Made by a program: the position numbers and the translations under genes. Below are positions 1 through 64,000 of a stretch of 64,000 nt of DNA, in pieces. This DNA is from Barthelona sp. PCE. Lineage: Eukaryota. The notes beneath the pieces are model-generated. The model was given only the letters and a program-made list of their open reading frames with translations, ran no database searches and was not told the DNA's origin. Position 1 is the first letter of the stretch. Every line of letters starts with the position of its first letter. The stretch is from positions 744,001-808,000 of the forward strand of contig JAUFOR010000001.1 in assembly GCA_040285745.1 (NCBI GenBank). The letters are read 5' to 3'.

Positions 1-2509
1 AACCAGCATCAGCGATAGAGCAGTTAGGGGCACCCCATGATGAAGAGTATGTACCAGGATCACACATATGACACACACGTTCAAGGTCGTAAAACTCACC
101 TTGATTACAACTGTAAGAACAATACGTTAAACCGGACTTGCCGAACGTTCTTGTCTTATCACAGTTGTGAGGTAATGTCATGTTATCTGAAGGACAGTAT
201 TTCCATATAGGACATTCTTCAATGGTACCAGTGGTAACGTTGAAATATTCACCAGGTTTAGCTGTTCTGCACTTATGCATTTCAGCATCGTAGTTCTCAA
301 AAGGTCCACAAACATCGCATTGCAATGATCCTGGAGCTGAAATACCAACTTCACAAGGAAGACAGGTTCCGTTGGTGTGGGGGTATTGGTTTTCGGCACA
401 GTAGGGGCCATAACCGTAAGAAATATTAGCGTAAGTCTGACTATACATTGTGAAATTCAAGATAGTAAAGTCAACATTCCAAACACCACTGGAGCGAACA
501 AAAAAGTCATCAACATCCATATCTACAATAACTCTACGAATGGTAAAGTCGTTGTAGTTGGGTTCAATGTGAAGAACGGCACCGTACATCTTAAGGAGAC
601 AGAAATCGTTCTTAATACACGCAATCTTTGGATTCTGCTTCTCAACTGTCTTGCGGAAGTTGATATCCTTAACAGTGAAATCAGACATTGTGTTATATGG
701 ATCATCTCTAAAGTAACTCACCCAGACCTTGGAGTGTCCAGGACAGGTAATGAAGAGACGAACGTCAGTGTTGTCATCCATGTACTGAGTGTCCATGGAA
801 CAGCCATCAACTGGGAGAGTGAAGAGATCTTCTTGATAAGTTGCGTTTAAAAGTTTGCGCATGATAACTTCCTTACCTTTGATTACAACGAAACGGTGAG
901 CCGCATCGATTTCAGCAGCACCAGTAATAGTGCTGATGTCACCAAGATGGTGGTAGTAACTGTAATATGTAAGATCAGTGACGTGGCTAACATAAGCTTT
1001 TAGATCGTCCAAGTACCAAACTTTTCTACCAGCACCCTTATAACAATAAGACATAGTTTCAGTGAGAATAGCTCCATTGTTGAGAGCAGGACGGTAGCGT
1101 TGAGATACGTTCAATCCACCAAAAACAGAGACAATAGCAATACCTTCGAGTTGGGTAATACGGTATTCAGTAATTGGAACATGTGGGACGTTAAAAATTG
1201 ATGAAAGAGTTTCGTCCATAGTTCTAATCTGAGGAGGACTACGGACACCGGAGAATGGAGTTGGATTATCGCGGATAATACCAACTACTTTACCAGCAAT
1301 ATCGTATTCGTAAGCCTCCATCTTGTACTGGGTATATGAGTTGTAGCTCTTTGACAACAATGATGTCTTGTCAGAGGGAATGCTTGAAACGATACCAGAA
1401 CCACATGCACCAGAAATGAGTTTATAACATTCATTTTCAATTTTGAAATGCTTTTGTTCCCAGTTAAGACCATCGGAAACAGCGAGGATATCGATTTGAG
1501 ATTCACCTTCGCCGCTAGTGGCATCCTTGTCAAAATAATAAATACCTTCAACGAGATCTAAACCGACAACGGAATAGTTACCGGTAAACACAGTAAGTGT
1601 TTGTTTAGTAATGGGACTATTACTTAAGATTTCAATACTCTTAAGCATGATCTCATTATTGTTTTCAACTAAGAAGAAAACAGCACTTCTATCAACAATC
1701 TTCCAAGCCTTGACACCTTGTTGAACAAGATAAGTGGCTGTCATACCAGCAGAGTTGGTGACAACCTTCTGTACGCGATCAAGATTATCAAGAATATAGA
1801 TGAGTGTTCTGTTTCCGTCAACGCTCTCAAAATGGAAAGTTTCACGAACAAAATACTCAGCAACCCACGTATGCGTTGCCAAAGAAGATAAATGTAGTGA
1901 AACTCGATGTGTTCCATTGTAGACTGCAACCATACCAAAGGGTGAAACAATAAGTTTATCAGTAGAGTTAGGAGTAATGCCAGGCATGGAAACCTCCTTT
2001 TCGAGAGAAAAGACTTCATATCCCATATCATAAACACGAATCTTAGCTTCTCCCAAAAACTCACCAAGTACATAAAGCTTGTCGTCCAGTAAGACGGTGT
2101 CAACAATAGTAAAGTTGTTTAATTGGGTGTAAGTCATACCATTTAACTCAAGGAAACCGTTTTTGTTTCCAGCAAGCACTGCGTAGGGGATCTGCTGCCC
2201 TTTGTAGAGCTTAGACCTGCATGATACACAGGCATACGTAGTGGGGTTACCATAAGTATACTTCATTACACTTGGTCTGCTGGTTTCCCAGTCAGAAAGA
2301 AATGCTGCTTGAATATTGGGTAAGTATGTGAACTTCATACCAAATAAAGGTGAGGTTTGGTTGGAATAAACCTGTAAAGATGTCTGTACCCAGTCATATT
2401 GTGATGACTCAGGGCCCAAATTGATTTCAGTGAGCTTTGCAGCAAACACTGAGTTTAAACAAGTAAATAACAAAATAAGGCTGAAAATTTCCTTAAATCT
2501 GAATTGCAT
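1..2509 (-). CDS. Large secreted/surface Cys-rich protein (GCC2_GCC3/ephrin-receptor-like repeats), 3'-partial; paralog of 27666-34904
   Basis: ATG at 2509 gives MQFRFKEIFSLILLFTCLNSVFA (signal peptide). The same frame is open where I spot-checked it and reads YDLERVCHMCDPGTYSSSWGAPNCSIADAG at the window edge, aligning with YDEERVCTPCPKGNYSTTYSASVCQPAPEG in the 2412-aa ORF. Absent from the ORF track because no stop lies in the window. Confidence 0.85.
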   Translation of the reverse strand, partial: MQFRFKEIFSLILLFTCLNSVFAAKLTEINLGPESSQYDWVQTSLQVYSNQTSPLFGMKFTYLPNIQAAFLSDWETSRPSVMKYTYGNPTTYACVSCRSKLYKGQQIPYAVLAGNKNGFLELNGMTYTQLNNFTIVDTVLLDDKLYVLGEFLGEAKIRVYDMGYEVFSLEKEVSMPGITPNSTDKLIVSPFGMVAVYNGTHRVSLHLSSLATHTWVAEYFVRETFHFESVDGNRTLIYILDNLDRVQKVVTNSAGMTATYLVQQGVKAWKIVDRSAVFFLVENNNEIMLKSIEILSNSPITKQTLTVFTGNYSVVGLDLVEGIYYFDKDATSGEGESQIDILAVSDGLNWEQKHFKIENECYKLISGACGSGIVSSIPSDKTSLLSKSYNSYTQYKMEAYEYDIAGKVVGIIRDNPTPFSGVRSPPQIRTMDETLSSIFNVPHVPITEYRITQLEGIAIVSVFGGLNVSQRYRPALNNGAILTETMSYCYKGAGRKVWYLDDLKAYVSHVTDLTYYSYYHHLGDISTITGAAEIDAAHRFVVIKGKEVIMRKLLNATYQEDLFTLPVDGCSMDTQYMDDNTDVRLFITCPGHSKVWVSYFRDDPYNTMSDFTVKDINFRKTVEKQNPKIACIKNDFCLLKMYGAVLHIEPNYNDFTIRRVIVDMDVDDFFVRSSGVWNVDFTILNFTMYSQTYANISYGYGPYCAENQYPHTNGTCLPCEVGISAPGSLQCDVCGPFENYDAEMHKCRTAKPGEYFNVTTGTIEECPIWKYCPSDNMTLPHNCDKTRTFGKSGLTYCSYSCNQGEFYDLERVCHMCDPGTYSSSWGAPNCSIADAG

Positions 2510-2779
2510 TTGAAAAGTTGAGAAAATAAATCCAAAAAGAAGTGGGGAAATTGGAAAGCAACATATATTGGGTGTTTGAATTTTTTACGGTATATGCGGT
2601 TTGTGCCTCAGCTTTTTTGAGCAATGTAGAACAGCTGCATTACATAAGAAGTGAAAAAAAGGAGAAAATCTACTTTTTCAGCTATATTTAGCAGTTTTTA
2701 TATTGATGTTTTGAGTGTTTTTACTTTTGATGTATCAAGCTTACATATCAAAACAGACGAAAGACATAGTTTTACAAGA

Positions 2780-5700
2780 TTATTGATGGATATCACATCC
2801 CTTTAATGCAATGTCGATTATTCGATCCAAATTCAAAGGTTTACCCTCATCGAATGACTCAAGACGATTTAAGAGAGCTTCTCCATCAACAAACTGAGGA
2901 GGATTCATAGCCATACCACGAATGGTTTCTAAAAGGGTGTTTTGATGCTCTTGCAGTCCGAAAAACTTGAGGCTCTCAAGCAAATCGAGTAAAGACAAGA
3001 GTAGATCTTGTTGAGGCAGTTCTTGAATACACAAAAGAACTTGTTCCATATTATCAGTAAAGAGATCGATTCTATTGTGATGCAATAAACAAATCATAAC
3101 CAATAAGATATCCATTACTGTCTCCCTCCTTACTTCCGTGGTGTTGAATTTTCCGCTGACCAGAAGCGATGAATTTCGAGTTGGAATACCATTGTGTAGA
3201 ATCTCAGTTACGAGAAGTTTGAAAATTTCCAACAGATTGACATCGATACCATTCTCAAATACCATAATGAAGAGAAGACGAGCTACCCAAAGATCACGGA
3301 GTCCATCCCTTGAACCAGGGAATAAAGAATTGACGAATTTCTTCAGTTGATATGAAGAAGCGCTATTCATCTGTGCTCTGGAAGATCTACGTTGTTTAGG
3401 GGTAGAACGATCACTGAAACTAGCACGAATGTCATCGGTGAGGTTGGTTGCTTTTGTCACAACATGGTTGATGAAAGGACCAGCCTGACCACGTGCATGC
3501 CACAGTGATTTGTTGTGCCAGTCAAGAGCAACTGCGTTCTTACACAGGAACTCTACCAATTGGAATAGTTGCTTGTTTTCTGGGGTGAACCAATCGTGTT
3601 GAAGGCATACTCCGAAACCTGGAAGGTTCATAAGACCAAAGATGGAGAAGCTATGACGGACGATATCGAGCTTTGTGATTGCTGCAGATACAGCAGAAAG
3701 CTTCTTCTTGTGATGTTTGGCACTAGCTGCAATGACACGTTGCAACGCAGCATAAGAGAATGGGAAGTTGGGCATAACATCCTTGAGAGCAGTTTGACAG
3801 TGTTTAAAGAAGTCAGTTGATGTCCACATGGCGGGGTAAACCATACTTAGTGAACAACACACTGCAAGCCATCTAGATACAAGGTTTGCATCTGAAAGTC
3901 TATTTGATTTAACGAGTTGAGTGCTGTATTTGAGCAGATATGAGAATCCTGCCAGGTCATCATTTGTTAAAACTATAGGCGGCATGTAATCGAGCAGAAC
4001 AACGAACAATACGTAGTTCTTAGCGAAGAACAAGTGTGATGAATGAACATTTGATTGATTACGGTCGTCGCGTATTGTACGGAACTCAACACGGTATTTC
4101 TGAGAAAACTTGAAGAAAAACTCACGCCGATTGGTCTCTCCAAATATCTCATTCAGCAAAATAAGTAGCTCTAATGTTTTCTTCTGAAGGAAGGTGATTG
4201 TCTCATGATTGTGTTTGTTTATCGTCACTTCATTAGTTAGACCGTTGTAGAAATTAGTGATGATGCTATCAAAGTCGCTCTTGAAGAAGCACATAATAAA
4301 GTCTTGCAGAACAGCCGGTGGTATGCGTCTGAACATGTTAAGGATTGTATCCTTTAAGCGCAATTTGAGCAGCGCCTCACGGTACCCAAAGTTTCCTGGA
4401 TCCTGCTGATGTTTGGTGCTCTTTAACATAATTTGATCATCAATAGCCGAAAAAGAAAATTGATCGTCATTAACCTCAACAACGAAGTCTTTAATCTTGA
4501 TATTGGTAACATCATCCTCCTCAGTGAATATATATCTCAGATCAGTGACAAGGAATAAGAACAGTTCAATGACGGTACAAACCAAATCATCCAATGTGAG
4601 GATCTGAGTATGTGTAGAGGCTGTATCTTCCATTTCATCGAAAATGTCCATCCATTCGGAGGCACAAAGCTCAACAATACGTGTGATACAAGCAATGACA
4701 GATGTGAATATCTGTTCAGGAATGAGTCTATGCTTAACAATTGCAAAAAATTTATCCAATAATCCAGCAAAAAATCGTCCATCAAGGTCGGCAATCTCAG
4801 TTATTTCGTTAAAGAAAGATGTGTACATGTTGAAAATGATCGAATTGGTCCATATTATCTTTGAATTTAAGTTATCATACAGCAAATCCAAAATATGAGG
4901 GATAATAACACGAACACCTTCATTATTCATTAACCTAATTAAACTTGAAAAACCACATGTAATGGCGAGTTCAACCAGGGGTTCAGGGTGCTGTGTAACA
5001 TCAAAAAGCGAAACAAGAGACTCCAACTGATCAGGTGTAGGGGCGTTAAGAGGTAGTTGTAATACTGCCAAACCTGTAGCAAGGGAATATGCTGTGAAAA
5101 ATAGCTGCGTAATTCCTTCATCATCATCAGTTGTTTTGAAGCACTCAATTATGTCAAGCAACTCTTCTAACGAGAGGAAGCGGCAGTATGAAAAGCGAGG
5201 AATCACACAAATGTAACTAACAAGCTGCAACAGCTTCAATTTCTGCTTCAATTCAATCTTAAACATATCATCAAGTCTGAATGCGAAGAAAAGGCGAGAT
5301 ATTATAAGGAGTTGATTCATAGTATCAGATGAAAAAGTTTCCAGTAATTCATCAACAACATCAACGACTACGGGATCTTTTGAAGACTTACCACGAATAA
5401 ATGCTGAAAGGAGAGCAACAGTGCATATACTCAATGAGTATTCAGTCACAGTAAAGCTAAAGTTATCCTTGGTTATGACTCCATTAATTGAATCAAGTTT
5501 TAGAAGTAAGTCCCTTGTGACATTGTTAAAGGTAGTAGATGTTAAAAGTGTGTAAATTTTGTGGTACGCATCAGGACAATCATCTCCATTGTCAAGAAGA
5601 TCAAAGACCAGCTTGATTGTATATCTTGAATCCATACGAACAAGCGTAACGAAAAAATCTATCAATTTTCGATGGTTCAAACGTTCGTTGGGCATCGACT

Positions 5701-7663
5701 GTGTGATATCAGTGGGAAGCAACATCCATAGCTCAGGAAGATAAAAACGTTGCATTCCCAACAATATTTCTATATCATTAGGTGATAAAGTTGGAAATCC
5801 AATATCTTGTGATAAAAGTCCGATTAAAAACGTTGAAATAACGTGTGCACCGGTCTCCATATAAATCTCATGAAGAGTGAGGAAATAAGGGTACCACTGT
5901 CGAACTGTTATGCTGCTAAATCCTGAAAAATCAGAAAAAACCTTTGTGTACATACACAAAAACTCTAAGAACACAGGTTCATCATACGTATACGTCTTGA
6001 CAACATCTCCGTATATCTTTGGGAGAAAACGCATCAGACTTTCGTATGCACTTTTCTTAGTGTTAGCACTGGTTGTGGCATTCTGCATCATTAGCAGTGC
6101 GTTGATAAGAAGATTGTATAAAGAGAGTGGGGTGTACTGAGACGCAAAGGTGTGTACAAATGAGTAATCAATTGACACACCCAAATATGCAAAAACTGAA
6201 AAAATTCTGAAGTTATCGTACATTGTGTTTGCACCGGCCAAAACTGTGTTCAAGATTGGAATTCGGTCGTCTTCTACGCTGCCAGCGCTGTGATATTCGT
6301 TGATTACTGCAGAAAATTCAGAAATATCTAATGATAATTTATCACGATGGAAACAAGTAGAAAAGCAATTTGTTCCATTGATGAAACTTAGAAAATCACT
6401 AAAGTGAAGTTTAAAGTTGTCGCTAAAATTAAAATTAGTATCAATTAACATCAATTCCCCATTAAAATATAGTTGCAAAACATCTACAACATTATCATTA
6501 TCAATGTTAAAAGTAAAAAGATACTTGGTGAACGCCTTCGCCCAGTAGTAAAGGGAACCTGTGAAATTCCCGATTAAACCATCAAAGTAAACGGCAAAGA
6601 AATTCTGTAAAAACTTTATGAAGAAATATACATGTTCAAAATTTGCTATATCACTCTCATATAGAACATGTCTTTTGCTGAGTGATGATACTGGAAGGAT
6701 AGTAAATAATACAATTTCACGATAATCATTTTTGAACATTTCATCAATAAATGGAGTGAAGAGACTGAGTAATTCTTTTTCTAAAAATTCTAAATTAAAG
6801 AAATATGTGTTAATAAACTTAATAAAAGAATGGAACATATACGAGAACTTCTTTTTCATCTTTAACTGAAGATCTTTTGGATTCTTACTCAATGCTACTT
6901 TAAAAACTTCAAAAATAACATTTAAACACTTTAAAGCATATTTAATGAGTTCAATATCACTATCCATATCAAAAAGTTCAAGAGATTTTGTGATTATCAA
7001 CTTAAAGTGTGCTAATTGATCATAATCATTAAGATTCTCTAAAATAACATAATCTTTCAGAAGCGGTAAAGCTAACACATTAATTGAAACACAAGAGCTG
7101 CTAGTAACAACAGGAAGCACATGTTCTAAGACGAAAGTTGTTCTATTAAATACATCAGCTAAATCATAAAAAGAATGAAAAATGAATTCAACAATGCTTT
7201 TAGCAACAAAAGTTCCATTGGAATCATGAACATCATACATAAACACCAGGGAATGCATTAAAATGGATGAAATACTGCCAAATACTCGCATAAAAAGACT
7301 AGCGTATTCTTTAATGTATCCAATTATAATGTGACTTTTATCGTCCATTGTGATTGCAAGAGAGTGTAATGTGTAGCATACCGTGTCAAGGAAGGCAGTC
7401 GTGAGTGGGATATCATCGAATTTTTCGAGATTGCTGAGAATAATTGGAATAATTGAAAGAAATTCTGATTCAACATTTGGTTGAGTAATAGCAGCTTGGA
7501 TTGCTTTTAAAAATGGCTCAGTGAACTTTTGTGTATTAACTATCTCCTTATTGGCAAAGAATTCCACAAAATCATTTGCATATTGAATTAGTTCAATGTT
7601 TGAAGGTGTTTCTAGCCCTAAAAAGCGATTGAGTATGTTTTCAATTGGAGTGGGTTCTGTCAT
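2780..7663 (-). CDS. Large hypothetical protein (~1627 aa), probable alpha-solenoid (HEAT/ARM-like)
   Basis: 4.9-kb ORF rich in L/I/F with helical patterning. First ATG at 7663 (ORF track starts at TTG 7705). TGTAAA follows the stop. Confidence 0.75.
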   Translation of the reverse strand: MTEPTPIENILNRFLGLETPSNIELIQYANDFVEFFANKEIVNTQKFTEPFLKAIQAAITQPNVESEFLSIIPIILSNLEKFDDIPLTTAFLDTVCYTLHSLAITMDDKSHIIIGYIKEYASLFMRVFGSISSILMHSLVFMYDVHDSNGTFVAKSIVEFIFHSFYDLADVFNRTTFVLEHVLPVVTSSSCVSINVLALPLLKDYVILENLNDYDQLAHFKLIITKSLELFDMDSDIELIKYALKCLNVIFEVFKVALSKNPKDLQLKMKKKFSYMFHSFIKFINTYFFNLEFLEKELLSLFTPFIDEMFKNDYREIVLFTILPVSSLSKRHVLYESDIANFEHVYFFIKFLQNFFAVYFDGLIGNFTGSLYYWAKAFTKYLFTFNIDNDNVVDVLQLYFNGELMLIDTNFNFSDNFKLHFSDFLSFINGTNCFSTCFHRDKLSLDISEFSAVINEYHSAGSVEDDRIPILNTVLAGANTMYDNFRIFSVFAYLGVSIDYSFVHTFASQYTPLSLYNLLINALLMMQNATTSANTKKSAYESLMRFLPKIYGDVVKTYTYDEPVFLEFLCMYTKVFSDFSGFSSITVRQWYPYFLTLHEIYMETGAHVISTFLIGLLSQDIGFPTLSPNDIEILLGMQRFYLPELWMLLPTDITQSMPNERLNHRKLIDFFVTLVRMDSRYTIKLVFDLLDNGDDCPDAYHKIYTLLTSTTFNNVTRDLLLKLDSINGVITKDNFSFTVTEYSLSICTVALLSAFIRGKSSKDPVVVDVVDELLETFSSDTMNQLLIISRLFFAFRLDDMFKIELKQKLKLLQLVSYICVIPRFSYCRFLSLEELLDIIECFKTTDDDEGITQLFFTAYSLATGLAVLQLPLNAPTPDQLESLVSLFDVTQHPEPLVELAITCGFSSLIRLMNNEGVRVIIPHILDLLYDNLNSKIIWTNSIIFNMYTSFFNEITEIADLDGRFFAGLLDKFFAIVKHRLIPEQIFTSVIACITRIVELCASEWMDIFDEMEDTASTHTQILTLDDLVCTVIELFLFLVTDLRYIFTEEDDVTNIKIKDFVVEVNDDQFSFSAIDDQIMLKSTKHQQDPGNFGYREALLKLRLKDTILNMFRRIPPAVLQDFIMCFFKSDFDSIITNFYNGLTNEVTINKHNHETITFLQKKTLELLILLNEIFGETNRREFFFKFSQKYRVEFRTIRDDRNQSNVHSSHLFFAKNYVLFVVLLDYMPPIVLTNDDLAGFSYLLKYSTQLVKSNRLSDANLVSRWLAVCCSLSMVYPAMWTSTDFFKHCQTALKDVMPNFPFSYAALQRVIAASAKHHKKKLSAVSAAITKLDIVRHSFSIFGLMNLPGFGVCLQHDWFTPENKQLFQLVEFLCKNAVALDWHNKSLWHARGQAGPFINHVVTKATNLTDDIRASFSDRSTPKQRRSSRAQMNSASSYQLKKFVNSLFPGSRDGLRDLWVARLLFIMVFENGIDVNLLEIFKLLVTEILHNGIPTRNSSLLVSGKFNTTEVRRETVMDILLVMICLLHHNRIDLFTDNMEQVLLCIQELPQQDLLLSLLDLLESLKFFGLQEHQNTLLETIRGMAMNPPQFVDGEALLNRLESFDEGKPLNLDRIIDIALKGCDIHQ

Positions 7664-7851
7664 ATGTGTTTGCGCACGAGAAATGGAGTAGAAATGAAGA
7701 AACAATATTTCTTCTCAACTTTCTTGGTTGTTCGTGGTCTGAAGACCCCGAGACGGACGAACTATTGGTTCCAAATTATGGGTTTCTAATTCAACCGATA
7801 TTTTGCAATGTTGATTGTTCTTAACCTTTTTCAAATTTTGGGCGTTTTATA

Positions 7852-8127
7852 ATGGAAGGAAGAAACCTCATTGCTGTCATTGGGGACGAAAGCACCGTGA
7901 CGGGATGCCTATTAGCAGGAGTTGGCGAGAAATTTGAGCATTCCAATGAGACGAATTATTTAATCGTTACTAATGATACAAAGACGCAGGAAATTGAGAA
8001 TACTTTTCGTTCATTTACAAGAAATCCAGTTATTGCAGTTGTTATGATCACAAAAGATGTAGCTCAACGGATTCAAATGCTCATCGATAATTACGAGGGT
8101 GTGGAACCTGTTGTGACAGTGTTGTAG
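7852..8127 (+). CDS. ATP6V1F: V-type ATPase subunit F (C-terminally short, 91 aa)
   Basis: LIAVIGDESTVTGCLLAGVG ... EIENTFRSF matches the Vma7/ATP6V1F signature. Confidence 0.93.
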   Translation: MEGRNLIAVIGDESTVTGCLLAGVGEKFEHSNETNYLIVTNDTKTQEIENTFRSFTRNPVIAVVMITKDVAQRIQMLIDNYEGVEPVVTVL

Positions 8128-8146
8128 TTTGTACTTATTACCACAA

Positions 8147-8635
8147 TCAAGTATGGTTCATTGTTAATGGTAATTCCGGGCAGTTGCTTTGATAACTTAA
8201 AAGATATTGGCTTAGCTCTGTAAACCCTAGCTTCTCGTACTCCGACTTTGCTTCGTGTCTCATTTTAATCTCCTTTAGAATGGAATCTTGATTAGAGAAT
8301 TGAAATGAACTTGTGTACATTCTTTCCTCTTTTTTAGACATGCAATCTTCAATAAAACTCGTATCTATTACATTTAAATCAGGAGAATTGATGAAGTTTA
8401 AAGAAAGTTTCTTTAGCCCATACCCAGGGTGAGCGCATGTATTTATAGGTGGTTCCGCAGCGGCTAATTCAAGACAATGGCGGTATTGGAGGTCGTGGAC
8501 TCCCTGCGAAGGATCATATACTGAGTCTAATGCGTTTTCTGTAAAATTGCTCAAAGCACGCTCTGCTTTGACATAATATTGAGGCTGTTCGAAATCACAA
8601 CAGCAAAAGGGTTCGCTTTTTGATGTATATGTCAT
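8147..8635 (-). CDS. Hypothetical protein, 162 aa
   Basis: ATG-initiated ORF filling the gap between two genes; no recognised motif. Confidence 0.6.
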   Translation of the reverse strand: MTYTSKSEPFCCCDFEQPQYYVKAERALSNFTENALDSVYDPSQGVHDLQYRHCLELAAAEPPINTCAHPGYGLKKLSLNFINSPDLNVIDTSFIEDCMSKKEERMYTSSFQFSNQDSILKEIKMRHEAKSEYEKLGFTELSQYLLSYQSNCPELPLTMNHT

Positions 8636-8704
8636 CTATAAAACGATGAAAGAAAGTGTTTTGTGTAATTCACTTCCTTTCTCTTTGTGGGAGTTTTTTT
8701 TTGA

Positions 8705-9997
8705 ATGACAGTGGTAGAACAGGGTTTTACCGTTCCCCTTTGCAATGTACAATCAGCGGAGCTCAGTTTACTGCGTTCAGTTTTTGATGAAGTTAGCGTT
8801 TTACTCTCGGGTTATAGGAATGATGGGTCTAAATCCAACAAACCACCCCATGCAGTTGTTGTTGAGCCGATAAAGAAGGTTCAAAAGAAGAAAAAGAAAC
8901 TTCCTATTCATGTACCTTCACCAGTTGTTTTAAACGTTTCTGAGAAACAGAAGGTTATTATTTCCAAGCCGAAGGTTAAAAATGTTGTTAATACTCCCAA
9001 AAAAAGTGCAAAGGTTAACATAACTGCAAAAATCATCCCTGAGCCAAAAAAGACTATTCAAAGTTCCGTAAAGACTGCTAAGAGTTCCTTAAATACCAAA
9101 AAACTCAATAAGATACCTATTACTAAGCCCAAGAAGGTCATAACGAATGTACCCCAACCTGTTTCTATAGGATTGACGGACATTATTGATGAACCAGGCG
9201 CAGTGGTTAAATCTAAAGAGGAACCGGTTGTGTTGGATAAGCCAATGAAGAAACCACCAATTATATTAGCAAAACCGAAACAGACACCTTTGAAGGAAAA
9301 AAAGGCTACAGCCAAACCTGCAGTATTGCCAGCGATTGGGATACCAGCCACAGTAGAATCATCTGTCAAATCCTCTATGAAAGATGAAGAACATGTTGTC
9401 ATGGAACCTATTCCAATTGACAATCCAAAGACTAATCCAGTCGGAAGTCAAGAAAAGAAAAGTGTAAGAATGCCAAAGAAAGCAAGCTTGGACCTTACAG
9501 GATTAGATTTAAAGGACTTTGGTATTGATGTTAAGCGTGTTGTTGAGAAGAAACGAGCGAAAACAAATCAACCGAAGAAGATTCAGGTTTCACAAAATTC
9601 AAAAGCAGCATTATCTCGAATTTTAATGTCAGAAAGTGACTCATATGAAGGTCATACATTCGTGTATGAATACTCAGCACAGACTATTCCCGATTACTCG
9701 GGGATAAAGATCAGACACAAGGAGCGTGATTCAGTAAGAAGCATATTTCCAAGAACTAGAAAGTATAAATTAACAGATGAATGTGTGAAGAGCTGGAAAA
9801 ATTTCCACACTAATTCAAGATTTAAAAAGGTACCAAAGGCTGGGTTACAGTTGAGAAAAAATTTCGCATATGGTGCATTTGTACTTAATAATGATTTAGA
9901 TAGGATGTTCAGTGAGCTAGAAATTCCATGGACCATAAGACCAGATGTTATTGAAGAAGAGTGTATGCAACATTTGGAGCATTTTGAAATGGTATAA
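8705..9997 (+). CDS. Hypothetical Lys/Pro-rich protein, 430 aa
   Basis: Long ORF with low-complexity K/P/V middle; AGTAAAT at 10002 just after the stop. Confidence 0.75.
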   Translation: MTVVEQGFTVPLCNVQSAELSLLRSVFDEVSVLLSGYRNDGSKSNKPPHAVVVEPIKKVQKKKKKLPIHVPSPVVLNVSEKQKVIISKPKVKNVVNTPKKSAKVNITAKIIPEPKKTIQSSVKTAKSSLNTKKLNKIPITKPKKVITNVPQPVSIGLTDIIDEPGAVVKSKEEPVVLDKPMKKPPIILAKPKQTPLKEKKATAKPAVLPAIGIPATVESSVKSSMKDEEHVVMEPIPIDNPKTNPVGSQEKKSVRMPKKASLDLTGLDLKDFGIDVKRVVEKKRAKTNQPKKIQVSQNSKAALSRILMSESDSYEGHTFVYEYSAQTIPDYSGIKIRHKERDSVRSIFPRTRKYKLTDECVKSWKNFHTNSRFKKVPKAGLQLRKNFAYGAFVLNNDLDRMFSELEIPWTIRPDVIEEECMQHLEHFEMV

Positions 9998-10001
9998 TTA
10001 T

Positions 10002-10007
10002 AGTAAA
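10002..10007 (+). terminator. Representative WGTAAA putative polyadenylation signal
   Basis: AGTAAA or TGTAAA lies at or shortly after the stop codon of about 16 genes (listed in findings). Confidence 0.7.
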
Positions 10008-10189
10008 TATTGGGTTTTGTAACGGCCCTACAATGTATTGAAGGATTATGTGAGCTGTTGGAAATAAATAATTAGATTGAGCTGGATCGCCATAACTTTG
10101 AGAGTCGAATTTCTTTTTTCCACCCTTTTCTACGTTTTACAACCAAGAGGCATCAAGTACTTCATTTTGAGCCATATGTTATATATAGA

Positions 10190-12919
10190 ATGAAGCATTG
10201 TTGTTTTCTTATTTTTTTGATTCTCATTGTAACGTTTACGAGTGCTGAGACTCAGCCATCCGTGAATTTCGATGAGTATTGTACACAGCCGCTGTTTTTA
10301 AGCGAATATTCAATGCCTTTCATTCACTCTGTTGTGTATAGTGACACATTAACACTTGAGTTCCGTTTTGATCGGCGAACATGTCTTTTTGAATCGTCTC
10401 ACAGCATTTATGACATTGTGGATTATGATGCGTACTTTAGAACACCATATGTCTTAGTTATCGATTTGCACGATGTGTTCTTGAGCACAAATGAGTTGTT
10501 TATTGGAGATATACCATACGATAACCGTGCGATGAATCTCTTCAGCTATTATAACTCAACTAAGATGTTAGAACGAACGTTTTCAGATATTCGTGTTGTT
10601 TCACTTTCACGAAATCGCAACATATTTATAGGAGAGCTCGAGGAAGGAGGTTATTTTTTCAAGAATAATTTTTATAAAGCAGAAATATTCACATATGCAA
10701 AACTTTCCTATCCCTTTATTGTATTAGATGTAGAACAGTATAGTGGTCTTTATTTTGATTTCACACACATGAAGAAGTACGACAGAGGCATGAATGTGGT
10801 TGATGAGGATCTTAACAAGATGTTTAAGATATCTTCGATTGATTTTACTGATGAGAAGTTGACCTTTGATTATGAGATCTTACTTAATACACATCTGAAA
10901 GTAGAACCAAGAATGGACACGGTGAAGTACACTTATTCAGATTTAAGGGATGTTTTTAGTCGAAAATTTTTTATATTTCACACTCTACTGAATTGTCCAA
11001 CCAAGTCATTACCATTTCTTTGTATGAAGAAATATACCATAAAAGGGTATCTGGAAGCACGCCTACTTCCTGTACCTTTCCCAACAGCAGATAAAGTTAA
11101 TTCCGTTTCGACAGGACAGATTCGATTTGTTAATGACAAGATCCGTTTTTTGTTCAAGGAACTACCTGATTCCATTGTTCTCTGCGCAGGACATAACCCA
11201 CCACACATCGATCACTCCAAAGGGTTCTACGGTTGTGATGGTTATTTCCCACCTTTAACAAAGGAAGATTCAGTTCCTTTACATGTTGGAAAATCGTTCA
11301 GAAACAAAAAGATGTCTTTACTGCACCTAGGTTCAAGTCCAGGTCACTTAATTATTTCAAAGACAAAGGTGCTGACAATTCCACTGGACATTATTCCATT
11401 CAAGACAGATCCTTATCTCTATTTCGAGTTTGCCACTTCTTCAAAGCGTAGTGTTATTGTAACTCTACAAAACCCGCTCTTCGATGATGTCAAAGCATAT
11501 GACACGAACAATATCATTGCTGTAGTTGCCACGTTGATACTTGGGTTGATGATTTCGATTTTCCTCTTTATTACTCTTTTTTATGTCAAGCGGAGGAACA
11601 GAGACATCAACAGACTCAAGAAAAGGTTCAAGATGTTAGAGTACGCAAGGGAGATGAAGAGAAAGAAGCCTAATACGTCAAAGTTGAAGAAATTCTCTTC
11701 CGTATCGTCGTTTTTTACTGATACAAGCGTTGAACGCGTTCATATATCTCCAGATAAATCAGTGAACGTCATGAACACGTCCATGGGATCGTCGAGACTC
11801 GATCTTAGTGATATATCATCTGAAGAATCGGAAGAGGGAATTGATGAAAATGAAGTTGTTTTAGACGCAGATGATATACTGCTCATCAGTGATATCGAGA
11901 AGTGTTATAGGCACTACCGCGTGTTCTTTGTAACACAGGATAACTGGGCATCCCTCATTCAGCTCATCAACAAATTGGCGTTTGGTAAGAAGAAAGTTCT
12001 TCTGTTGAGTCCTCTTGCAAATATTATCCGTGCGTTATTGTACCGTACAGTATCAAAAATATCACGTATTGATATGGAGTTCCTTTTGGTTTTTTTCACT
12101 AATCGGACGATTGATCATCTTTGCTTTTCTGAGATGTTTAGCATTGATATTATCACAGACCCTAATGTCTTATCGACATACGGCAGGCTGGCTGGCGAAC
12201 TTTATGGTTTGGAGCCGAAGAGCACTGTCACGTTACAATCGAGTGAGATCTTGGGGTTGATTCACATATTTCAAAAGCGTCATATATTATCTTCACAGGA
12301 ATGGAATCTTTGGGAGAAGGCACATCAAAGCGGAAAGGTTATCTTGTCTCATAAAGAGATTAAATTAGTTATGGATATCATTATAAGAGCATATATGCTT
12401 GCGAACCAGACTGAGGAGGAACGCGCAAACTACAGGGCATGTAATATCCTGCTCAAAGAATTGTACGTACCGTCTATTCACCGTTCAGAGCAAGAAGGTT
12501 TGATTCGTATAGATGCAGGAGAAATTAGACAGTTGTTACGCTTTGTTGTATCAATGCGTGATGATTTGGCACCATCGCTGAGCCAGTTGCATCTTTTCAA
12601 TACAATTAAGCAGCAATTACATCTTCATTCCATACCATTTACAAAACAGGCATTAACGATGTTGACTGATGCATTGTCATCATCGTCTTCAGCTACGAAG
12701 TTGTTGAAACGCTTTTTATATGTTCCTCGTATATCGAAACTAGCCAATTTCAGTGATGTATCTCGTCCTTCAACTCCTACATTATTTTCGGATGAAAGTG
12801 ATGATAATAACTGGTTTTCAGGAGAACAAAATGAAGAATTCCAACTTGAAGATGTCAGTAGAAGTGATTTGTTACTTCCGAAAGACGTATTTGATTCTTT
12901 AGCGAGCAGTTTGTTTTAA
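10190..12919 (+). CDS. Type I membrane protein of unknown function, 909 aa
   Basis: N-terminal signal peptide (MKHCCFLIFLILIVTFTSA), one TM helix (IIAVVATLILGLMISIFLFITLFYV) followed by KRR, long cytoplasmic tail. Confidence 0.8.
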   Translation: MKHCCFLIFLILIVTFTSAETQPSVNFDEYCTQPLFLSEYSMPFIHSVVYSDTLTLEFRFDRRTCLFESSHSIYDIVDYDAYFRTPYVLVIDLHDVFLSTNELFIGDIPYDNRAMNLFSYYNSTKMLERTFSDIRVVSLSRNRNIFIGELEEGGYFFKNNFYKAEIFTYAKLSYPFIVLDVEQYSGLYFDFTHMKKYDRGMNVVDEDLNKMFKISSIDFTDEKLTFDYEILLNTHLKVEPRMDTVKYTYSDLRDVFSRKFFIFHTLLNCPTKSLPFLCMKKYTIKGYLEARLLPVPFPTADKVNSVSTGQIRFVNDKIRFLFKELPDSIVLCAGHNPPHIDHSKGFYGCDGYFPPLTKEDSVPLHVGKSFRNKKMSLLHLGSSPGHLIISKTKVLTIPLDIIPFKTDPYLYFEFATSSKRSVIVTLQNPLFDDVKAYDTNNIIAVVATLILGLMISIFLFITLFYVKRRNRDINRLKKRFKMLEYAREMKRKKPNTSKLKKFSSVSSFFTDTSVERVHISPDKSVNVMNTSMGSSRLDLSDISSEESEEGIDENEVVLDADDILLISDIEKCYRHYRVFFVTQDNWASLIQLINKLAFGKKKVLLLSPLANIIRALLYRTVSKISRIDMEFLLVFFTNRTIDHLCFSEMFSIDIITDPNVLSTYGRLAGELYGLEPKSTVTLQSSEILGLIHIFQKRHILSSQEWNLWEKAHQSGKVILSHKEIKLVMDIIIRAYMLANQTEEERANYRACNILLKELYVPSIHRSEQEGLIRIDAGEIRQLLRFVVSMRDDLAPSLSQLHLFNTIKQQLHLHSIPFTKQALTMLTDALSSSSSATKLLKRFLYVPRISKLANFSDVSRPSTPTLFSDESDDNNWFSGEQNEEFQLEDVSRSDLLLPKDVFDSLASSLF

Positions 12920-13983
12920 TCTTCATTAAATCTAATAACATAACACTGCATTTTCTCTTCTTGATCAGTCCTAAATTCAATAATGTAATAAACTAGATAC
13001 TTTCCATTTGCACTACTAATCTCATAACCAACGCTACAATCGGGTGAATTCCATTTGCTGTCAAAGTACTTTTCACTTTCATCAAATGATTCTATACGGG
13101 TTGCTTCCACAACTACAGTGAAACCAATCTTTTCTTTAAAAACAAAACGATGATCTTTGATATAAAATGCATTACTATCTGTAAACATTTCATATTTTTC
13201 TCGTAAAAATCGAAGATATAGTTCCTTATCCTGGTCTGACTCAAACGTAACATTATATTGATCGCAACCTTGTGAACTAAAATCAATCCATTTCAATTTT
13301 GTTCGATCTTCAATACTCTGTACAAACATTTGACTTGTAACAATATTTAACGGGTTAACGAGCATCTTACTCAAATATACAATAGGTGTGAGTTTGTTTA
13401 GATCATAAATCAATGTATCCTTTCCCAGTCCAAAAATGATTAAAAAATTCTCGCTTGTGATTGATAAAGAGCATTCATCGGTAAATGGGATCGTTCTGAG
13501 CGGCTGTACTACTGGATTCTCATTGAATCCAACGGTATAAAGTTTTCTACCAATTCCATATACTACAGTACTATATGACATTGCAAAATTATGTGTATCA
13601 TCATACTTTCCAAATGAGATAGAAAATACCCTGAATGCACTCTTTTTATCTAAATCTAATTGATAACCACTGAGAAGTAATTCATCTGGTGTAATTTTAT
13701 GTGAAATTACTATGCGATCTCCACTGCCAACAATATTGACATCTCCCCAGTCAAAACCCTCCTCAAAATCGAGTACAATCGGAAACTTGAACAGTAAAGG
13801 ACAATTTGGTTGAGAAATGTCATGAATATATATTTCTGGCCAGCAGGCAGTTGCCAAATATGTATTTGGTTCTCCTTCTGAATCAGAAATATCATCAATT
13901 GTATTACTAGTGGATTTGGTAAGAAAGCAATGCGAATCCATAGAACTCATGATTAAGAGATCTTCTGCACCATTGGGAGTCAT
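12916..13983 (-). CDS. Hypothetical beta-rich protein, 355 aa
   Basis: ATG-initiated 1-kb ORF whose stop overlaps that of the convergent gene (TTAA). Confidence 0.7.
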   Translation of the reverse strand: MTPNGAEDLLIMSSMDSHCFLTKSTSNTIDDISDSEGEPNTYLATACWPEIYIHDISQPNCPLLFKFPIVLDFEEGFDWGDVNIVGSGDRIVISHKITPDELLLSGYQLDLDKKSAFRVFSISFGKYDDTHNFAMSYSTVVYGIGRKLYTVGFNENPVVQPLRTIPFTDECSLSITSENFLIIFGLGKDTLIYDLNKLTPIVYLSKMLVNPLNIVTSQMFVQSIEDRTKLKWIDFSSQGCDQYNVTFESDQDKELYLRFLREKYEMFTDSNAFYIKDHRFVFKEKIGFTVVVEATRIESFDESEKYFDSKWNSPDCSVGYEISSANGKYLVYYIIEFRTDQEEKMQCYVIRFNED

Positions 13984-14233
13984 TGTTTTGCAGCGGTTGG
14001 CTGAACAAAAATTGTTGAAAAGGAGTGATTAAAGATTAACCAAAAGCTAATTTTCTTACGATCTGCAGTATTATTACTAGTCAAAACATTAATATACTTG
14101 ATGTAGCACGTGTATAGATGTGCATAAATACGAAAAAGAACTGCACAATGATAACCTGTCAAAATAATGTTTTATTATTTATCTAAAAGTCTCCTATGAA
14201 CATCTTTAGTACATCTATATCACTGAAATCTTT

Positions 14234-14737
14234 CTAAAAAATGGGTTCAAACATACATCCGGCATCAGGACAAATATTTCCACTGGCAGCTAAAATCATA
14301 TCAAAAAACCACCATACACCAAAACCACCAAGTGTAATAAGCTTTAGAACGCCTCGGAAAGTGTGACCGACATAAAATCTATCAAGTCCAAGGAAACCAC
14401 CAAAGACAGAAAGGAGATGAACTGTGGGGAAGTGATGATCATTTGTTTCAAAGCACGGGTAGTTCTCTACGGTGAATGTTTGGGGACCAGAACAAGGAAG
14501 ATCTTGGTGAATTGTGCAACTGGCATTACCTAAAGGAATATTATCCCAAAATGTTGCTTTTTTAGGGCAATCGGGTGTGCAGACCATGTATTCCATGGGG
14601 AGGTTTGAGCACGGGATCTCATCTATATTATTCGGATCAAACGTGTGAGTAGGTGTGGGTCTGATGATTGCAAAGGCTTTGGGTGTAATGACGCATAGTA
14701 AAAGCACAAGCGCCAGAATGTAGGTCTTCTTAACCAT
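14234..14737 (-). CDS. TM2 domain-containing protein (TM2D family)
   Basis: Signal peptide, Cys-rich ectodomain, then LLSVFGGFLGLDRFYVGH...KLITLGGFGVWWFFD (TM2 motif). Confidence 0.92.
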   Translation of the reverse strand: MVKKTYILALVLLLCVITPKAFAIIRPTPTHTFDPNNIDEIPCSNLPMEYMVCTPDCPKKATFWDNIPLGNASCTIHQDLPCSGPQTFTVENYPCFETNDHHFPTVHLLSVFGGFLGLDRFYVGHTFRGVLKLITLGGFGVWWFFDMILAASGNICPDAGCMFEPIF

Positions 14738-14909
14738 GTTATGGAAATGGAAGATGAAAAATGGGTGAGTTACACAAAAACGGTAATATTTATCTGCTCT
14801 GACTTTTTCAGACTGTTGCTGGGCTACAATGAACGTATGTGTTCTCTATAAACAGTTGTGTACCTCAATTAACTGTGTATGTATTGTTTTAATTTAGTTT
14901 CTTTCTTTC

Positions 14910-15992
14910 ATGTCTTTTGCTTTGAAACTTCCATTATCTGGGGCAAATTTGATCAAAGACACGATTAAATGGTTGAGGGATAATCAAATGTGGCCCAAAC
15001 GTGCGAAAGTACAGAAAGTAGACAATGGGTTTGTTTTTCCTCTGTTGTGTACAGAAAGAAGGGATGCAGTCAATATTTGCACACATTTCGGAGTTTGTGA
15101 ATTAATAGAACCCAACGAATCGTTGACTACATGGGAATCTAGCCAACAAAAATTTTCACGCTACCTTGATGAGCATGATGTACCACCTATTAAGATGAAA
15201 ATCGATAGATATGGTGACATTGCGGTTGTATTTATTCCAACAGACAAACAGATACACAAGAACATTTATGGCAATGCATTTTTGCATGTTTTTTCTGATT
15301 TTGACAGAGTGTGCATCAAGAGTGTACAGTGTGACGGAACATTCAGAGCAGCACAGTATGAGATTATAGCAAAGAGAGATGGAGCACCAAATGATTTGTG
15401 CTCAATATATACAGAGAGTGGTACTCGATTACACATTGATCTTAACAAGTTTTTCTTCTCTTCTAGATTGGCGAGTGAACGTAAGAGACTCAGAAACGCA
15501 ATTCAAGAGGAAGAGAGTGTTTTGGTAATGTTTGCTGGCAGTGGTCCGTTTGGAACCGTTATTGCTCGAGAAAATCCTTTTGTGAAGCGGCTGACCATGA
15601 TAGAAATGAACCCCGAGTGTGAGAATTACATAGAGAAGAACATAAATGAGAATAATTTAGAGAATGTCGTTGATTTCTTTATAGGAGATGTTAATGTTGT
15701 TCTTCCTGAATTAGACGGAATTTATAACCGGTTTGTGCTCCCCTGTCCTCGCATTGCAATAGACTATGTGCCTCTTTTAATTGAAAACCAGCGAATTTTT
15801 GCAGATAATTGCTTTTTACATTTGTACGTTTTTTGTAGCGAAGAAGAGTTGCAATCACATATTATTCGTGCCATATCCATGCTTGAGGGAGCATTAATGG
15901 ATATATTAAAGGTTGAGTCACATAAATCTGGATCACAAAACGCTAGTACGATTCGGTTCTGCATTGATATTGAGTTTAAAAGAACTGATTAA
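14910..15992 (+). CDS. Trm5/Tyw2 (Met-10+)-family SAM-dependent tRNA-modifying enzyme, probably tRNA (guanine37-N1)-methyltransferase
   Basis: FFFSSRLASERKRL, VLVMFAGSGPF (SAM motif I), IEMNP, YGDIAVV. Confidence 0.82.
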   Translation: MSFALKLPLSGANLIKDTIKWLRDNQMWPKRAKVQKVDNGFVFPLLCTERRDAVNICTHFGVCELIEPNESLTTWESSQQKFSRYLDEHDVPPIKMKIDRYGDIAVVFIPTDKQIHKNIYGNAFLHVFSDFDRVCIKSVQCDGTFRAAQYEIIAKRDGAPNDLCSIYTESGTRLHIDLNKFFFSSRLASERKRLRNAIQEEESVLVMFAGSGPFGTVIARENPFVKRLTMIEMNPECENYIEKNINENNLENVVDFFIGDVNVVLPELDGIYNRFVLPCPRIAIDYVPLLIENQRIFADNCFLHLYVFCSEEELQSHIIRAISMLEGALMDILKVESHKSGSQNASTIRFCIDIEFKRTD

Positions 15993-16092
15993 ACTGAATA
16001 ATTATAGGTAAAAATAATTAATTAATAATTTGTGAGTCAAATCACAATGTTATGGTTAATAATTTATTTATAATGACAAGTAAACACATTTT

Positions 16093-18444
16093 CTATATGA
16101 TTAATGGGGTACGTTCGTTGACAGAAAGCTTTTGCGCTTCATCTGGCTTACGTGGCCACCATACAATACTGTCTCCACTGAGATATAGAACAGCAGGAGC
16201 TATTAGAGTTCTTACGAATAAAACATCAATGAATACACTTGATGCAAGGATAATTCCAATAGATTTGACAACTACGAGGTCTGAAACAGCTAATGACAAG
16301 AACGAGGTTATCATGATGAAGCCAGCACCCAAAATCGTTGGGATATTATCATGCATTGCTAACTTAATACTATTTGTGTGACTATATCCTTCAAAACGCT
16401 TTTCTTTCACACCAAGGAATAGGAAGAAAGTATAGTCGGTTGAAAGGCCTACACAAATGGAAAAAGCAATTACTTCAGCCGCCCACAACAAACTGTCACT
16501 GCCAGTATTGCCAAAAATTTGGTTTTGGAAAATTGCAGCGCCAATACCGAATGCAGAACCGATGGGGATAATCATCAAAGCAATCATTCGGACAGGAAGC
16601 CATGGAAGACGAGTCATAATGATCGACCAAACTGCAATAACAGCAGCAGTAATAACTATCTGATAAGAGAACATATCCATAACAGTATTAACTAGATCAA
16701 ACTGACGAATTGCAGTGCCATCAACAACGACCTTGATGTCAGTGCTTTTGTTATTGAACTCATCAACAACACTACGCATTGTGGATGGTAGGACGTTTTG
16801 AATTTCCCCAAAAGGATCTACATTAGGCTGGGCAAGAAGAACCGTGCCTGTCATATCTTTGTTGGTAACCTGAGAGAAAACTGCGCGGTAAACGACGGCC
16901 GAAGGTGTCTGGATAGGAACGTGTGTAAAGAGATTGGCGAAGTCGAAATCCATTTCTTGTCCACTGATGTATGCCTCACCCTCGACATTCATACTCGTGA
17001 GGTAAGTTGCATTTTTGGCAATGAGCATATTAGCGAAGTGAGCCTGCTTATCGAAAAACTCTTGGGAGAAAACAATGCCGTCTGAGGGTGAGAATGAGGA
17101 TTTATCAGGTGAACCACTGACGTTATGAAAAACGAAATAGTATGGGTTGACAATACCAGCAGAAAACTCACGACTCAGCAAATCTAAGGATTGTTGATTC
17201 AGTGATGTACTGGGAAAGAATTGGTGATTGTCAGTCGTGTAATCCAAATGTAGCAGAGGTCCAACAAAGAGTGAACTGACTCCAATGGCAACAACAACAA
17301 CCGAAATCGCAACCCACTTGTTTGAAAGTAAGTTACCTAACCACAGGAAGACTGACTTCGGTTCCTCTTCAGCAGCCTCAAGAGCATCTTTCCGTTTCAA
17401 AGTGGATGAAAACCAGGGGAAGGTCAACAGCAAAGAGGGTGCGAGTGTAACGTTGACCAGCATGATTGCTATGATGGCAGAGATACATCCGACAGCCAAA
17501 GACCTGATGGTTGAAGTTGGAAACAGTAAAAGTCCAGCAAATGACAGTAGAAGACACGTGGCGCTCGTAAAAATGAGCTCCGTGGATGCCTTTGAAGCAA
17601 TTCTGGTCGCTTCAACATGTGTTTTACCTCTACCAATTTCCTTGCGGAAACGCACCAACATAAACAGACTGTAATCAATACCAAGCGCAACAATTATGCT
17701 CATGATGATTGAGGGTACGAATATTAAGACCTTTCCAGCCCAAAATTTTGCAATAAAATACATTACTGCGAAAGAGATCAAAAAAGTTACGGATAAACTG
17801 ACTAGAGGCACAATTAACAGCTTAATTGACCGAAGCATAAGCACCAATATGATGAACGCAAGCGGTATAGCAATTTTATCCATGTTCGAGAGATCTAAGG
17901 CTATTTGCTTTTTTGAAGTATCAACCAAAGTATCAAAGCTAAGCATGTCCGCAAAAACTACACTTTCATTGAGTTTAAGATGATCTATATAATCACTTAT
18001 GGTGCTTGCAAAAGCAGCTTTTTTGCTTGGTTCAGTGATCTCTGTTGTTATGAGGTTAATGATGGTAGTGTTGTCGTCAGAAACCATGTAGTTGAGAAGA
18101 GAACGAACATCAGGATCATCGAAGTTAAAAATTGAAAAAAAGGTGGCATTAACGAGATTATGAAGCGTGGTATTGAATTCACGAATCAAAGATTCAACAT
18201 GTGCATCAGTCCTAACATCACTACCATTAGTTTGAACAAGAAGCACGCCAGGACTCATATCAGCTGAATTAGGAAACAAGCTATCACGCAGATTCTTTGA
18301 TTTGAAGCCTCTGGTAGTCTCTGGCGCCTTTAAATCGAAAGAGCACTCGTTAGGAAATTTTAAGGCAAAGGGAATAGATGCAGCGGCTAAAAGGATCCAT
18401 AAAATAACAATGACTTTAGGAAATCTAGAAATAAAGGCCCACAT
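16093..18444 (-). CDS. MmpL-family RND transporter, 783 aa
   Basis: Two repeats of 1 TM + loop + 5 TM. GIDYSLFMLVRFRKE and GLSTDYTFF proton-relay motifs; RTLIAPAV...WWP near the C-terminus. Confidence 0.9.
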   Translation of the reverse strand: MWAFISRFPKVIVILWILLAAASIPFALKFPNECSFDLKAPETTRGFKSKNLRDSLFPNSADMSPGVLLVQTNGSDVRTDAHVESLIREFNTTLHNLVNATFFSIFNFDDPDVRSLLNYMVSDDNTTIINLITTEITEPSKKAAFASTISDYIDHLKLNESVVFADMLSFDTLVDTSKKQIALDLSNMDKIAIPLAFIILVLMLRSIKLLIVPLVSLSVTFLISFAVMYFIAKFWAGKVLIFVPSIIMSIIVALGIDYSLFMLVRFRKEIGRGKTHVEATRIASKASTELIFTSATCLLLSFAGLLLFPTSTIRSLAVGCISAIIAIMLVNVTLAPSLLLTFPWFSSTLKRKDALEAAEEEPKSVFLWLGNLLSNKWVAISVVVVAIGVSSLFVGPLLHLDYTTDNHQFFPSTSLNQQSLDLLSREFSAGIVNPYYFVFHNVSGSPDKSSFSPSDGIVFSQEFFDKQAHFANMLIAKNATYLTSMNVEGEAYISGQEMDFDFANLFTHVPIQTPSAVVYRAVFSQVTNKDMTGTVLLAQPNVDPFGEIQNVLPSTMRSVVDEFNNKSTDIKVVVDGTAIRQFDLVNTVMDMFSYQIVITAAVIAVWSIIMTRLPWLPVRMIALMIIPIGSAFGIGAAIFQNQIFGNTGSDSLLWAAEVIAFSICVGLSTDYTFFLFLGVKEKRFEGYSHTNSIKLAMHDNIPTILGAGFIMITSFLSLAVSDLVVVKSIGIILASSVFIDVLFVRTLIAPAVLYLSGDSIVWWPRKPDEAQKLSVNERTPLII

Positions 18445-18752
18445 AATCTATAAAATATGAATGAAAAGAGTAAGAAAAGAAAAGCAGAGATGTATGGGTA
18501 TACAAGAATTACGTGAAGTTTGAGGTTTCTGTATTCTATTAAAAGACTGTGCAATTAAATACTATCCCATAAAAGAAGTTAATGTCAAATGTTTCCTAAT
18601 ATTCTCTATACAGTATTTTGTAGGTATTTTAACTGTATTCCTCCCGTACACTCACTATGTGCCGATGTTTCTGACTTTTAAACAGTTGGGGCCCAACTTT
18701 TTCCACTCAGAGTTGTTTTAGTTAAAAGAACCTCGTTCGTCATCGTCATTGA

Positions 18753-19634
18753 ATGATTGCCAATGACATTGCCCAAAGCCATGGTCATAGAACTCAAGAA
18801 AAGTCTGTTCGAGCAAAAAGGTTTGTAGCTCATCATTCTCGAAGTCTGAGCTCACATCTCCACCAGAAAAAGAGACAGATTTTAACAGTGGGTCCTTCTG
18901 CTATAAAAAATAATACATCTGCATCTACAGTGAAGACTCAGACCATTCAATCTTCTCCCACTGGGTCAAGTATTTACGCAGTTAGTAATAAGCCTTCCAC
19001 GGTGAGAATTGTCCGTGTAGACCAGGAGGAACCACAGTATGAACAATACGAACATGAGATGGAGTATTATCAGGAATCGAAGAAGAAGGAGTCGAAGAAG
19101 AAGCCACAATTTAAGCTTATGAATAGGGATGAATTCCGCAAAGAGATGGAAACACATGAATTTGAGACAGAACGAGTGATAGAACAACCTGCTGTTCGAC
19201 CCAGGGAGGATTTTATTTTTTTTGAAGATCTAGAAATTGAGCAGGCTCCTCAACCTTTTTCTTCAGAGGATGAAGACAGTATCAACAATCCATTCGAAGC
19301 ACAACTGATGCTTAATGAAGATATTGATGTTGGTGTTTCGTTTGATGATCTGCCTGATAATCTCCCACCTTTAGAGCCAGTTAAGAATTCAATTTCTTTA
19401 CTTATGGCTCCCTCAATTAACCTGATGAATATGTCAGTTGTTGAAGATGTTGAAGAAGAAAAAGAAGAAGTTCAAGAAGCTAAAAAATCCAAACAACCTG
19501 CTTTTATTGGTGTACTTACACCAGGCATCATTTTACCAACAAATAAGAAGAATAATGGGGAACAGAAATCAACAAAGAAACGAAGGAAACAACGTAATAA
19601 GAACCATACTCGACGAAACAGAAGAGAGCAGTAA
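18753..19634 (+). CDS. Hypothetical low-complexity protein, 293 aa (acidic middle, basic C-terminus)
   Basis: ATG-initiated ORF; stop embedded in AGTAAAT. Confidence 0.7.
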   Translation: MIANDIAQSHGHRTQEKSVRAKRFVAHHSRSLSSHLHQKKRQILTVGPSAIKNNTSASTVKTQTIQSSPTGSSIYAVSNKPSTVRIVRVDQEEPQYEQYEHEMEYYQESKKKESKKKPQFKLMNRDEFRKEMETHEFETERVIEQPAVRPREDFIFFEDLEIEQAPQPFSSEDEDSINNPFEAQLMLNEDIDVGVSFDDLPDNLPPLEPVKNSISLLMAPSINLMNMSVVEDVEEEKEEVQEAKKSKQPAFIGVLTPGIILPTNKKNNGEQKSTKKRRKQRNKNHTRRNRREQ

Positions 19635-19662
19635 ATTTGTTGCATAGCTGGTATTTTTACAT

Positions 19663-22657
19663 TTACAAGTCACTAAAGGTTGTTGTGTTGACAGTACTCA
19701 CTGTCTCATCGAGTAAATTCTTGTATTCCTTATGAATTGGATCACCCAAAGATTTGCAGATATTGATGAGCGGTTTGAGCACCGATGACAACATTCGTTT
19801 ATCATCTTCAACAATGGGCAGTATGCTCTCATAAATTGTTCTTGCCTCTTCATGCCTCCTGCTAAAGTACAAGGCATCGGCCAAACATCTCTGGACAATG
19901 ATATCAACGCTGTCTCCCTTCCTCTCAATAAGAACAATATACGACCTGTACACTGTGGCAGCAAGGTTAAACAGCTTAAGAGAGCTGAAATTCTGTGCAA
20001 TGAGCAGCAAAAGTGAGAAATCTGACAAGTGCTCCTTTTTCGACAATGATTCGGTCAGCAAGACGTTGATCTCGTTCAGAAGTTTCTCTTTACGTTGCGT
20101 AATGGTGACATCCTCTTCCTCATGTGTTCCACTGGATGTTATAAGGATGCGCTTCTGTAAAAGGATTACAACATTTAGCAATACGTCAACCTGTTCAGGG
20201 TTCAGCATATTCGCCTGGTTTAGACAGTTCTCAGCAGTAATGAGATCCCCGAAGTGTAAGTAAGCAACACCGAGAGCCTGCCATATGTAGAAACATTGAC
20301 GAAGATCAGTGCGGTTGTCATCGTTAAGGTTTTCAAGCAAGAAGCTCTTGAGAGCACTGAAATTTGACTGTTTGATGAGCACAAATGCGAACAAAATAAT
20401 GGAGCGGTCATCGAACTTCTCATCGGTATTAAGAATCTTGAAGGCATGTAAGAAGTGTTGTTCCGACTGAACATAATCACCCTGGTAGTAAAGAAGCTGT
20501 CCTTGCAATAATCTAATTTCAATGGCTAGATCTCCGCTGTCTAACAAGATGACTTCATTGATGTATCGCTGTGCCGTTTCGAAAGATTTGGTGATGACGT
20601 GGATCTTGGCGAAGCGGAGATAAACACCAGCTTCGGCACCGTACATGTTTAGATACTCAATGAAGCAGAACTCTGCAAGCTGAAGGAAGTGCTTCTCGAG
20701 GAGGAAATCACCAAGGAAAAGAAGAATATTCTTATCTGCTGCATATTGCTTCTTGTAGTCGGCAGCACCGCGGTTGTTTTTGCGTTTGAGTTCAATGAGA
20801 TAGCACAAAGCAATATACAAGTCCTCGTTCAGGGTATCCTTGATGGAATCCAAAACTACATCAGCCTCATCCAACTTGTGTTGTGTTAATAGCACTAATC
20901 CATACAACAGGGTTAGTTCTCCACTGTTGCCTGCGTCGGCGAGCATGTCATGTAATAGTTCGTGTACCTTGTCGATCTCTAAGTCTTGCAATAGGAGAGA
21001 AAGAATCTCTGTTCCAACACTGATATTCGAAGACTGTCTAGTGAGGAGCTTTAACACTAGTTCGTCAAACTTCTCTCTCTCGCAAAGGTAATAGAAAACC
21101 TTGAGATTCCACATATCCGCTGATAAATCGAGCTCTTGTTGATTGTTAATCTTGACGTCTTCTAACAGCATCAAATTCATCTTCTCGACAATCATGGAAT
21201 GAACACTTGTAAAAACACCGTGCACGTCCTTAACATCGAGCTGCAGAGCCTGACACAGTCTGAGAAGCTTAACTTTCATGCTAGCACGCATTGTAGCGAA
21301 ACTACCGTTGGTGTTCAAATTCAAAAAGAGTTTTCTTTTGGCGCTATCGTAATCCTTTTGATCCTCCAGTGAAAGAAGGGCGAACTCCTGCTTCAGAGCA
21401 GTAACAATAGTTGCAATCTCATCATTGAATTCTTCCAAGACAATATCAGTGACACAGGACTCATTTTTGTCAGTTTTCTTCGGTAAGATATCATCAACTG
21501 AAATATCCAATGAATCGATGCGTCTAGCAGCAACTAGTGAAGGTGAGAAACGAACATCCACACTCCAAGTTGGTTTTTTATCATCTTCTTCACTAGAAAC
21601 CCAAAAGGCTTTATATTGGGCCATAATCTCCTGATCCTGCCCATCTTTGACACGGCGACTGCTCTTAACAGACTTCAATGCCTTCTTACTACCCTTTCCT
21701 TTCTTGCCAGCAGCACTTGAAGGGGGTTCATTCTCGCTTTCAAGTTCCTGTAATGCTGTATAGAAGGACTCTCCTTGAGTAATAGGGACAACAAACTGCT
21801 TGTCCTCGATACCTGGCCTCAAAAGGTTTTGAAGAGCTACAGTGCATTCGATAGAGTTAAAGAATAGACCATAAGAATCCATCGAGTCTTCAAGATTCCT
21901 GTTTAGGTTAAAATGTAATTGGAATCCTTTCTTTTCGACCAAGATATCTCTGACGTTCTCCAAAAGTAAGAATTGTTTCTCAGAAAACTCTATTTGTCCT
22001 GTATTTTCATCCAATTTTCCAGTTAAGAAACAAGGGTACGTCATCTCTGGAAGCTCAAAGCTTAGCTTGTAGACAAAATCAGCTCCGTGCTCACCATCAT
22101 AAACTGGGATAGAAAGTGCACCGGGGGTAAGTGTAAGGATGAAGAACTCTTCGCTATTCTTCAAATGTTTTGGATAGTTGTTCACTTTAACACCAAAGCT
22201 TATGAATAGCTCCTGTTCGGGAATTTCCTCCGCTGCAAGTTCCTCCTCAAAGTCTTCGGATGCCAAATGATGGTTGACAGAGAAATCCAGTTTCTCATCC
22301 TGTAAGAATCCCTCCATACTATGCTCCTCACTCACGTAGAGTTCGATGCGGCGGGTCTCCTTTTTCTTCTTCTTTTCCGTGAAGATTAACTTATATGAGA
22401 ATTTCTCGTTCAAAATCATGTTGTAGATATCGTACATAAAAGGCATGTCTAAAACTAGCCCCTCTTCGAAGGATACTGTTCCTTCTTCAGTGATTACAGC
22501 TGTTAATTGTGCAGCTTCTGTTTGAAACGGAAAATTCCATTGAATGGTACAATACAGCTCTTTTCCTGCTGAAAATGGTAAATTGTGAATGTCGTTCACA
22601 TTTATCTCTTAATGTTAGACGTTGAATTCATTTATATGTGTTAAAAAAAATACCCAT
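19663..22657 (-). CDS. CFAP70: Cilia/flagella-associated protein 70 (TTC18), 2 exons (22654-22657, 19663-22607), 982 aa
   Basis: KRKLFLNLNTNGSFATMRASMK and SPSLVAARR...VDDILP resemble CFAP70 blocks; C-terminal TPRs. Splicing ATGG|AG gives an in-frame MEINVND start. Confidence 0.78.
22608..22653 (-). other. Spliceosomal intron, 46 nt (CFAP70)
   Basis: GTATTT...TCTAACATTAAG; removal supplies the ATG missing from the GTG-started ORF. Confidence 0.85.
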
Positions 22658-22925
22658 CTGATATGTTTGTGCTTCTCCCTCGACTAGATTGGCCTCAAGC
22701 TCCATGTTTCAATAATATGTGACTGATAAGGGGTCTAAAGTTTGCAAAAATAATAAAGAAAGGGCAAAAAAGCTTTACAAGCAGAAGTAAGAGTGATATA
22801 TTCGCAATTACGTTGGTGCATCATAAGATCAATATAATGGCTTGCCGCCAGAACAAGTATCGCTATTTCCTCACAAACAATTGTTTATTTTTGTTTCACC
22901 TTCTTTTACACACTATCGGTTTCTA

Positions 22926-24515
22926 ATGAACGCTCCAAACAAAAACAGCTCCAAATTACCAGATCTAAAGGAGCTGATCAAAGCACGAAACTGGTCAGGT
23001 GCTTCAACTTTATTGCAACATGAACTCGAGAGTTCTGACATGAATTCTGAGGAATATCTTAACACATTACATTGGTACGGCTATTGCACGTTTCACCTGG
23101 GAGATTACATGAAGGCGGGAGAAGTTTACCAGCAGCTCATTGAGAAGGTAGATAACCCGCAGCTATTTCTTGACTTAGCATGTTGCTACTATAAACTCAA
23201 CCAGTTCAACGAAGCGCGGGAGGTGGCATCCAATGGACAAGAATGTTCTCTTAAAACTCGTTTACTCTTCAGTGTTTCAACTTTACTGGATGAGTCCAGT
23301 CAGCAGAATGTCACATTTGACGACCTTGAGTCACAGTTGACCATGGCCGCCATGCACGTGCGTAAGGGTAGATATGACGATGCACTGGCCATTTATAAAG
23401 GTATTTTACTAGACAACAGAAACCTTACAGGTGTGTTTATTCCTGCAGCAATCTGCTATTTCAAGCTTGGATATTCGGATGTCGCATCTGATATGATTAG
23501 GATATATTTACAGAGAGTACCAGATTCGTTAACAGCAATTAATTTAAGGGCGTGTGTGGATTTCAAACTATTTGGTGCACGCGCTGCACTCGATGATATG
23601 GAGGAGTTATTAGTGCATCAAGCAACACATCCCACAGTGTTGAATAATGTGGCAGTTTTTAGAGGTGGTAAGAAAGGGCAGCAAGTGTGGTCAGGAATCA
23701 AACATAACAGTGTAGAGGCAAGAGTCAACCTCGCTATCGTACTTGTGCGGCAGGGAGCTATAGAAGAGGCGCACAATGTATTGACACAGTTTTCGACAGT
23801 TTTTGATCAGTACGTACCAGCCTTCCAACTTGTGAAGTCGAGTGTTTTATCTTCATTGGGGCAACAAAAGCAGGAGTCTCAGCTGCTGGAGACAGCAAGG
23901 AACGAGTTTCATGCACTCGGTTCATCCAAACGCGTTGCCAACACTGTGATTGGTCGGCAGTCAATGGCTTCTTATCACATTTTAACCGGAAACTTTGGTC
24001 AGGCTGTGCGCTTTTTACGCTCAATCGAGAGCTATTGCTCCGGCGAGCAGGGATTCCATGCCAACTATGGTATTGCATTGGGAGCGTGTGCACAGTTCAC
24101 AGAGGCGGTTGAGCACCTTGAAAAATGTGATGAGCCCCCAAAATTATGGTACGCTAGGTGTTTGATTCAGGTAGATCGTGCTGATGATGCTTGGAAGATT
24201 TATGAGAATAATAGTGGAGATATGACCCCAAAGGAGGTTACAACAATGCTTTTGCTGCTCGGTAATGATTGCTTTACTGCAGGTCACTTTTTGGAGTCAG
24301 CAAAAGCCTTCTCGGTGTTACTTGCTCAGGATGACTCTCATGATAACTGGACTGCATTTAGGGCTGCAATAGCAGGAGCATTCAGGAAGATTGTATACTC
24401 AGAGATGCAGCCAAAGTACTTGGGTGTAATTGTGGCACTGTTGGAGGGTTCCAGGAAGCCAAAGGCGTTAAGCATGGCTAATTCAATGAGAGATTGGGCG
24501 GAAACTGCTGCTTAG
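22926..24515 (+). CDS. IFT56: Intraflagellar transport protein 56 (TTC26/DYF-13)
   Basis: LPDLKELIKARNWSGASTLL, WYGYCTFHLGDY, AICYFKLGYSDVA, PDSLTAINLRAC, EARVNLAI, GRQSMAS. First ATG at 22926. Confidence 0.9.
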   Translation: MNAPNKNSSKLPDLKELIKARNWSGASTLLQHELESSDMNSEEYLNTLHWYGYCTFHLGDYMKAGEVYQQLIEKVDNPQLFLDLACCYYKLNQFNEAREVASNGQECSLKTRLLFSVSTLLDESSQQNVTFDDLESQLTMAAMHVRKGRYDDALAIYKGILLDNRNLTGVFIPAAICYFKLGYSDVASDMIRIYLQRVPDSLTAINLRACVDFKLFGARAALDDMEELLVHQATHPTVLNNVAVFRGGKKGQQVWSGIKHNSVEARVNLAIVLVRQGAIEEAHNVLTQFSTVFDQYVPAFQLVKSSVLSSLGQQKQESQLLETARNEFHALGSSKRVANTVIGRQSMASYHILTGNFGQAVRFLRSIESYCSGEQGFHANYGIALGACAQFTEAVEHLEKCDEPPKLWYARCLIQVDRADDAWKIYENNSGDMTPKEVTTMLLLLGNDCFTAGHFLESAKAFSVLLAQDDSHDNWTAFRAAIAGAFRKIVYSEMQPKYLGVIVALLEGSRKPKALSMANSMRDWAETAA

Positions 24516-24655
24516 TTTTTGGTGTAAAAATTGTAATTTGCAGCATTGTTTTTAGCAGTTTGACTCCCTTTATGTTAATAAAATAAGTTTAGAGAAAATC
24601 TGTTGTTTCTTTCTTTTTTTCCCTTCTCATTGGTGTTCAAACTGACATCGTGGAT

Positions 24656-25516
24656 ATGTCTATCCCTCTCTGTGACTCACTCTCGTTTGGAATTAATAAC
24701 GTATTCGCTTCCACAAATGGAGTACTTTTGTTTTTATCAAAAGGAAGATTAATAGCTCAGCGGAGTGCAGAAGAGCACATCGAAATCAAGGGCAGGGCGA
24801 GCTTCACATCGTTTTCTGCTTCAGAACTCCCAGGAAGCAGTGACATCCTGGTAGCTCTCTGTTCAGCCGAGGATTTCACAGTTTACATAATTCAGGATAT
24901 GATGCAAAGTGTCATTTATGAAAATTACCAACGCACATTAGCCGTTAGCGTTTATGGACAACATATTCTTAGCTATGATGGTGAGACAGCACAAATCTTT
25001 GAGTACAGTTCTCTGACCCTTGCATGTGAACCAATGTGCACATTGCCATTGGGTCCCACAGTGACTTGTATCACGTTAAATGAAAACAAAATTGGTTTTG
25101 CCACTCAAACACAAATGCGCATTGTTGATTTTGAAAATAACACGCTTTTAGAACATAATTTACCAATGAAAAACGATGACGTCGACACATCAGTACGTAG
25201 CGCGTTTTTAGTGGCTTGTTTTTCTGGTGATGCCTTAGTTGTAGGTGGCGATGATGGTGTTATTTGTATACTTGAAAATGGAGGTAATTTTAGTACATCA
25301 AGAACACACTTTGGGCTCATCTCAGCCCTCGTGCCAACAACAGGTAACGAGTTTGTCATTGGTTCCGTTGATGGTCGTGTTCTCAAAACTGCTTGTAGTT
25401 TAAGACAACAAGATTTACAAATTTTCGAGCATCATGGATGTGTAGGTGTGTGTTATATTAATGGAATTTGCTATGCAGCGCTCTTTGACCATAAAGAATT
25501 ATCTCCATGTTTTTAA
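24656..25516 (+). CDS. Divergent WD40/beta-propeller protein
   Basis: LVVGGDDGVICI, H-FGLISAL, FVIGSVDGRV repeat motifs. First ATG at 24656. Confidence 0.7.
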   Translation: MSIPLCDSLSFGINNVFASTNGVLLFLSKGRLIAQRSAEEHIEIKGRASFTSFSASELPGSSDILVALCSAEDFTVYIIQDMMQSVIYENYQRTLAVSVYGQHILSYDGETAQIFEYSSLTLACEPMCTLPLGPTVTCITLNENKIGFATQTQMRIVDFENNTLLEHNLPMKNDDVDTSVRSAFLVACFSGDALVVGGDDGVICILENGGNFSTSRTHFGLISALVPTTGNEFVIGSVDGRVLKTACSLRQQDLQIFEHHGCVGVCYINGICYAALFDHKELSPCF

Positions 25517-25529
25517 TGAGTAAAAATTG

Positions 25530-27479
25530 TTAGTTGAAAGGACTTCTGTTTTTCTTCATCTCATGAGTTTTTCTGTTCATTCTGATTACATTAAATCCAC
25601 GTGTGAGGCAGTCAATAATAGATATAGATGTATAAATTGGTTTAGAAAGCATTTCATTTGTTAACGAATAAGAAAAAGAATCAACTTTCAAATCAGATAT
25701 ACAGTCATAAAACACACTAAAATGCCACGCTTCATTGCAAGTCATACATCCTGTTTTGCAATGACGTTCATCAATAAGGGTTTCTTCTAACGAGAATTCT
25801 ACAACATCTTCACCAACGATTCGATAAGCAACATTATTAATGATAATGACATCTTCTGATACCCATGTGTAAATACATGAGTGGAAATTTTCAAATAACA
25901 TGGTCTTTTTTGCCAAATCGAAAATAAACTTGTGCAAATGCGTTTGCAACATGAACAAATCACTATTAAAAGGATTCACACAGATCTCACGTATATTAGC
26001 AGCAGAGGATACTAACAACCACTCCATATCTCCATCATTCAAATAGCACAGCCAAATTCCATCGCTATTAGACGCACAGCAAACATTTTCAGTAACATAA
26101 TGAACAGTAAAGTACTTTCCAGGCTGACCATCAAAGGGTGCTCTGTGCCATTGCCCTTTATAAAAGAAAGAGAACTCTTCCTTATGCCATATCATCAGAG
26201 AATCGCCCCATACGCACACACGTTTCGGATCCATGTTTTCAATTAACGGTTCTGACAATGTGAAATTATCAGACATGCGCATATAATAAAGATTTCCATT
26301 TTCAATAAAAAAACAATCATGCATAGTTGAACGAACTAGGTGTTTCGTTGCTTCATCATCATGTAAAATTATAAAGCTCTTGTCGCCTTCGAGATCGATA
26401 TATGGAAATCCATCAGTGGACATTGAAAGAAATCCACGCTTAAGAATCACTCTACATTTTGTTGACATGGAGAAAAGCACACCTTGAGTTAATTTTCCCC
26501 AATATTCATCAATTTTTCCGTTTTGAAATGTCATTCCCATGTAAAACCCATCGTTTTTTATAGGAGTCATCGAATGGCTATTGTTTCCAACATAATGATA
26601 TTGAGAAAACATGATACTGCCAAAATTTTTGTATTGATTAATGATTTCATTATTTTTATATTCAAACAACGAAGATTCAACGTAGTATCCATGTAAAGAT
26701 AAAGAAAAATCTTCTGTAAAAGGATTTCCGTGAATAATAGCGCTTCCAAAATTGTGAATCGGTGGACATCCAATTTTAACGTATTCACCGTTCTCAGCCA
26801 CAATGACAGCGTGGTCTTTCTGTGAAAATGAGAGTAAAAGTTGAAGCTTGGTATTTATGATGGGAATAACATGACAACCGTCTAAACCATTAAAAAGAAA
26901 TGGAACTTCGTGTATAAGGTATTCGAATTTCTCAAAATTAGTGATTTCCAGCACATATACTACGTCAGATACTCTATCAACGGCTAACATCGGAAATATT
27001 GAAGCATTCTGCAAGCCAAGTATTTTGTATCCCTCAATTCTGTGCTCAATAGTATTGTTTAATATGTTGAAAAAGAGCACGTTCATTATTAATTGACCTC
27101 TTTCATTTGATGCATGTTCAGTAATTAAAGCATATTTGTTTTTCAGAAAGGAAAGATTAGTAACGTTATAATATATTTCAGGGATGTTAAGCATATGGTC
27201 TGATTCATGCTTAAGTAACCCTTCATCAGTACATATGAACATTTTAATTTCAAAATTTTGAGAAAAACCTATACGTTTATATGAAGCATAGTAATTGTCT
27301 GAGCATAGACATTTTGTTAACATAGAAAGATCCGCATCCACTTTAAGATCAGAACGGTGGACCTTTCTGATGTTTAAACTGAGTTCATTACTATCTGGTG
27401 ATAAAAAACAAAATTCCCCATCATTAACACATCCCACGTAACCATTTTCAAAAACTTGAGTAACTATGTGCCTTGGCAT
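25530..27479 (-). CDS. Lineage-specific beta-rich family protein (~650 aa), paralog of 49119-50969
   Basis: Starts MPRH (ATG 27479) and shares the (V/H)NP(F/Y)..LF motif and C-terminal pattern with the 616-aa ORF. Confidence 0.72.
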   Translation of the reverse strand: MPRHIVTQVFENGYVGCVNDGEFCFLSPDSNELSLNIRKVHRSDLKVDADLSMLTKCLCSDNYYASYKRIGFSQNFEIKMFICTDEGLLKHESDHMLNIPEIYYNVTNLSFLKNKYALITEHASNERGQLIMNVLFFNILNNTIEHRIEGYKILGLQNASIFPMLAVDRVSDVVYVLEITNFEKFEYLIHEVPFLFNGLDGCHVIPIINTKLQLLLSFSQKDHAVIVAENGEYVKIGCPPIHNFGSAIIHGNPFTEDFSLSLHGYYVESSLFEYKNNEIINQYKNFGSIMFSQYHYVGNNSHSMTPIKNDGFYMGMTFQNGKIDEYWGKLTQGVLFSMSTKCRVILKRGFLSMSTDGFPYIDLEGDKSFIILHDDEATKHLVRSTMHDCFFIENGNLYYMRMSDNFTLSEPLIENMDPKRVCVWGDSLMIWHKEEFSFFYKGQWHRAPFDGQPGKYFTVHYVTENVCCASNSDGIWLCYLNDGDMEWLLVSSAANIREICVNPFNSDLFMLQTHLHKFIFDLAKKTMLFENFHSCIYTWVSEDVIIINNVAYRIVGEDVVEFSLEETLIDERHCKTGCMTCNEAWHFSVFYDCISDLKVDSFSYSLTNEMLSKPIYTSISIIDCLTRGFNVIRMNRKTHEMKKNRSPFN

Positions 27480-27665
27480 GACTCTTCCTTTTGAAAAGGG
27501 AAAAAAATTGATATGAATGAATTTGAAGGATTTCTTGTGATAAAACAATTAGTATGAGTGTGATATAATAACAAACACTTTACTACAAATTAATTAAAGA
27601 AAGAAAGGAAGAAGAATAATAGAACACAAAAAACAACAAAATATGCAACACAGAAAGAGAAATGC

Positions 27666-30600
27666 TTACATTTCAATGGATGGGTTTGCAACCATGTCCT
27701 GTAACTCCAAACTCTGAGGAGGAATAAAGGACATCTGTGAAGGTTGCACAGAGATGGTCATCTTGTTCATTGGCTTAGTTTTGCTCCTCAAGAAGCGCAT
27801 GCCAACAACAGCAAGGAGTGCTGCGACCACCAATGCAATAACAGCAACCATAACAATGGGGAATGATTCACCCTCCACACAAGCAGTATGCATGGAATTG
27901 GATGAAGAACCCTCAGGACAGGAGCGACAAGAAGCAGCACCAACGATGGTAGAGATATGGTTCTCAGGACAAACAGAACAAGAAGTTCCATCACCGTAGT
28001 AACCACGAGCGCAATCAATACAAGTGTTATCGACAAGCTTCTCACCAGGATCACATGAGACAGAGACGACTCTTGTCTCAATGATAGCAACCTGCTCTTC
28101 CTCAACAACCTTTGCAATTTGAGTGGTCTCAACAAAGACTATATCACCAGTCAGTAGAACATCATCAACACAGGCTTCTCTGAACATGCCTTGGAGTTCA
28201 CCACATGCATCTTCAGCAGCAGCAACCTCTTCTACAGCGAAAGTAACTTCATCAGTGAACATAGGTGCGGTTGTGTTAAGAGGATAAGTTGAAGTAAAGA
28301 TAGAATCTCCAACATCAACAGAGACATTGTAACCCATTGACCAAGTCCACAATTCACGTTGTGTCTCAAGCTCACGAGGAGGATTGACGACACCAATGGT
28401 TGAAGAAATGAGAGCAGGTTCTAAAAGCAAGGAATAGGATAGGGGTACCGTAATATTAGAGCTCTTAATGGGGTTTGCAAAACAAACTGAAGAGCCTGCG
28501 AAACGGAAACAGACGCCAGCTTCATTAGTATAGATGGTGGCGTTGTGCATTTCAAGTGATTTCACACAGGGGTTGACATCGTTGCCATTGCTGTCAGTAA
28601 TTGTAAGGAACTTACAATGCTTGAGCTCAGCAGAAGCAGAAGAATCAATTGCATCAGAGGGATCTTCACCACTAAAAGCGTTGACTTCCTCCTGCATAGC
28701 ATTGTAATCGGCTTCAATATCAGGGTATGCAGAGATGTTTGCACGTGTGAGATAGACACCAGCCTCATCATCAATATAGATGAACTCAGGTTCTTCTTCC
28801 TCAACGTAATCCTCTTCCTCCTCTTCAGTATACTGAGAAATCTCAAATGATACATCAGAAGCTTCAGCCTTAACAGCGAAGCCACCAAAGATAGAACCAG
28901 AGCCGTACTGCACATGTCTTGACTGAATCTCAAACACAGAGTTCTTTACCAGACTGAAGTCACCAACGGAATTGATGAGTCCATTAGACTTGGTGCGGTT
29001 TCCACCCAAGAACTGAATCTGGGGATCAGACCATCCTCCAATGGGCTTAAGAACACCGTCAGGGCATTCCTCAGGGTTTGTACAAGTAGAGACATCACAA
29101 GTAGCACTCTTTTTAGGGTTGGGACGCTTTGTCATATATCTTTCACAGAGCTCAATATCATTGGAGAAAACACAGCAATCGAAGAAGTGATCAAGAGACT
29201 CTTCAGGGTGCTTGAATGTCATTGAGTAGAGCATAGTGTTGTAAGCTGGGACAGTTTTCTTGAAGTCACCTGACTCAGACTCATAACAACACTGATATGT
29301 TGCATTGACGTCTTGTTCCAGAGGACGGACACAGATAACACCAGCGGAGATGGATGCCTGTGAAGTCTCGATACGAGCGTACTCGTCGTTATCAACACAA
29401 GCAAGGGTTTTAGGACAGATTAAATCATCAGTCCAAGTGGGCTCTGGATCAGTAGGATCTTCGGGCTCGATTTCGGGCTCGTCAATTGGTTCTTCACCCT
29501 CTGGATCATCAGCTTCATGATCTTCCAACCATTCAGGGAGGCACCATTTCTTTTGCTTCTTAGTATAACACTTCCACCAAAGCCATTCCTCATCCTTGCC
29601 TTGCATATAAGAAGGAATATCGTCATCATCATCATCATTGTTACCGTTTGTTGGGATTTCGGGAACGTATTCAACGCCGTCTAACCAAGCAACGCAACGA
29701 TCCTTGAAGAGAGTAGGAGCTACTGGAACACGGACTTGACGGCATACAAGCTGACATTCTCCGGAGAACCAAAATTCACAATCAGCCTCACAAATTTGCT
29801 TTGTACCAGGTAAATCGTCAACGATTTCGGATGAGATAGCCTTGATCAGCTGAATAATATCCTGGGCACGTTCAATAGCACCAAAGATCATGCTCTTGTG
29901 AACACAAGTATGACCAATGTATTCGGAAGAACCGTTAAAGGCAATGTAAACGTTCAGAGGAACGTCGCTATTAGGACAATCCCATGTTGTGAGATCGGTG
30001 TTCTCGAGAAGAGCATCAATATCAACGGTTTGAGGATCGTGACTAAGGTCAATCGTGAGGTTACTTGTCTTTGCGAAGAAAAGATCCGTTAGGTCCTTGA
30101 ATAATTCGCTGAGTTGAGCCTCCATATTGGTGATCTCACCATCCTCGTCAAACTCGATAACCAAACGGTTACCACTGACAGGGAAAGCAGAGATACCTGT
30201 TTTTGTAAATGTGGAAGAAGCCTTGAGGAGTTGAGTATCAGTCATAACCATAGCCTCATAAGTGCCAGATTTCAGGGTGGGATCAATGTCAACGACAGGT
30301 TCAACATCATCGTTAAGGAAAACAGGGAACTCGTAAACTTCAGAAGCGTCCTCAGTATTACGGAGGATTAAGTCAAGATCAAAACCATCTACAAGGAAGT
30401 AAGCAATGTTAGGATCGCTTAAAATCTTTACGATACCACCAGAAGAGGTATCAGGGTGAATAGAGAGTTTGTTCATACGAACAGCTTGGTTCTTAACAGC
30501 GAAACCAGAAGGTAGGCTGATACCAGTACCACTAATTTCATCATAAGCACCACCCAAAGTGAGGAGCAATTGCCAGGCTGGAGCGCCCAACAGAGAAGCC

Positions 30601-33600
30601 TCGCCGTTGAAGAACATTCCAACCTCCTTCATAGAATATGCCTGACCGACAGCAAACTTGTAAACGCGACCGTTGTACATGTTGAAATCGGGATAAGGAC
30701 GGAACGAAAGGCGGAGGAATGAGTGGAACATAATCATATTATATGTATCAGCAGGGATGTTTCTGGGGGTGAATGAGTGAATTAATTTCTTGACCGAACC
30801 ATCAAGGTACATAAACAATTCATTTGATGTGAAGTTGTAAGTGAGACCCAGTTCGATGATTCGTGCGTTTCCACTGAAAGGAATAGAGAAGGGGTAGTGA
30901 AGTGCCTTGTTGTTGAAGTACACCTCAAGACCACGTCCGAAACGAGTGATAGAAACACCAAACCAAATACGTGAACCCTTATAGATGGAGGCAATACCAA
31001 GACGGCCGTGGCCAGTTCTAGAAGAAAGACCGTGGCTGAACTTAATCATCATAGTGATACCATCAGTAACAGTCTCATTGAACTTGACTGTAGTATAAGG
31101 TGCAGAACGAGTATTACCAGCAGGTGTTGTCACCGCAGGGGTGATGATCTTATCGGAAACAATACAACGATCCTGATTGATGGATACAGCACCTGAACAA
31201 TGATGACAGGTGGAATCACCAACAGCAGACCAGTAACCAGTCAGACAGCGGATTTCTTGGACTGGGGTACAACGGTGGCCAGCTGGGCACACCTTACATG
31301 AACCAGTGTTAGGAGTAGTGACATCGGGCTTGTAGAAGAGTGAGTAGTGAGCTAACGAGTTGCAGCTGCGGACACAACGTTGAAGATAAGGAATCTCAGA
31401 AGTGTGACATTCAGCAACACAGCCACGGTGACCAGGCTTAAGGAACATGTCAGAAGGACAAATAGCACACTCAGAAGCGCTGGAGTTGGAGTATTTACGG
31501 GTGTTAACCTCGAAACAACTTGTCATGGTGTTGTTCTTACAGGCTGAACCGGCAGGACAGCCATAACATACGTTTTCGTTGTCGTTCAGAGAAGCATCAC
31601 TAAGATATGAACCATCAGGGCAAGTATCGTGACACTCACCAGACTGGAGAACACGGCCCTCCTCGGCACAACGAGTGATACAACCACTACGATCCTTCTT
31701 CATATGCTTAGCACCACAGCTACGGCAGTCCGAAGCGTATGTTGAACCAGCAACACTGTAAAGGTCGGCATCGCAATCGTGCTTCTCCTCCATTGAGCAG
31801 TATGAACCAGGAGGACATTCGGTGTTACCAGTCTCCTCGTCCCAATAAAAACCGTCTTCAGTACGTGACAGACGGCAGGTCTTGTCAGTCTCATTTGTGA
31901 TCATCAGTGTGGGGCACTGTTCAACACAAGACTTTGTCTCGGGAATGACATACATGTTACATCCTTCAATACAAGAACCGTTAGGGTAACCGTAAAGGCT
32001 ACCAGGACACTCGCCAACACAGTCAGACTTGTCAGGAAGAAGCTTCTCATCGCTGGCACATGTCTTACATGTCAGAGCACCAGTATCGGCAGCCTTATCA
32101 TCAGCACATTCAGTACACTCAGTAGAAGCTGGGCTGGAACTGAAGTGATGCACTGGGCAAAAAGAGCACGAACCTGACCCTTCGTTAGCAGAAAACGAAC
32201 CAGGGTTACACCATGTGCATTCAAAGGCACCTTCTTCACTGAAGTAACCAGCTTCACAAATTTCAAATGTGGTGCTACCCTCAGTTGGGACATAGTAACC
32301 CTCTGGGGCAGGTTGACAGACTGAAGCGGAGTATGTGGTGGAGTAGTTACCCTTGGGGCAAGGTGTACACACACGCTCTTCATCATAGTACTCACCAGGA
32401 GGACAAGAAGTTACACATGCAGCATGACCATCACCACGAGCAAAGTGGATGTTTGAATCACAAATAATGGGGGTGGTCATATTATTGGTGGGGCACTCAT
32501 GGAAAACAGGACAAGCTAAGATTTCATTGGTGGTTGTGTTGAAGTACTCACCAGGAATGGAAGTACGACAATAATGGGACTCGGCCATGTATACCTCGAA
32601 CTTTGCGGCATCACAAGATTCACAAGTGAAAGAACCAGCAGAAGCATGAGAATCAACGGGACAAGCTTCACAAGTATAATCAGCCTTGGGGATTTCATCC
32701 TCACCACACTTAAGACCCATAAAGATCTTCTTGCGGGCAACCTTACCATCAGGGAAGTTGAAGGTCATGACTTCCATACCAAGATCAAAGATTTCAACGA
32801 TTCCGATAGCATCAGCAGTTTCAACTGCATTGAAGTTAACTGTGATTGAGGTGTCCTGAACGGAAATGTGCAAAAGCATGTTATGGGCAGCCATTAAGCA
32901 GTACTTCTCGGTAGCACAACGGATCTTAATATCGTTAGGGTGTTCAAAGAAGTTAAACTTTGTGAATGGAATCTCTGTCTCTTCAAATTGATAAGAAATA
33001 CCAAACTCACCTCCAATACCAACATAAACCTTATCGACTTCATCACAAGTAACAAAGACACGGACTTCATCAGTAGAAAGTTGGAAGGGGTGGAAAAGAC
33101 AAGACTCAATAGGAAGATCGTGGACTGAGTTGGCAGTGCCAGCTTCACCACCCTTGTAGGCGTATGTGAAGATTTCAATACCACGTTGCATGACAAACAG
33201 TCCATCGTGAATACCTTCAATGTTAATGATGGGGTTTGCAGCGAGATCTAAAGAATGAGAATATTCGTTCAAAGTGGATGTGGTGAAGTTAACCTCATAG
33301 ACCTTGGTAGCAGTCAAGTAAACAGCATGATCCTTCCAGAGATAACCAGTAATGGCTTTATCAGCCAAGGTACGCATAAGAGAAACGCCCATGTTGTTGA
33401 GACGAGCAGTGAACGAGTTAGAAATTAACCCACCAAGGCTCATAACGTAAGCATAACCATCGTATCTCTCATAAACCTTCACAAAGTCACCGGAACCGAA
33501 TGAAACACCAGCAACATCAGAAATATCAGAGAAATCACCAATAGACATCTTGAGCTGAGGGGTAAAAGCGGAAACCTTATCAGCATAGATGTCACCATCA

Positions 33601-34904
33601 GTGTAAAGTAAGTTAAACACACCACCCAGATAGAAGATATCATTAACACGTCCATTTTCAATTTGGAAATCAATGGTTGACTCAGAAATTGGAATAACGA
33701 GTGATGACTCAACATCGGGGTTCATGTTTTGATAACAGTCGGAACCAACAGAGAGGTAACCGTGATCACATGGGGAAGGGAAACCATTGGACATGACGAA
33801 ATTGTCAACGTCCTTCTCAATATAGTAACGCCAAATCTTTTCTTCATCGGTAGATACAACGAGAATCATAGCTGTTTCAATAGCAGGGGCGTTGGGCTCA
33901 AGAGAGTAAAAAGTGCTGGGGATATAAAGAGAGAAGAGAGTAAGAGGCATGGAAGCAATGTTAGGACTGTGGGTAGACTTGAGGAGGAAGTCGTTATCAA
34001 CGTACTCATAATCCTCAATGGCAAAACCAGTATCAGTATCACGAACAATAATAATAGATTCTAGATTGATTGCATTGATATCTAAAACTCGTTCCAAAAT
34101 CTTCATTTCGTACAAGACACGCTGCTCAGTATGTTCAATGACATAGAGCTTATTGTCTGTTGTCCACATAATGTTCCTTTGGGATACATCATATGTATAA
34201 GGCATAGGAATGATTTCCTTGATTGCAAGTGTGCGGGTATCCTTGGTTTGGTCACCGGTGCTCTTAACGATTGTAATATGGCTAGTACCATCGTAAATAC
34301 GGAAGGTGTTAAACACGGAACCGGAAACACGACAATCCTCGGTTAGAGTGAATGATGCATCGACGGTGACGGTATAAGTAGCCTTCATAATCTTGCTACC
34401 AATATCATAGACGATAAGTACAGGATTATTAGACTCATCAAGACCAATAACAACAAAGGCACGCTGGCTGACAACAGAAGCATCGTAGATACGGTTCATA
34501 GGGAGTGTCTGCAACTTGAAGTCGACAGTGTTGTGGTAGTAATAACCACAAGTAGCACCATCAACAATAACAATTGGGAAAGGAGATTCCAAGCCCTTAA
34601 GGTGCTTCGATCTAAATGTATTATCAGATGGTTTGCCTGGTTGTCCAGAAACAACAAAGACTGGGAACTCAGTTGTTGTTGTTTCCCAATGAGTGAATAC
34701 AATCTGAGAAGAGAAAGTGTAATCAACGGATGGGTTGATTGATGCGGATGCGTTTGTAACAGCGGCCATAAAGTCGTCCTCAAAAGTTAGTTTTGAGCTT
34801 CCTGTGCCAACGTAATGAATTGTTGATGCATGCACTGTACAAAGCATTAAAATGAAACATGTAAAACATGTAAAATAGTTCAAAGATGACTTTAACATCA
34901 TCAT
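27666..34904 (-). CDS. Giant type I surface protein (2412 aa): signal peptide, GCC2_GCC3 Cys-rich repeats, LamG-like segment, AMOP- and VWD-like region, TM helix
   Basis: Many CxxCPxGxY repeats; YQCCY (AMOP-like); GWSDPQI at the GDPH position; FREACVDDVLLTGD; C-terminal TM IVMVAVIALVVAALLAVVGM. Confidence 0.85.
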   Translation of the reverse strand: MMMLKSSLNYFTCFTCFILMLCTVHASTIHYVGTGSSKLTFEDDFMAAVTNASASINPSVDYTFSSQIVFTHWETTTTEFPVFVVSGQPGKPSDNTFRSKHLKGLESPFPIVIVDGATCGYYYHNTVDFKLQTLPMNRIYDASVVSQRAFVVIGLDESNNPVLIVYDIGSKIMKATYTVTVDASFTLTEDCRVSGSVFNTFRIYDGTSHITIVKSTGDQTKDTRTLAIKEIIPMPYTYDVSQRNIMWTTDNKLYVIEHTEQRVLYEMKILERVLDINAINLESIIIVRDTDTGFAIEDYEYVDNDFLLKSTHSPNIASMPLTLFSLYIPSTFYSLEPNAPAIETAMILVVSTDEEKIWRYYIEKDVDNFVMSNGFPSPCDHGYLSVGSDCYQNMNPDVESSLVIPISESTIDFQIENGRVNDIFYLGGVFNLLYTDGDIYADKVSAFTPQLKMSIGDFSDISDVAGVSFGSGDFVKVYERYDGYAYVMSLGGLISNSFTARLNNMGVSLMRTLADKAITGYLWKDHAVYLTATKVYEVNFTTSTLNEYSHSLDLAANPIINIEGIHDGLFVMQRGIEIFTYAYKGGEAGTANSVHDLPIESCLFHPFQLSTDEVRVFVTCDEVDKVYVGIGGEFGISYQFEETEIPFTKFNFFEHPNDIKIRCATEKYCLMAAHNMLLHISVQDTSITVNFNAVETADAIGIVEIFDLGMEVMTFNFPDGKVARKKIFMGLKCGEDEIPKADYTCEACPVDSHASAGSFTCESCDAAKFEVYMAESHYCRTSIPGEYFNTTTNEILACPVFHECPTNNMTTPIICDSNIHFARGDGHAACVTSCPPGEYYDEERVCTPCPKGNYSTTYSASVCQPAPEGYYVPTEGSTTFEICEAGYFSEEGAFECTWCNPGSFSANEGSGSCSFCPVHHFSSSPASTECTECADDKAADTGALTCKTCASDEKLLPDKSDCVGECPGSLYGYPNGSCIEGCNMYVIPETKSCVEQCPTLMITNETDKTCRLSRTEDGFYWDEETGNTECPPGSYCSMEEKHDCDADLYSVAGSTYASDCRSCGAKHMKKDRSGCITRCAEEGRVLQSGECHDTCPDGSYLSDASLNDNENVCYGCPAGSACKNNTMTSCFEVNTRKYSNSSASECAICPSDMFLKPGHRGCVAECHTSEIPYLQRCVRSCNSLAHYSLFYKPDVTTPNTGSCKVCPAGHRCTPVQEIRCLTGYWSAVGDSTCHHCSGAVSINQDRCIVSDKIITPAVTTPAGNTRSAPYTTVKFNETVTDGITMMIKFSHGLSSRTGHGRLGIASIYKGSRIWFGVSITRFGRGLEVYFNNKALHYPFSIPFSGNARIIELGLTYNFTSNELFMYLDGSVKKLIHSFTPRNIPADTYNMIMFHSFLRLSFRPYPDFNMYNGRVYKFAVGQAYSMKEVGMFFNGEASLLGAPAWQLLLTLGGAYDEISGTGISLPSGFAVKNQAVRMNKLSIHPDTSSGGIVKILSDPNIAYFLVDGFDLDLILRNTEDASEVYEFPVFLNDDVEPVVDIDPTLKSGTYEAMVMTDTQLLKASSTFTKTGISAFPVSGNRLVIEFDEDGEITNMEAQLSELFKDLTDLFFAKTSNLTIDLSHDPQTVDIDALLENTDLTTWDCPNSDVPLNVYIAFNGSSEYIGHTCVHKSMIFGAIERAQDIIQLIKAISSEIVDDLPGTKQICEADCEFWFSGECQLVCRQVRVPVAPTLFKDRCVAWLDGVEYVPEIPTNGNNDDDDDDIPSYMQGKDEEWLWWKCYTKKQKKWCLPEWLEDHEADDPEGEEPIDEPEIEPEDPTDPEPTWTDDLICPKTLACVDNDEYARIETSQASISAGVICVRPLEQDVNATYQCCYESESGDFKKTVPAYNTMLYSMTFKHPEESLDHFFDCCVFSNDIELCERYMTKRPNPKKSATCDVSTCTNPEECPDGVLKPIGGWSDPQIQFLGGNRTKSNGLINSVGDFSLVKNSVFEIQSRHVQYGSGSIFGGFAVKAEASDVSFEISQYTEEEEEDYVEEEEPEFIYIDDEAGVYLTRANISAYPDIEADYNAMQEEVNAFSGEDPSDAIDSSASAELKHCKFLTITDSNGNDVNPCVKSLEMHNATIYTNEAGVCFRFAGSSVCFANPIKSSNITVPLSYSLLLEPALISSTIGVVNPPRELETQRELWTWSMGYNVSVDVGDSIFTSTYPLNTTAPMFTDEVTFAVEEVAAAEDACGELQGMFREACVDDVLLTGDIVFVETTQIAKVVEEEQVAIIETRVVSVSCDPGEKLVDNTCIDCARGYYGDGTSCSVCPENHISTIVGAASCRSCPEGSSSNSMHTACVEGESFPIVMVAVIALVVAALLAVVGMRFLRSKTKPMNKMTISVQPSQMSFIPPQSLELQDMVANPSIEM

Positions 34905-35168
34905 AAACTGCTAAAAAAAGCGTAAAAAAGCGAAAAAAGGTATAAAACGTTTAAACAGTTTTTAATCGTCCCACACTAATCGAAACAGCTTCAACTGCAA
35001 CGCTTGCTAATTGGATCTCCATGTAAGGGTCAAACGTTTGAATATGTTACGCTGAAATGAATTATGTAGTATTTTGTTTGTACTTTGTTTGATGCTTTCT
35101 TAAAATTACCATCATGCACAATATAGAGTTAAAGGCTGCTTTAACTAAAACAAATTCTATATTATTTA

Positions 35169-36476
35169 CTAGTTAATGTTAACAATAAGAGGTTGCTCTT
35201 CTTCCTTTTTCTTTGCTTTCTCAGCCTCATCCTCTTCATAATACAAACCTGGGATACGGATATGACCCTTAAAGACGAATGAAGCAGTAATCATAAGAAC
35301 AAAACCAATAACACGAATGTACGTATACTTAGTAAGCTTTTCACCGAATTGAGGGTATACAAAGTACAAGGCAGCGCTGAAAACGAACACAGTAACACAT
35401 CTGAGATTCTCAATGATTGTACGAACGGAAGTTGAAGCAATTTTCGAAATATTTTGTCCTGCGCTGTTATAAAATGCAATAATAATAAGGTTAGCAACCA
35501 ATAAAACAACAAGGGGTAAACTGTTCTTGATCATCTTAATTGTAACAAGACTGTTTTCAACTTTACCGTAATTTCCACCAGGAATAAACTGTAAAATGGG
35601 AAGAACAATAAAGATGCTCAGAATTGCACCATATATACCTTCAAATGCGACAATCTGTGAAGTGGGAACATCAAATTGCTCAATACAACGCTGAACCAAG
35701 GATTCTTCAAGTTGGATACCCTCTTCTTCACACTTATTCCTAAACAATGTAGAATACTCTTTCTCCATCTCGTTCAAGACTTTCTGCTCTGATGAGAATT
35801 GACAGCTCCACATGAAAGCAGCAAAGGCCACAGCAGTAGTACCAATAAAACTTGATGTCATAGACGGTTGCTCAATAGCAAGGTTCAAGAAAATAAATAA
35901 AAGACCCATGATTGCCATAGCGATAGCAATTGCAGTGTGACGAAAGATCTTAATTCCGTAAAATAAAGAATTGAGAGTTGTTGTTGCGATGATCTGAAGT
36001 GAACCCGCAAGTAATTGATAGATTGAAGCATCAATGAGCGCAAGACCGAAGCTCGAAACGGCTGATGCAATGAGATCGAACAGAGATGGAAGCCAAATGA
36101 ATTTAATAGATGATCTGTTAAACTTACGTTCCAAATCTCCCAAAATCGTTGGTTGTTGTGTTCCAGACAGTAATGGTTGTTCCTCGTCACTGGACCCCTT
36201 GGTTGAGACCTTCTTCTTTGCAACCTTCTTGTGTTTTTTGTTGATCTCATTTTCCAGATCTTTAATAATTTTTAACTTTGCGCGGCGGTCGCCTCTGTAT
36301 GACGGATAAAGCATCGACATACCAATGAACATTACAAGGGTTGTGAACCAAGGTTGCTGGAATACATAAGTGGTTCTTTCTACAACTACTGTGAAAGAAA
36401 GAATCACCTTTAGTGATTCGGTTGATAGGAGCCCCCAAAAGAGCATGACTAGTGAAGCCCGCAATAATGATGCCAT
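35169..36476 (-). CDS. SLC35F6-like (DMT superfamily) transporter
   Basis: FQQPWFTTLVMFIGMS, LPSLFDLIAS, VAFEGIYG, RTIIENLR; about 10 TM helices; two EEQPL(L/I) dileucine motifs. First ATG at 36476. Confidence 0.85.
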   Translation of the reverse strand: MASLLRASLVMLFWGLLSTESLKVILSFTVVVERTTYVFQQPWFTTLVMFIGMSMLYPSYRGDRRAKLKIIKDLENEINKKHKKVAKKKVSTKGSSDEEQPLLSGTQQPTILGDLERKFNRSSIKFIWLPSLFDLIASAVSSFGLALIDASIYQLLAGSLQIIATTTLNSLFYGIKIFRHTAIAIAMAIMGLLFIFLNLAIEQPSMTSSFIGTTAVAFAAFMWSCQFSSEQKVLNEMEKEYSTLFRNKCEEEGIQLEESLVQRCIEQFDVPTSQIVAFEGIYGAILSIFIVLPILQFIPGGNYGKVENSLVTIKMIKNSLPLVVLLVANLIIIAFYNSAGQNISKIASTSVRTIIENLRCVTVFVFSAALYFVYPQFGEKLTKYTYIRVIGFVLMITASFVFKGHIRIPGLYYEEDEAEKAKKKEEEQPLIVNIN

Positions 36477-36676
36477 TGTGTGGTGTGTTAAATGAAACAA
36501 AAATACGGAAACATGTTAGAAGTATGCATATTCATGATCTTACGTTTCTTAACTCGCTTGAACATCCACATAACAGTTAAAAATGGGCATAAGAACAATT
36601 AATTTCTCTGAGCTGAAGATATTATGATATACAACTCTATAAACGTGTATTTGGTTGGAATATGAAATTTACTGGT

Positions 36677-37178
36677 CTAAGATACGTTGGCAGAGCTTCT
36701 TTTACAGTACTTAAGAATATTTTGTAAAGTTTCAAGAACTGAAAATTCTTTCTCACCCTTTTCTCGCTTCTTTTTAGGGCTTTTATCCGATACTAAGGGC
36801 TTTTTTTTGCAGTTTATGCCACGTAAAAAATCTATATTATCATCAAGAGATGCCTCGATCTTCCGAAAAAACACGGCCGTAGCCCAATTGCGAAGTCGTA
36901 TGGCACCAATGCTGTTGAACACCGACGACTGCAACATTACATGAATAAACAAAAAACAGCATGCCTGCTTCTTACTGTTTAACAGCACGGGTCTGCCCAG
37001 CGACGTTCCCGTCCTTCGTTCTGAGCATGACCTTGTGTTTGGGCACAATGAGCTTGGGCTTGTGGACTAAAGCCTTGGTCTTACGAATGGGTACTCGCGG
37101 GACTCGCGGCTTAACTGAGCTACCAATAATAATGGCCTTTTTGCTGCTGGCAGTGATTTTAATCGTTGACTTAACCAT
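36677..37178 (-). CDS. Ambiguous small coding locus: a 68-aa basic ORF (37178-36972) plus an 86-aa ORF (36937-36677), or one spliced gene
   Basis: Two tandem ORFs. AGTAAAT lies just after the 36677 stop. A GTAAGA...TTGCAG 47-nt segment (36975-36929) overlaps the first stop. Confidence 0.45.
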
Positions 37179-37347
37179 CAAAGAAAGAGTAAAAAACGGA
37201 ACAATGTGTGAGCTCTCGGGTTACCTAACCGACGATAGCATCACTTGACATCATATTTAAGTTCATTGACCATACCTTGTACCAATACAAGATCTTTTCA
37301 GTAGTTTCATTAACTGCATCATGGTTAAACTTTTAATACTCTTTTCA

Positions 37348-40300
37348 ATGTCAGAAGAACCTATTATTCAAGCTCCCCAGAGCGAGGAACCAATCGCCCA
37401 GGCACCCCAGCCTCAGAGCGAGGAAGCAAAAACTGAAGTACACACTGAAGAAAGCCAGCCTAAAGCTGAAGCAACTCCTGCCGAAGCCACTGGAGTCGCT
37501 GCTACCATAGAAGCCACTCCCACAGAAGCTACAGAAACTACTGAGGAACCCAAGAAAAAGAAGAAGAAGAAGAAGTCCAAGAAGAAGCGTGACTTTGACA
37601 AGAACGCTAATAAGAAGAAGAACTCTTCCCAGATTCAAAATAAGAAGCAAGCTACCAAGCGTCTTCAGGTAAGTTATGAAATTATCGAATATACGGGTAA
37701 TGTGGAGAAAGGTGCCAAGAAGGACCTCTCAGTACCACGCCCAGCTTCATATTCACCTCGCTTCGTCGAAGCGTGTTGGGCTGACTGGTGGGAACAATCT
37801 GGTTTTTATAAAGCTGACAATTCAACTGAAAAACCAAGCTTAGTAACCTGTATTCCACCGCCAAATGTCACAGGGTACCTCCATTTGGGCCATGCACTGA
37901 CGAACACTATCGAAGATGCGCTTGTTAGGTTCTACAGAATGAGAGGTTTTGAAACACTTTGGATTCCTGGAACTGATCACGCAGGTATTGCTACACAGAC
38001 AGCTGTTGAGAAGAAACTGGCCCTTGAGGGCACCAACAGGCACGAGATCGGCCGTGAGAACTTTATTGAAAAGGCATGGGAATGGACACGGGAACATGGT
38101 GGTCAAATTTGCAATCAATTACGAATGCTTGGAGCTTCGCTAGACTGGGATCGTGAGGTCTTTACAATGGACGAGGAGCGCTCCGAAGCTGTCAAAGAAG
38201 CATTTGTTAGAATGTTTGAAAAGAAGAAAGTTTATCGTGACAATAGAATGATCAAGTGGGATTGTACTCTACAGACTGCTATTTCTGATATTGAAATTGA
38301 CAAGATTGACATCGAAGATCCAATCTGGTTACACGTTCCTGGTCATCCTTCTGATCAGAAGTACGAATTTGGTATTATCGAATCTTTTGCCTACCCCGTT
38401 GTTGGTTCCGATGAGAAGCTTATCGTCGCCACCACACGTCTTGAGACCATGCTTGCTGATTCAGCCGTCGCAATTCACCCCGAGGATGATCGATATAAGC
38501 ATCTCCACGGAAAGTTCCTCCAGCACCCCTTCCATTCTGAGCTTCAGATTCCAATTATCCTCGATGATGAGCTTGTTGATCCCGAATTCGGTACTGGTTG
38601 TGTCAAGGTCACTCCATTCCACGATGAGAATGATTTCCAGTGTGGTATTCGCCATAACCTACCTCTTCGCTGCATGCTCACCCCTGACGGTAAGATCAAC
38701 GAAGAATGGGGAGGCGAGTTCGCAGGCATGCCTCGTTTCGAAGCACGCCGTGCTATGCGTACCGCCCTTGAAGCCAAGGGTCTTTATTTCGGCAAGGAAA
38801 AGAACGCAATGCAACTGGGACTCTGTTACCGCTCCAAGGATATCCTTGAGCCCCAACCCGCCCCTCAGTGGTTTGTTGACTGTAAGGATGCCGCCAAGCG
38901 TTCAGTTGATGCTGTTCGTAATGGAGAGCTTCGCATCACCCCCAAGCTCCACGAAAACACATGGTTCCGCTGGCTTGAAAACATCAAAGACTGGTGCATT
39001 TCGCGCCAACTGTGGTGGGGTCACCGTATCCCCGCATACTATATCCATACCACTGATGCAAGTGGAAACATCATTGGTGAAGACGTCCCAGGCACACATA
39101 CTGAAGATGGAGACCGCTGGGTCGTTGCCCGCACTGAGGAGGAAGCCTTGGAGAAGGCCAAGGAGCGCTTTGGCGAGAACATCAAGATGTTGCAGGATAA
39201 CGATGTCCTTGACACCTGGTTCTCTTCGGGTCTGTTCCCGCTCTCGAGCCTTGGTTGGCCCAATAAGACCAAGGATTTAGAGAAATTCTTCCCCACGTCT
39301 ATTCTTGAAACTGGACACGATATCATTTTCTTCTGGGTTGCACGTATGGTTATGATGTCACTTGACTTAACTGATATGCTACCCTTCACCGATATCTATC
39401 TTCACTCTATGGTCCGTGATGCGCACGGCAGGAAGATGTCCAAGAGTCTTGGTAACGTCGTTGACCCCATCGATTGCATCTTTGGTGTAACACTCGATGA
39501 ACTACAGGCTAAGATCGCAAAGAACACTAACCTTGATCCTCGTGAAATTGTTACAGCCCAAGAAGGTCAGGCAGCTGACTTCCCTTGTGGTATCCCCGAG
39601 TGTGGTACCGATGGTCTTCGTCTTGGTCTTAACATTGGTGCTCCTCGTGAACGTGATGTTGCCATGGATGTCAATAAGGTTGTTATATACCGTAACTTCT
39701 GCAACAAGATGTGGAACGCCGTCGGTATGTGCTTCATGTATCTCACCGAGTTAGACTTTGACCTTGGCGGTTTCAAGATCCCTGATTATTCAGAGCTCGA
39801 CTTCATTTATCAGTGGGCATACACTGCCTTCAACACTGCTCTCAAGACAGTCGACCAGTCCCTTCGTGACTACCGTATGTCAGATGCCGGAGTTGCTTTA
39901 ACCAACTTCTTCACCAACGAGTTCTGTGCTATCTTCCTTGAGAACATCAAGCCCGCACTCAAGGGCGAAGGTGAGCGTAAACAGCTTGCCTGCGCAATCC
40001 TCTTTGATCTTACCGAGAAGTTCTTGCGAATGGCACATCCCTTCATTCCCTTTATTACTGAAGAACTGTGGCAGCGCCTGCATCTAGAGATCGGTATCGC
40101 TCTCCCCATTGAGACAATTATGTTGGCCGACTATCCAGAGGTAACAGAAGCTCATATTGTCCCTGAGCACATGGATACAATGAACTACATTCTCAAACTG
40201 ACAACTGCTGTTCGTAGCATGCGTCAAGCCAATAAGATCAAGACCCAGCAACCCCTCAAGGGCTGCATCGTCTCTACTGATGATATCTGGGCTGATAAGC

Positions 40301-40677
40301 AAACTATTATCTTGTCTCTTCTTGCTGAAATCGCATATTTTGAAGAGGTATCATACACAGAAGAACCCATTGAAGGTTACACTGCTGCCTCCGTTTCATC
40401 TTCATGTCACATGTACATCGATATTCGCGATTACATAGACTACGATGCTGAGATTGCAAAGAACAAGAAGAACCTTGCTAAAAAGCTGAAGTTCCAGGAG
40501 TCTTTGGCTAAGAAGAGTACAAATGAACGTTTTCTTCAGAATTCCCCTGCTCAGGTTATTGAGAAGCACTTTGCCAAGGTTGCTGTTTGCGAGAACGATA
40601 TTGAGATGATGAATAACATTATTGCTGAGCTTGAGGCTGCAAAGGCCGCTGCCCTTCAGAACAAACAAGAAGAATAA
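37348..40677 (+). CDS. VARS: Valyl-tRNA synthetase (eukaryotic type)
   Basis: PPPNVTGYLHLGHAL (HIGH), DHAGIATQ, DWCISRQLWWGHRIP, DVLDTWFSS, KMSKS. An alternative in-frame ATG lies at 37321. Confidence 0.98.
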   Translation: MSEEPIIQAPQSEEPIAQAPQPQSEEAKTEVHTEESQPKAEATPAEATGVAATIEATPTEATETTEEPKKKKKKKKSKKKRDFDKNANKKKNSSQIQNKKQATKRLQVSYEIIEYTGNVEKGAKKDLSVPRPASYSPRFVEACWADWWEQSGFYKADNSTEKPSLVTCIPPPNVTGYLHLGHALTNTIEDALVRFYRMRGFETLWIPGTDHAGIATQTAVEKKLALEGTNRHEIGRENFIEKAWEWTREHGGQICNQLRMLGASLDWDREVFTMDEERSEAVKEAFVRMFEKKKVYRDNRMIKWDCTLQTAISDIEIDKIDIEDPIWLHVPGHPSDQKYEFGIIESFAYPVVGSDEKLIVATTRLETMLADSAVAIHPEDDRYKHLHGKFLQHPFHSELQIPIILDDELVDPEFGTGCVKVTPFHDENDFQCGIRHNLPLRCMLTPDGKINEEWGGEFAGMPRFEARRAMRTALEAKGLYFGKEKNAMQLGLCYRSKDILEPQPAPQWFVDCKDAAKRSVDAVRNGELRITPKLHENTWFRWLENIKDWCISRQLWWGHRIPAYYIHTTDASGNIIGEDVPGTHTEDGDRWVVARTEEEALEKAKERFGENIKMLQDNDVLDTWFSSGLFPLSSLGWPNKTKDLEKFFPTSILETGHDIIFFWVARMVMMSLDLTDMLPFTDIYLHSMVRDAHGRKMSKSLGNVVDPIDCIFGVTLDELQAKIAKNTNLDPREIVTAQEGQAADFPCGIPECGTDGLRLGLNIGAPRERDVAMDVNKVVIYRNFCNKMWNAVGMCFMYLTELDFDLGGFKIPDYSELDFIYQWAYTAFNTALKTVDQSLRDYRMSDAGVALTNFFTNEFCAIFLENIKPALKGEGERKQLACAILFDLTEKFLRMAHPFIPFITEELWQRLHLEIGIALPIETIMLADYPEVTEAHIVPEHMDTMNYILKLTTAVRSMRQANKIKTQQPLKGCIVSTDDIWADKQTIILSLLAEIAYFEEVSYTEEPIEGYTAASVSSSCHMYIDIRDYIDYDAEIAKNKKNLAKKLKFQESLAKKSTNERFLQNSPAQVIEKHFAKVAVCENDIEMMNNIIAELEAAKAAALQNKQEE

Positions 40678-40710
40678 ATTCTTTATTTATACTATGTTTT
40701 AATATTGTTG

Positions 40711-41814
40711 CTATTGTTCGCTTTTTCGTCTTGCTATTCTTCCAGCTTCCAGGCTCTCACGTACCTGTTCTATAATCAAATCTCTCTTTTCTCTCAGGAA
40801 TGTGAAACCCTTGCTTGTTAATGAATACACCTCAACCGAATTTCTCCCCCGTTGCCTAGCCGATCTATTCCTCTTATCGACACCAGTGTTGGTGTTTTTA
40901 TATGTTTTTGAAGCCAGATTTAGGTCCAACAAATTATCTAACCATTTCTTTAATATAATTCGATTAAGAGCAAAATGAAAATGAACACCTTTAAGTAAAA
41001 GGATGTTCTCTACAGTGAAGGTTTGGTTTTCAGCCAAATTCAATTGGTCAATCAAATATAGTAATTGATAATGTGAAAGTACCATATCATCTTCAGCCTT
41101 ATTACCCTTAATATAGCTAAAAAACTTACCCACGTCAAAATTACATCCGAATTTCAGCACGTAGTCCTTCAAAACTAAGAACATTCGTCTGCAATCCCCC
41201 ATTGGAGCAGCTTCACTGAGTAAAAGTTTCATGAAAGGTCCGATCGCTCTGCTTAAAGTAGGAGATATGACTCCCAGTATAGACTGTAACTCACTGGATG
41301 TGTATGCTCTGAATGGTACTACGTTCCATTTTTCTTTACGAAAAGCTAGATCATTACACAAACCTAATACAAAACAGTTTTCAAACACTGCCACTTGTTC
41401 TAAGAATACGCATGAGGAGCCCTTCAACGTGTCAACTTCATCTACAACAATTAAAACTCTATGGAGTTTTCGTAGCATGTCAAAAATATCTACATCGTTA
41501 TCATCAAAGCCCATTCGTTCACAAATTACGTTTCTGATAGGTGTGTTGTGGTGAGTCGCTCCCATAAGGTCAACAATAACTAAATCTTCGATATGGTAAG
41601 GACTATCCTTTTTTGTCACTGCAGAAAGTAAACAGTTCTTAGTAAGCGTCTTTCCTGTACCCGGGACCCCGGTTAACACCATGGGAGTTGGCGAAAACTC
41701 AATTAATGAATTATAAACAGTTTGAAAATGTTGTTCACGACATGGTGGTGGAATTGGCGGTGAACTCGTAAGTTCTGCAATAATTAAATCAGCATCCGTT
41801 CCGTTTCCACTCAT
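40711..41814 (-). CDS. Divergent Cdc6/Orc1-family AAA+ ATPase, 367 aa
   Basis: CRE, Walker A GVPGTGKT, Walker B LIVVDEVD, sensor GLCN, FRAYTSSELQSIL, GDCRR. Confidence 0.85.
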   Translation of the reverse strand: MSGNGTDADLIIAELTSSPPIPPPCREQHFQTVYNSLIEFSPTPMVLTGVPGTGKTLTKNCLLSAVTKKDSPYHIEDLVIVDLMGATHHNTPIRNVICERMGFDDNDVDIFDMLRKLHRVLIVVDEVDTLKGSSCVFLEQVAVFENCFVLGLCNDLAFRKEKWNVVPFRAYTSSELQSILGVISPTLSRAIGPFMKLLLSEAAPMGDCRRMFLVLKDYVLKFGCNFDVGKFFSYIKGNKAEDDMVLSHYQLLYLIDQLNLAENQTFTVENILLLKGVHFHFALNRIILKKWLDNLLDLNLASKTYKNTNTGVDKRNRSARQRGRNSVEVYSLTSKGFTFLREKRDLIIEQVRESLEAGRIARRKSEQ

Positions 41815-41852
41815 AAATGTTCTTGAAAAAGGATCAAAATCAATTTACAATC

Positions 41853-43739
41853 TTACCATTTGTTAATCATTAGACGATCGGCCTCATTTGTCCTGTGTTG
41901 CTGGACGTCATCCACCTCTTCTTCCTGACTCTGTACATAGTTCAATTTTGTTGCAAGAAGTCCAACAGTATTGTTCCAATACTTTGACTGAAGAGCGTAC
42001 ATGTCGTAATTTTCTTCAATGTTATTCTTCTTTGTCCTCAGTTCCCTGGTCTCCATCTCTGTCCTCTTTGCATATTTCTCTAGTTTTTCAGGGAAATTTG
42101 TGATTACTTCCAATGCAGTCTGCTTCACTTCCTGTAATTCATGTAAAATATTCAAAAAATGGAAAGAAGATTCAACCTGCTGACTCTCAGTAAGATCAGT
42201 ACGCACATCATCCAACATCTCATCACCGAGAATGGATTCAAAAACTTGTTCTCTTTGCTTAATATCATTCAGCAGACTGCTCTCTTCTTGTTTAAGACGC
42301 TTCAATTCATCCTTGTATGGCATGATATCGTCCTCCTTTGACTTAATCTTATCTCTTAATTCTTGTACAATAAATGTAAGCTGCTGCAATTTTTCCACTT
42401 TCTCCTCATCAACTCTGTTCTTTACCAACGTCTGCTGTTTGATATGATCCATATCTGACCGATCACCCAATCTGTCCCTCAGATGCTGGTCAGCATTAGG
42501 CACTATCGAACGCAATGTATCCAATGTACCATCCAAAACTGATAGTTCGTTATCTGTAACGGTTTTTTGATGCTTAACTGCATGGTACCTTTTAGTATTC
42601 TCGGATGCATATTTCTTCAGCTCTTGTAATTCCTGTTGTAAAGTAACAGTTGAACCACTATCATTTTGCAACTTCTTCTCAGCCATTGACAATTTACCAA
42701 CAACCTGATCGATCTGTCTGTCAAGCTTCTCAATCTTCTGAGTGAGCGTTGCGTCGTGCTTTTTAAGGGTATTCAACTGTTGATGTTGCTCAGAATTAAT
42801 ACTATGACTGGATACGCTGTTCTGTAACTGACGAATCTCTTGCATCAATGCTTCCACCGTACCATCTGTTGCGTTACTAGCAACCTTCTCCACATGCTCT
42901 TTATCAATGGTCTTCTGTCTTAATTCGCCCTCTTTTAACAGCATTTGTTCAACGTCATCACTTAGATCTTTCATCACAATGAGGGGAATAACTTCTTCCA
43001 TTTGATATGTCTTCAGCTTCTCACTAATACCATCCAAAAAGTCTTCCTGCAACTTTAACTTCGATCGTTCATTGCTTAAAACATCCTCGTATTTCTGTCG
43101 AGAATGAGTCAACTCCTCAAACTGTGAGCACAGGCCAATCAAATCTTGATTGATTCCTAATTGGTTGAGCTCTTTTGTTGAGTTCTCAACAACAACAGAC
43201 TGGTGTTCTATAGCATCGTTACGCACAGATATTGCATCCTGAACCTCAATTAAATTAACATGCTTGCTTTCAAGGTCAACGTACTGTGTGCGCAAGTCCT
43301 TAAATTCTGTTTGTAGCTCCTGAATCTGCTCCATGAGCTCTGCAAAATTGGGATCATGAATGTATTGTGGAGGAACTTCAATCTTTCTGAAATATTGGTG
43401 CTCATAAACAGTTTCTTTCAAGTCCTCTGCGTTGTTCAACAGGAACACAAGGATGTCCATGACAGTTTCCTTTGGTGTTTCTGGTGATATACTAAGAGAG
43501 GTCTGTGATTTATGCTGATACCCGCATATCTTGAGGAAATTCTGTAAAATACCCGATCTCTCCTCTCCGCTTGCGTGTTCAAGTATCTGGTGGTAATCCT
43601 CTGAGATGTTCTTAACTATTTCTAGGACATACAACAGAAGCTGATCTGTTTCCTGTGTGTCTAGCTCTACTAGGGTCAGCCCAAAGTGCTTACTCACGAT
43701 TGCGTATCCCTGAAGCGTTTCTTCCCCGTCAAAATTCAT
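41853..43739 (-). CDS. IFT81: Intraflagellar transport protein 81
   Basis: N-terminal CH-like domain (LTLVELD...QLL, FLKICGY, LVFLLNNAEDLK, KIEVPPQY) then long coiled coils; ends in DRLMI. Confidence 0.85.
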   Translation of the reverse strand: MNFDGEETLQGYAIVSKHFGLTLVELDTQETDQLLLYVLEIVKNISEDYHQILEHASGEERSGILQNFLKICGYQHKSQTSLSISPETPKETVMDILVFLLNNAEDLKETVYEHQYFRKIEVPPQYIHDPNFAELMEQIQELQTEFKDLRTQYVDLESKHVNLIEVQDAISVRNDAIEHQSVVVENSTKELNQLGINQDLIGLCSQFEELTHSRQKYEDVLSNERSKLKLQEDFLDGISEKLKTYQMEEVIPLIVMKDLSDDVEQMLLKEGELRQKTIDKEHVEKVASNATDGTVEALMQEIRQLQNSVSSHSINSEQHQQLNTLKKHDATLTQKIEKLDRQIDQVVGKLSMAEKKLQNDSGSTVTLQQELQELKKYASENTKRYHAVKHQKTVTDNELSVLDGTLDTLRSIVPNADQHLRDRLGDRSDMDHIKQQTLVKNRVDEEKVEKLQQLTFIVQELRDKIKSKEDDIMPYKDELKRLKQEESSLLNDIKQREQVFESILGDEMLDDVRTDLTESQQVESSFHFLNILHELQEVKQTALEVITNFPEKLEKYAKRTEMETRELRTKKNNIEENYDMYALQSKYWNNTVGLLATKLNYVQSQEEEVDDVQQHRTNEADRLMINKW

Positions 43740-43893
43740 GGGCGCGCTTTTAGAAAAGGATATAAATGGTATAACGTGTTTAAAGCTTCCTTTGGTGTGC
43801 CAACGGGGAAACAGCCCCAGGGAATACCATGCGGCTGTTGTAAAAACATGCTTGAATTAGCTACTACGTTTCGCTTTTTAACAACCTTATCGA

Positions 43894-45196
43894 ATGTCTT
43901 CCGATAAAATTCCGTTTCTACCTGGCCTGACACAGCACCAGGACCCCTTAGTATGTTTGGTTTTATCTCTATGTTTGAAATTCGTGGGGATTGAGAATTT
44001 CACTTGAATTGTCTAACACTTAGAAGCGTTCACACAACCTGAAGCACACATTTGATTTCAAAAATGGCATTCCCATTGATAGAGTTACCCTAAATGGTGC
44101 AGCACTTGAAGAAATTGAACCTATGCGTGATACCAGATTTGATCATAAGGAAGCCGAGCGTGCTAAGGGCTTAGAAAAGTCATTTGAGCCCCACTTTGTT
44201 ACCTATAATAATGCAGTTTTACGTTTCCACGCTCAAATTGTTGAAATGATTGATAACAAGCCAGAATTGCGTAAATTTTTTATTGATTTCCATCTTGAGG
44301 ATGAGATGACATCCATCTACGAACCCAAACGTACAAATTCCGGTATGATGCAAGGTACTTTCTTGCGCAAGGGTAAGTACCTTAACTGGACTGAGTTAAA
44401 GGTAGATTCTGAGGTAACCCTCTTCGGCAGGACGTTCTATGTCTACGGTTGCGATGAGTTTACCCGTAACTTCTATGAATCTGTTGGTTTAAGTCAAAAC
44501 GCTGACGTTGATGTGGATGAGAAGCCCATTGAAGAAGTTATTGAACGCCCCACTGTCAGTAAGAGCGATGATAAGCGCGGTCTCTTCTTAAAGAACGATC
44601 GTAAGGTCCTTCGCTTCTGGTTGACATGGGATACAACTAAGGAACCTTTTGGTCGCCTTCGTCATTTTACTCTTCATTATTTCCTTGCTGATAAGACTAC
44701 TGAAGTCTATGAGAATGAAGAGGATGGCTCTTTGCCCTTTTTACGCAAGAATGTCTTACTGCAACCAGAAGATATTCGAACTGGTGAGACCGTCAATGTT
44801 TTTGGCCGTATTATGCAAGTTCATTATTGCGACGCTTTCACACATCAATGGTATCTTGAGAACATGCAACTTGAACAAGAAATGCCTCCAGTTGAACAAG
44901 AAGAGGAAAATACAATTGAGCAAGTCGACGAGAAGAACAGACGCGAATTTACTTGGCGTTTTACTGCTGTTCTTGAGCAAGAACCAGATCGTAACTTTGT
45001 CATTCATCTCTTTACTGATGATAAGATTTCTATCTTCGAAGTTGCCGAGCGAAACAGCGGCTACGTTGGAGGTAAGTTTTTGGAAAGGTATACTGGTGCT
45101 ATTGAAGGTGAATTAAAGATTGGTGAGAAGGTTGTAATTAACTCTTTTACCTTTATATTAGTTGATGCTGATCAAAAGACATTAGAAGTTTTGTAA
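43894..45196 (+). CDS. EFHC1: EFHC1/Rib72 axonemal DM10-domain protein, 2 exons (43894-43950, 44024-45196), 409 aa
   Basis: Spliced N-terminus IPFLPGLTQHQDPL|KRSH...FDFKNG matches the EFHC1 LPFLPG...YRNG block. Three DM10 repeats (VLRF, NSGMMQGTFL, RNSGYVGGKFL). Confidence 0.9.
43951..44023 (+). other. Spliceosomal intron, 73 nt (EFHC1)
   Basis: GTATGT...TCTAACACTTAG; phase-0 removal restores the conserved N-terminus. Confidence 0.92.
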
Positions 45197-45318
45197 AATG
45201 TAATATTTTTGTTAACATTCTTTATTCAAGTAATAAATTTATTCAAGACAGTTAAAATGAATAGAAAGGTCTCCTCTTTACATAAAAAGTGTCTCGAACT
45301 CAGATGCGGTAAGCAAGC

Positions 45319-45893
45319 TTAAAGAGCAATGGTGGAGAACTTCTGAACGGCAGGCCAGATGGCGTGAGCCTCCTTGCCGACGGGACCAGTGATGTTGGTA
45401 CCCTTCATTTCACCCTTGATGTTAACAATGACACCAGCGTTATCTTGGAAATAATACCAAGAACCGGTAATACGACGGAACATCTTGCGCTGACGGACGA
45501 TGACAGCGGGCATAACCTTCTTACGCAGTTCGTAGTCACCAGCCTTGACGGTAGCAAGGACACAATCACCAACAGAAGCAGCAGGGAGTCTGTTAAGACG
45601 GCCCTGAATTGCGTTAACGGCGATAATGTAAAGATTTAAAGCTCCAGAGTTGCAAGCACAGTTGATCAAGGAACAAACTTGAACACCGAAAGTCATTCTG
45701 TATTTAAGGCCAGTTGCGCCACCTCTAGCTAAATGTTAACATGGGACAAGTGTAAGGAACAGTATTTTGGAGATATAAAAGCATGATAAGAAGCTGATTT
45801 CCAAAGAACTCGTATAAAGTTCTTTTCGTCAACAAATATACTTCGGATAGCCTCCAAGACACGTCTTAAGGTCTTCATACCACGCTTAGACAT
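45319..45893 (-). CDS. RPL23: 60S ribosomal protein L23 (uL14), 2 exons (45881-45893, 45319-45728), 140 aa
   Basis: Spliced product [17 protein letters not shown]...GRLNRLPAA...[16 protein letters not shown]...[13 protein letters not shown]. Confidence 0.97.
45729..45880 (-). other. Spliceosomal intron, 152 nt (RPL23), internally base-paired
   Basis: GTATGA...GTTAACATTTAG; removal gives a full-length 140-aa uL14. Confidence 0.95.
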
Positions 45894-46640
45894 GATTCTT
45901 TATGTGATGAAAAGGAAAGAAATTAAAAGGAGGTAGAATGAAAACACAAATAATTTACATTGGGTTGAGACGTTATGGTGGCGAATACATTGCACTACAG
46001 CACAATAAAAAATGTATAACGCTTTAGAACAAAAGTTTGAAAAAATTCCCGACTTTAGTACTTATTGCAATTGTTTCCAAGTTATTATCAACATGGGTTG
46101 ACCGAAATATTGCTTGTCAAATGAACAAACTGTTGCGAACAGAGACAAAAAAGGTATATCAGGCAAATCGACTATACTTGCTATTTATTAATAAAACACA
46201 TTTGATTTCGACACTAATGCCAATATAAGATCACACTCACAACCAAAGTTTCACATAAGACTTTCTCTAAATGGTGAAACATGGATGTAAATCACATATG
46301 TTCAATGTTTCTATGCGGGCTTATCTGAGTATATCAATACAACACACAGTTCATAAAAAAACAAAACAGCATGTAAAAGTGCATTTCAAAAAAATCCCTT
46401 AATGTAAACGAATTTGTTAAAGTTCAAATTGTAAAAAACCATGGGTAAATAATCAATTGTCCCCATAAAAGCAACTAAAAACACATAAAAACAAGAAGAT
46501 TCACAAAAAAAAAAACTAAACTTCATTCAAAACAATATAAACCCAAATTCAATTCTCAATTCAGCTGCTTTAGCTTACAAAATCATCCAGCAACTGCAAA
46601 GAATAATAAAAACATTGCGATAAACTTCCTTTTTCAAATT

Positions 46641-46684
46641 GTATGTTCTTCAAGATTTTGTCTTCAGTTCACACTTACATTTAG
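46641..46684 (+). other. Probable 5'-UTR intron of RPSA, 44 nt
   Basis: GTATGT...ACTTACATTTAG, with the same length class and 3' spacing as the other introns; ends 21 nt before the ATG. No reading-frame test is possible. Confidence 0.75.
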
Positions 46685-46705
46685 TTCAACCGTAACATTC
46701 TGAAA

Positions 46706-47503
46706 ATGTCCATCAACCCCGTTGACATCTATGCTCCTTCTGATGACGATCTCCAACGTCTTTTGCTTTGTGAAGTCCACTTAGGTGCTCGCAAGCTCGT
46801 TAAGACCATGGAGCCTTACGTCTTCAAGCGTCAAGATGCTGGTAACTACATCATCGATCTTGGCTGGACTTGGCAGAAGATTCAGCTCGCTGCACGCATG
46901 CTCGCTGCTGTTGAGCGTCCCGAGGATATCTGTGTTGTTGCTTCTTCCGAGTACGCCCAGCGTGCCGCTATGAAGTTCAGCAAGTACACCAACGCTACTT
47001 CTATCACTTCCCGTTTCACTCCTGGTTGTCTTACTAACCAAGAGCAGAAGCGTTTCATCGAGCCCCGTGTTGTCATCATTGCCGATCCCCAGGCTGATCA
47101 CCAGGCTATCCGTGAAACTTCTTATGTTAACATCCCCGTTATCTCTCTTTGTAACACTGATTCCCCCACTCGCTTCGTCGATTGTGCTATTCCTTGTAAC
47201 AACCGTTCCAAGAACGCTATTGCCCTCCTCTTCTGGCTTCTTGCTCGTGAGGTTCTTCGCATGCGTTCTGAACTTTCTCGTGAGGAGGATTTCGTTCTTG
47301 TTGATCTTTTCATCTACCGTGATCCTGATGCCGTCATCGAGCCTGAGCAAACCGCTGAGGAGACTGCTGAGGAAGGTGAAGTTGAAGGCTGGGGCCAAGA
47401 CGATGCCAACTGGAGCGCCGAGGCTACTGCTGCCAACACTTGGGAAGGCCCTGAGAACACCTGGGAAGCCACCGAGGATACCGCTTGGACTACTGAAGCC
47501 TAA
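46706..47503 (+). CDS. RPSA: 40S ribosomal protein SA (uS2)
   Basis: VHLGA, TWQKIQLAAR, RFTPGCLTNQ, EPRVVIIADP..DHQAIRE, AIPCNN, WLLAREVLRMR, DLFIYRDP. Confidence 0.98.
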   Translation: MSINPVDIYAPSDDDLQRLLLCEVHLGARKLVKTMEPYVFKRQDAGNYIIDLGWTWQKIQLAARMLAAVERPEDICVVASSEYAQRAAMKFSKYTNATSITSRFTPGCLTNQEQKRFIEPRVVIIADPQADHQAIRETSYVNIPVISLCNTDSPTRFVDCAIPCNNRSKNAIALLFWLLAREVLRMRSELSREEDFVLVDLFIYRDPDAVIEPEQTAEETAEEGEVEGWGQDDANWSAEATAANTWEGPENTWEATEDTAWTTEA

Positions 47504-47578
47504 TTTAAGACACTAATAAAATAGTTGTTTTTTCATAATTCCCCCTTTTTCGTTGTTATAAGGTGACAATTTCTTGTT

Positions 47579-49072
47579 ATGACAACTGATGTTCGGTTTT
47601 TAGTTTATTCATCGACCAAACCAGGTCAAAAAGTGTGTCTAGTAGGCAATTGTCCCATTTTGGGTAACTGGTCCTTAGAATCAGGTGTCAAGTTGCGCTT
47701 CAACCAGACCCTGAAAGCCCACGAATGCCATGTTGTTTTACGCATTGGGCAAGAGTTGCAATATAGATATATTGTCATTGATCGTAACAATGACGTTTTA
47801 CAGACAGAAGATGATTATCCCAAGGAGTACCGCACAGTATACATAGGTGAGGATACACAGGATAATTCTTATAGATGCTTGACGATACACGAACAATTCA
47901 ACACCACCAAAAAGTTCAAACTTGATTTTAGGTATGTATCTCAAAAAGTAACAGGGGAAAAGAAGCAAATCCGACCTGAGAAAGATGCCACTATTGAAGT
48001 ACAAGTTGAGCATGCAGAGGGAAATGATGAAACAAGCTTTTATGATAAGTTTGACAGAAACATCATTCATAGTGAACGTATTAAGGCGTTGACAGCTGAG
48101 GAGCGTGAGTTTGTTTTCAAAGAGGAGCGTAGAAGATTGCGTAAACTTACTAGGAAACAGAAACGGTTAAACGCTGCTATGAATCGAGCGCCAAAATTCA
48201 AGGAGACGGCCGATAAGAAGAAAACACCTGAACATATGCTCCCTAAACCTGTTGATGAAGTTATGGTAAAGCCTGATAAGTCCACATTGGACCATATGAA
48301 GGAGCAAAATATTCCTAAAGAGCTCAAGGCACCCCCTAAGATTGCCTTCAGAAAAAATGTTCCCAGATTAAAGCAAAAAGAGTATAATACAACTAATAAC
48401 GGTCTTGTTGATTCTATTCTTGCCAAACATGAGATACGCAACAGCAACATTGTCGAAGTAGATGCTGATAGCGAACATGAAGATGAAGAACCAAGTTTTA
48501 ACGTACCTTCAGGGCCCCTATTCATGAAGCCTAAGCTTGAAGAGGAGTTACCGCCATTTAAAATTATGAACACTTTCTCAGAAGATGCTGATGCAGAGAT
48601 AGTTAAACCAGACACGTTAAAGAATGAGGAAAAAGTTTTTAGTGGTTATCAATTTGCTCAATTACTGTCGAATAGTAAGTCGAATTCGTACACCAGTTTA
48701 GCTTTTCCATCTGATTCAGAAAAGAGTGATTCAGATATTGAAGTACCTCGAAAACACAATCTTGGTTTTATTAATAAGACACCATCCCCAAAAATTTCAA
48801 AAAAACGTTTTCAAGTACAAGACAGTGAGGATGATATTCTGGCATCTGTACGTAATAGTCGTCGTAATAGTCGCAATATAAGTCACAGAAATTCTGCAAA
48901 ACAGCCTAAAGTAGATCCTAACTTTGAGTTAATTAAGGACATGGTCTCTACATCGAACAAATCACTGATTTATAAGATTGATGACAAATTACCAATGTTT
49001 CATATATTCATGATTACACTACTTGCTGTATGTTTCTTAATTATTCTTTTCCTTCTTTCTCGTAATCAGTAA
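47579..49072 (+). CDS. CBM20 (starch/glycogen-binding-like) domain protein with C-terminal TM anchor
   Basis: TKPGQKVCLVGNCPILGNW...LQYRYIV (CBM20), disordered middle, C-terminal hydrophobic helix IFMITLLAVCFLIILFLL. Confidence 0.82.
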   Translation: MTTDVRFLVYSSTKPGQKVCLVGNCPILGNWSLESGVKLRFNQTLKAHECHVVLRIGQELQYRYIVIDRNNDVLQTEDDYPKEYRTVYIGEDTQDNSYRCLTIHEQFNTTKKFKLDFRYVSQKVTGEKKQIRPEKDATIEVQVEHAEGNDETSFYDKFDRNIIHSERIKALTAEEREFVFKEERRRLRKLTRKQKRLNAAMNRAPKFKETADKKKTPEHMLPKPVDEVMVKPDKSTLDHMKEQNIPKELKAPPKIAFRKNVPRLKQKEYNTTNNGLVDSILAKHEIRNSNIVEVDADSEHEDEEPSFNVPSGPLFMKPKLEEELPPFKIMNTFSEDADAEIVKPDTLKNEEKVFSGYQFAQLLSNSKSNSYTSLAFPSDSEKSDSDIEVPRKHNLGFINKTPSPKISKKRFQVQDSEDDILASVRNSRRNSRNISHRNSAKQPKVDPNFELIKDMVSTSNKSLIYKIDDKLPMFHIFMITLLAVCFLIILFLLSRNQ

Positions 49073-49118
49073 CAGTGAGTAGATAGTAAAAAAATAACAT
49101 TAAAATTCATATAAAATA

Positions 49119-50969
49119 TTAAACTTTCAAGATTAAACCATGATGATGGGTGATGTCTGCTTTGGCTAAAAATTGTTGAATATTCACTCTATATTTCTCA
49201 CATTCCCAATGATCTTCGCGATCGTCCATGTAAACTTTTTCGTATATGAGCTCATAATCCAAAACATTAACAGTTAGCAAAAAAAAAGAATTCAACGCTA
49301 CACTTTGAAAATGTTTACGTAATGGATCTACAATGAATGGGGTGTTACAATTGACTAAATTAACCCTCCCATTGTAATGAAAGACTTCATCATAAATCAT
49401 AAAGTAATCTTTGCTCAAAAAAACTGCAATGTCAGATTGAGCTCCATAATAACCGAATTCAAAGCGATGGAATTCTGTTAACATTGTGTCATAATCAATA
49501 ACGAGTAATCCAGCGTCCCACTCCAATCCATTAGTGTACGCAACAATAAAAAGACTGGGGTGATAAGGGTTATGCCGTATAAAAGCAATATTGTCAACAA
49601 CACTACTTATCTCAATGGATCTTACTGGTTGATCGGCTCCAAATACCCATATCACACAGTCTTTATGTCGTGATAAAATTGCTACACGATCATACATCAC
49701 AACATCAATGATTTTTGTTGCAGAATCGCCAAAACATGAACTTGCTGTGGTATGTCTGAGCGCCACAGTTCCATATTCGTTTCCCTCGACCAAACGATAA
49801 CTGCTAGACGGATATTCATCAGATCGAATAACATCACCAGTCTCAAAATCAACAACCTGAATGAAATTGCCTTGGAGTTGAACGTATGAGGTCTCATGCA
49901 CTCTGTGAAGTACAGGTCCTTGATTGGACCCATCATATTGAGGATCTCCTGTAAATATGTGTACTGAATTACTCCACGGAAGAATGCAAACAGCATGACC
50001 AAAAGATAAACTCATTGGAATACCAAAAAAACTTTCAAAATACATAAATTTCGTTATGGTCCATAGAGTGTTTGGTGAGCAATCACGAAAACTCAATGAA
50101 GAAGCATATCTACCATTGAAATCAACCAATTTCGATCCTATCTGCAGTTTTCTGCCTTCTTGTTTGTTGCTCACTTCACAATGAAACCCATTACGTGACA
50201 TTTTAACACATGCTCCCACCAAGCTAAAAATATACATTGTGTTATTGGAAAATACTGCGCTCTCCACCACAATATCAAGTGTTAAATGGACTGGGTCAAC
50301 GTACAATGTTGGCTCATTGTCTTCATTAAACCCTACGTAACATACAGTTCCATCCATCATTATTAAAACATCCTCTAAAAATGAATGACCGTATATTGGA
50401 CTGATACTCTTAACATTTGTTGAATCGAGATCCGGTGGATAATTGACAGGCGTGACGACAAATATATCATCCACCACATCTACAATAACATGCGATCCTT
50501 TAAATAAGAGATGTGGAAGATTTGCCATACTATTACTGTAACATAGTTCTTTGAAACCCTCGTGAACGACGTGGTGCGGTGAGTCTATCCGCTTATGGTG
50601 TAAGGAACCGTTTTGGAAGTACAGCAAGTATTTTCCTCGAATAACTCCGAAAACTGTCTGAAAACCTATTTCACCAACAGATGTGCTGTGCTCGAGCTCA
50701 AGATTATCGTTTTTAGTGCTAAAAAACTTCCACTCTATTACAGCATTCACATCTTCCCTCTTCCTCATTCTATACATTGATGAGTAAAATACTGGTTTTA
50801 AATGTGCAAAATCCTCAGAATAATCCAGTTCATCAATCGGATTACTGATACATGCAAAAGGTTGAAAAGATGCAAAAAAATTTGTTGATTCCAGTGTGTA
50901 AAACATGCCTCCCTCGTGGGGTTCAAGTCTAAACGGGTACTTACATTCAACTGCACAAAGTCTAGGCAT
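49119..50969 (-). CDS. Lineage-specific beta-rich family protein (616 aa), paralog of 25530-27479
   Basis: Starts MPRL; HNPYHPSLFIV motif; similar length and composition to the 650-aa ORF. Confidence 0.72.
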   Translation of the reverse strand: MPRLCAVECKYPFRLEPHEGGMFYTLESTNFFASFQPFACISNPIDELDYSEDFAHLKPVFYSSMYRMRKREDVNAVIEWKFFSTKNDNLELEHSTSVGEIGFQTVFGVIRGKYLLYFQNGSLHHKRIDSPHHVVHEGFKELCYSNSMANLPHLLFKGSHVIVDVVDDIFVVTPVNYPPDLDSTNVKSISPIYGHSFLEDVLIMMDGTVCYVGFNEDNEPTLYVDPVHLTLDIVVESAVFSNNTMYIFSLVGACVKMSRNGFHCEVSNKQEGRKLQIGSKLVDFNGRYASSLSFRDCSPNTLWTITKFMYFESFFGIPMSLSFGHAVCILPWSNSVHIFTGDPQYDGSNQGPVLHRVHETSYVQLQGNFIQVVDFETGDVIRSDEYPSSSYRLVEGNEYGTVALRHTTASSCFGDSATKIIDVVMYDRVAILSRHKDCVIWVFGADQPVRSIEISSVVDNIAFIRHNPYHPSLFIVAYTNGLEWDAGLLVIDYDTMLTEFHRFEFGYYGAQSDIAVFLSKDYFMIYDEVFHYNGRVNLVNCNTPFIVDPLRKHFQSVALNSFFLLTVNVLDYELIYEKVYMDDREDHWECEKYRVNIQQFLAKADITHHHGLILKV

Positions 50970-51159
50970 AGATTTGGTTGGTTAAGAATGTATTTATGAT
51001 AATGACTAGATGAAGAAACGACACAATGTAAACACTGTTTACAGGAATTTCAATTCATGGTGATGCATTCTTTTTTTGATTTCATTAAAATATCACATCT
51101 CAAAAAAGAACTGACCTCTATTCAATTGAACATCAGTAATACTTTGTCAAAAAAACACT

Positions 51160-52827
51160 TTACTGCATGGAGATAACCTTCTCCTTAGTGCGATGCTGCA
51201 GCTTCTTACGTTTAGAAGATGGTAGATCAAGAACTGACTTGCGACATGCAATCTCACGTATATTGTTACTCAAGCTGTTGGAGCTGTGGGCAACCATCGA
51301 TAGCGCGCTTAGAGGGAGCCCATGGTTGACGCATAGCGCCACCTCACTGATCAAATCGGCAGAATTTTCATGACAGATAATAGCACCCACAACTTGTGAG
51401 TTATCTTCTTCAACATGCAGTTTGATAAACCCATTCGTTGAAGCCGTAGATATTGCCTTGAAACTGTGCTGGAAATCACTGACAACTGTTTCGTATTTAA
51501 CTTTATCAGTATCAAGCTCCTGCTTACTGCGACCGATAAAGGCTATCGATGGATTAACGTTGATTCTATAGACTGGATACTTTGGCACGATTGTCACTTC
51601 CTGCTTGGAGCGGGAATACTCACCAACCATGCGGGCCTGGTCGACAGCCTGAGACCAAGTTCCACGAGACTCCTGGATACAGTCACCAACGGCGAAGATA
51701 CGCTTGTTAGTGGTTCGGAAGTGCTTGGATACCTTTATGGCACGGCGGTCGTCATATTGCACGTTGGCAACATCAAGTCCGATGTTTGTGTTCGGTTCAT
51801 TGCCAGCACAGATGAGAACCTCATCACAATGAAGTTGGATGCCCATTGTAAGGTTGATAAGCTTCTCGTCATTCGTGGCTGTGATGCTTGTTGGCTCCGA
51901 ATTATTGAAGCAGTAGACACCTTGTTGACGAAGCGAATTTTCAACAAAATCACTTACAGTCCGGTCAAAATTGCTCAGAAGGTACTGCTTCTTCTCAATA
52001 ATCCAAACCTGCACGCCGAAGTTCACAAGTATTTGTGCCAGTTCGCAACCGGTTGCACCACCTCCAATTATCGCGATACGCAATGGAAGCGAAGAAAGAG
52101 ACCAGAGCGTCTCTGGAGTAATAAAGCCCGTTTCGATGAGCCCAGGGATGTCAGGAATCTTAGTTTTTGATCCCGTACAAATGAAACAGTTTTCAAACTG
52201 AATGTTTCTAGCCCCAACACGAAGGTGCTTCTTATCAGTAAAAATGCCCTCACCGCGATAAACGTGTAGGCCCCTTTCGATCATGTCACGAATGTTGTAA
52301 CGCGACACTAGTCGGTTGCGGCGTAACTTCATCTCCTTGATAGCCGAAGACCACGTGACCAAATTTTCAGCGTGTATGCCCAACATCGCGTACTGTTCAA
52401 GTCTCTTCGATACCTGGCCGAGCTCGTTCATTATGTTGGTTGGGACGGTGCTAAAAGTGAGATCAGAACCACAAACAAGATTCTTCTCGACTAGCGCGAC
52501 TTTCTTGTCGTATGCCAGGAAAAAGTCTGCCAATTCAAGACCAGCTGCACCTGCACCGATGATCACAGCGTGGTACTTGACAAGTGGCTGCTCATTATAG
52601 TCAGGAACGCTCAATACCTCAAACAGCTGTTGATCAAGTTCACAGTTCAAGTCAAGGTAAGGGTGTTGGTCCTGCTTGTACGCAGACGGGACAGGTCCGA
52701 TTGGTGGGGTTGGAATGCGGTTTTCATCATCGATAGCCGCTTGAGTTGTGGATGCCCTGATTTCAAAGCGTTTCTCCTCTAATTTAGACACTAAAAGTTA
52801 GCCCTTGCCTATAAACAAGCCCATACT
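51160..52827 (-). CDS. Class-I pyridine nucleotide-disulfide oxidoreductase homolog (MerA/Lpd-like) lacking the redox Cys pair; ATG formed by splicing (A52827 | TG)
   Basis: FAD motif IIGAGAAG, ICTGS, NAD motif IIGGGATGCE, IFAVGD, dimerisation domain. CGSDLTFSTVPT replaces GGxCxxxGCxP. Confidence 0.85.
52791..52826 (-). other. Spliceosomal intron, 36 nt, splitting the start codon
   Basis: A|GTATGG...GCTAACTTTTAG|TG TCT AAA. Confidence 0.85.
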
Positions 52828-52992
52828 ATGTGTGGAAAAATGTAAAAAGAGAGATTTCAAAATGCAAGTTACAGTTTCAGCTCAACAGTATATTCTGTTA
52901 AATTATAGTATATGTAAGCCTTTTACATGATTTCCTCCTGTCATACACATAAATTTGTCCTTGAAAAACAAACAAAATTTCAGCACTCTTTA

Positions 52993-53668
52993 CTAATCTA
53001 AGCGTAAATCAAATTCTCTAATCTCTGAACCCTCATCTGTGATAATGCACATCTCAATCTTATCTCCTGTGTGAATATCTCGTTCAGCAACAGAACCAAA
53101 TAATGTACGCATAATACTCACAGCTTCTTCCAATTCAGGCATTTCTTCGGCAGTTAAGTTGGAGAACATCTCATCCATGAGTGGAAGACACAAAAACACT
53201 CCAGATCCTTCAACTTTATACTGATGCCTAGATTTGCTACCAATAGAATCATAATCGTATAAAAATGATTCACCGTCTTGCACGCCCACGGCCATGTTGA
53301 ATGTGTAGAATGGGAAAAATCTGCGGTTATAGAGTGTGTTTGATAATAACTGTGCAAAAGCATTGGGATTAATCACCTCGTGGTTTTTTCTCTCATATTC
53401 CTTCACTCGGATCTTCAGAAGCTTTCTTAATGCAATTCTGTCAGCCAATTGGCCTCCAGAACCAAGGCAAATTTTATCTGTCAATGGAGACAGTTTTGTG
53501 ACGTTTCTAGACGGAATTGAGTATCCATCAGACATTCTTGTGTCAGCTCCAATGATAGCAAAGCCCTTTCCGACGATCGAAATAACTGTTCTAAATGTTA
53601 ATTGATGGATGCCTTAAAAGTGCGACATACCCTTTGTTATCTGTGTATGGTGAATATTCGTCAGACAT
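52993..53668 (-). CDS. PSMB1: 20S proteasome subunit beta-6 (PSMB1/Pre7), 2 exons (53631-53668, 52993-53590), 211 aa
   Basis: Spliced YSPYTDNKGTVISIVGKGFAIIGADTRMSDGYSI; LSNTLYNRRFFPFY; AERDIHTGD. Confidence 0.96.
53591..53630 (-). other. Spliceosomal intron, 40 nt (PSMB1)
   Basis: GTATGT...ATTAACATTTAG; phase-2 removal restores the conserved PYxxNxGT. Confidence 0.95.
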
Positions 53669-53949
53669 TTCTTGTGATATGGGAGAGAAACGGTTTAACA
53701 AGTTCCTTAAACCTTTTTCATCTATTCAAGAGGTTTTTCTGTTCTTTGATATACAGTTGTATTGTAAATCGTGATGAAATTGCAAATATATTCACACAAC
53801 AATTGGTGCAGGCAACCTTGGAATTGAATCCGATTATTAAGTTTTATACATTCGAATTGGTGCAAGTATAGCATGTGACATCATGTTGTTTTAAAAATTA
53901 TCCAGAATTTTATTGTCCATATCGCAAAAATATAGTTTCTCCTTTTACA

Positions 53950-56481
53950 ATGGTTGGGGATATTGTAGTGAATCCACTAGCATGGATTTACTCTCTAATA
54001 GAACGGGTGGGGCCCGATATACTTCAAACAGGTGATCCAGAACTTTTTCAAAACCTTTTTGTGCATTTGTGTCAAATGGATGACAAATTCGAACATTTTT
54101 TTTCGAAAATGGGGTCAACGTTTATGAGAGATGTTATGGAATTGAAGAAAGACCACAAAAATAAGTCTTCCAACGTTTTATATTCAAATCCTCAAATTGA
54201 AGAGCTTAATACAGATATACTTCATGCTTTTTCGACCATTTTATCAATGGCCCTTCAGGAGGACGAAAATGACTTACACATTACTATATGCATCATTTTA
54301 GATCATTTTTCCAGTCACATAAATCTTAAATGCCTTGATTTTTTCACAGATGAGTACTGTCAATTCGTAGTATGCTATAATCTAATTCTGATGGCTGACA
54401 AACATTACTTTATACCACAAAAAGTTTTTTCCTTCTTGCCACCTAAAAAAGGTGAACTTCCATCATATAATTTACCAAATTCCAAGACGTTCAACGAACT
54501 GAACGAGAAAAAGATGGGTCATAACATGAATATATTGGCATTTCTTCTTGATTTCTTAAAATCAAAAAACTATCGACTTTCAATTCATGAACAATGGTTA
54601 AAATCGTTAGTTGTTGGTCTTAACAACATTCTTGGAGACAAAAAGCAAGTTTCTCCTGAGTGGATTACAGAAATCATTACTACCTTAATAGAGAAGCAGG
54701 GGATAGTGTTGGTTGAAAGAATGAATATGTTTTCTAGTGTTAATTTGAGAAGAAAAGCGTTCAATTCAACAGCTTCTAAACCGCAATCATCCAACAAGTA
54801 CGCTAAGAAAGTCTCTGCGACAAGGGAATTTTCTCCTTCACCAATACAGTTTTTACCAAGTGTTCCATTTACTCCGAAACAAAATAATCAGCAGACTACT
54901 CCAGCTCCTGACGTTGAGAGGATACCACGTACTTCATTAGCGCTTTTTTTTTCAGAGTTTTTGGATAAAGAAATTGCTTTGTGTGGAGATATAGCATCTT
55001 TTTGTGTCCCTCACCCTGAATCAATTCCAGGATTTGAACTTTTCATGATGCAAACACTTATATCTAAAGTTCGTGATACGGTGGCTGGCGTTTCCACTAT
55101 GTTACCTTTCAAAAACGGAATACTCTATGTTAATTTAGTGTTACTCAGCGCTATAAACTGCATATTTGGCCTTGTTCCCATCTTTCCGAAAAAGGATGGG
55201 GAGCTGAGCAACATAATCATCACAATCAAGTATTTAGAGAATTTTCTTCAACAACTCAATCACTGTCTCGTTGCTATAGATAATGAGCACACCGTTTTTC
55301 TGGTTATCAGCTGTTTTATAAGCCTTTGGAAGTATATTCCTGATTGCCTTTTACCTACTTTTGAAGAATTCATAAATTCCATATCTTCATTGATTACGAT
55401 TATGAGTTTTATAAGTTACTTTAACTTATGTTTTTATATGGAAGATATCAATATTGTATTAAGTTTTACTAAATCCAATGAACGCAACGACAGCGATAAG
55501 GAATATGATGCATTTTTTTTGCAACATATTAACAATATTCACTATATAAGACTTTTTTCACCTGCACTTTTTGCGTTGAAACAGTCATATGATACACTAT
55601 TTCAGAAGAATTCTGTTGAAGCCACTATATCTTCAAGTGAAAATCAGCAAAAAAAGAAGAAACGTAAAGTACTTGTTTTAAAAAAAAAGGAGAAGAATGA
55701 AAAGCAAATCTTTTCTCCTCAGAAGATTCCAGTTACTAAATCTGTTTATAATAGTATATTGCATGTGTTCAGTCAGGAAAAACAAGACCTATTATATCGG
55801 ATAATAGATAGCTTCATGCTGGAAAAAAGGGAAGAGTGGTCTTTCGTTGTAATTGATGATATTTGTGAACGGTATATGGCTGTAGTAACTGCCATGTTCC
55901 CTTTAGAGCCTCGCTCCGTACTCCTCTTTTCAAAGACACAACTATTTGAGCTACTGAAGGAAAGAATTCCAAAATCAAAACCAATAATCAGGAATGATCA
56001 AAAAAGAATTTTTCATTCTTCTTTTGGTGAATACATTTCAAGCATAGACAGGTGCATTGCTCTCATACACGACTCAGATGTGAGGTCAATACATAGAGCA
56101 ATGACTGTATTGTGTGAGCTCATTTCGAAAGGTAATGAGATACTACCACAAGGCATACTAACCAGTATACAGAGCTTAAACCATTTCCTAAAGATCATGG
56201 TCTCGCTAATTGTTGTTCTTTCCATGAAAGATCTTGATGCTGACATTTTTGAACAAATTTCTGTAGTGTTTGAATTGATTTTTGAGTTTTTTATGAAATC
56301 ATATGATATAGAATCCATAGAGCTTAAACAAAGCATCACTTTATTAACACTAAGATGTATACGTCACAAAAAAATATTTCCCTTCGAAAAACGTAAAAAA
56401 GCATGCATAACGATTTTAAACTTATTTTTAACTTGGTTCAAAATGGATACCTGGTTTGAACAAATCACTGTAAAAGCTTAA
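53950..56481 (+). CDS. Hypothetical helical protein (~843 aa)
   Basis: 2.5-kb ORF, first ATG at 53950; poly-K NLS-like stretch; stop overlaps the convergent gene. Confidence 0.72.
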   Translation: MVGDIVVNPLAWIYSLIERVGPDILQTGDPELFQNLFVHLCQMDDKFEHFFSKMGSTFMRDVMELKKDHKNKSSNVLYSNPQIEELNTDILHAFSTILSMALQEDENDLHITICIILDHFSSHINLKCLDFFTDEYCQFVVCYNLILMADKHYFIPQKVFSFLPPKKGELPSYNLPNSKTFNELNEKKMGHNMNILAFLLDFLKSKNYRLSIHEQWLKSLVVGLNNILGDKKQVSPEWITEIITTLIEKQGIVLVERMNMFSSVNLRRKAFNSTASKPQSSNKYAKKVSATREFSPSPIQFLPSVPFTPKQNNQQTTPAPDVERIPRTSLALFFSEFLDKEIALCGDIASFCVPHPESIPGFELFMMQTLISKVRDTVAGVSTMLPFKNGILYVNLVLLSAINCIFGLVPIFPKKDGELSNIIITIKYLENFLQQLNHCLVAIDNEHTVFLVISCFISLWKYIPDCLLPTFEEFINSISSLITIMSFISYFNLCFYMEDINIVLSFTKSNERNDSDKEYDAFFLQHINNIHYIRLFSPALFALKQSYDTLFQKNSVEATISSSENQQKKKKRKVLVLKKKEKNEKQIFSPQKIPVTKSVYNSILHVFSQEKQDLLYRIIDSFMLEKREEWSFVVIDDICERYMAVVTAMFPLEPRSVLLFSKTQLFELLKERIPKSKPIIRNDQKRIFHSSFGEYISSIDRCIALIHDSDVRSIHRAMTVLCELISKGNEILPQGILTSIQSLNHFLKIMVSLIVVLSMKDLDADIFEQISVVFELIFEFFMKSYDIESIELKQSITLLTLRCIRHKKIFPFEKRKKACITILNLFLTWFKMDTWFEQITVKA

Positions 56482-57176
56482 ATGATCTCTTCTAATTCAA
56501 TAGCATCAGTTATTATTCTTGTTCTCTCAACACTTGCAGAAACAGGCTCTTCATCTCTAGTTGTAACCATATTACCTCCTAAAACCTGCCTGCCTTTATC
56601 GCGGTTGAGAACGTGCTTATTAAATGAGTACGCTAAATAAAATATACTAATCATAGACGTGAACATAGTAAGCACAATTGTTACTGAATCTTTAGTGTGA
56701 TCACGCTCACGTACGTATTCGTAGTACAAAACAACGTGCATGTTATCCTTTGTGAGGAGGTTTTCCTCTGTGTAGTGGTATGTAGGGATATATTTAACTT
56801 TTGTGACAACATCATCAAAAACGTTCATGATAATGGAGATACTAGTTAGAGTCTTAACTGCATCCCCTGGGCGCTCATGCCCGTCAAACAGCTGGAAGGG
56901 CTTTGAACGACGACCGTCAACCTTCATAATTATCTTAAACATGTTGTCGCTGAAATGTTCAGACATGTGATCAACTGCATCAAAATAATGTGTAAGGGGC
57001 AACAGAGTTTCACTGTTCTCCTTGAAACGGGGCAGTAAAGCACGATTGAGGCTACGAGTAAGAACACCTTTCTCAAAATTAACTTGCATCTCAAATTCAA
57101 CTGGAATGATTGATCCCTTTTGGTGTGCAGATGCCCATGAAAGCAGTATCAATGTGCAAAAAAGGAAAACGTGCAT
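56478..57176 (-). CDS. Small type I membrane protein of unknown function
   Basis: Signal peptide MHVFLFCTLILLSWASA and TM VTIVLTMFTSMISIFYLAYSF. Confidence 0.75.
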   Translation of the reverse strand: MHVFLFCTLILLSWASAHQKGSIIPVEFEMQVNFEKGVLTRSLNRALLPRFKENSETLLPLTHYFDAVDHMSEHFSDNMFKIIMKVDGRRSKPFQLFDGHERPGDAVKTLTSISIIMNVFDDVVTKVKYIPTYHYTEENLLTKDNMHVVLYYEYVRERDHTKDSVTIVLTMFTSMISIFYLAYSFNKHVLNRDKGRQVLGGNMVTTRDEEPVSASVERTRIITDAIELEEII

Positions 57177-57461
57177 GATAGGCAATAGAAATGTGTAACA
57201 AGCTCATTCTACTTAATTTGACATCGAAAAAGTATAAACGGTATTTAAAATAGTTTTTACTCCACGCCATTCATCTCGATTAGTACAAAACCATCATGAT
57301 ATCACTATTTAAAAAAATAGGCTCATTATTTCCAAACTTAGGAATATATTGGACTAATTGACGCGCATTGATACATTAGCCGGTTTTCAACAATGCAATT
57401 CCATGAAAAACGGAACATTTCGCCTTTGTTTAACCTTTTTTACCATTTCAAATCATTCTAT

Positions 57462-60400
57462 ATGAGTGTGAAAGAGAACATAAGGGTCATAGCGCGCATT
57501 AGGCCAGAGCTGGAGTACGAAAAAGCTATGGGAGGACATTCCATTGTGGAAATCTTGGATAACAAGAGTTGTAGGTACCCCCGAAACAAGACAACAGACT
57601 TTGATTGGACTGCAGACCGTGTGTTTTCACCTGAAACAGAACAAAATACAGTTTTTGAGGAGGTTGCAATCCCTGCTTTAGAACATGTCATCAACGGTTT
57701 TAATTCAACTATTGTATGTTATGGGTCCACGGCTGCTGGCAAGACATATACGATGATTGGGTCTGAGCACGAAGAAATTGATGGAGAAGGCATCATGCCC
57801 CGCTGTTTTAATTATCTCTTTACAAAATTGAATAATTCTGATGAATATGAGGTCACGATAGCAGTGAGGTTCATAGAGCTATACCTTTATGGTATCAGAG
57901 ATCTTCTGAATCCAAACGCTGAGAAAAAACTGAAGATAAGACAACACGTTGATGGAACGCCATTCGTTTCAAACTCCCGTAGTATCGTTCTTAGAAACGC
58001 CGAACACTCAAAGAACGTGCTGCGCAAGGCTGCAAGACAACGCGTCAGTGCAGAAACTCGTGTCAATGCGGATAGTTCTCGTTCTAACGCAATTATGTTT
58101 GTTGAGATAACACAAACATCATTGATAAACGCATCAAAAACCGTAAGCAAGCTATGCCTCGTTGACCTGGCAGGCTCCGAGCGGCTCAGCAAAACTCATG
58201 CTACTGGAATAACCCTGAAAGAAGCACAGAGAATTGGTCTCAGTCTCAATGGTTTTGGTCGAGTCATCCACATTCTTTCATCTGAGGCATACAAGCGCGA
58301 CAAAAAGAAGGTACACGTGCCGTATCGGTCAACGAGTCTTACACATATCCTCAGCGATTCATTGGGAGGCAATTCAAAAACTACAATTATATGTTGCATA
58401 TCTCCTTCCTCGTATGAGATCAACCAGACCGTATCCACGCTCAGATTCGGTACGCGTGCATCGCACGTCACTAATAACGCTGTGAAGAATGTACAGCTAT
58501 TGCCAGGAGAGATGAAGGCAAAATTAGAAAGCGCGTATGACGAGATTAATAGATTACGCCAGTTACTCTTGGAGAAAACAGGCAGGCAGGACCGCGCATC
58601 ACTTGCTCAGCCAACCACAGTCGTCCAACAGGTCAATGAGGTTGATGAATTACAGCAAGCAGCACTGGATTTTTATGACAGTTTGTTTGGTTTATCTTCA
58701 TCTGTCACAATAGATGACACACAGTTCAAGAATGCAATGCTGCCTTTTGTGCACGTTTTGTCGAATACAATACAGAAGCACATCGGTATTAAATTTGAAG
58801 ATCTGGTAGAGGGTGAAGCACAAGTTGTTGACAGTGTTGTATTCTACAGCTTTGCCAGGCAGCTTGCCATTGTAGGAGCAAACCTTGCGCTGTTTTTCTT
58901 GTTACAGTTGACAGACACGTGGGATCTTGACCCGACCGTAGGACTTGACGATGAGGGGATTACTATTCTTCATGTTTTAGCCGAACACGCGTTTACCCCT
59001 GCTATCCGCGAGGTTTTGAAAAGGTTTACACGCGAAACAGTGAATATCAAAACAAAACATGGTAGAACAGCCCTGTTTTCTGCCGTCTCGTCACAATCGC
59101 TCGAAGTTGTTGGTATGTTGCTCGAACATGGTGCAGAGGCCAATATGTTAATCAAGAATAATGAAACACCACTTCAGATTGCGTACTTTTACCGCAATAT
59201 TCAACTAATGTCTCTATTAATATTAGAAGGAAGTGCAAAGCCGACAAAGCGCTTGCTACATATGTCTGTCGCTGATGGAGAGCTGGAAATAACAAAAATG
59301 CTTATTTCTAGTGTTGAAACAAGCAACCTATCTCATCCATTTTGCAACCCGAGCGATATGGAGTTAGACACTACAACTGTGTGTCACACAGCGGTTGTGT
59401 CAAACCAGGCTGAACTTTTCGCGTATTTACTCAGCAGAGGTTTCGATGCACCTGCCCCTTATACGTGCATTTTCCCATCAATTGATAACTTAATTGTTTT
59501 AATCAAGCATCTAAACCGCGTAGACCAGCTGCCATTGCTGTATGCCGTCGACACCAATGGCCTTACCGTGATGGAACGCTGCATTGATCTGGATTTGCAC
59601 AAACACCTAGACTTGCTTGTTAACTTCATTGACGTAAATAAGAGACTCAAGTCTGATCTAACACTTTTCCAGCGCGCGCTGCTCATGAACGCCACAAATT
59701 GCTTGGAGCTTTTGTTTAAGAACTCAATTGATTTATCCGATATTGAAAACTGGCAGTTGTTCCCCTTCCCCTGTCATTCGCTGAGTGATGTGCTCATATA
59801 TGCGGTATTCAACGGTAATGATACTCTGGTCGATATCCTGCTAAATCAGGGTGCATTGGTCGACATTAACGCCTCAGTCGTTGGTTGGACATGTCTTTGC
59901 GCTGCTGTTGCTACGTATAATGTTCCCCTTTTGGAGTTATTGCTTGAAAGGGGCGCAAAGCCTAATTCTTATTGCACTTTTGGTGATCGCCAATACAATG
60001 CTTTGGAACTTGCAGTTCTTTTCAATACAGAAGCATCTGAAAAAATAATTGATGTACTCCTCAAGCATAACCCTATGGTCACACCCTTCAGCCTGGTGTG
60101 TGCAGTAAGATGCAGAAATGTAACGCTCTGCCAAGTTCTCAGCGAGAAAATTCACCCTCTTGCTAGATATAACGGACTGTCTCCCCTCCAATACGCACTT
60201 ATCTTCAATTTTGACTTCTTCCTTAAATATCTAGTGATGCTTGGAAGCCGTGACACTGACATTCAGCGTGAAATGAAAAATCAAGTGATTGAGGTTATGG
60301 GACTGTACAAGTTAAAGGACGAAATACTTTCGATACTGGGAGGATTTGATCTCCAGATGACAGAAGAGCAGTTCGTAGAGGCTCTTCTTATGGGTAATTT

Positions 60401-60947
60401 GGTGCTATCTCGTGATATAGATTTTTCTTTCTCTTTCATCGAAAGTTTCATTGCAAATGGGCGTGACGATATCATATTCCGCATATTGGACGACCACGTC
60501 ATCAATAAGAACATTAAACAAATGATATTGGAACACAGCATTTGCTGTAACAGGAAGCGTGTTGTTAGACACATTTTGGATAAGGGTAGCAACGATCTCA
60601 CCGGACTCATGCACCATGCGGTGTTAAGTAACGATGTCTCAATGTTGGAGCTGATCATCGAGGCTGGTACTTCAGTGTCCGACCTCAACAGTGAAAGTGT
60701 TTCACCGATTGCCTTATGCATACATGAAGGGTTTGTCGACGGCCTGGCGCTACTGCTGAAACACACTGCCCAGTGTTCATTCGAAGATATTGTATTATGT
60801 GTTTGTTTAGATGAGTTGGAGATGTTTTCGATGCTTCTAGCTCAAATTGATCACTCTACTGCTTCACTCAAAAGACTTTATGATCTGTGTGCGCTGCAGG
60901 AAAGAAAAGAAATGGGTTTTCTTGTTCACAAACAGTTTAAATCTTAA
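57462..60947 (+). CDS. N-terminal kinesin motor fused to ankyrin repeats
   Basis: NIRVIARIRP, GSTAAGKTYTM, SSRSNA, LVDLAGSE, HVPYR, LSDSLGGNSKT; then GRTALFSAV, ETPLQIA, GWTCLCAAV, GLSPLQYA ankyrin motifs. Confidence 0.92.
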   Translation: MSVKENIRVIARIRPELEYEKAMGGHSIVEILDNKSCRYPRNKTTDFDWTADRVFSPETEQNTVFEEVAIPALEHVINGFNSTIVCYGSTAAGKTYTMIGSEHEEIDGEGIMPRCFNYLFTKLNNSDEYEVTIAVRFIELYLYGIRDLLNPNAEKKLKIRQHVDGTPFVSNSRSIVLRNAEHSKNVLRKAARQRVSAETRVNADSSRSNAIMFVEITQTSLINASKTVSKLCLVDLAGSERLSKTHATGITLKEAQRIGLSLNGFGRVIHILSSEAYKRDKKKVHVPYRSTSLTHILSDSLGGNSKTTIICCISPSSYEINQTVSTLRFGTRASHVTNNAVKNVQLLPGEMKAKLESAYDEINRLRQLLLEKTGRQDRASLAQPTTVVQQVNEVDELQQAALDFYDSLFGLSSSVTIDDTQFKNAMLPFVHVLSNTIQKHIGIKFEDLVEGEAQVVDSVVFYSFARQLAIVGANLALFFLLQLTDTWDLDPTVGLDDEGITILHVLAEHAFTPAIREVLKRFTRETVNIKTKHGRTALFSAVSSQSLEVVGMLLEHGAEANMLIKNNETPLQIAYFYRNIQLMSLLILEGSAKPTKRLLHMSVADGELEITKMLISSVETSNLSHPFCNPSDMELDTTTVCHTAVVSNQAELFAYLLSRGFDAPAPYTCIFPSIDNLIVLIKHLNRVDQLPLLYAVDTNGLTVMERCIDLDLHKHLDLLVNFIDVNKRLKSDLTLFQRALLMNATNCLELLFKNSIDLSDIENWQLFPFPCHSLSDVLIYAVFNGNDTLVDILLNQGALVDINASVVGWTCLCAAVATYNVPLLELLLERGAKPNSYCTFGDRQYNALELAVLFNTEASEKIIDVLLKHNPMVTPFSLVCAVRCRNVTLCQVLSEKIHPLARYNGLSPLQYALIFNFDFFLKYLVMLGSRDTDIQREMKNQVIEVMGLYKLKDEILSILGGFDLQMTEEQFVEALLMGNLVLSRDIDFSFSFIESFIANGRDDIIFRILDDHVINKNIKQMILEHSICCNRKRVVRHILDKGSNDLTGLMHHAVLSNDVSMLELIIEAGTSVSDLNSESVSPIALCIHEGFVDGLALLLKHTAQCSFEDIVLCVCLDELEMFSMLLAQIDHSTASLKRLYDLCALQERKEMGFLVHKQFKS

Positions 60948-60979
60948 AAAAAAATTCAAGATGTTCTCATTCACACAAT

Positions 60980-61573
60980 TTACATTCCTTCAATAAACTT
61001 ATTAAATCTATTCTGTAATTTCTTATTACTATGATACAGTGTGTCCATCTTTGACTTTTGCATGGCACTGTGCTCATATAGAGCACGTATTCTAAAAGAT
61101 AAGCTGTCAAAGGGATTATCACTAGCATTTTTTGATGAAATGGTATATTCTGTGGTCCTCAGATCCTCGATCTTGAGGGGTATGTCACTTACAACCTCTT
61201 CTGTCTGTACAATTGGAGATTTAACAACTTCAACAGGAGTAGTTAGTATGTACTCCGGTTCTGGTGAAATTTCTGGTTCAACAGGCGGGTCTTCCATGTG
61301 AAATCCCTCCTGTTCAGTGGTAAAAGCTGGTGCTGAAACAGGTGTGGAAAGATCTTCCATATTTTGAATCTGTGGTTGCTCTACGCGAGTCAGATATCCT
61401 CCTGGTACGTATCCCGATGCGGAAGGGTTGCCCTGCTTATGTACAAGAACCCAATCGTCTGCGCTAACTTCTTCTTGAGCAATAACAACGTCTCCCTTCA
61501 CTAATGTAAGTTCTGTTTCCTCCTCTGCAACGTGCGGGTAATCAACAACCCATTCACCAAATGCGCTTGACAT
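60980..61573 (-). CDS. SH3-domain protein with Pro/Glu-rich linker and C-terminal coiled coil
   Basis: DYPHVAEEETELTLVKGDVV...DDWV...SGYVPGGYL. Likely ATG at 61573. Confidence 0.85.
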   Translation of the reverse strand: MSSAFGEWVVDYPHVAEEETELTLVKGDVVIAQEEVSADDWVLVHKQGNPSASGYVPGGYLTRVEQPQIQNMEDLSTPVSAPAFTTEQEGFHMEDPPVEPEISPEPEYILTTPVEVVKSPIVQTEEVVSDIPLKIEDLRTTEYTISSKNASDNPFDSLSFRIRALYEHSAMQKSKMDTLYHSNKKLQNRFNKFIEGM

Positions 61574-61624
61574 AGTGTATTGAAAAGGTGGTAATTTAAA
61601 TTTCAACTTTAAACACGATTCTTG

Positions 61625-62287
61625 ATGAAGAGCTGCATTATATTGTGTGAAGACAACGACGCTTGGATCGAAATATACGCCAGCTTTATTCATAAGGTCA
61701 TTCCTAGCTGCCTTCCTGATTGCTATGGACGTGATGAAATCGATGAGATAGATCCTTCAAAGTACGATTTCTTCCTTATCTCTGGCAGTCTAAGCTCTGC
61801 CAATGATAATGAACCCTGGATTCACACTTTGGTTCAGTTTATCCAAACTTTGTACAAATTTCATGTTGGTAAACGAATTTTAGGGCTTTGCTTTGGCCAC
61901 CAAATCATACATAAAGCGCTGGGAGGCGAGGTAGGTCACCTTGAGAATCCTATTGTTGGTGTTTGTGAATTCACAACCATTCGTCGTGAACTTAGTTTAC
62001 CAACAAGCTTTTATCTTTTCGAAACTCATGGAGACTATGTCAAATCTTTTGACAAGCGGCAATTCGATGAAGTTGTACGAAACAATGAGGTTCTTCTCAG
62101 CAAATGTGGACGATTCTTAAGTTTTCAAGGTCACCCTGAGTTTGTCGGTCAGTTAGACTTTCTGGATGAATTCGTTCTACCGTTTTTTAACGTTGATACA
62201 TCGGAAGCACGTGAACAATTCAAAAATTTTGATACTTTACAAAACAATGTTATTATTGATGCTATACATGAATGGATTTCAGACTAA
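61625..62287 (+). CDS. Class I glutamine amidotransferase-like protein (GATase1)
   Basis: ISGSLSSAND..PWI, LGLCFGHQ (nucleophile Cys), HGD, QGHPEF (His-Glu). Confidence 0.92.
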   Translation: MKSCIILCEDNDAWIEIYASFIHKVIPSCLPDCYGRDEIDEIDPSKYDFFLISGSLSSANDNEPWIHTLVQFIQTLYKFHVGKRILGLCFGHQIIHKALGGEVGHLENPIVGVCEFTTIRRELSLPTSFYLFETHGDYVKSFDKRQFDEVVRNNEVLLSKCGRFLSFQGHPEFVGQLDFLDEFVLPFFNVDTSEAREQFKNFDTLQNNVIIDAIHEWISD

Positions 62288-62853
62288 TCACGTTTAAGAG
62301 CAGCTACGTATGGGAGATCACGGTATTTCTGCTCGAAATCGATGCCATACCCTATTATCCATACATCTGGTGATGGAAAACCAACATAATCAGCATTAAT
62401 ATCAACCTTATGATTCTCAACCTTGTCAAAAACAACAGCAATCTGCATAGACGCCGGTTTCTTCTCCGCCAGGATATCATATGCATGCTTGAGTGTAACT
62501 CCAGAATCTATCATATCTTCAACAATCAGAATATGTTTGTCTTCTATGGAATACGCCACATTACGTCTGATTGTGGGTGTGTCTGATGGGGTGGTGCTTG
62601 TCTCTCCGTAGAAAGATACATCTATGGGATCAATAAATATCTGGAATTCAACATTGCGATCAGAACTAATTCGATTTAAGTTTCTTGAAATGTCTGTACA
62701 AAAGAAGAAAGACGAGACGAGAACGGGCACTAAGGTTATCTCATGTACTCCTTTTGAGACATAGTGCTCAAATATTTCCACAGAGAGCTCGTGTACACGA
62801 GCTTCTATCTCATCTTTAGTAAACATAATATTCCCGATCTGTGATTTGCTCAT
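62284..62853 (-). CDS. HPRT: Hypoxanthine/guanine phosphoribosyltransferase
   Basis: PRPP motif ILIVEDMIDSGVTL; ADYVGF..PDVWIIGYGID..QKYRDLPYV. Confidence 0.92.
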   Translation of the reverse strand: MSKSQIGNIMFTKDEIEARVHELSVEIFEHYVSKGVHEITLVPVLVSSFFFCTDISRNLNRISSDRNVEFQIFIDPIDVSFYGETSTTPSDTPTIRRNVAYSIEDKHILIVEDMIDSGVTLKHAYDILAEKKPASMQIAVVFDKVENHKVDINADYVGFPSPDVWIIGYGIDFEQKYRDLPYVAALKRD

Positions 62854-62953
62854 CTTGCTTGTGTGCCGCTATCTGATAATTTGAAAAGGAATTAAAATGC
62901 AAAAACTTGTTTTTATTTTTTGTTCCCATTACATTCATGTTATAAGCAAAATT

Positions 62954-64000
62954 ATGGACGATATACTTGATTTGATTGACCAGACGGAAGAAGAGGTCCT
63001 TTCTACCCTGAATAAGGAAGAAAACACACCACCCGAAAACGGTAATTTGAAAGAAAACGATGAAGGGGAGTCTTTGTCCAAGAAAATGGACGAGCATGGG
63101 GAAGTTAATACTGCTGAGGATGTAGATGAAGCAATAGACATTGTCCTTACGGAGAATATAAGCATTGTTGAAAACAATCCCTTACCTAACACCGTATCCA
63201 CCATGAATGAAGCTCAGGAGACAGATGTCGTAGACGACATGGAGGATGAGATACAAGTTGCGCAACCAGAGAAAAAGGAAATTATTGTTGATATTCTTGA
63301 TAATACAGAGGATGAAATTGATGATGAGACCCTTGTGGTTGAATCTGAACCTGAAAATCTGGTTGATGAGACGATTAATGATGTTATAGAAATAGAAGAG
63401 GATGTAGTAGACGTGATGGAAGAAGTTCCTACCATAGTTGAATCTAAACCTTCCTTACATGTTGATGAAACAGAAGACAAACCAGTGGAGAATGTTAGTG
63501 AAACATCAAACAACGAAAAAGAAATAACTGAGGCGAAAGATATTTTGAGTGACAAAACAGAATTTACAAAAGTCACAGAAGAGGTGTTAAACGACATCAT
63601 CAAGCCTGAAAAGAAACCAGAGCCTAAGAAATCCCCAAAAAGAACACCTAAAGCGAAGAAGAATAGCACCGAATCATTTTTTATTACAGAGACTCATGTT
63701 AAGATCCCATTTGCATCGAGTTTAAGCAAGAGAAAGACACCCCCACCTTTTTCTCCAAACAGAGTTAGTTCTGATAATAGTGGATCTCTTACTGCACGTA
63801 AGAGACGCAATGTATCACCTGCAAAGGTCCAGCATCTGCTCACCGAGTACGAAGTGATGCGCAAGGCGTGGAAAGGTGAGGCATTATCACCTGATCAGAA
63901 GGCTATTGTAGATAAGCGGAAAAGTGAGACATCTAGACTTAAAAAACTAAGAATTGACCAAGAGAAACGCGAAAAGAAGCGTGTACAGTTGAGTTTGAAA
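62954..64000 (+). CDS. Acidic low-complexity/coiled-coil protein, 3'-partial
   Basis: ATG 62954 gives MDDILDLIDQTEEEV...; the same frame reads EKREKKRVQLSLK at the window end (349 codons). Not in the ORF track because no stop lies in the window. Confidence 0.8.
   Translation, partial: MDDILDLIDQTEEEVLSTLNKEENTPPENGNLKENDEGESLSKKMDEHGEVNTAEDVDEAIDIVLTENISIVENNPLPNTVSTMNEAQETDVVDDMEDEIQVAQPEKKEIIVDILDNTEDEIDDETLVVESEPENLVDETINDVIEIEEDVVDVMEEVPTIVESKPSLHVDETEDKPVENVSETSNNEKEITEAKDILSDKTEFTKVTEEVLNDIIKPEKKPEPKKSPKRTPKAKKNSTESFFITETHVKIPFASSLSKRKTPPPFSPNRVSSDNSGSLTARKRRNVSPAKVQHLLTEYEVMRKAWKGEALSPDQKAIVDKRKSETSRLKKLRIDQEKREKKRVQLSLK

Follow-up and report, generated by a model that had tools for sequence, protein, structure and literature searches.

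The stretch of DNA analysed here, referred to below as the window, comprises 64,000 nucleotides from Barthelona sp. PCE, a free-living and anaerobic metamonad whose genome of 10.2 Mb and 40.3% GC was reported to be the smallest among free-living eukaryotes (PMC11316075). Illumina reads at 308x served to polish the assembly (PMC11316075, Table 1), and the deposited gene models were produced with a pipeline of HISAT2, GeneMark-ET, AUGUSTUS and PASA (PMC11316075, section 17). The GC content is about 0.40 across the window, which is made up of long uninterrupted ORFs with spacers of ~40-270 nt, and its genes are typical of eukaryotes, among them those for a proteasome beta subunit, an IFT81-like protein, a DM10-domain protein, a kinesin, valyl-tRNA synthetase, uL14 and uS2. 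The spacers between same-strand genes are mostly 140-270 nt, and one annotated same-strand pair is separated by about 38-40 nt (stop at 41853-41855, ATG at 41814). A scan of the window against Rfam gave no matches at the gathering score.

The gene PCE1_004755 lies on the minus strand, immediately downstream of the proteasome beta gene. Its 542-codon ORF (51163-52788) shows 100% identity to the deposited PCE1_004755 protein, which is annotated as a hypothetical protein, and belongs to a stop-to-stop frame (51160-52797) opened by the TAA within CTAAC. A preliminary description of this DNA had stated that there is no genomic ATG at the start of the ORF, and this is correct, the earliest in-frame ATG being codon 122 (52431). 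A start at Met122 is impossible because this ATG lies 3' of the FAD-binding motif IIGAGAAG (GxGxxG, near codon 80) and also 3' of a conserved N-terminal block near codon 40, in which DQH...DQQLFEVLSVPDY-NEQP of PCE1_004755 (also written DQH...L...V.PDY.N.QP) is aligned to DEH.N..L...V.P.DW.NP.P of bacterial relatives.

Upstream of the ORF, with splice junctions marked by a slash, the minus strand reads ...CACAT-A(52827)/GTATGG GCTTGTTTATAGGCAAGGG CTAAC TTTT AG(52791)/TG(52790-52789) TCT AAA TTA GAG GAG AAA, and in its wider context TTTTTCCACACAT-A(52827) / GTATGGGCTTGTTTATAGGCAAGGGCTAACTTTTAG (52826-52791) / TG(52790-52789). The preliminary description had proposed that the 36-nt segment is an intron whose removal joins A to TG, and its statements on the sequence all hold: the segment has splice-like ends, the join of A(52827) to TG(52790-52789) yields an in-frame ATG that opens M-SKLEEK, and the ATG within the donor reads MGLFIGKG followed by a stop, an ORF of 8 codons. 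The deposited PCE1_004755 protein (P0002), however, begins with MLSKLEEK as opposed to the MSKLEEK of the 36-nt model. MLSKLEEK is obtained by joining ATGT(52950-52947) to TG TCT AAA..., that is, from a donor GTATGA at 52946 with the same acceptor; this distal donor is situated 120 nt upstream of the proximal donor at 52826 and keeps the start codon whole (ATGT/TG). Both candidate introns start with GTATG (GTATGG and GTATGA) and end with AG, and removal of either gives an in-frame ATG. The features of the locus are as follows.

51160..52790, minus strand: exon 2 of PCE1_004755, a homologue of pyridine nucleotide-disulphide oxidoreductases, consisting of TG, 542 codons and a TAA stop
52791..52801, minus strand: branch-site and acceptor block CTAAC-TTTT-AG, common to both intron models, at the 5' edge of the ORF
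52791..52826, minus strand: candidate 36-nt intron with donor GTATGG, removal of which would give A/TG
52827, minus strand: lone coding base A of exon 1 in the split-start model (joined frame M-SKLEEK)
52798..52824, minus strand: 8-codon ORF (MGLFIGKG and stop) of an RNA keeping the 36-nt segment
52791..52946, minus strand: 156-nt intron of the rival model, which has GTATGA as its donor and follows from the deposited protein
52947..52950, minus strand: ATGT, a whole start codon and one further base, which make up the coding portion of exon 1 under the deposited model
52988..52995, minus strand: stop codon of the proteasome beta gene that lies upstream, together with an overlapping GTAAA motif that resembles a poly(A) signal (TAGTAAAG)

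With respect to the last of these features, GTAA[AT] is found at most 28 nt past the stop codon in 12 of 31 genes in the window, where 2.3 would be expected.

The intron acceptor of PCE1_004755 and the other introns of the window

Among the papers listed for Barthelona and intron, as judged by title and abstract opening, none deals with the introns of this organism. The terms 'intron', 'splice' and 'PCE1_004755' are absent from three text supplements of PMC11316075, and the main text of that paper has a single mention of an intron, in the methods. Four other introns were recognized in the window.

22608-22653, minus strand: intron of a TPR gene, 46 nt, donor GTATTT
43951-44023, plus strand: intron of the DM10-domain gene, 73 nt, donor GTATGT
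45729-45880, minus strand: intron of the uL14/RPL23 gene, 152 nt, donor GTATGA
53591-53630, minus strand: intron of the proteasome beta gene immediately upstream of PCE1_004755, 40 nt, donor GTATGT

For the 40-nt and the 46-nt intron, confirmation comes from the deposited proteins, P0122 (MSDEYSPYTDNKG/TVISIVGKG...) and P0132 (MELEANLVEGEAQTYQME/INVNDIH...), respectively. All four introns lie inside the first 57 coding nucleotides and end with YTAAC-N4-AG, and their donors are GTATGT (two cases), GTATGA and GTATTT (one each), with no case of GTATGG. The acceptor block at 52801-52791 is of the same YTAAC-N4-AG type and spacing as in all four, the branch A being placed 7 nt before the 3' splice site at 52791 exactly as in each of them. 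The motif as such is not enriched in the window (17 occurrences against 15.9 expected); in five of the 17 cases, however, one of which is the CTAAC-TTTT-AG of PCE1_004755, it coincides precisely with the 5' boundary of a long ORF that is preceded by a GTAT donor and a short exon containing an ATG. We therefore regard the acceptor as the strong part of the case, and a spliceosomal intron ending at 52791 is proposed with high confidence. That the ORF of PCE1_004755 needs splicing to obtain its start codon is likewise supported. The term 'consensus intron' used in the preliminary description is slightly generous, since the base at +6 departs from GTATGT.

The choice between two donors

It is plausible that PCE1_004755, the gene of a divergent FAD/NAD(P)-binding oxidoreductase with bacterial affinity, carries at its extreme 5' end an ordinary, constitutively removed intron of the U2 type, with an upstream micro-exon that would supply the start codon. 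Transcription would begin near TTTTTCAAGGACA, exon 1 would end with ...ATGT, and the 156-nt intron would be removed from the donor GTATGA at 52946 to give MLSK..., while the 36-nt A/TG form (donor GTATGG at 52826, product MSK...) would represent a minor or alternative product or would not be used. With either donor the enzyme could not be produced from unspliced RNA, which would be a by-product of the position of the intron. This explanation, with the deposited 156-nt donor as the main form, has in our view about an even chance of being right. An intron ending at 52791 stands from the preliminary description, but the splitting of the start codon is not established, given the second donor at 52946 that keeps the ATG whole.

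The role of chance was tested post hoc by shuffling the 191 nt that precede the branch motif 20,000 times with dinucleotides preserved. A solution of the type A/GTATG arose in 990 shuffles (5.0%), so that the proximal donor alone is only mildly improbable; a solution of the type 'ATG + 3n+1 nt + GTATG' arose in 546 (2.7%), and two donors each with a solution in 52 (0.26%). Each donor model has to put the rival donor down to chance, at odds of a few percent, and as the coincidence required by the distal model is the likelier one (5.0% vs 2.7%), the comparison leans towards the distal donor. The rarity of both solutions together leaves room for the use of both.

Other features of the two donors point in different directions. 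The distal ATG is found only 42 nt past the proteasome beta stop, as against a spacer of 165 nt in the proximal model, so that the spacing leans towards the proximal donor. The GTATGA shared with the RPL23 intron leans towards the distal donor, in a small sample. Length favours neither donor: 156 nt is close to the 152 nt of the RPL23 intron, and an intron of 36 nt, although shorter than any other in the window, is near those of 40 and 46 nt and falls in the 25-45 nt range of other metamonads. The 90% cluster of P0002, examined for transcript-derived proteins, has a single member, from NCBI. Promoter-like motifs were found upstream of both donors.

52956..52968, minus strand: promoter-like 13-mer TTTTTCAAGGACA, which precedes the distal ATG by 5 nt
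52828..52851, minus strand: promoter-like pyrimidine tract CTCTTTTTACATTTTTCCACACAT, adjoining A(52827) on its upstream side

Gibbs sampling upstream of 32 start codons revealed a pyrimidine 9-mer, CTCCTTTTC, usually followed by A or CA, which recurs 0-60 nt before the ATG; in the window, TTTTCA, TTTTACA and TTTTCCA are ~5-6 fold enriched upstream of starts, TTTTCA ~6-fold. On the distal side, an exact copy of TTTTTCAAGRACA occurs at a single further place in the window, 3 nt upstream of the ATG annotated for the gene at 40714-41814. On the proximal side, promoter-like motifs are located at 52841-52851 and 52828-52840, and CTCTTTTTACA occurs 14 nt upstream of A(52827), the sole other exact match to CTCYTTTTACA abutting the ATG at 53950. 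The position-weight-matrix scores are 5.5 bits for the distal motif vs 6.2 and 5.2 bits for the proximal ones, and the contest between promoter-like motifs is a draw.

End-to-end pairing is not convincingly above shuffles in either of the two long introns. In the minimum-free-energy fold of the 156-nt intron, nt 12-28 pair with 98-113 in a 15-bp helix that leaves ~100 nt looped out; the whole-intron z-score is +0.21, and the end duplex of -14.5 kcal/mol was matched in 80 of 500 shuffles; for the RPL23 intron the z-score is -1.62 and the end duplex was matched in 96 of 500 shuffles. Motifs, spacing, folding and shuffles fail to tell the two models apart, and it is by a small preponderance that the distal 156-nt intron would be the main form.

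A rather unlikely alternative is that the 36-nt form is the main or only one, with transcription from ~52850-52830 and an ATG assembled by splicing to give MSKLEEK.... It is favoured by its in-frame fit, by the 40-nt and 46-nt neighbouring introns with the same 3' block, by the counterpart of CTCTTTTTACA next to the ATG at 53950 and by a 165-nt spacer to the upstream gene that is typical of the window; in addition, short introns of 25-45 nt are documented in metamonads (PMC6679479), as are one-base first coding exons in 47 Yarrowia genes (PMC2911113). However, the donor GTATGG is found in none of the other four introns, no other intron of the window is as short, A/GTATG arises by chance in 5% of shuffles, and the distal ATG, donor and 13-mer would then be a coincidence of at most 2.7%. 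The deposited model also differs from the 36-nt form, but has little weight against it because AUGUSTUS, which has a minimum intron length near 39 nt, is not known to put an intron inside a start codon and would then have been unable to build such a form regardless of the reads.

It is improbable, although less so than the readings that follow, that both forms are made, from two promoter-like modules or from a single distal start whose donors compete, with MLSK... and MSK... as products that differ by one residue. The scarcity of two in-frame ATG solutions among the shuffles (52 of 20,000) would agree with such dual use, as would the fact that each promoter-like element has an exact counterpart before the ATG of another gene; against this, the shuffle test is post hoc, and a transcript from the distal start, if spliced at 52826, would bear an upstream ORF of 15 codons, the same length as the ORF read from the distal ATG in unspliced RNA.

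The preliminary description had further suggested that splicing acts as an on/off gate for translation. In such a gate, the intron would be retained under certain conditions and the 8-codon ORF would serve as a decoy. Nothing points to regulated splicing, and an early stop is usual for 5' introns of intron-poor genomes. The proposal, which we consider very unlikely, is favoured solely by the fact that the unspliced RNA is non-productive, but this holds equally for the four remaining 5' introns of the window, early stops are created by most introns of intron-poor genomes (PMC2911113), and no structure, conserved element or comparative signal marks this intron. Finally, it is scarcely credible that there is no splicing, with a start at the in-frame GTG (52791-52789) present at the ORF edge, at another non-AUG codon or at Met122, or that the assembly is in error, as the ORF edge matches the intron 3' block to the base, a start at Met122 would remove the FAD-binding motif, neighbouring genes gain their starts by splicing, and polishing was performed at 308x (PMC11316075).

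The encoded protein and the origin of the intron

PCE1_004755 contains the three domains of class I pyridine nucleotide-disulphide oxidoreductases (the glutathione reductase/lipoamide dehydrogenase/mercuric reductase group), namely Pyr_redox_2 (PF07992, 6e-52), Pyr_redox (PF00070, 2e-24) and the dimerisation domain (PF02852, 2e-12). In an alignment with 12 relatives, the redox-active CxxxxC motif GGDCLNVGC is changed to VCGSDLTFS in Barthelona, both Cys columns being replaced, and the C-terminal HPYPTQGE is changed to HSSNSLSN, which retains the His but not the Glu. Judged from these residues, the protein is probably not a working disulphide reductase.

The best relatives show 27-31% identity over 83-89% of the length with E near 1e-56, and those that are named are bacterial (Desulfomonilaceae, Binatia and cyanobacteria); the first eukaryote-labelled match is near 3e-39, in a thin eukaryotic sampling. 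The best 80 of 576 confirmed bacterial or archaeal genome stretches belong to Planctomycetota, Verrucomicrobiota, Acidobacteriota, Nitrospirota, cyanobacteria and others, and bacterial proteins of the 'mercuric reductase family' make up the nearest Atlas clusters. As the gene is set among intron-bearing eukaryotic genes and has a host-like GC content, it does not represent contamination. The in-frame GTG (AG/TG) was also considered as a relic bacterial start and rejected; the bacterial relatives begin ~35 residues further in.

A bacterial origin of PCE1_004755 is plausible, and because the relatives are bacterial, a gain of the intron after transfer is plausible with either donor. The preliminary description had made the intron a gain on the condition that the gene is a bacterial acquisition; the closest relatives bear this out as far as plausibility goes, but a bacterial origin is not proven. 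The more specific scenario, in which a 36-nt intron was gained after transfer and left a one-base exon (A/TG), possibly with an MLSK isoform through a second promoter and donor 120 nt upstream, is put forward tentatively and is more doubtful than not.

If the gene was transferred, the intron would be, whichever donor is used, a gain in a lineage with few introns that are confined to 5' ends. If the A/TG form is used, the deposited first exon of PCE1_004755 would be wrong, and no split start codon would have been described before it in a metamonad; together with a transfer of the gene, it would offer a clear-cut example of intron gain where introns are scarce. Gene finders in common use, to our knowledge, cannot model split starts, which would then systematically escape annotation in this genome and its relatives. 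The introns of the window also provide a first sketch of the splicing signals of Barthelona, namely donors of the form GTATGN, the block YTAAC-N4-AG and intron lengths from 40 to ~150 nt, which would extend the fixed branch-to-acceptor pattern of metamonads to the BaSk clade. The significance is modest, and the result would be no surprise for a specialist.

Comparison with known split start codons and metamonad introns

Split start codons are already established elsewhere; a literature search under that term together with introns found no relevant paper. In Yarrowia lipolytica, the first coding exon of 47 genes consists of a single base, the A of the start codon, and as many as 93% of introns give rise to an early stop if unspliced (Mekouar et al. 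2010, PMC2911113). The likeness to Barthelona extends to a paucity of introns, their strong 5' bias and the early stop in unspliced RNA; however, the Yarrowia cases were checked with cDNA and belong to a yeast, whereas the split form in the metamonad Barthelona is one of two sequence-compatible models. In the microsporidia Nosema ceranae and Encephalitozoon cuniculi, an intron interrupts the start codon of the ribosomal protein L19 gene (PMC2685015). Here the similarities are a compact intron-poor genome and, in the split-start model, an intron of very small size that interrupts the ATG at the extreme 5' end of the gene, but L19 is a ribosomal protein gene conserved between species, while PCE1_004755 is non-ribosomal and of bacterial affinity.

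A fixed distance from branch to acceptor and 5'-proximal introns are a habit of intron-poor eukaryotes (Irimia & Roy 2008, PMC2483917; PMC6679479). Among metamonads, the diplomonads and parabasalids, including Giardia, Spironucleus and Trichomonas, possess a fused branch-point/3' splice-site motif, and long metamonad introns frequently form internal pairing (Hudson et al. 2019, PMC6679479). The Barthelona introns resemble those of diplomonads and parabasalids in the GTATGT-like donor, in the CTAAC-type branch at an invariant distance to the AG and in their location near the 5' ends of ORFs. They differ in the block itself, which is YTAAC-[AT][CT]T[TA]-AG in Barthelona, unlike the fused motif ACTAACACACAG of diplomonads and parabasalids, and in internal pairing, which is seen in the long introns of those lineages but is not significant in those of Barthelona. 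The intron density, with 5 introns per ~33 genes in the Barthelona window, is also above that of diplomonads and parabasalids. Other known introns of the first codon are situated after a complete ATG, whereas that of PCE1_004755 would fall either within the ATG (A/TG) or one base later (ATGT/).

Residues and surroundings of the oxidoreductase gene

The product of PCE1_004755 (51160-52790, minus strand), a homologue of pyridine nucleotide-disulphide oxidoreductases, lacks both redox-active cysteines, with VCGSDLTFS at residues ~105-120 as opposed to GGDCLNVGC in its relatives, and its C-terminal His-Glu pair has lost the Glu (residues ~503-510). Both nucleotide-binding GxGxxG motifs are retained. 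The product may be a pseudo-enzyme or an enzyme with altered activity. The oxidoreductase (deposited protein P0002) and the adjacent proteasome beta gene (P0122) carry the far-apart locus tags PCE1_004755 and PCE1_004995, which indicates that the tag numbers of this assembly do not track gene order.

A 784-codon ORF at 16093-18447 (minus strand) has a strong match to the MMPL family (PF03176, 1e-56). As MMPL transporters are known mainly from bacteria and archaea, this ORF is possibly another transferred gene. Elsewhere, the divergent uL14 and uS2 genes are separated by ~730 nt (45950-46680), an unusually long gap given the compactness of the genome; neither ORFs of more than 74 codons nor matches in an Rfam scan were found within it, and an unannotated RNA gene or a regulatory region is possible there.

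Other introns in the window

The window has about five introns in about 33 genes. Besides the intron of the oxidoreductase gene, four spliceosomal introns were identified, all of which end in YTAAC-N4-AG and lie within the first 57 coding nucleotides of their host genes:

43951-44023, plus strand, 73-nt intron of a DM10-domain gene
53591-53630, minus strand, 40-nt intron of the proteasome beta gene
45729-45880, minus strand, 152-nt intron of the uL14/RPL23 gene
22608-22653, minus strand, 46-nt intron of a TPR gene

Their donors are GTATGT (two introns), GTATGA and GTATTT (one each), and two of the four are confirmed by deposited proteins.

Motifs flanking the genes

Most of 32 start codons across the window are preceded, at a distance of 0-60 nt, by a pyrimidine motif with the consensus CTCCTTTTC, often followed by A or CA; TTTTCA occurs 13 times in these 5' flanks versus 2.2 expected. 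The motif is likely a core promoter or initiator, in which case very short 5' UTRs would be implied.

Downstream of the coding regions, 12 of 31 genes (2.3 expected) have a GTAA[AT] that starts no more than 28 nt past the stop codon, often with a T-run after it. Examples of such sites are:

52988-52995, minus strand, GTAA[AT] in a 3' flank
41844-41852, minus strand, GTAA[AT] in a 3' flank
35162-35171, minus strand, GTAA[AT] in a 3' flank

At 41814-41855 (minus strand), only 38 nt separate the stop codon of the IFT81-like gene from the next annotated ATG, that of a gene encoding an AAA_22 domain, and this spacer accommodates both GTAAA and a TTTTTCAAGAACA element. GTAA[AT] is likely a poly(A) signal, and it resembles AGTRAAY, the poly(A) signal of Giardia.
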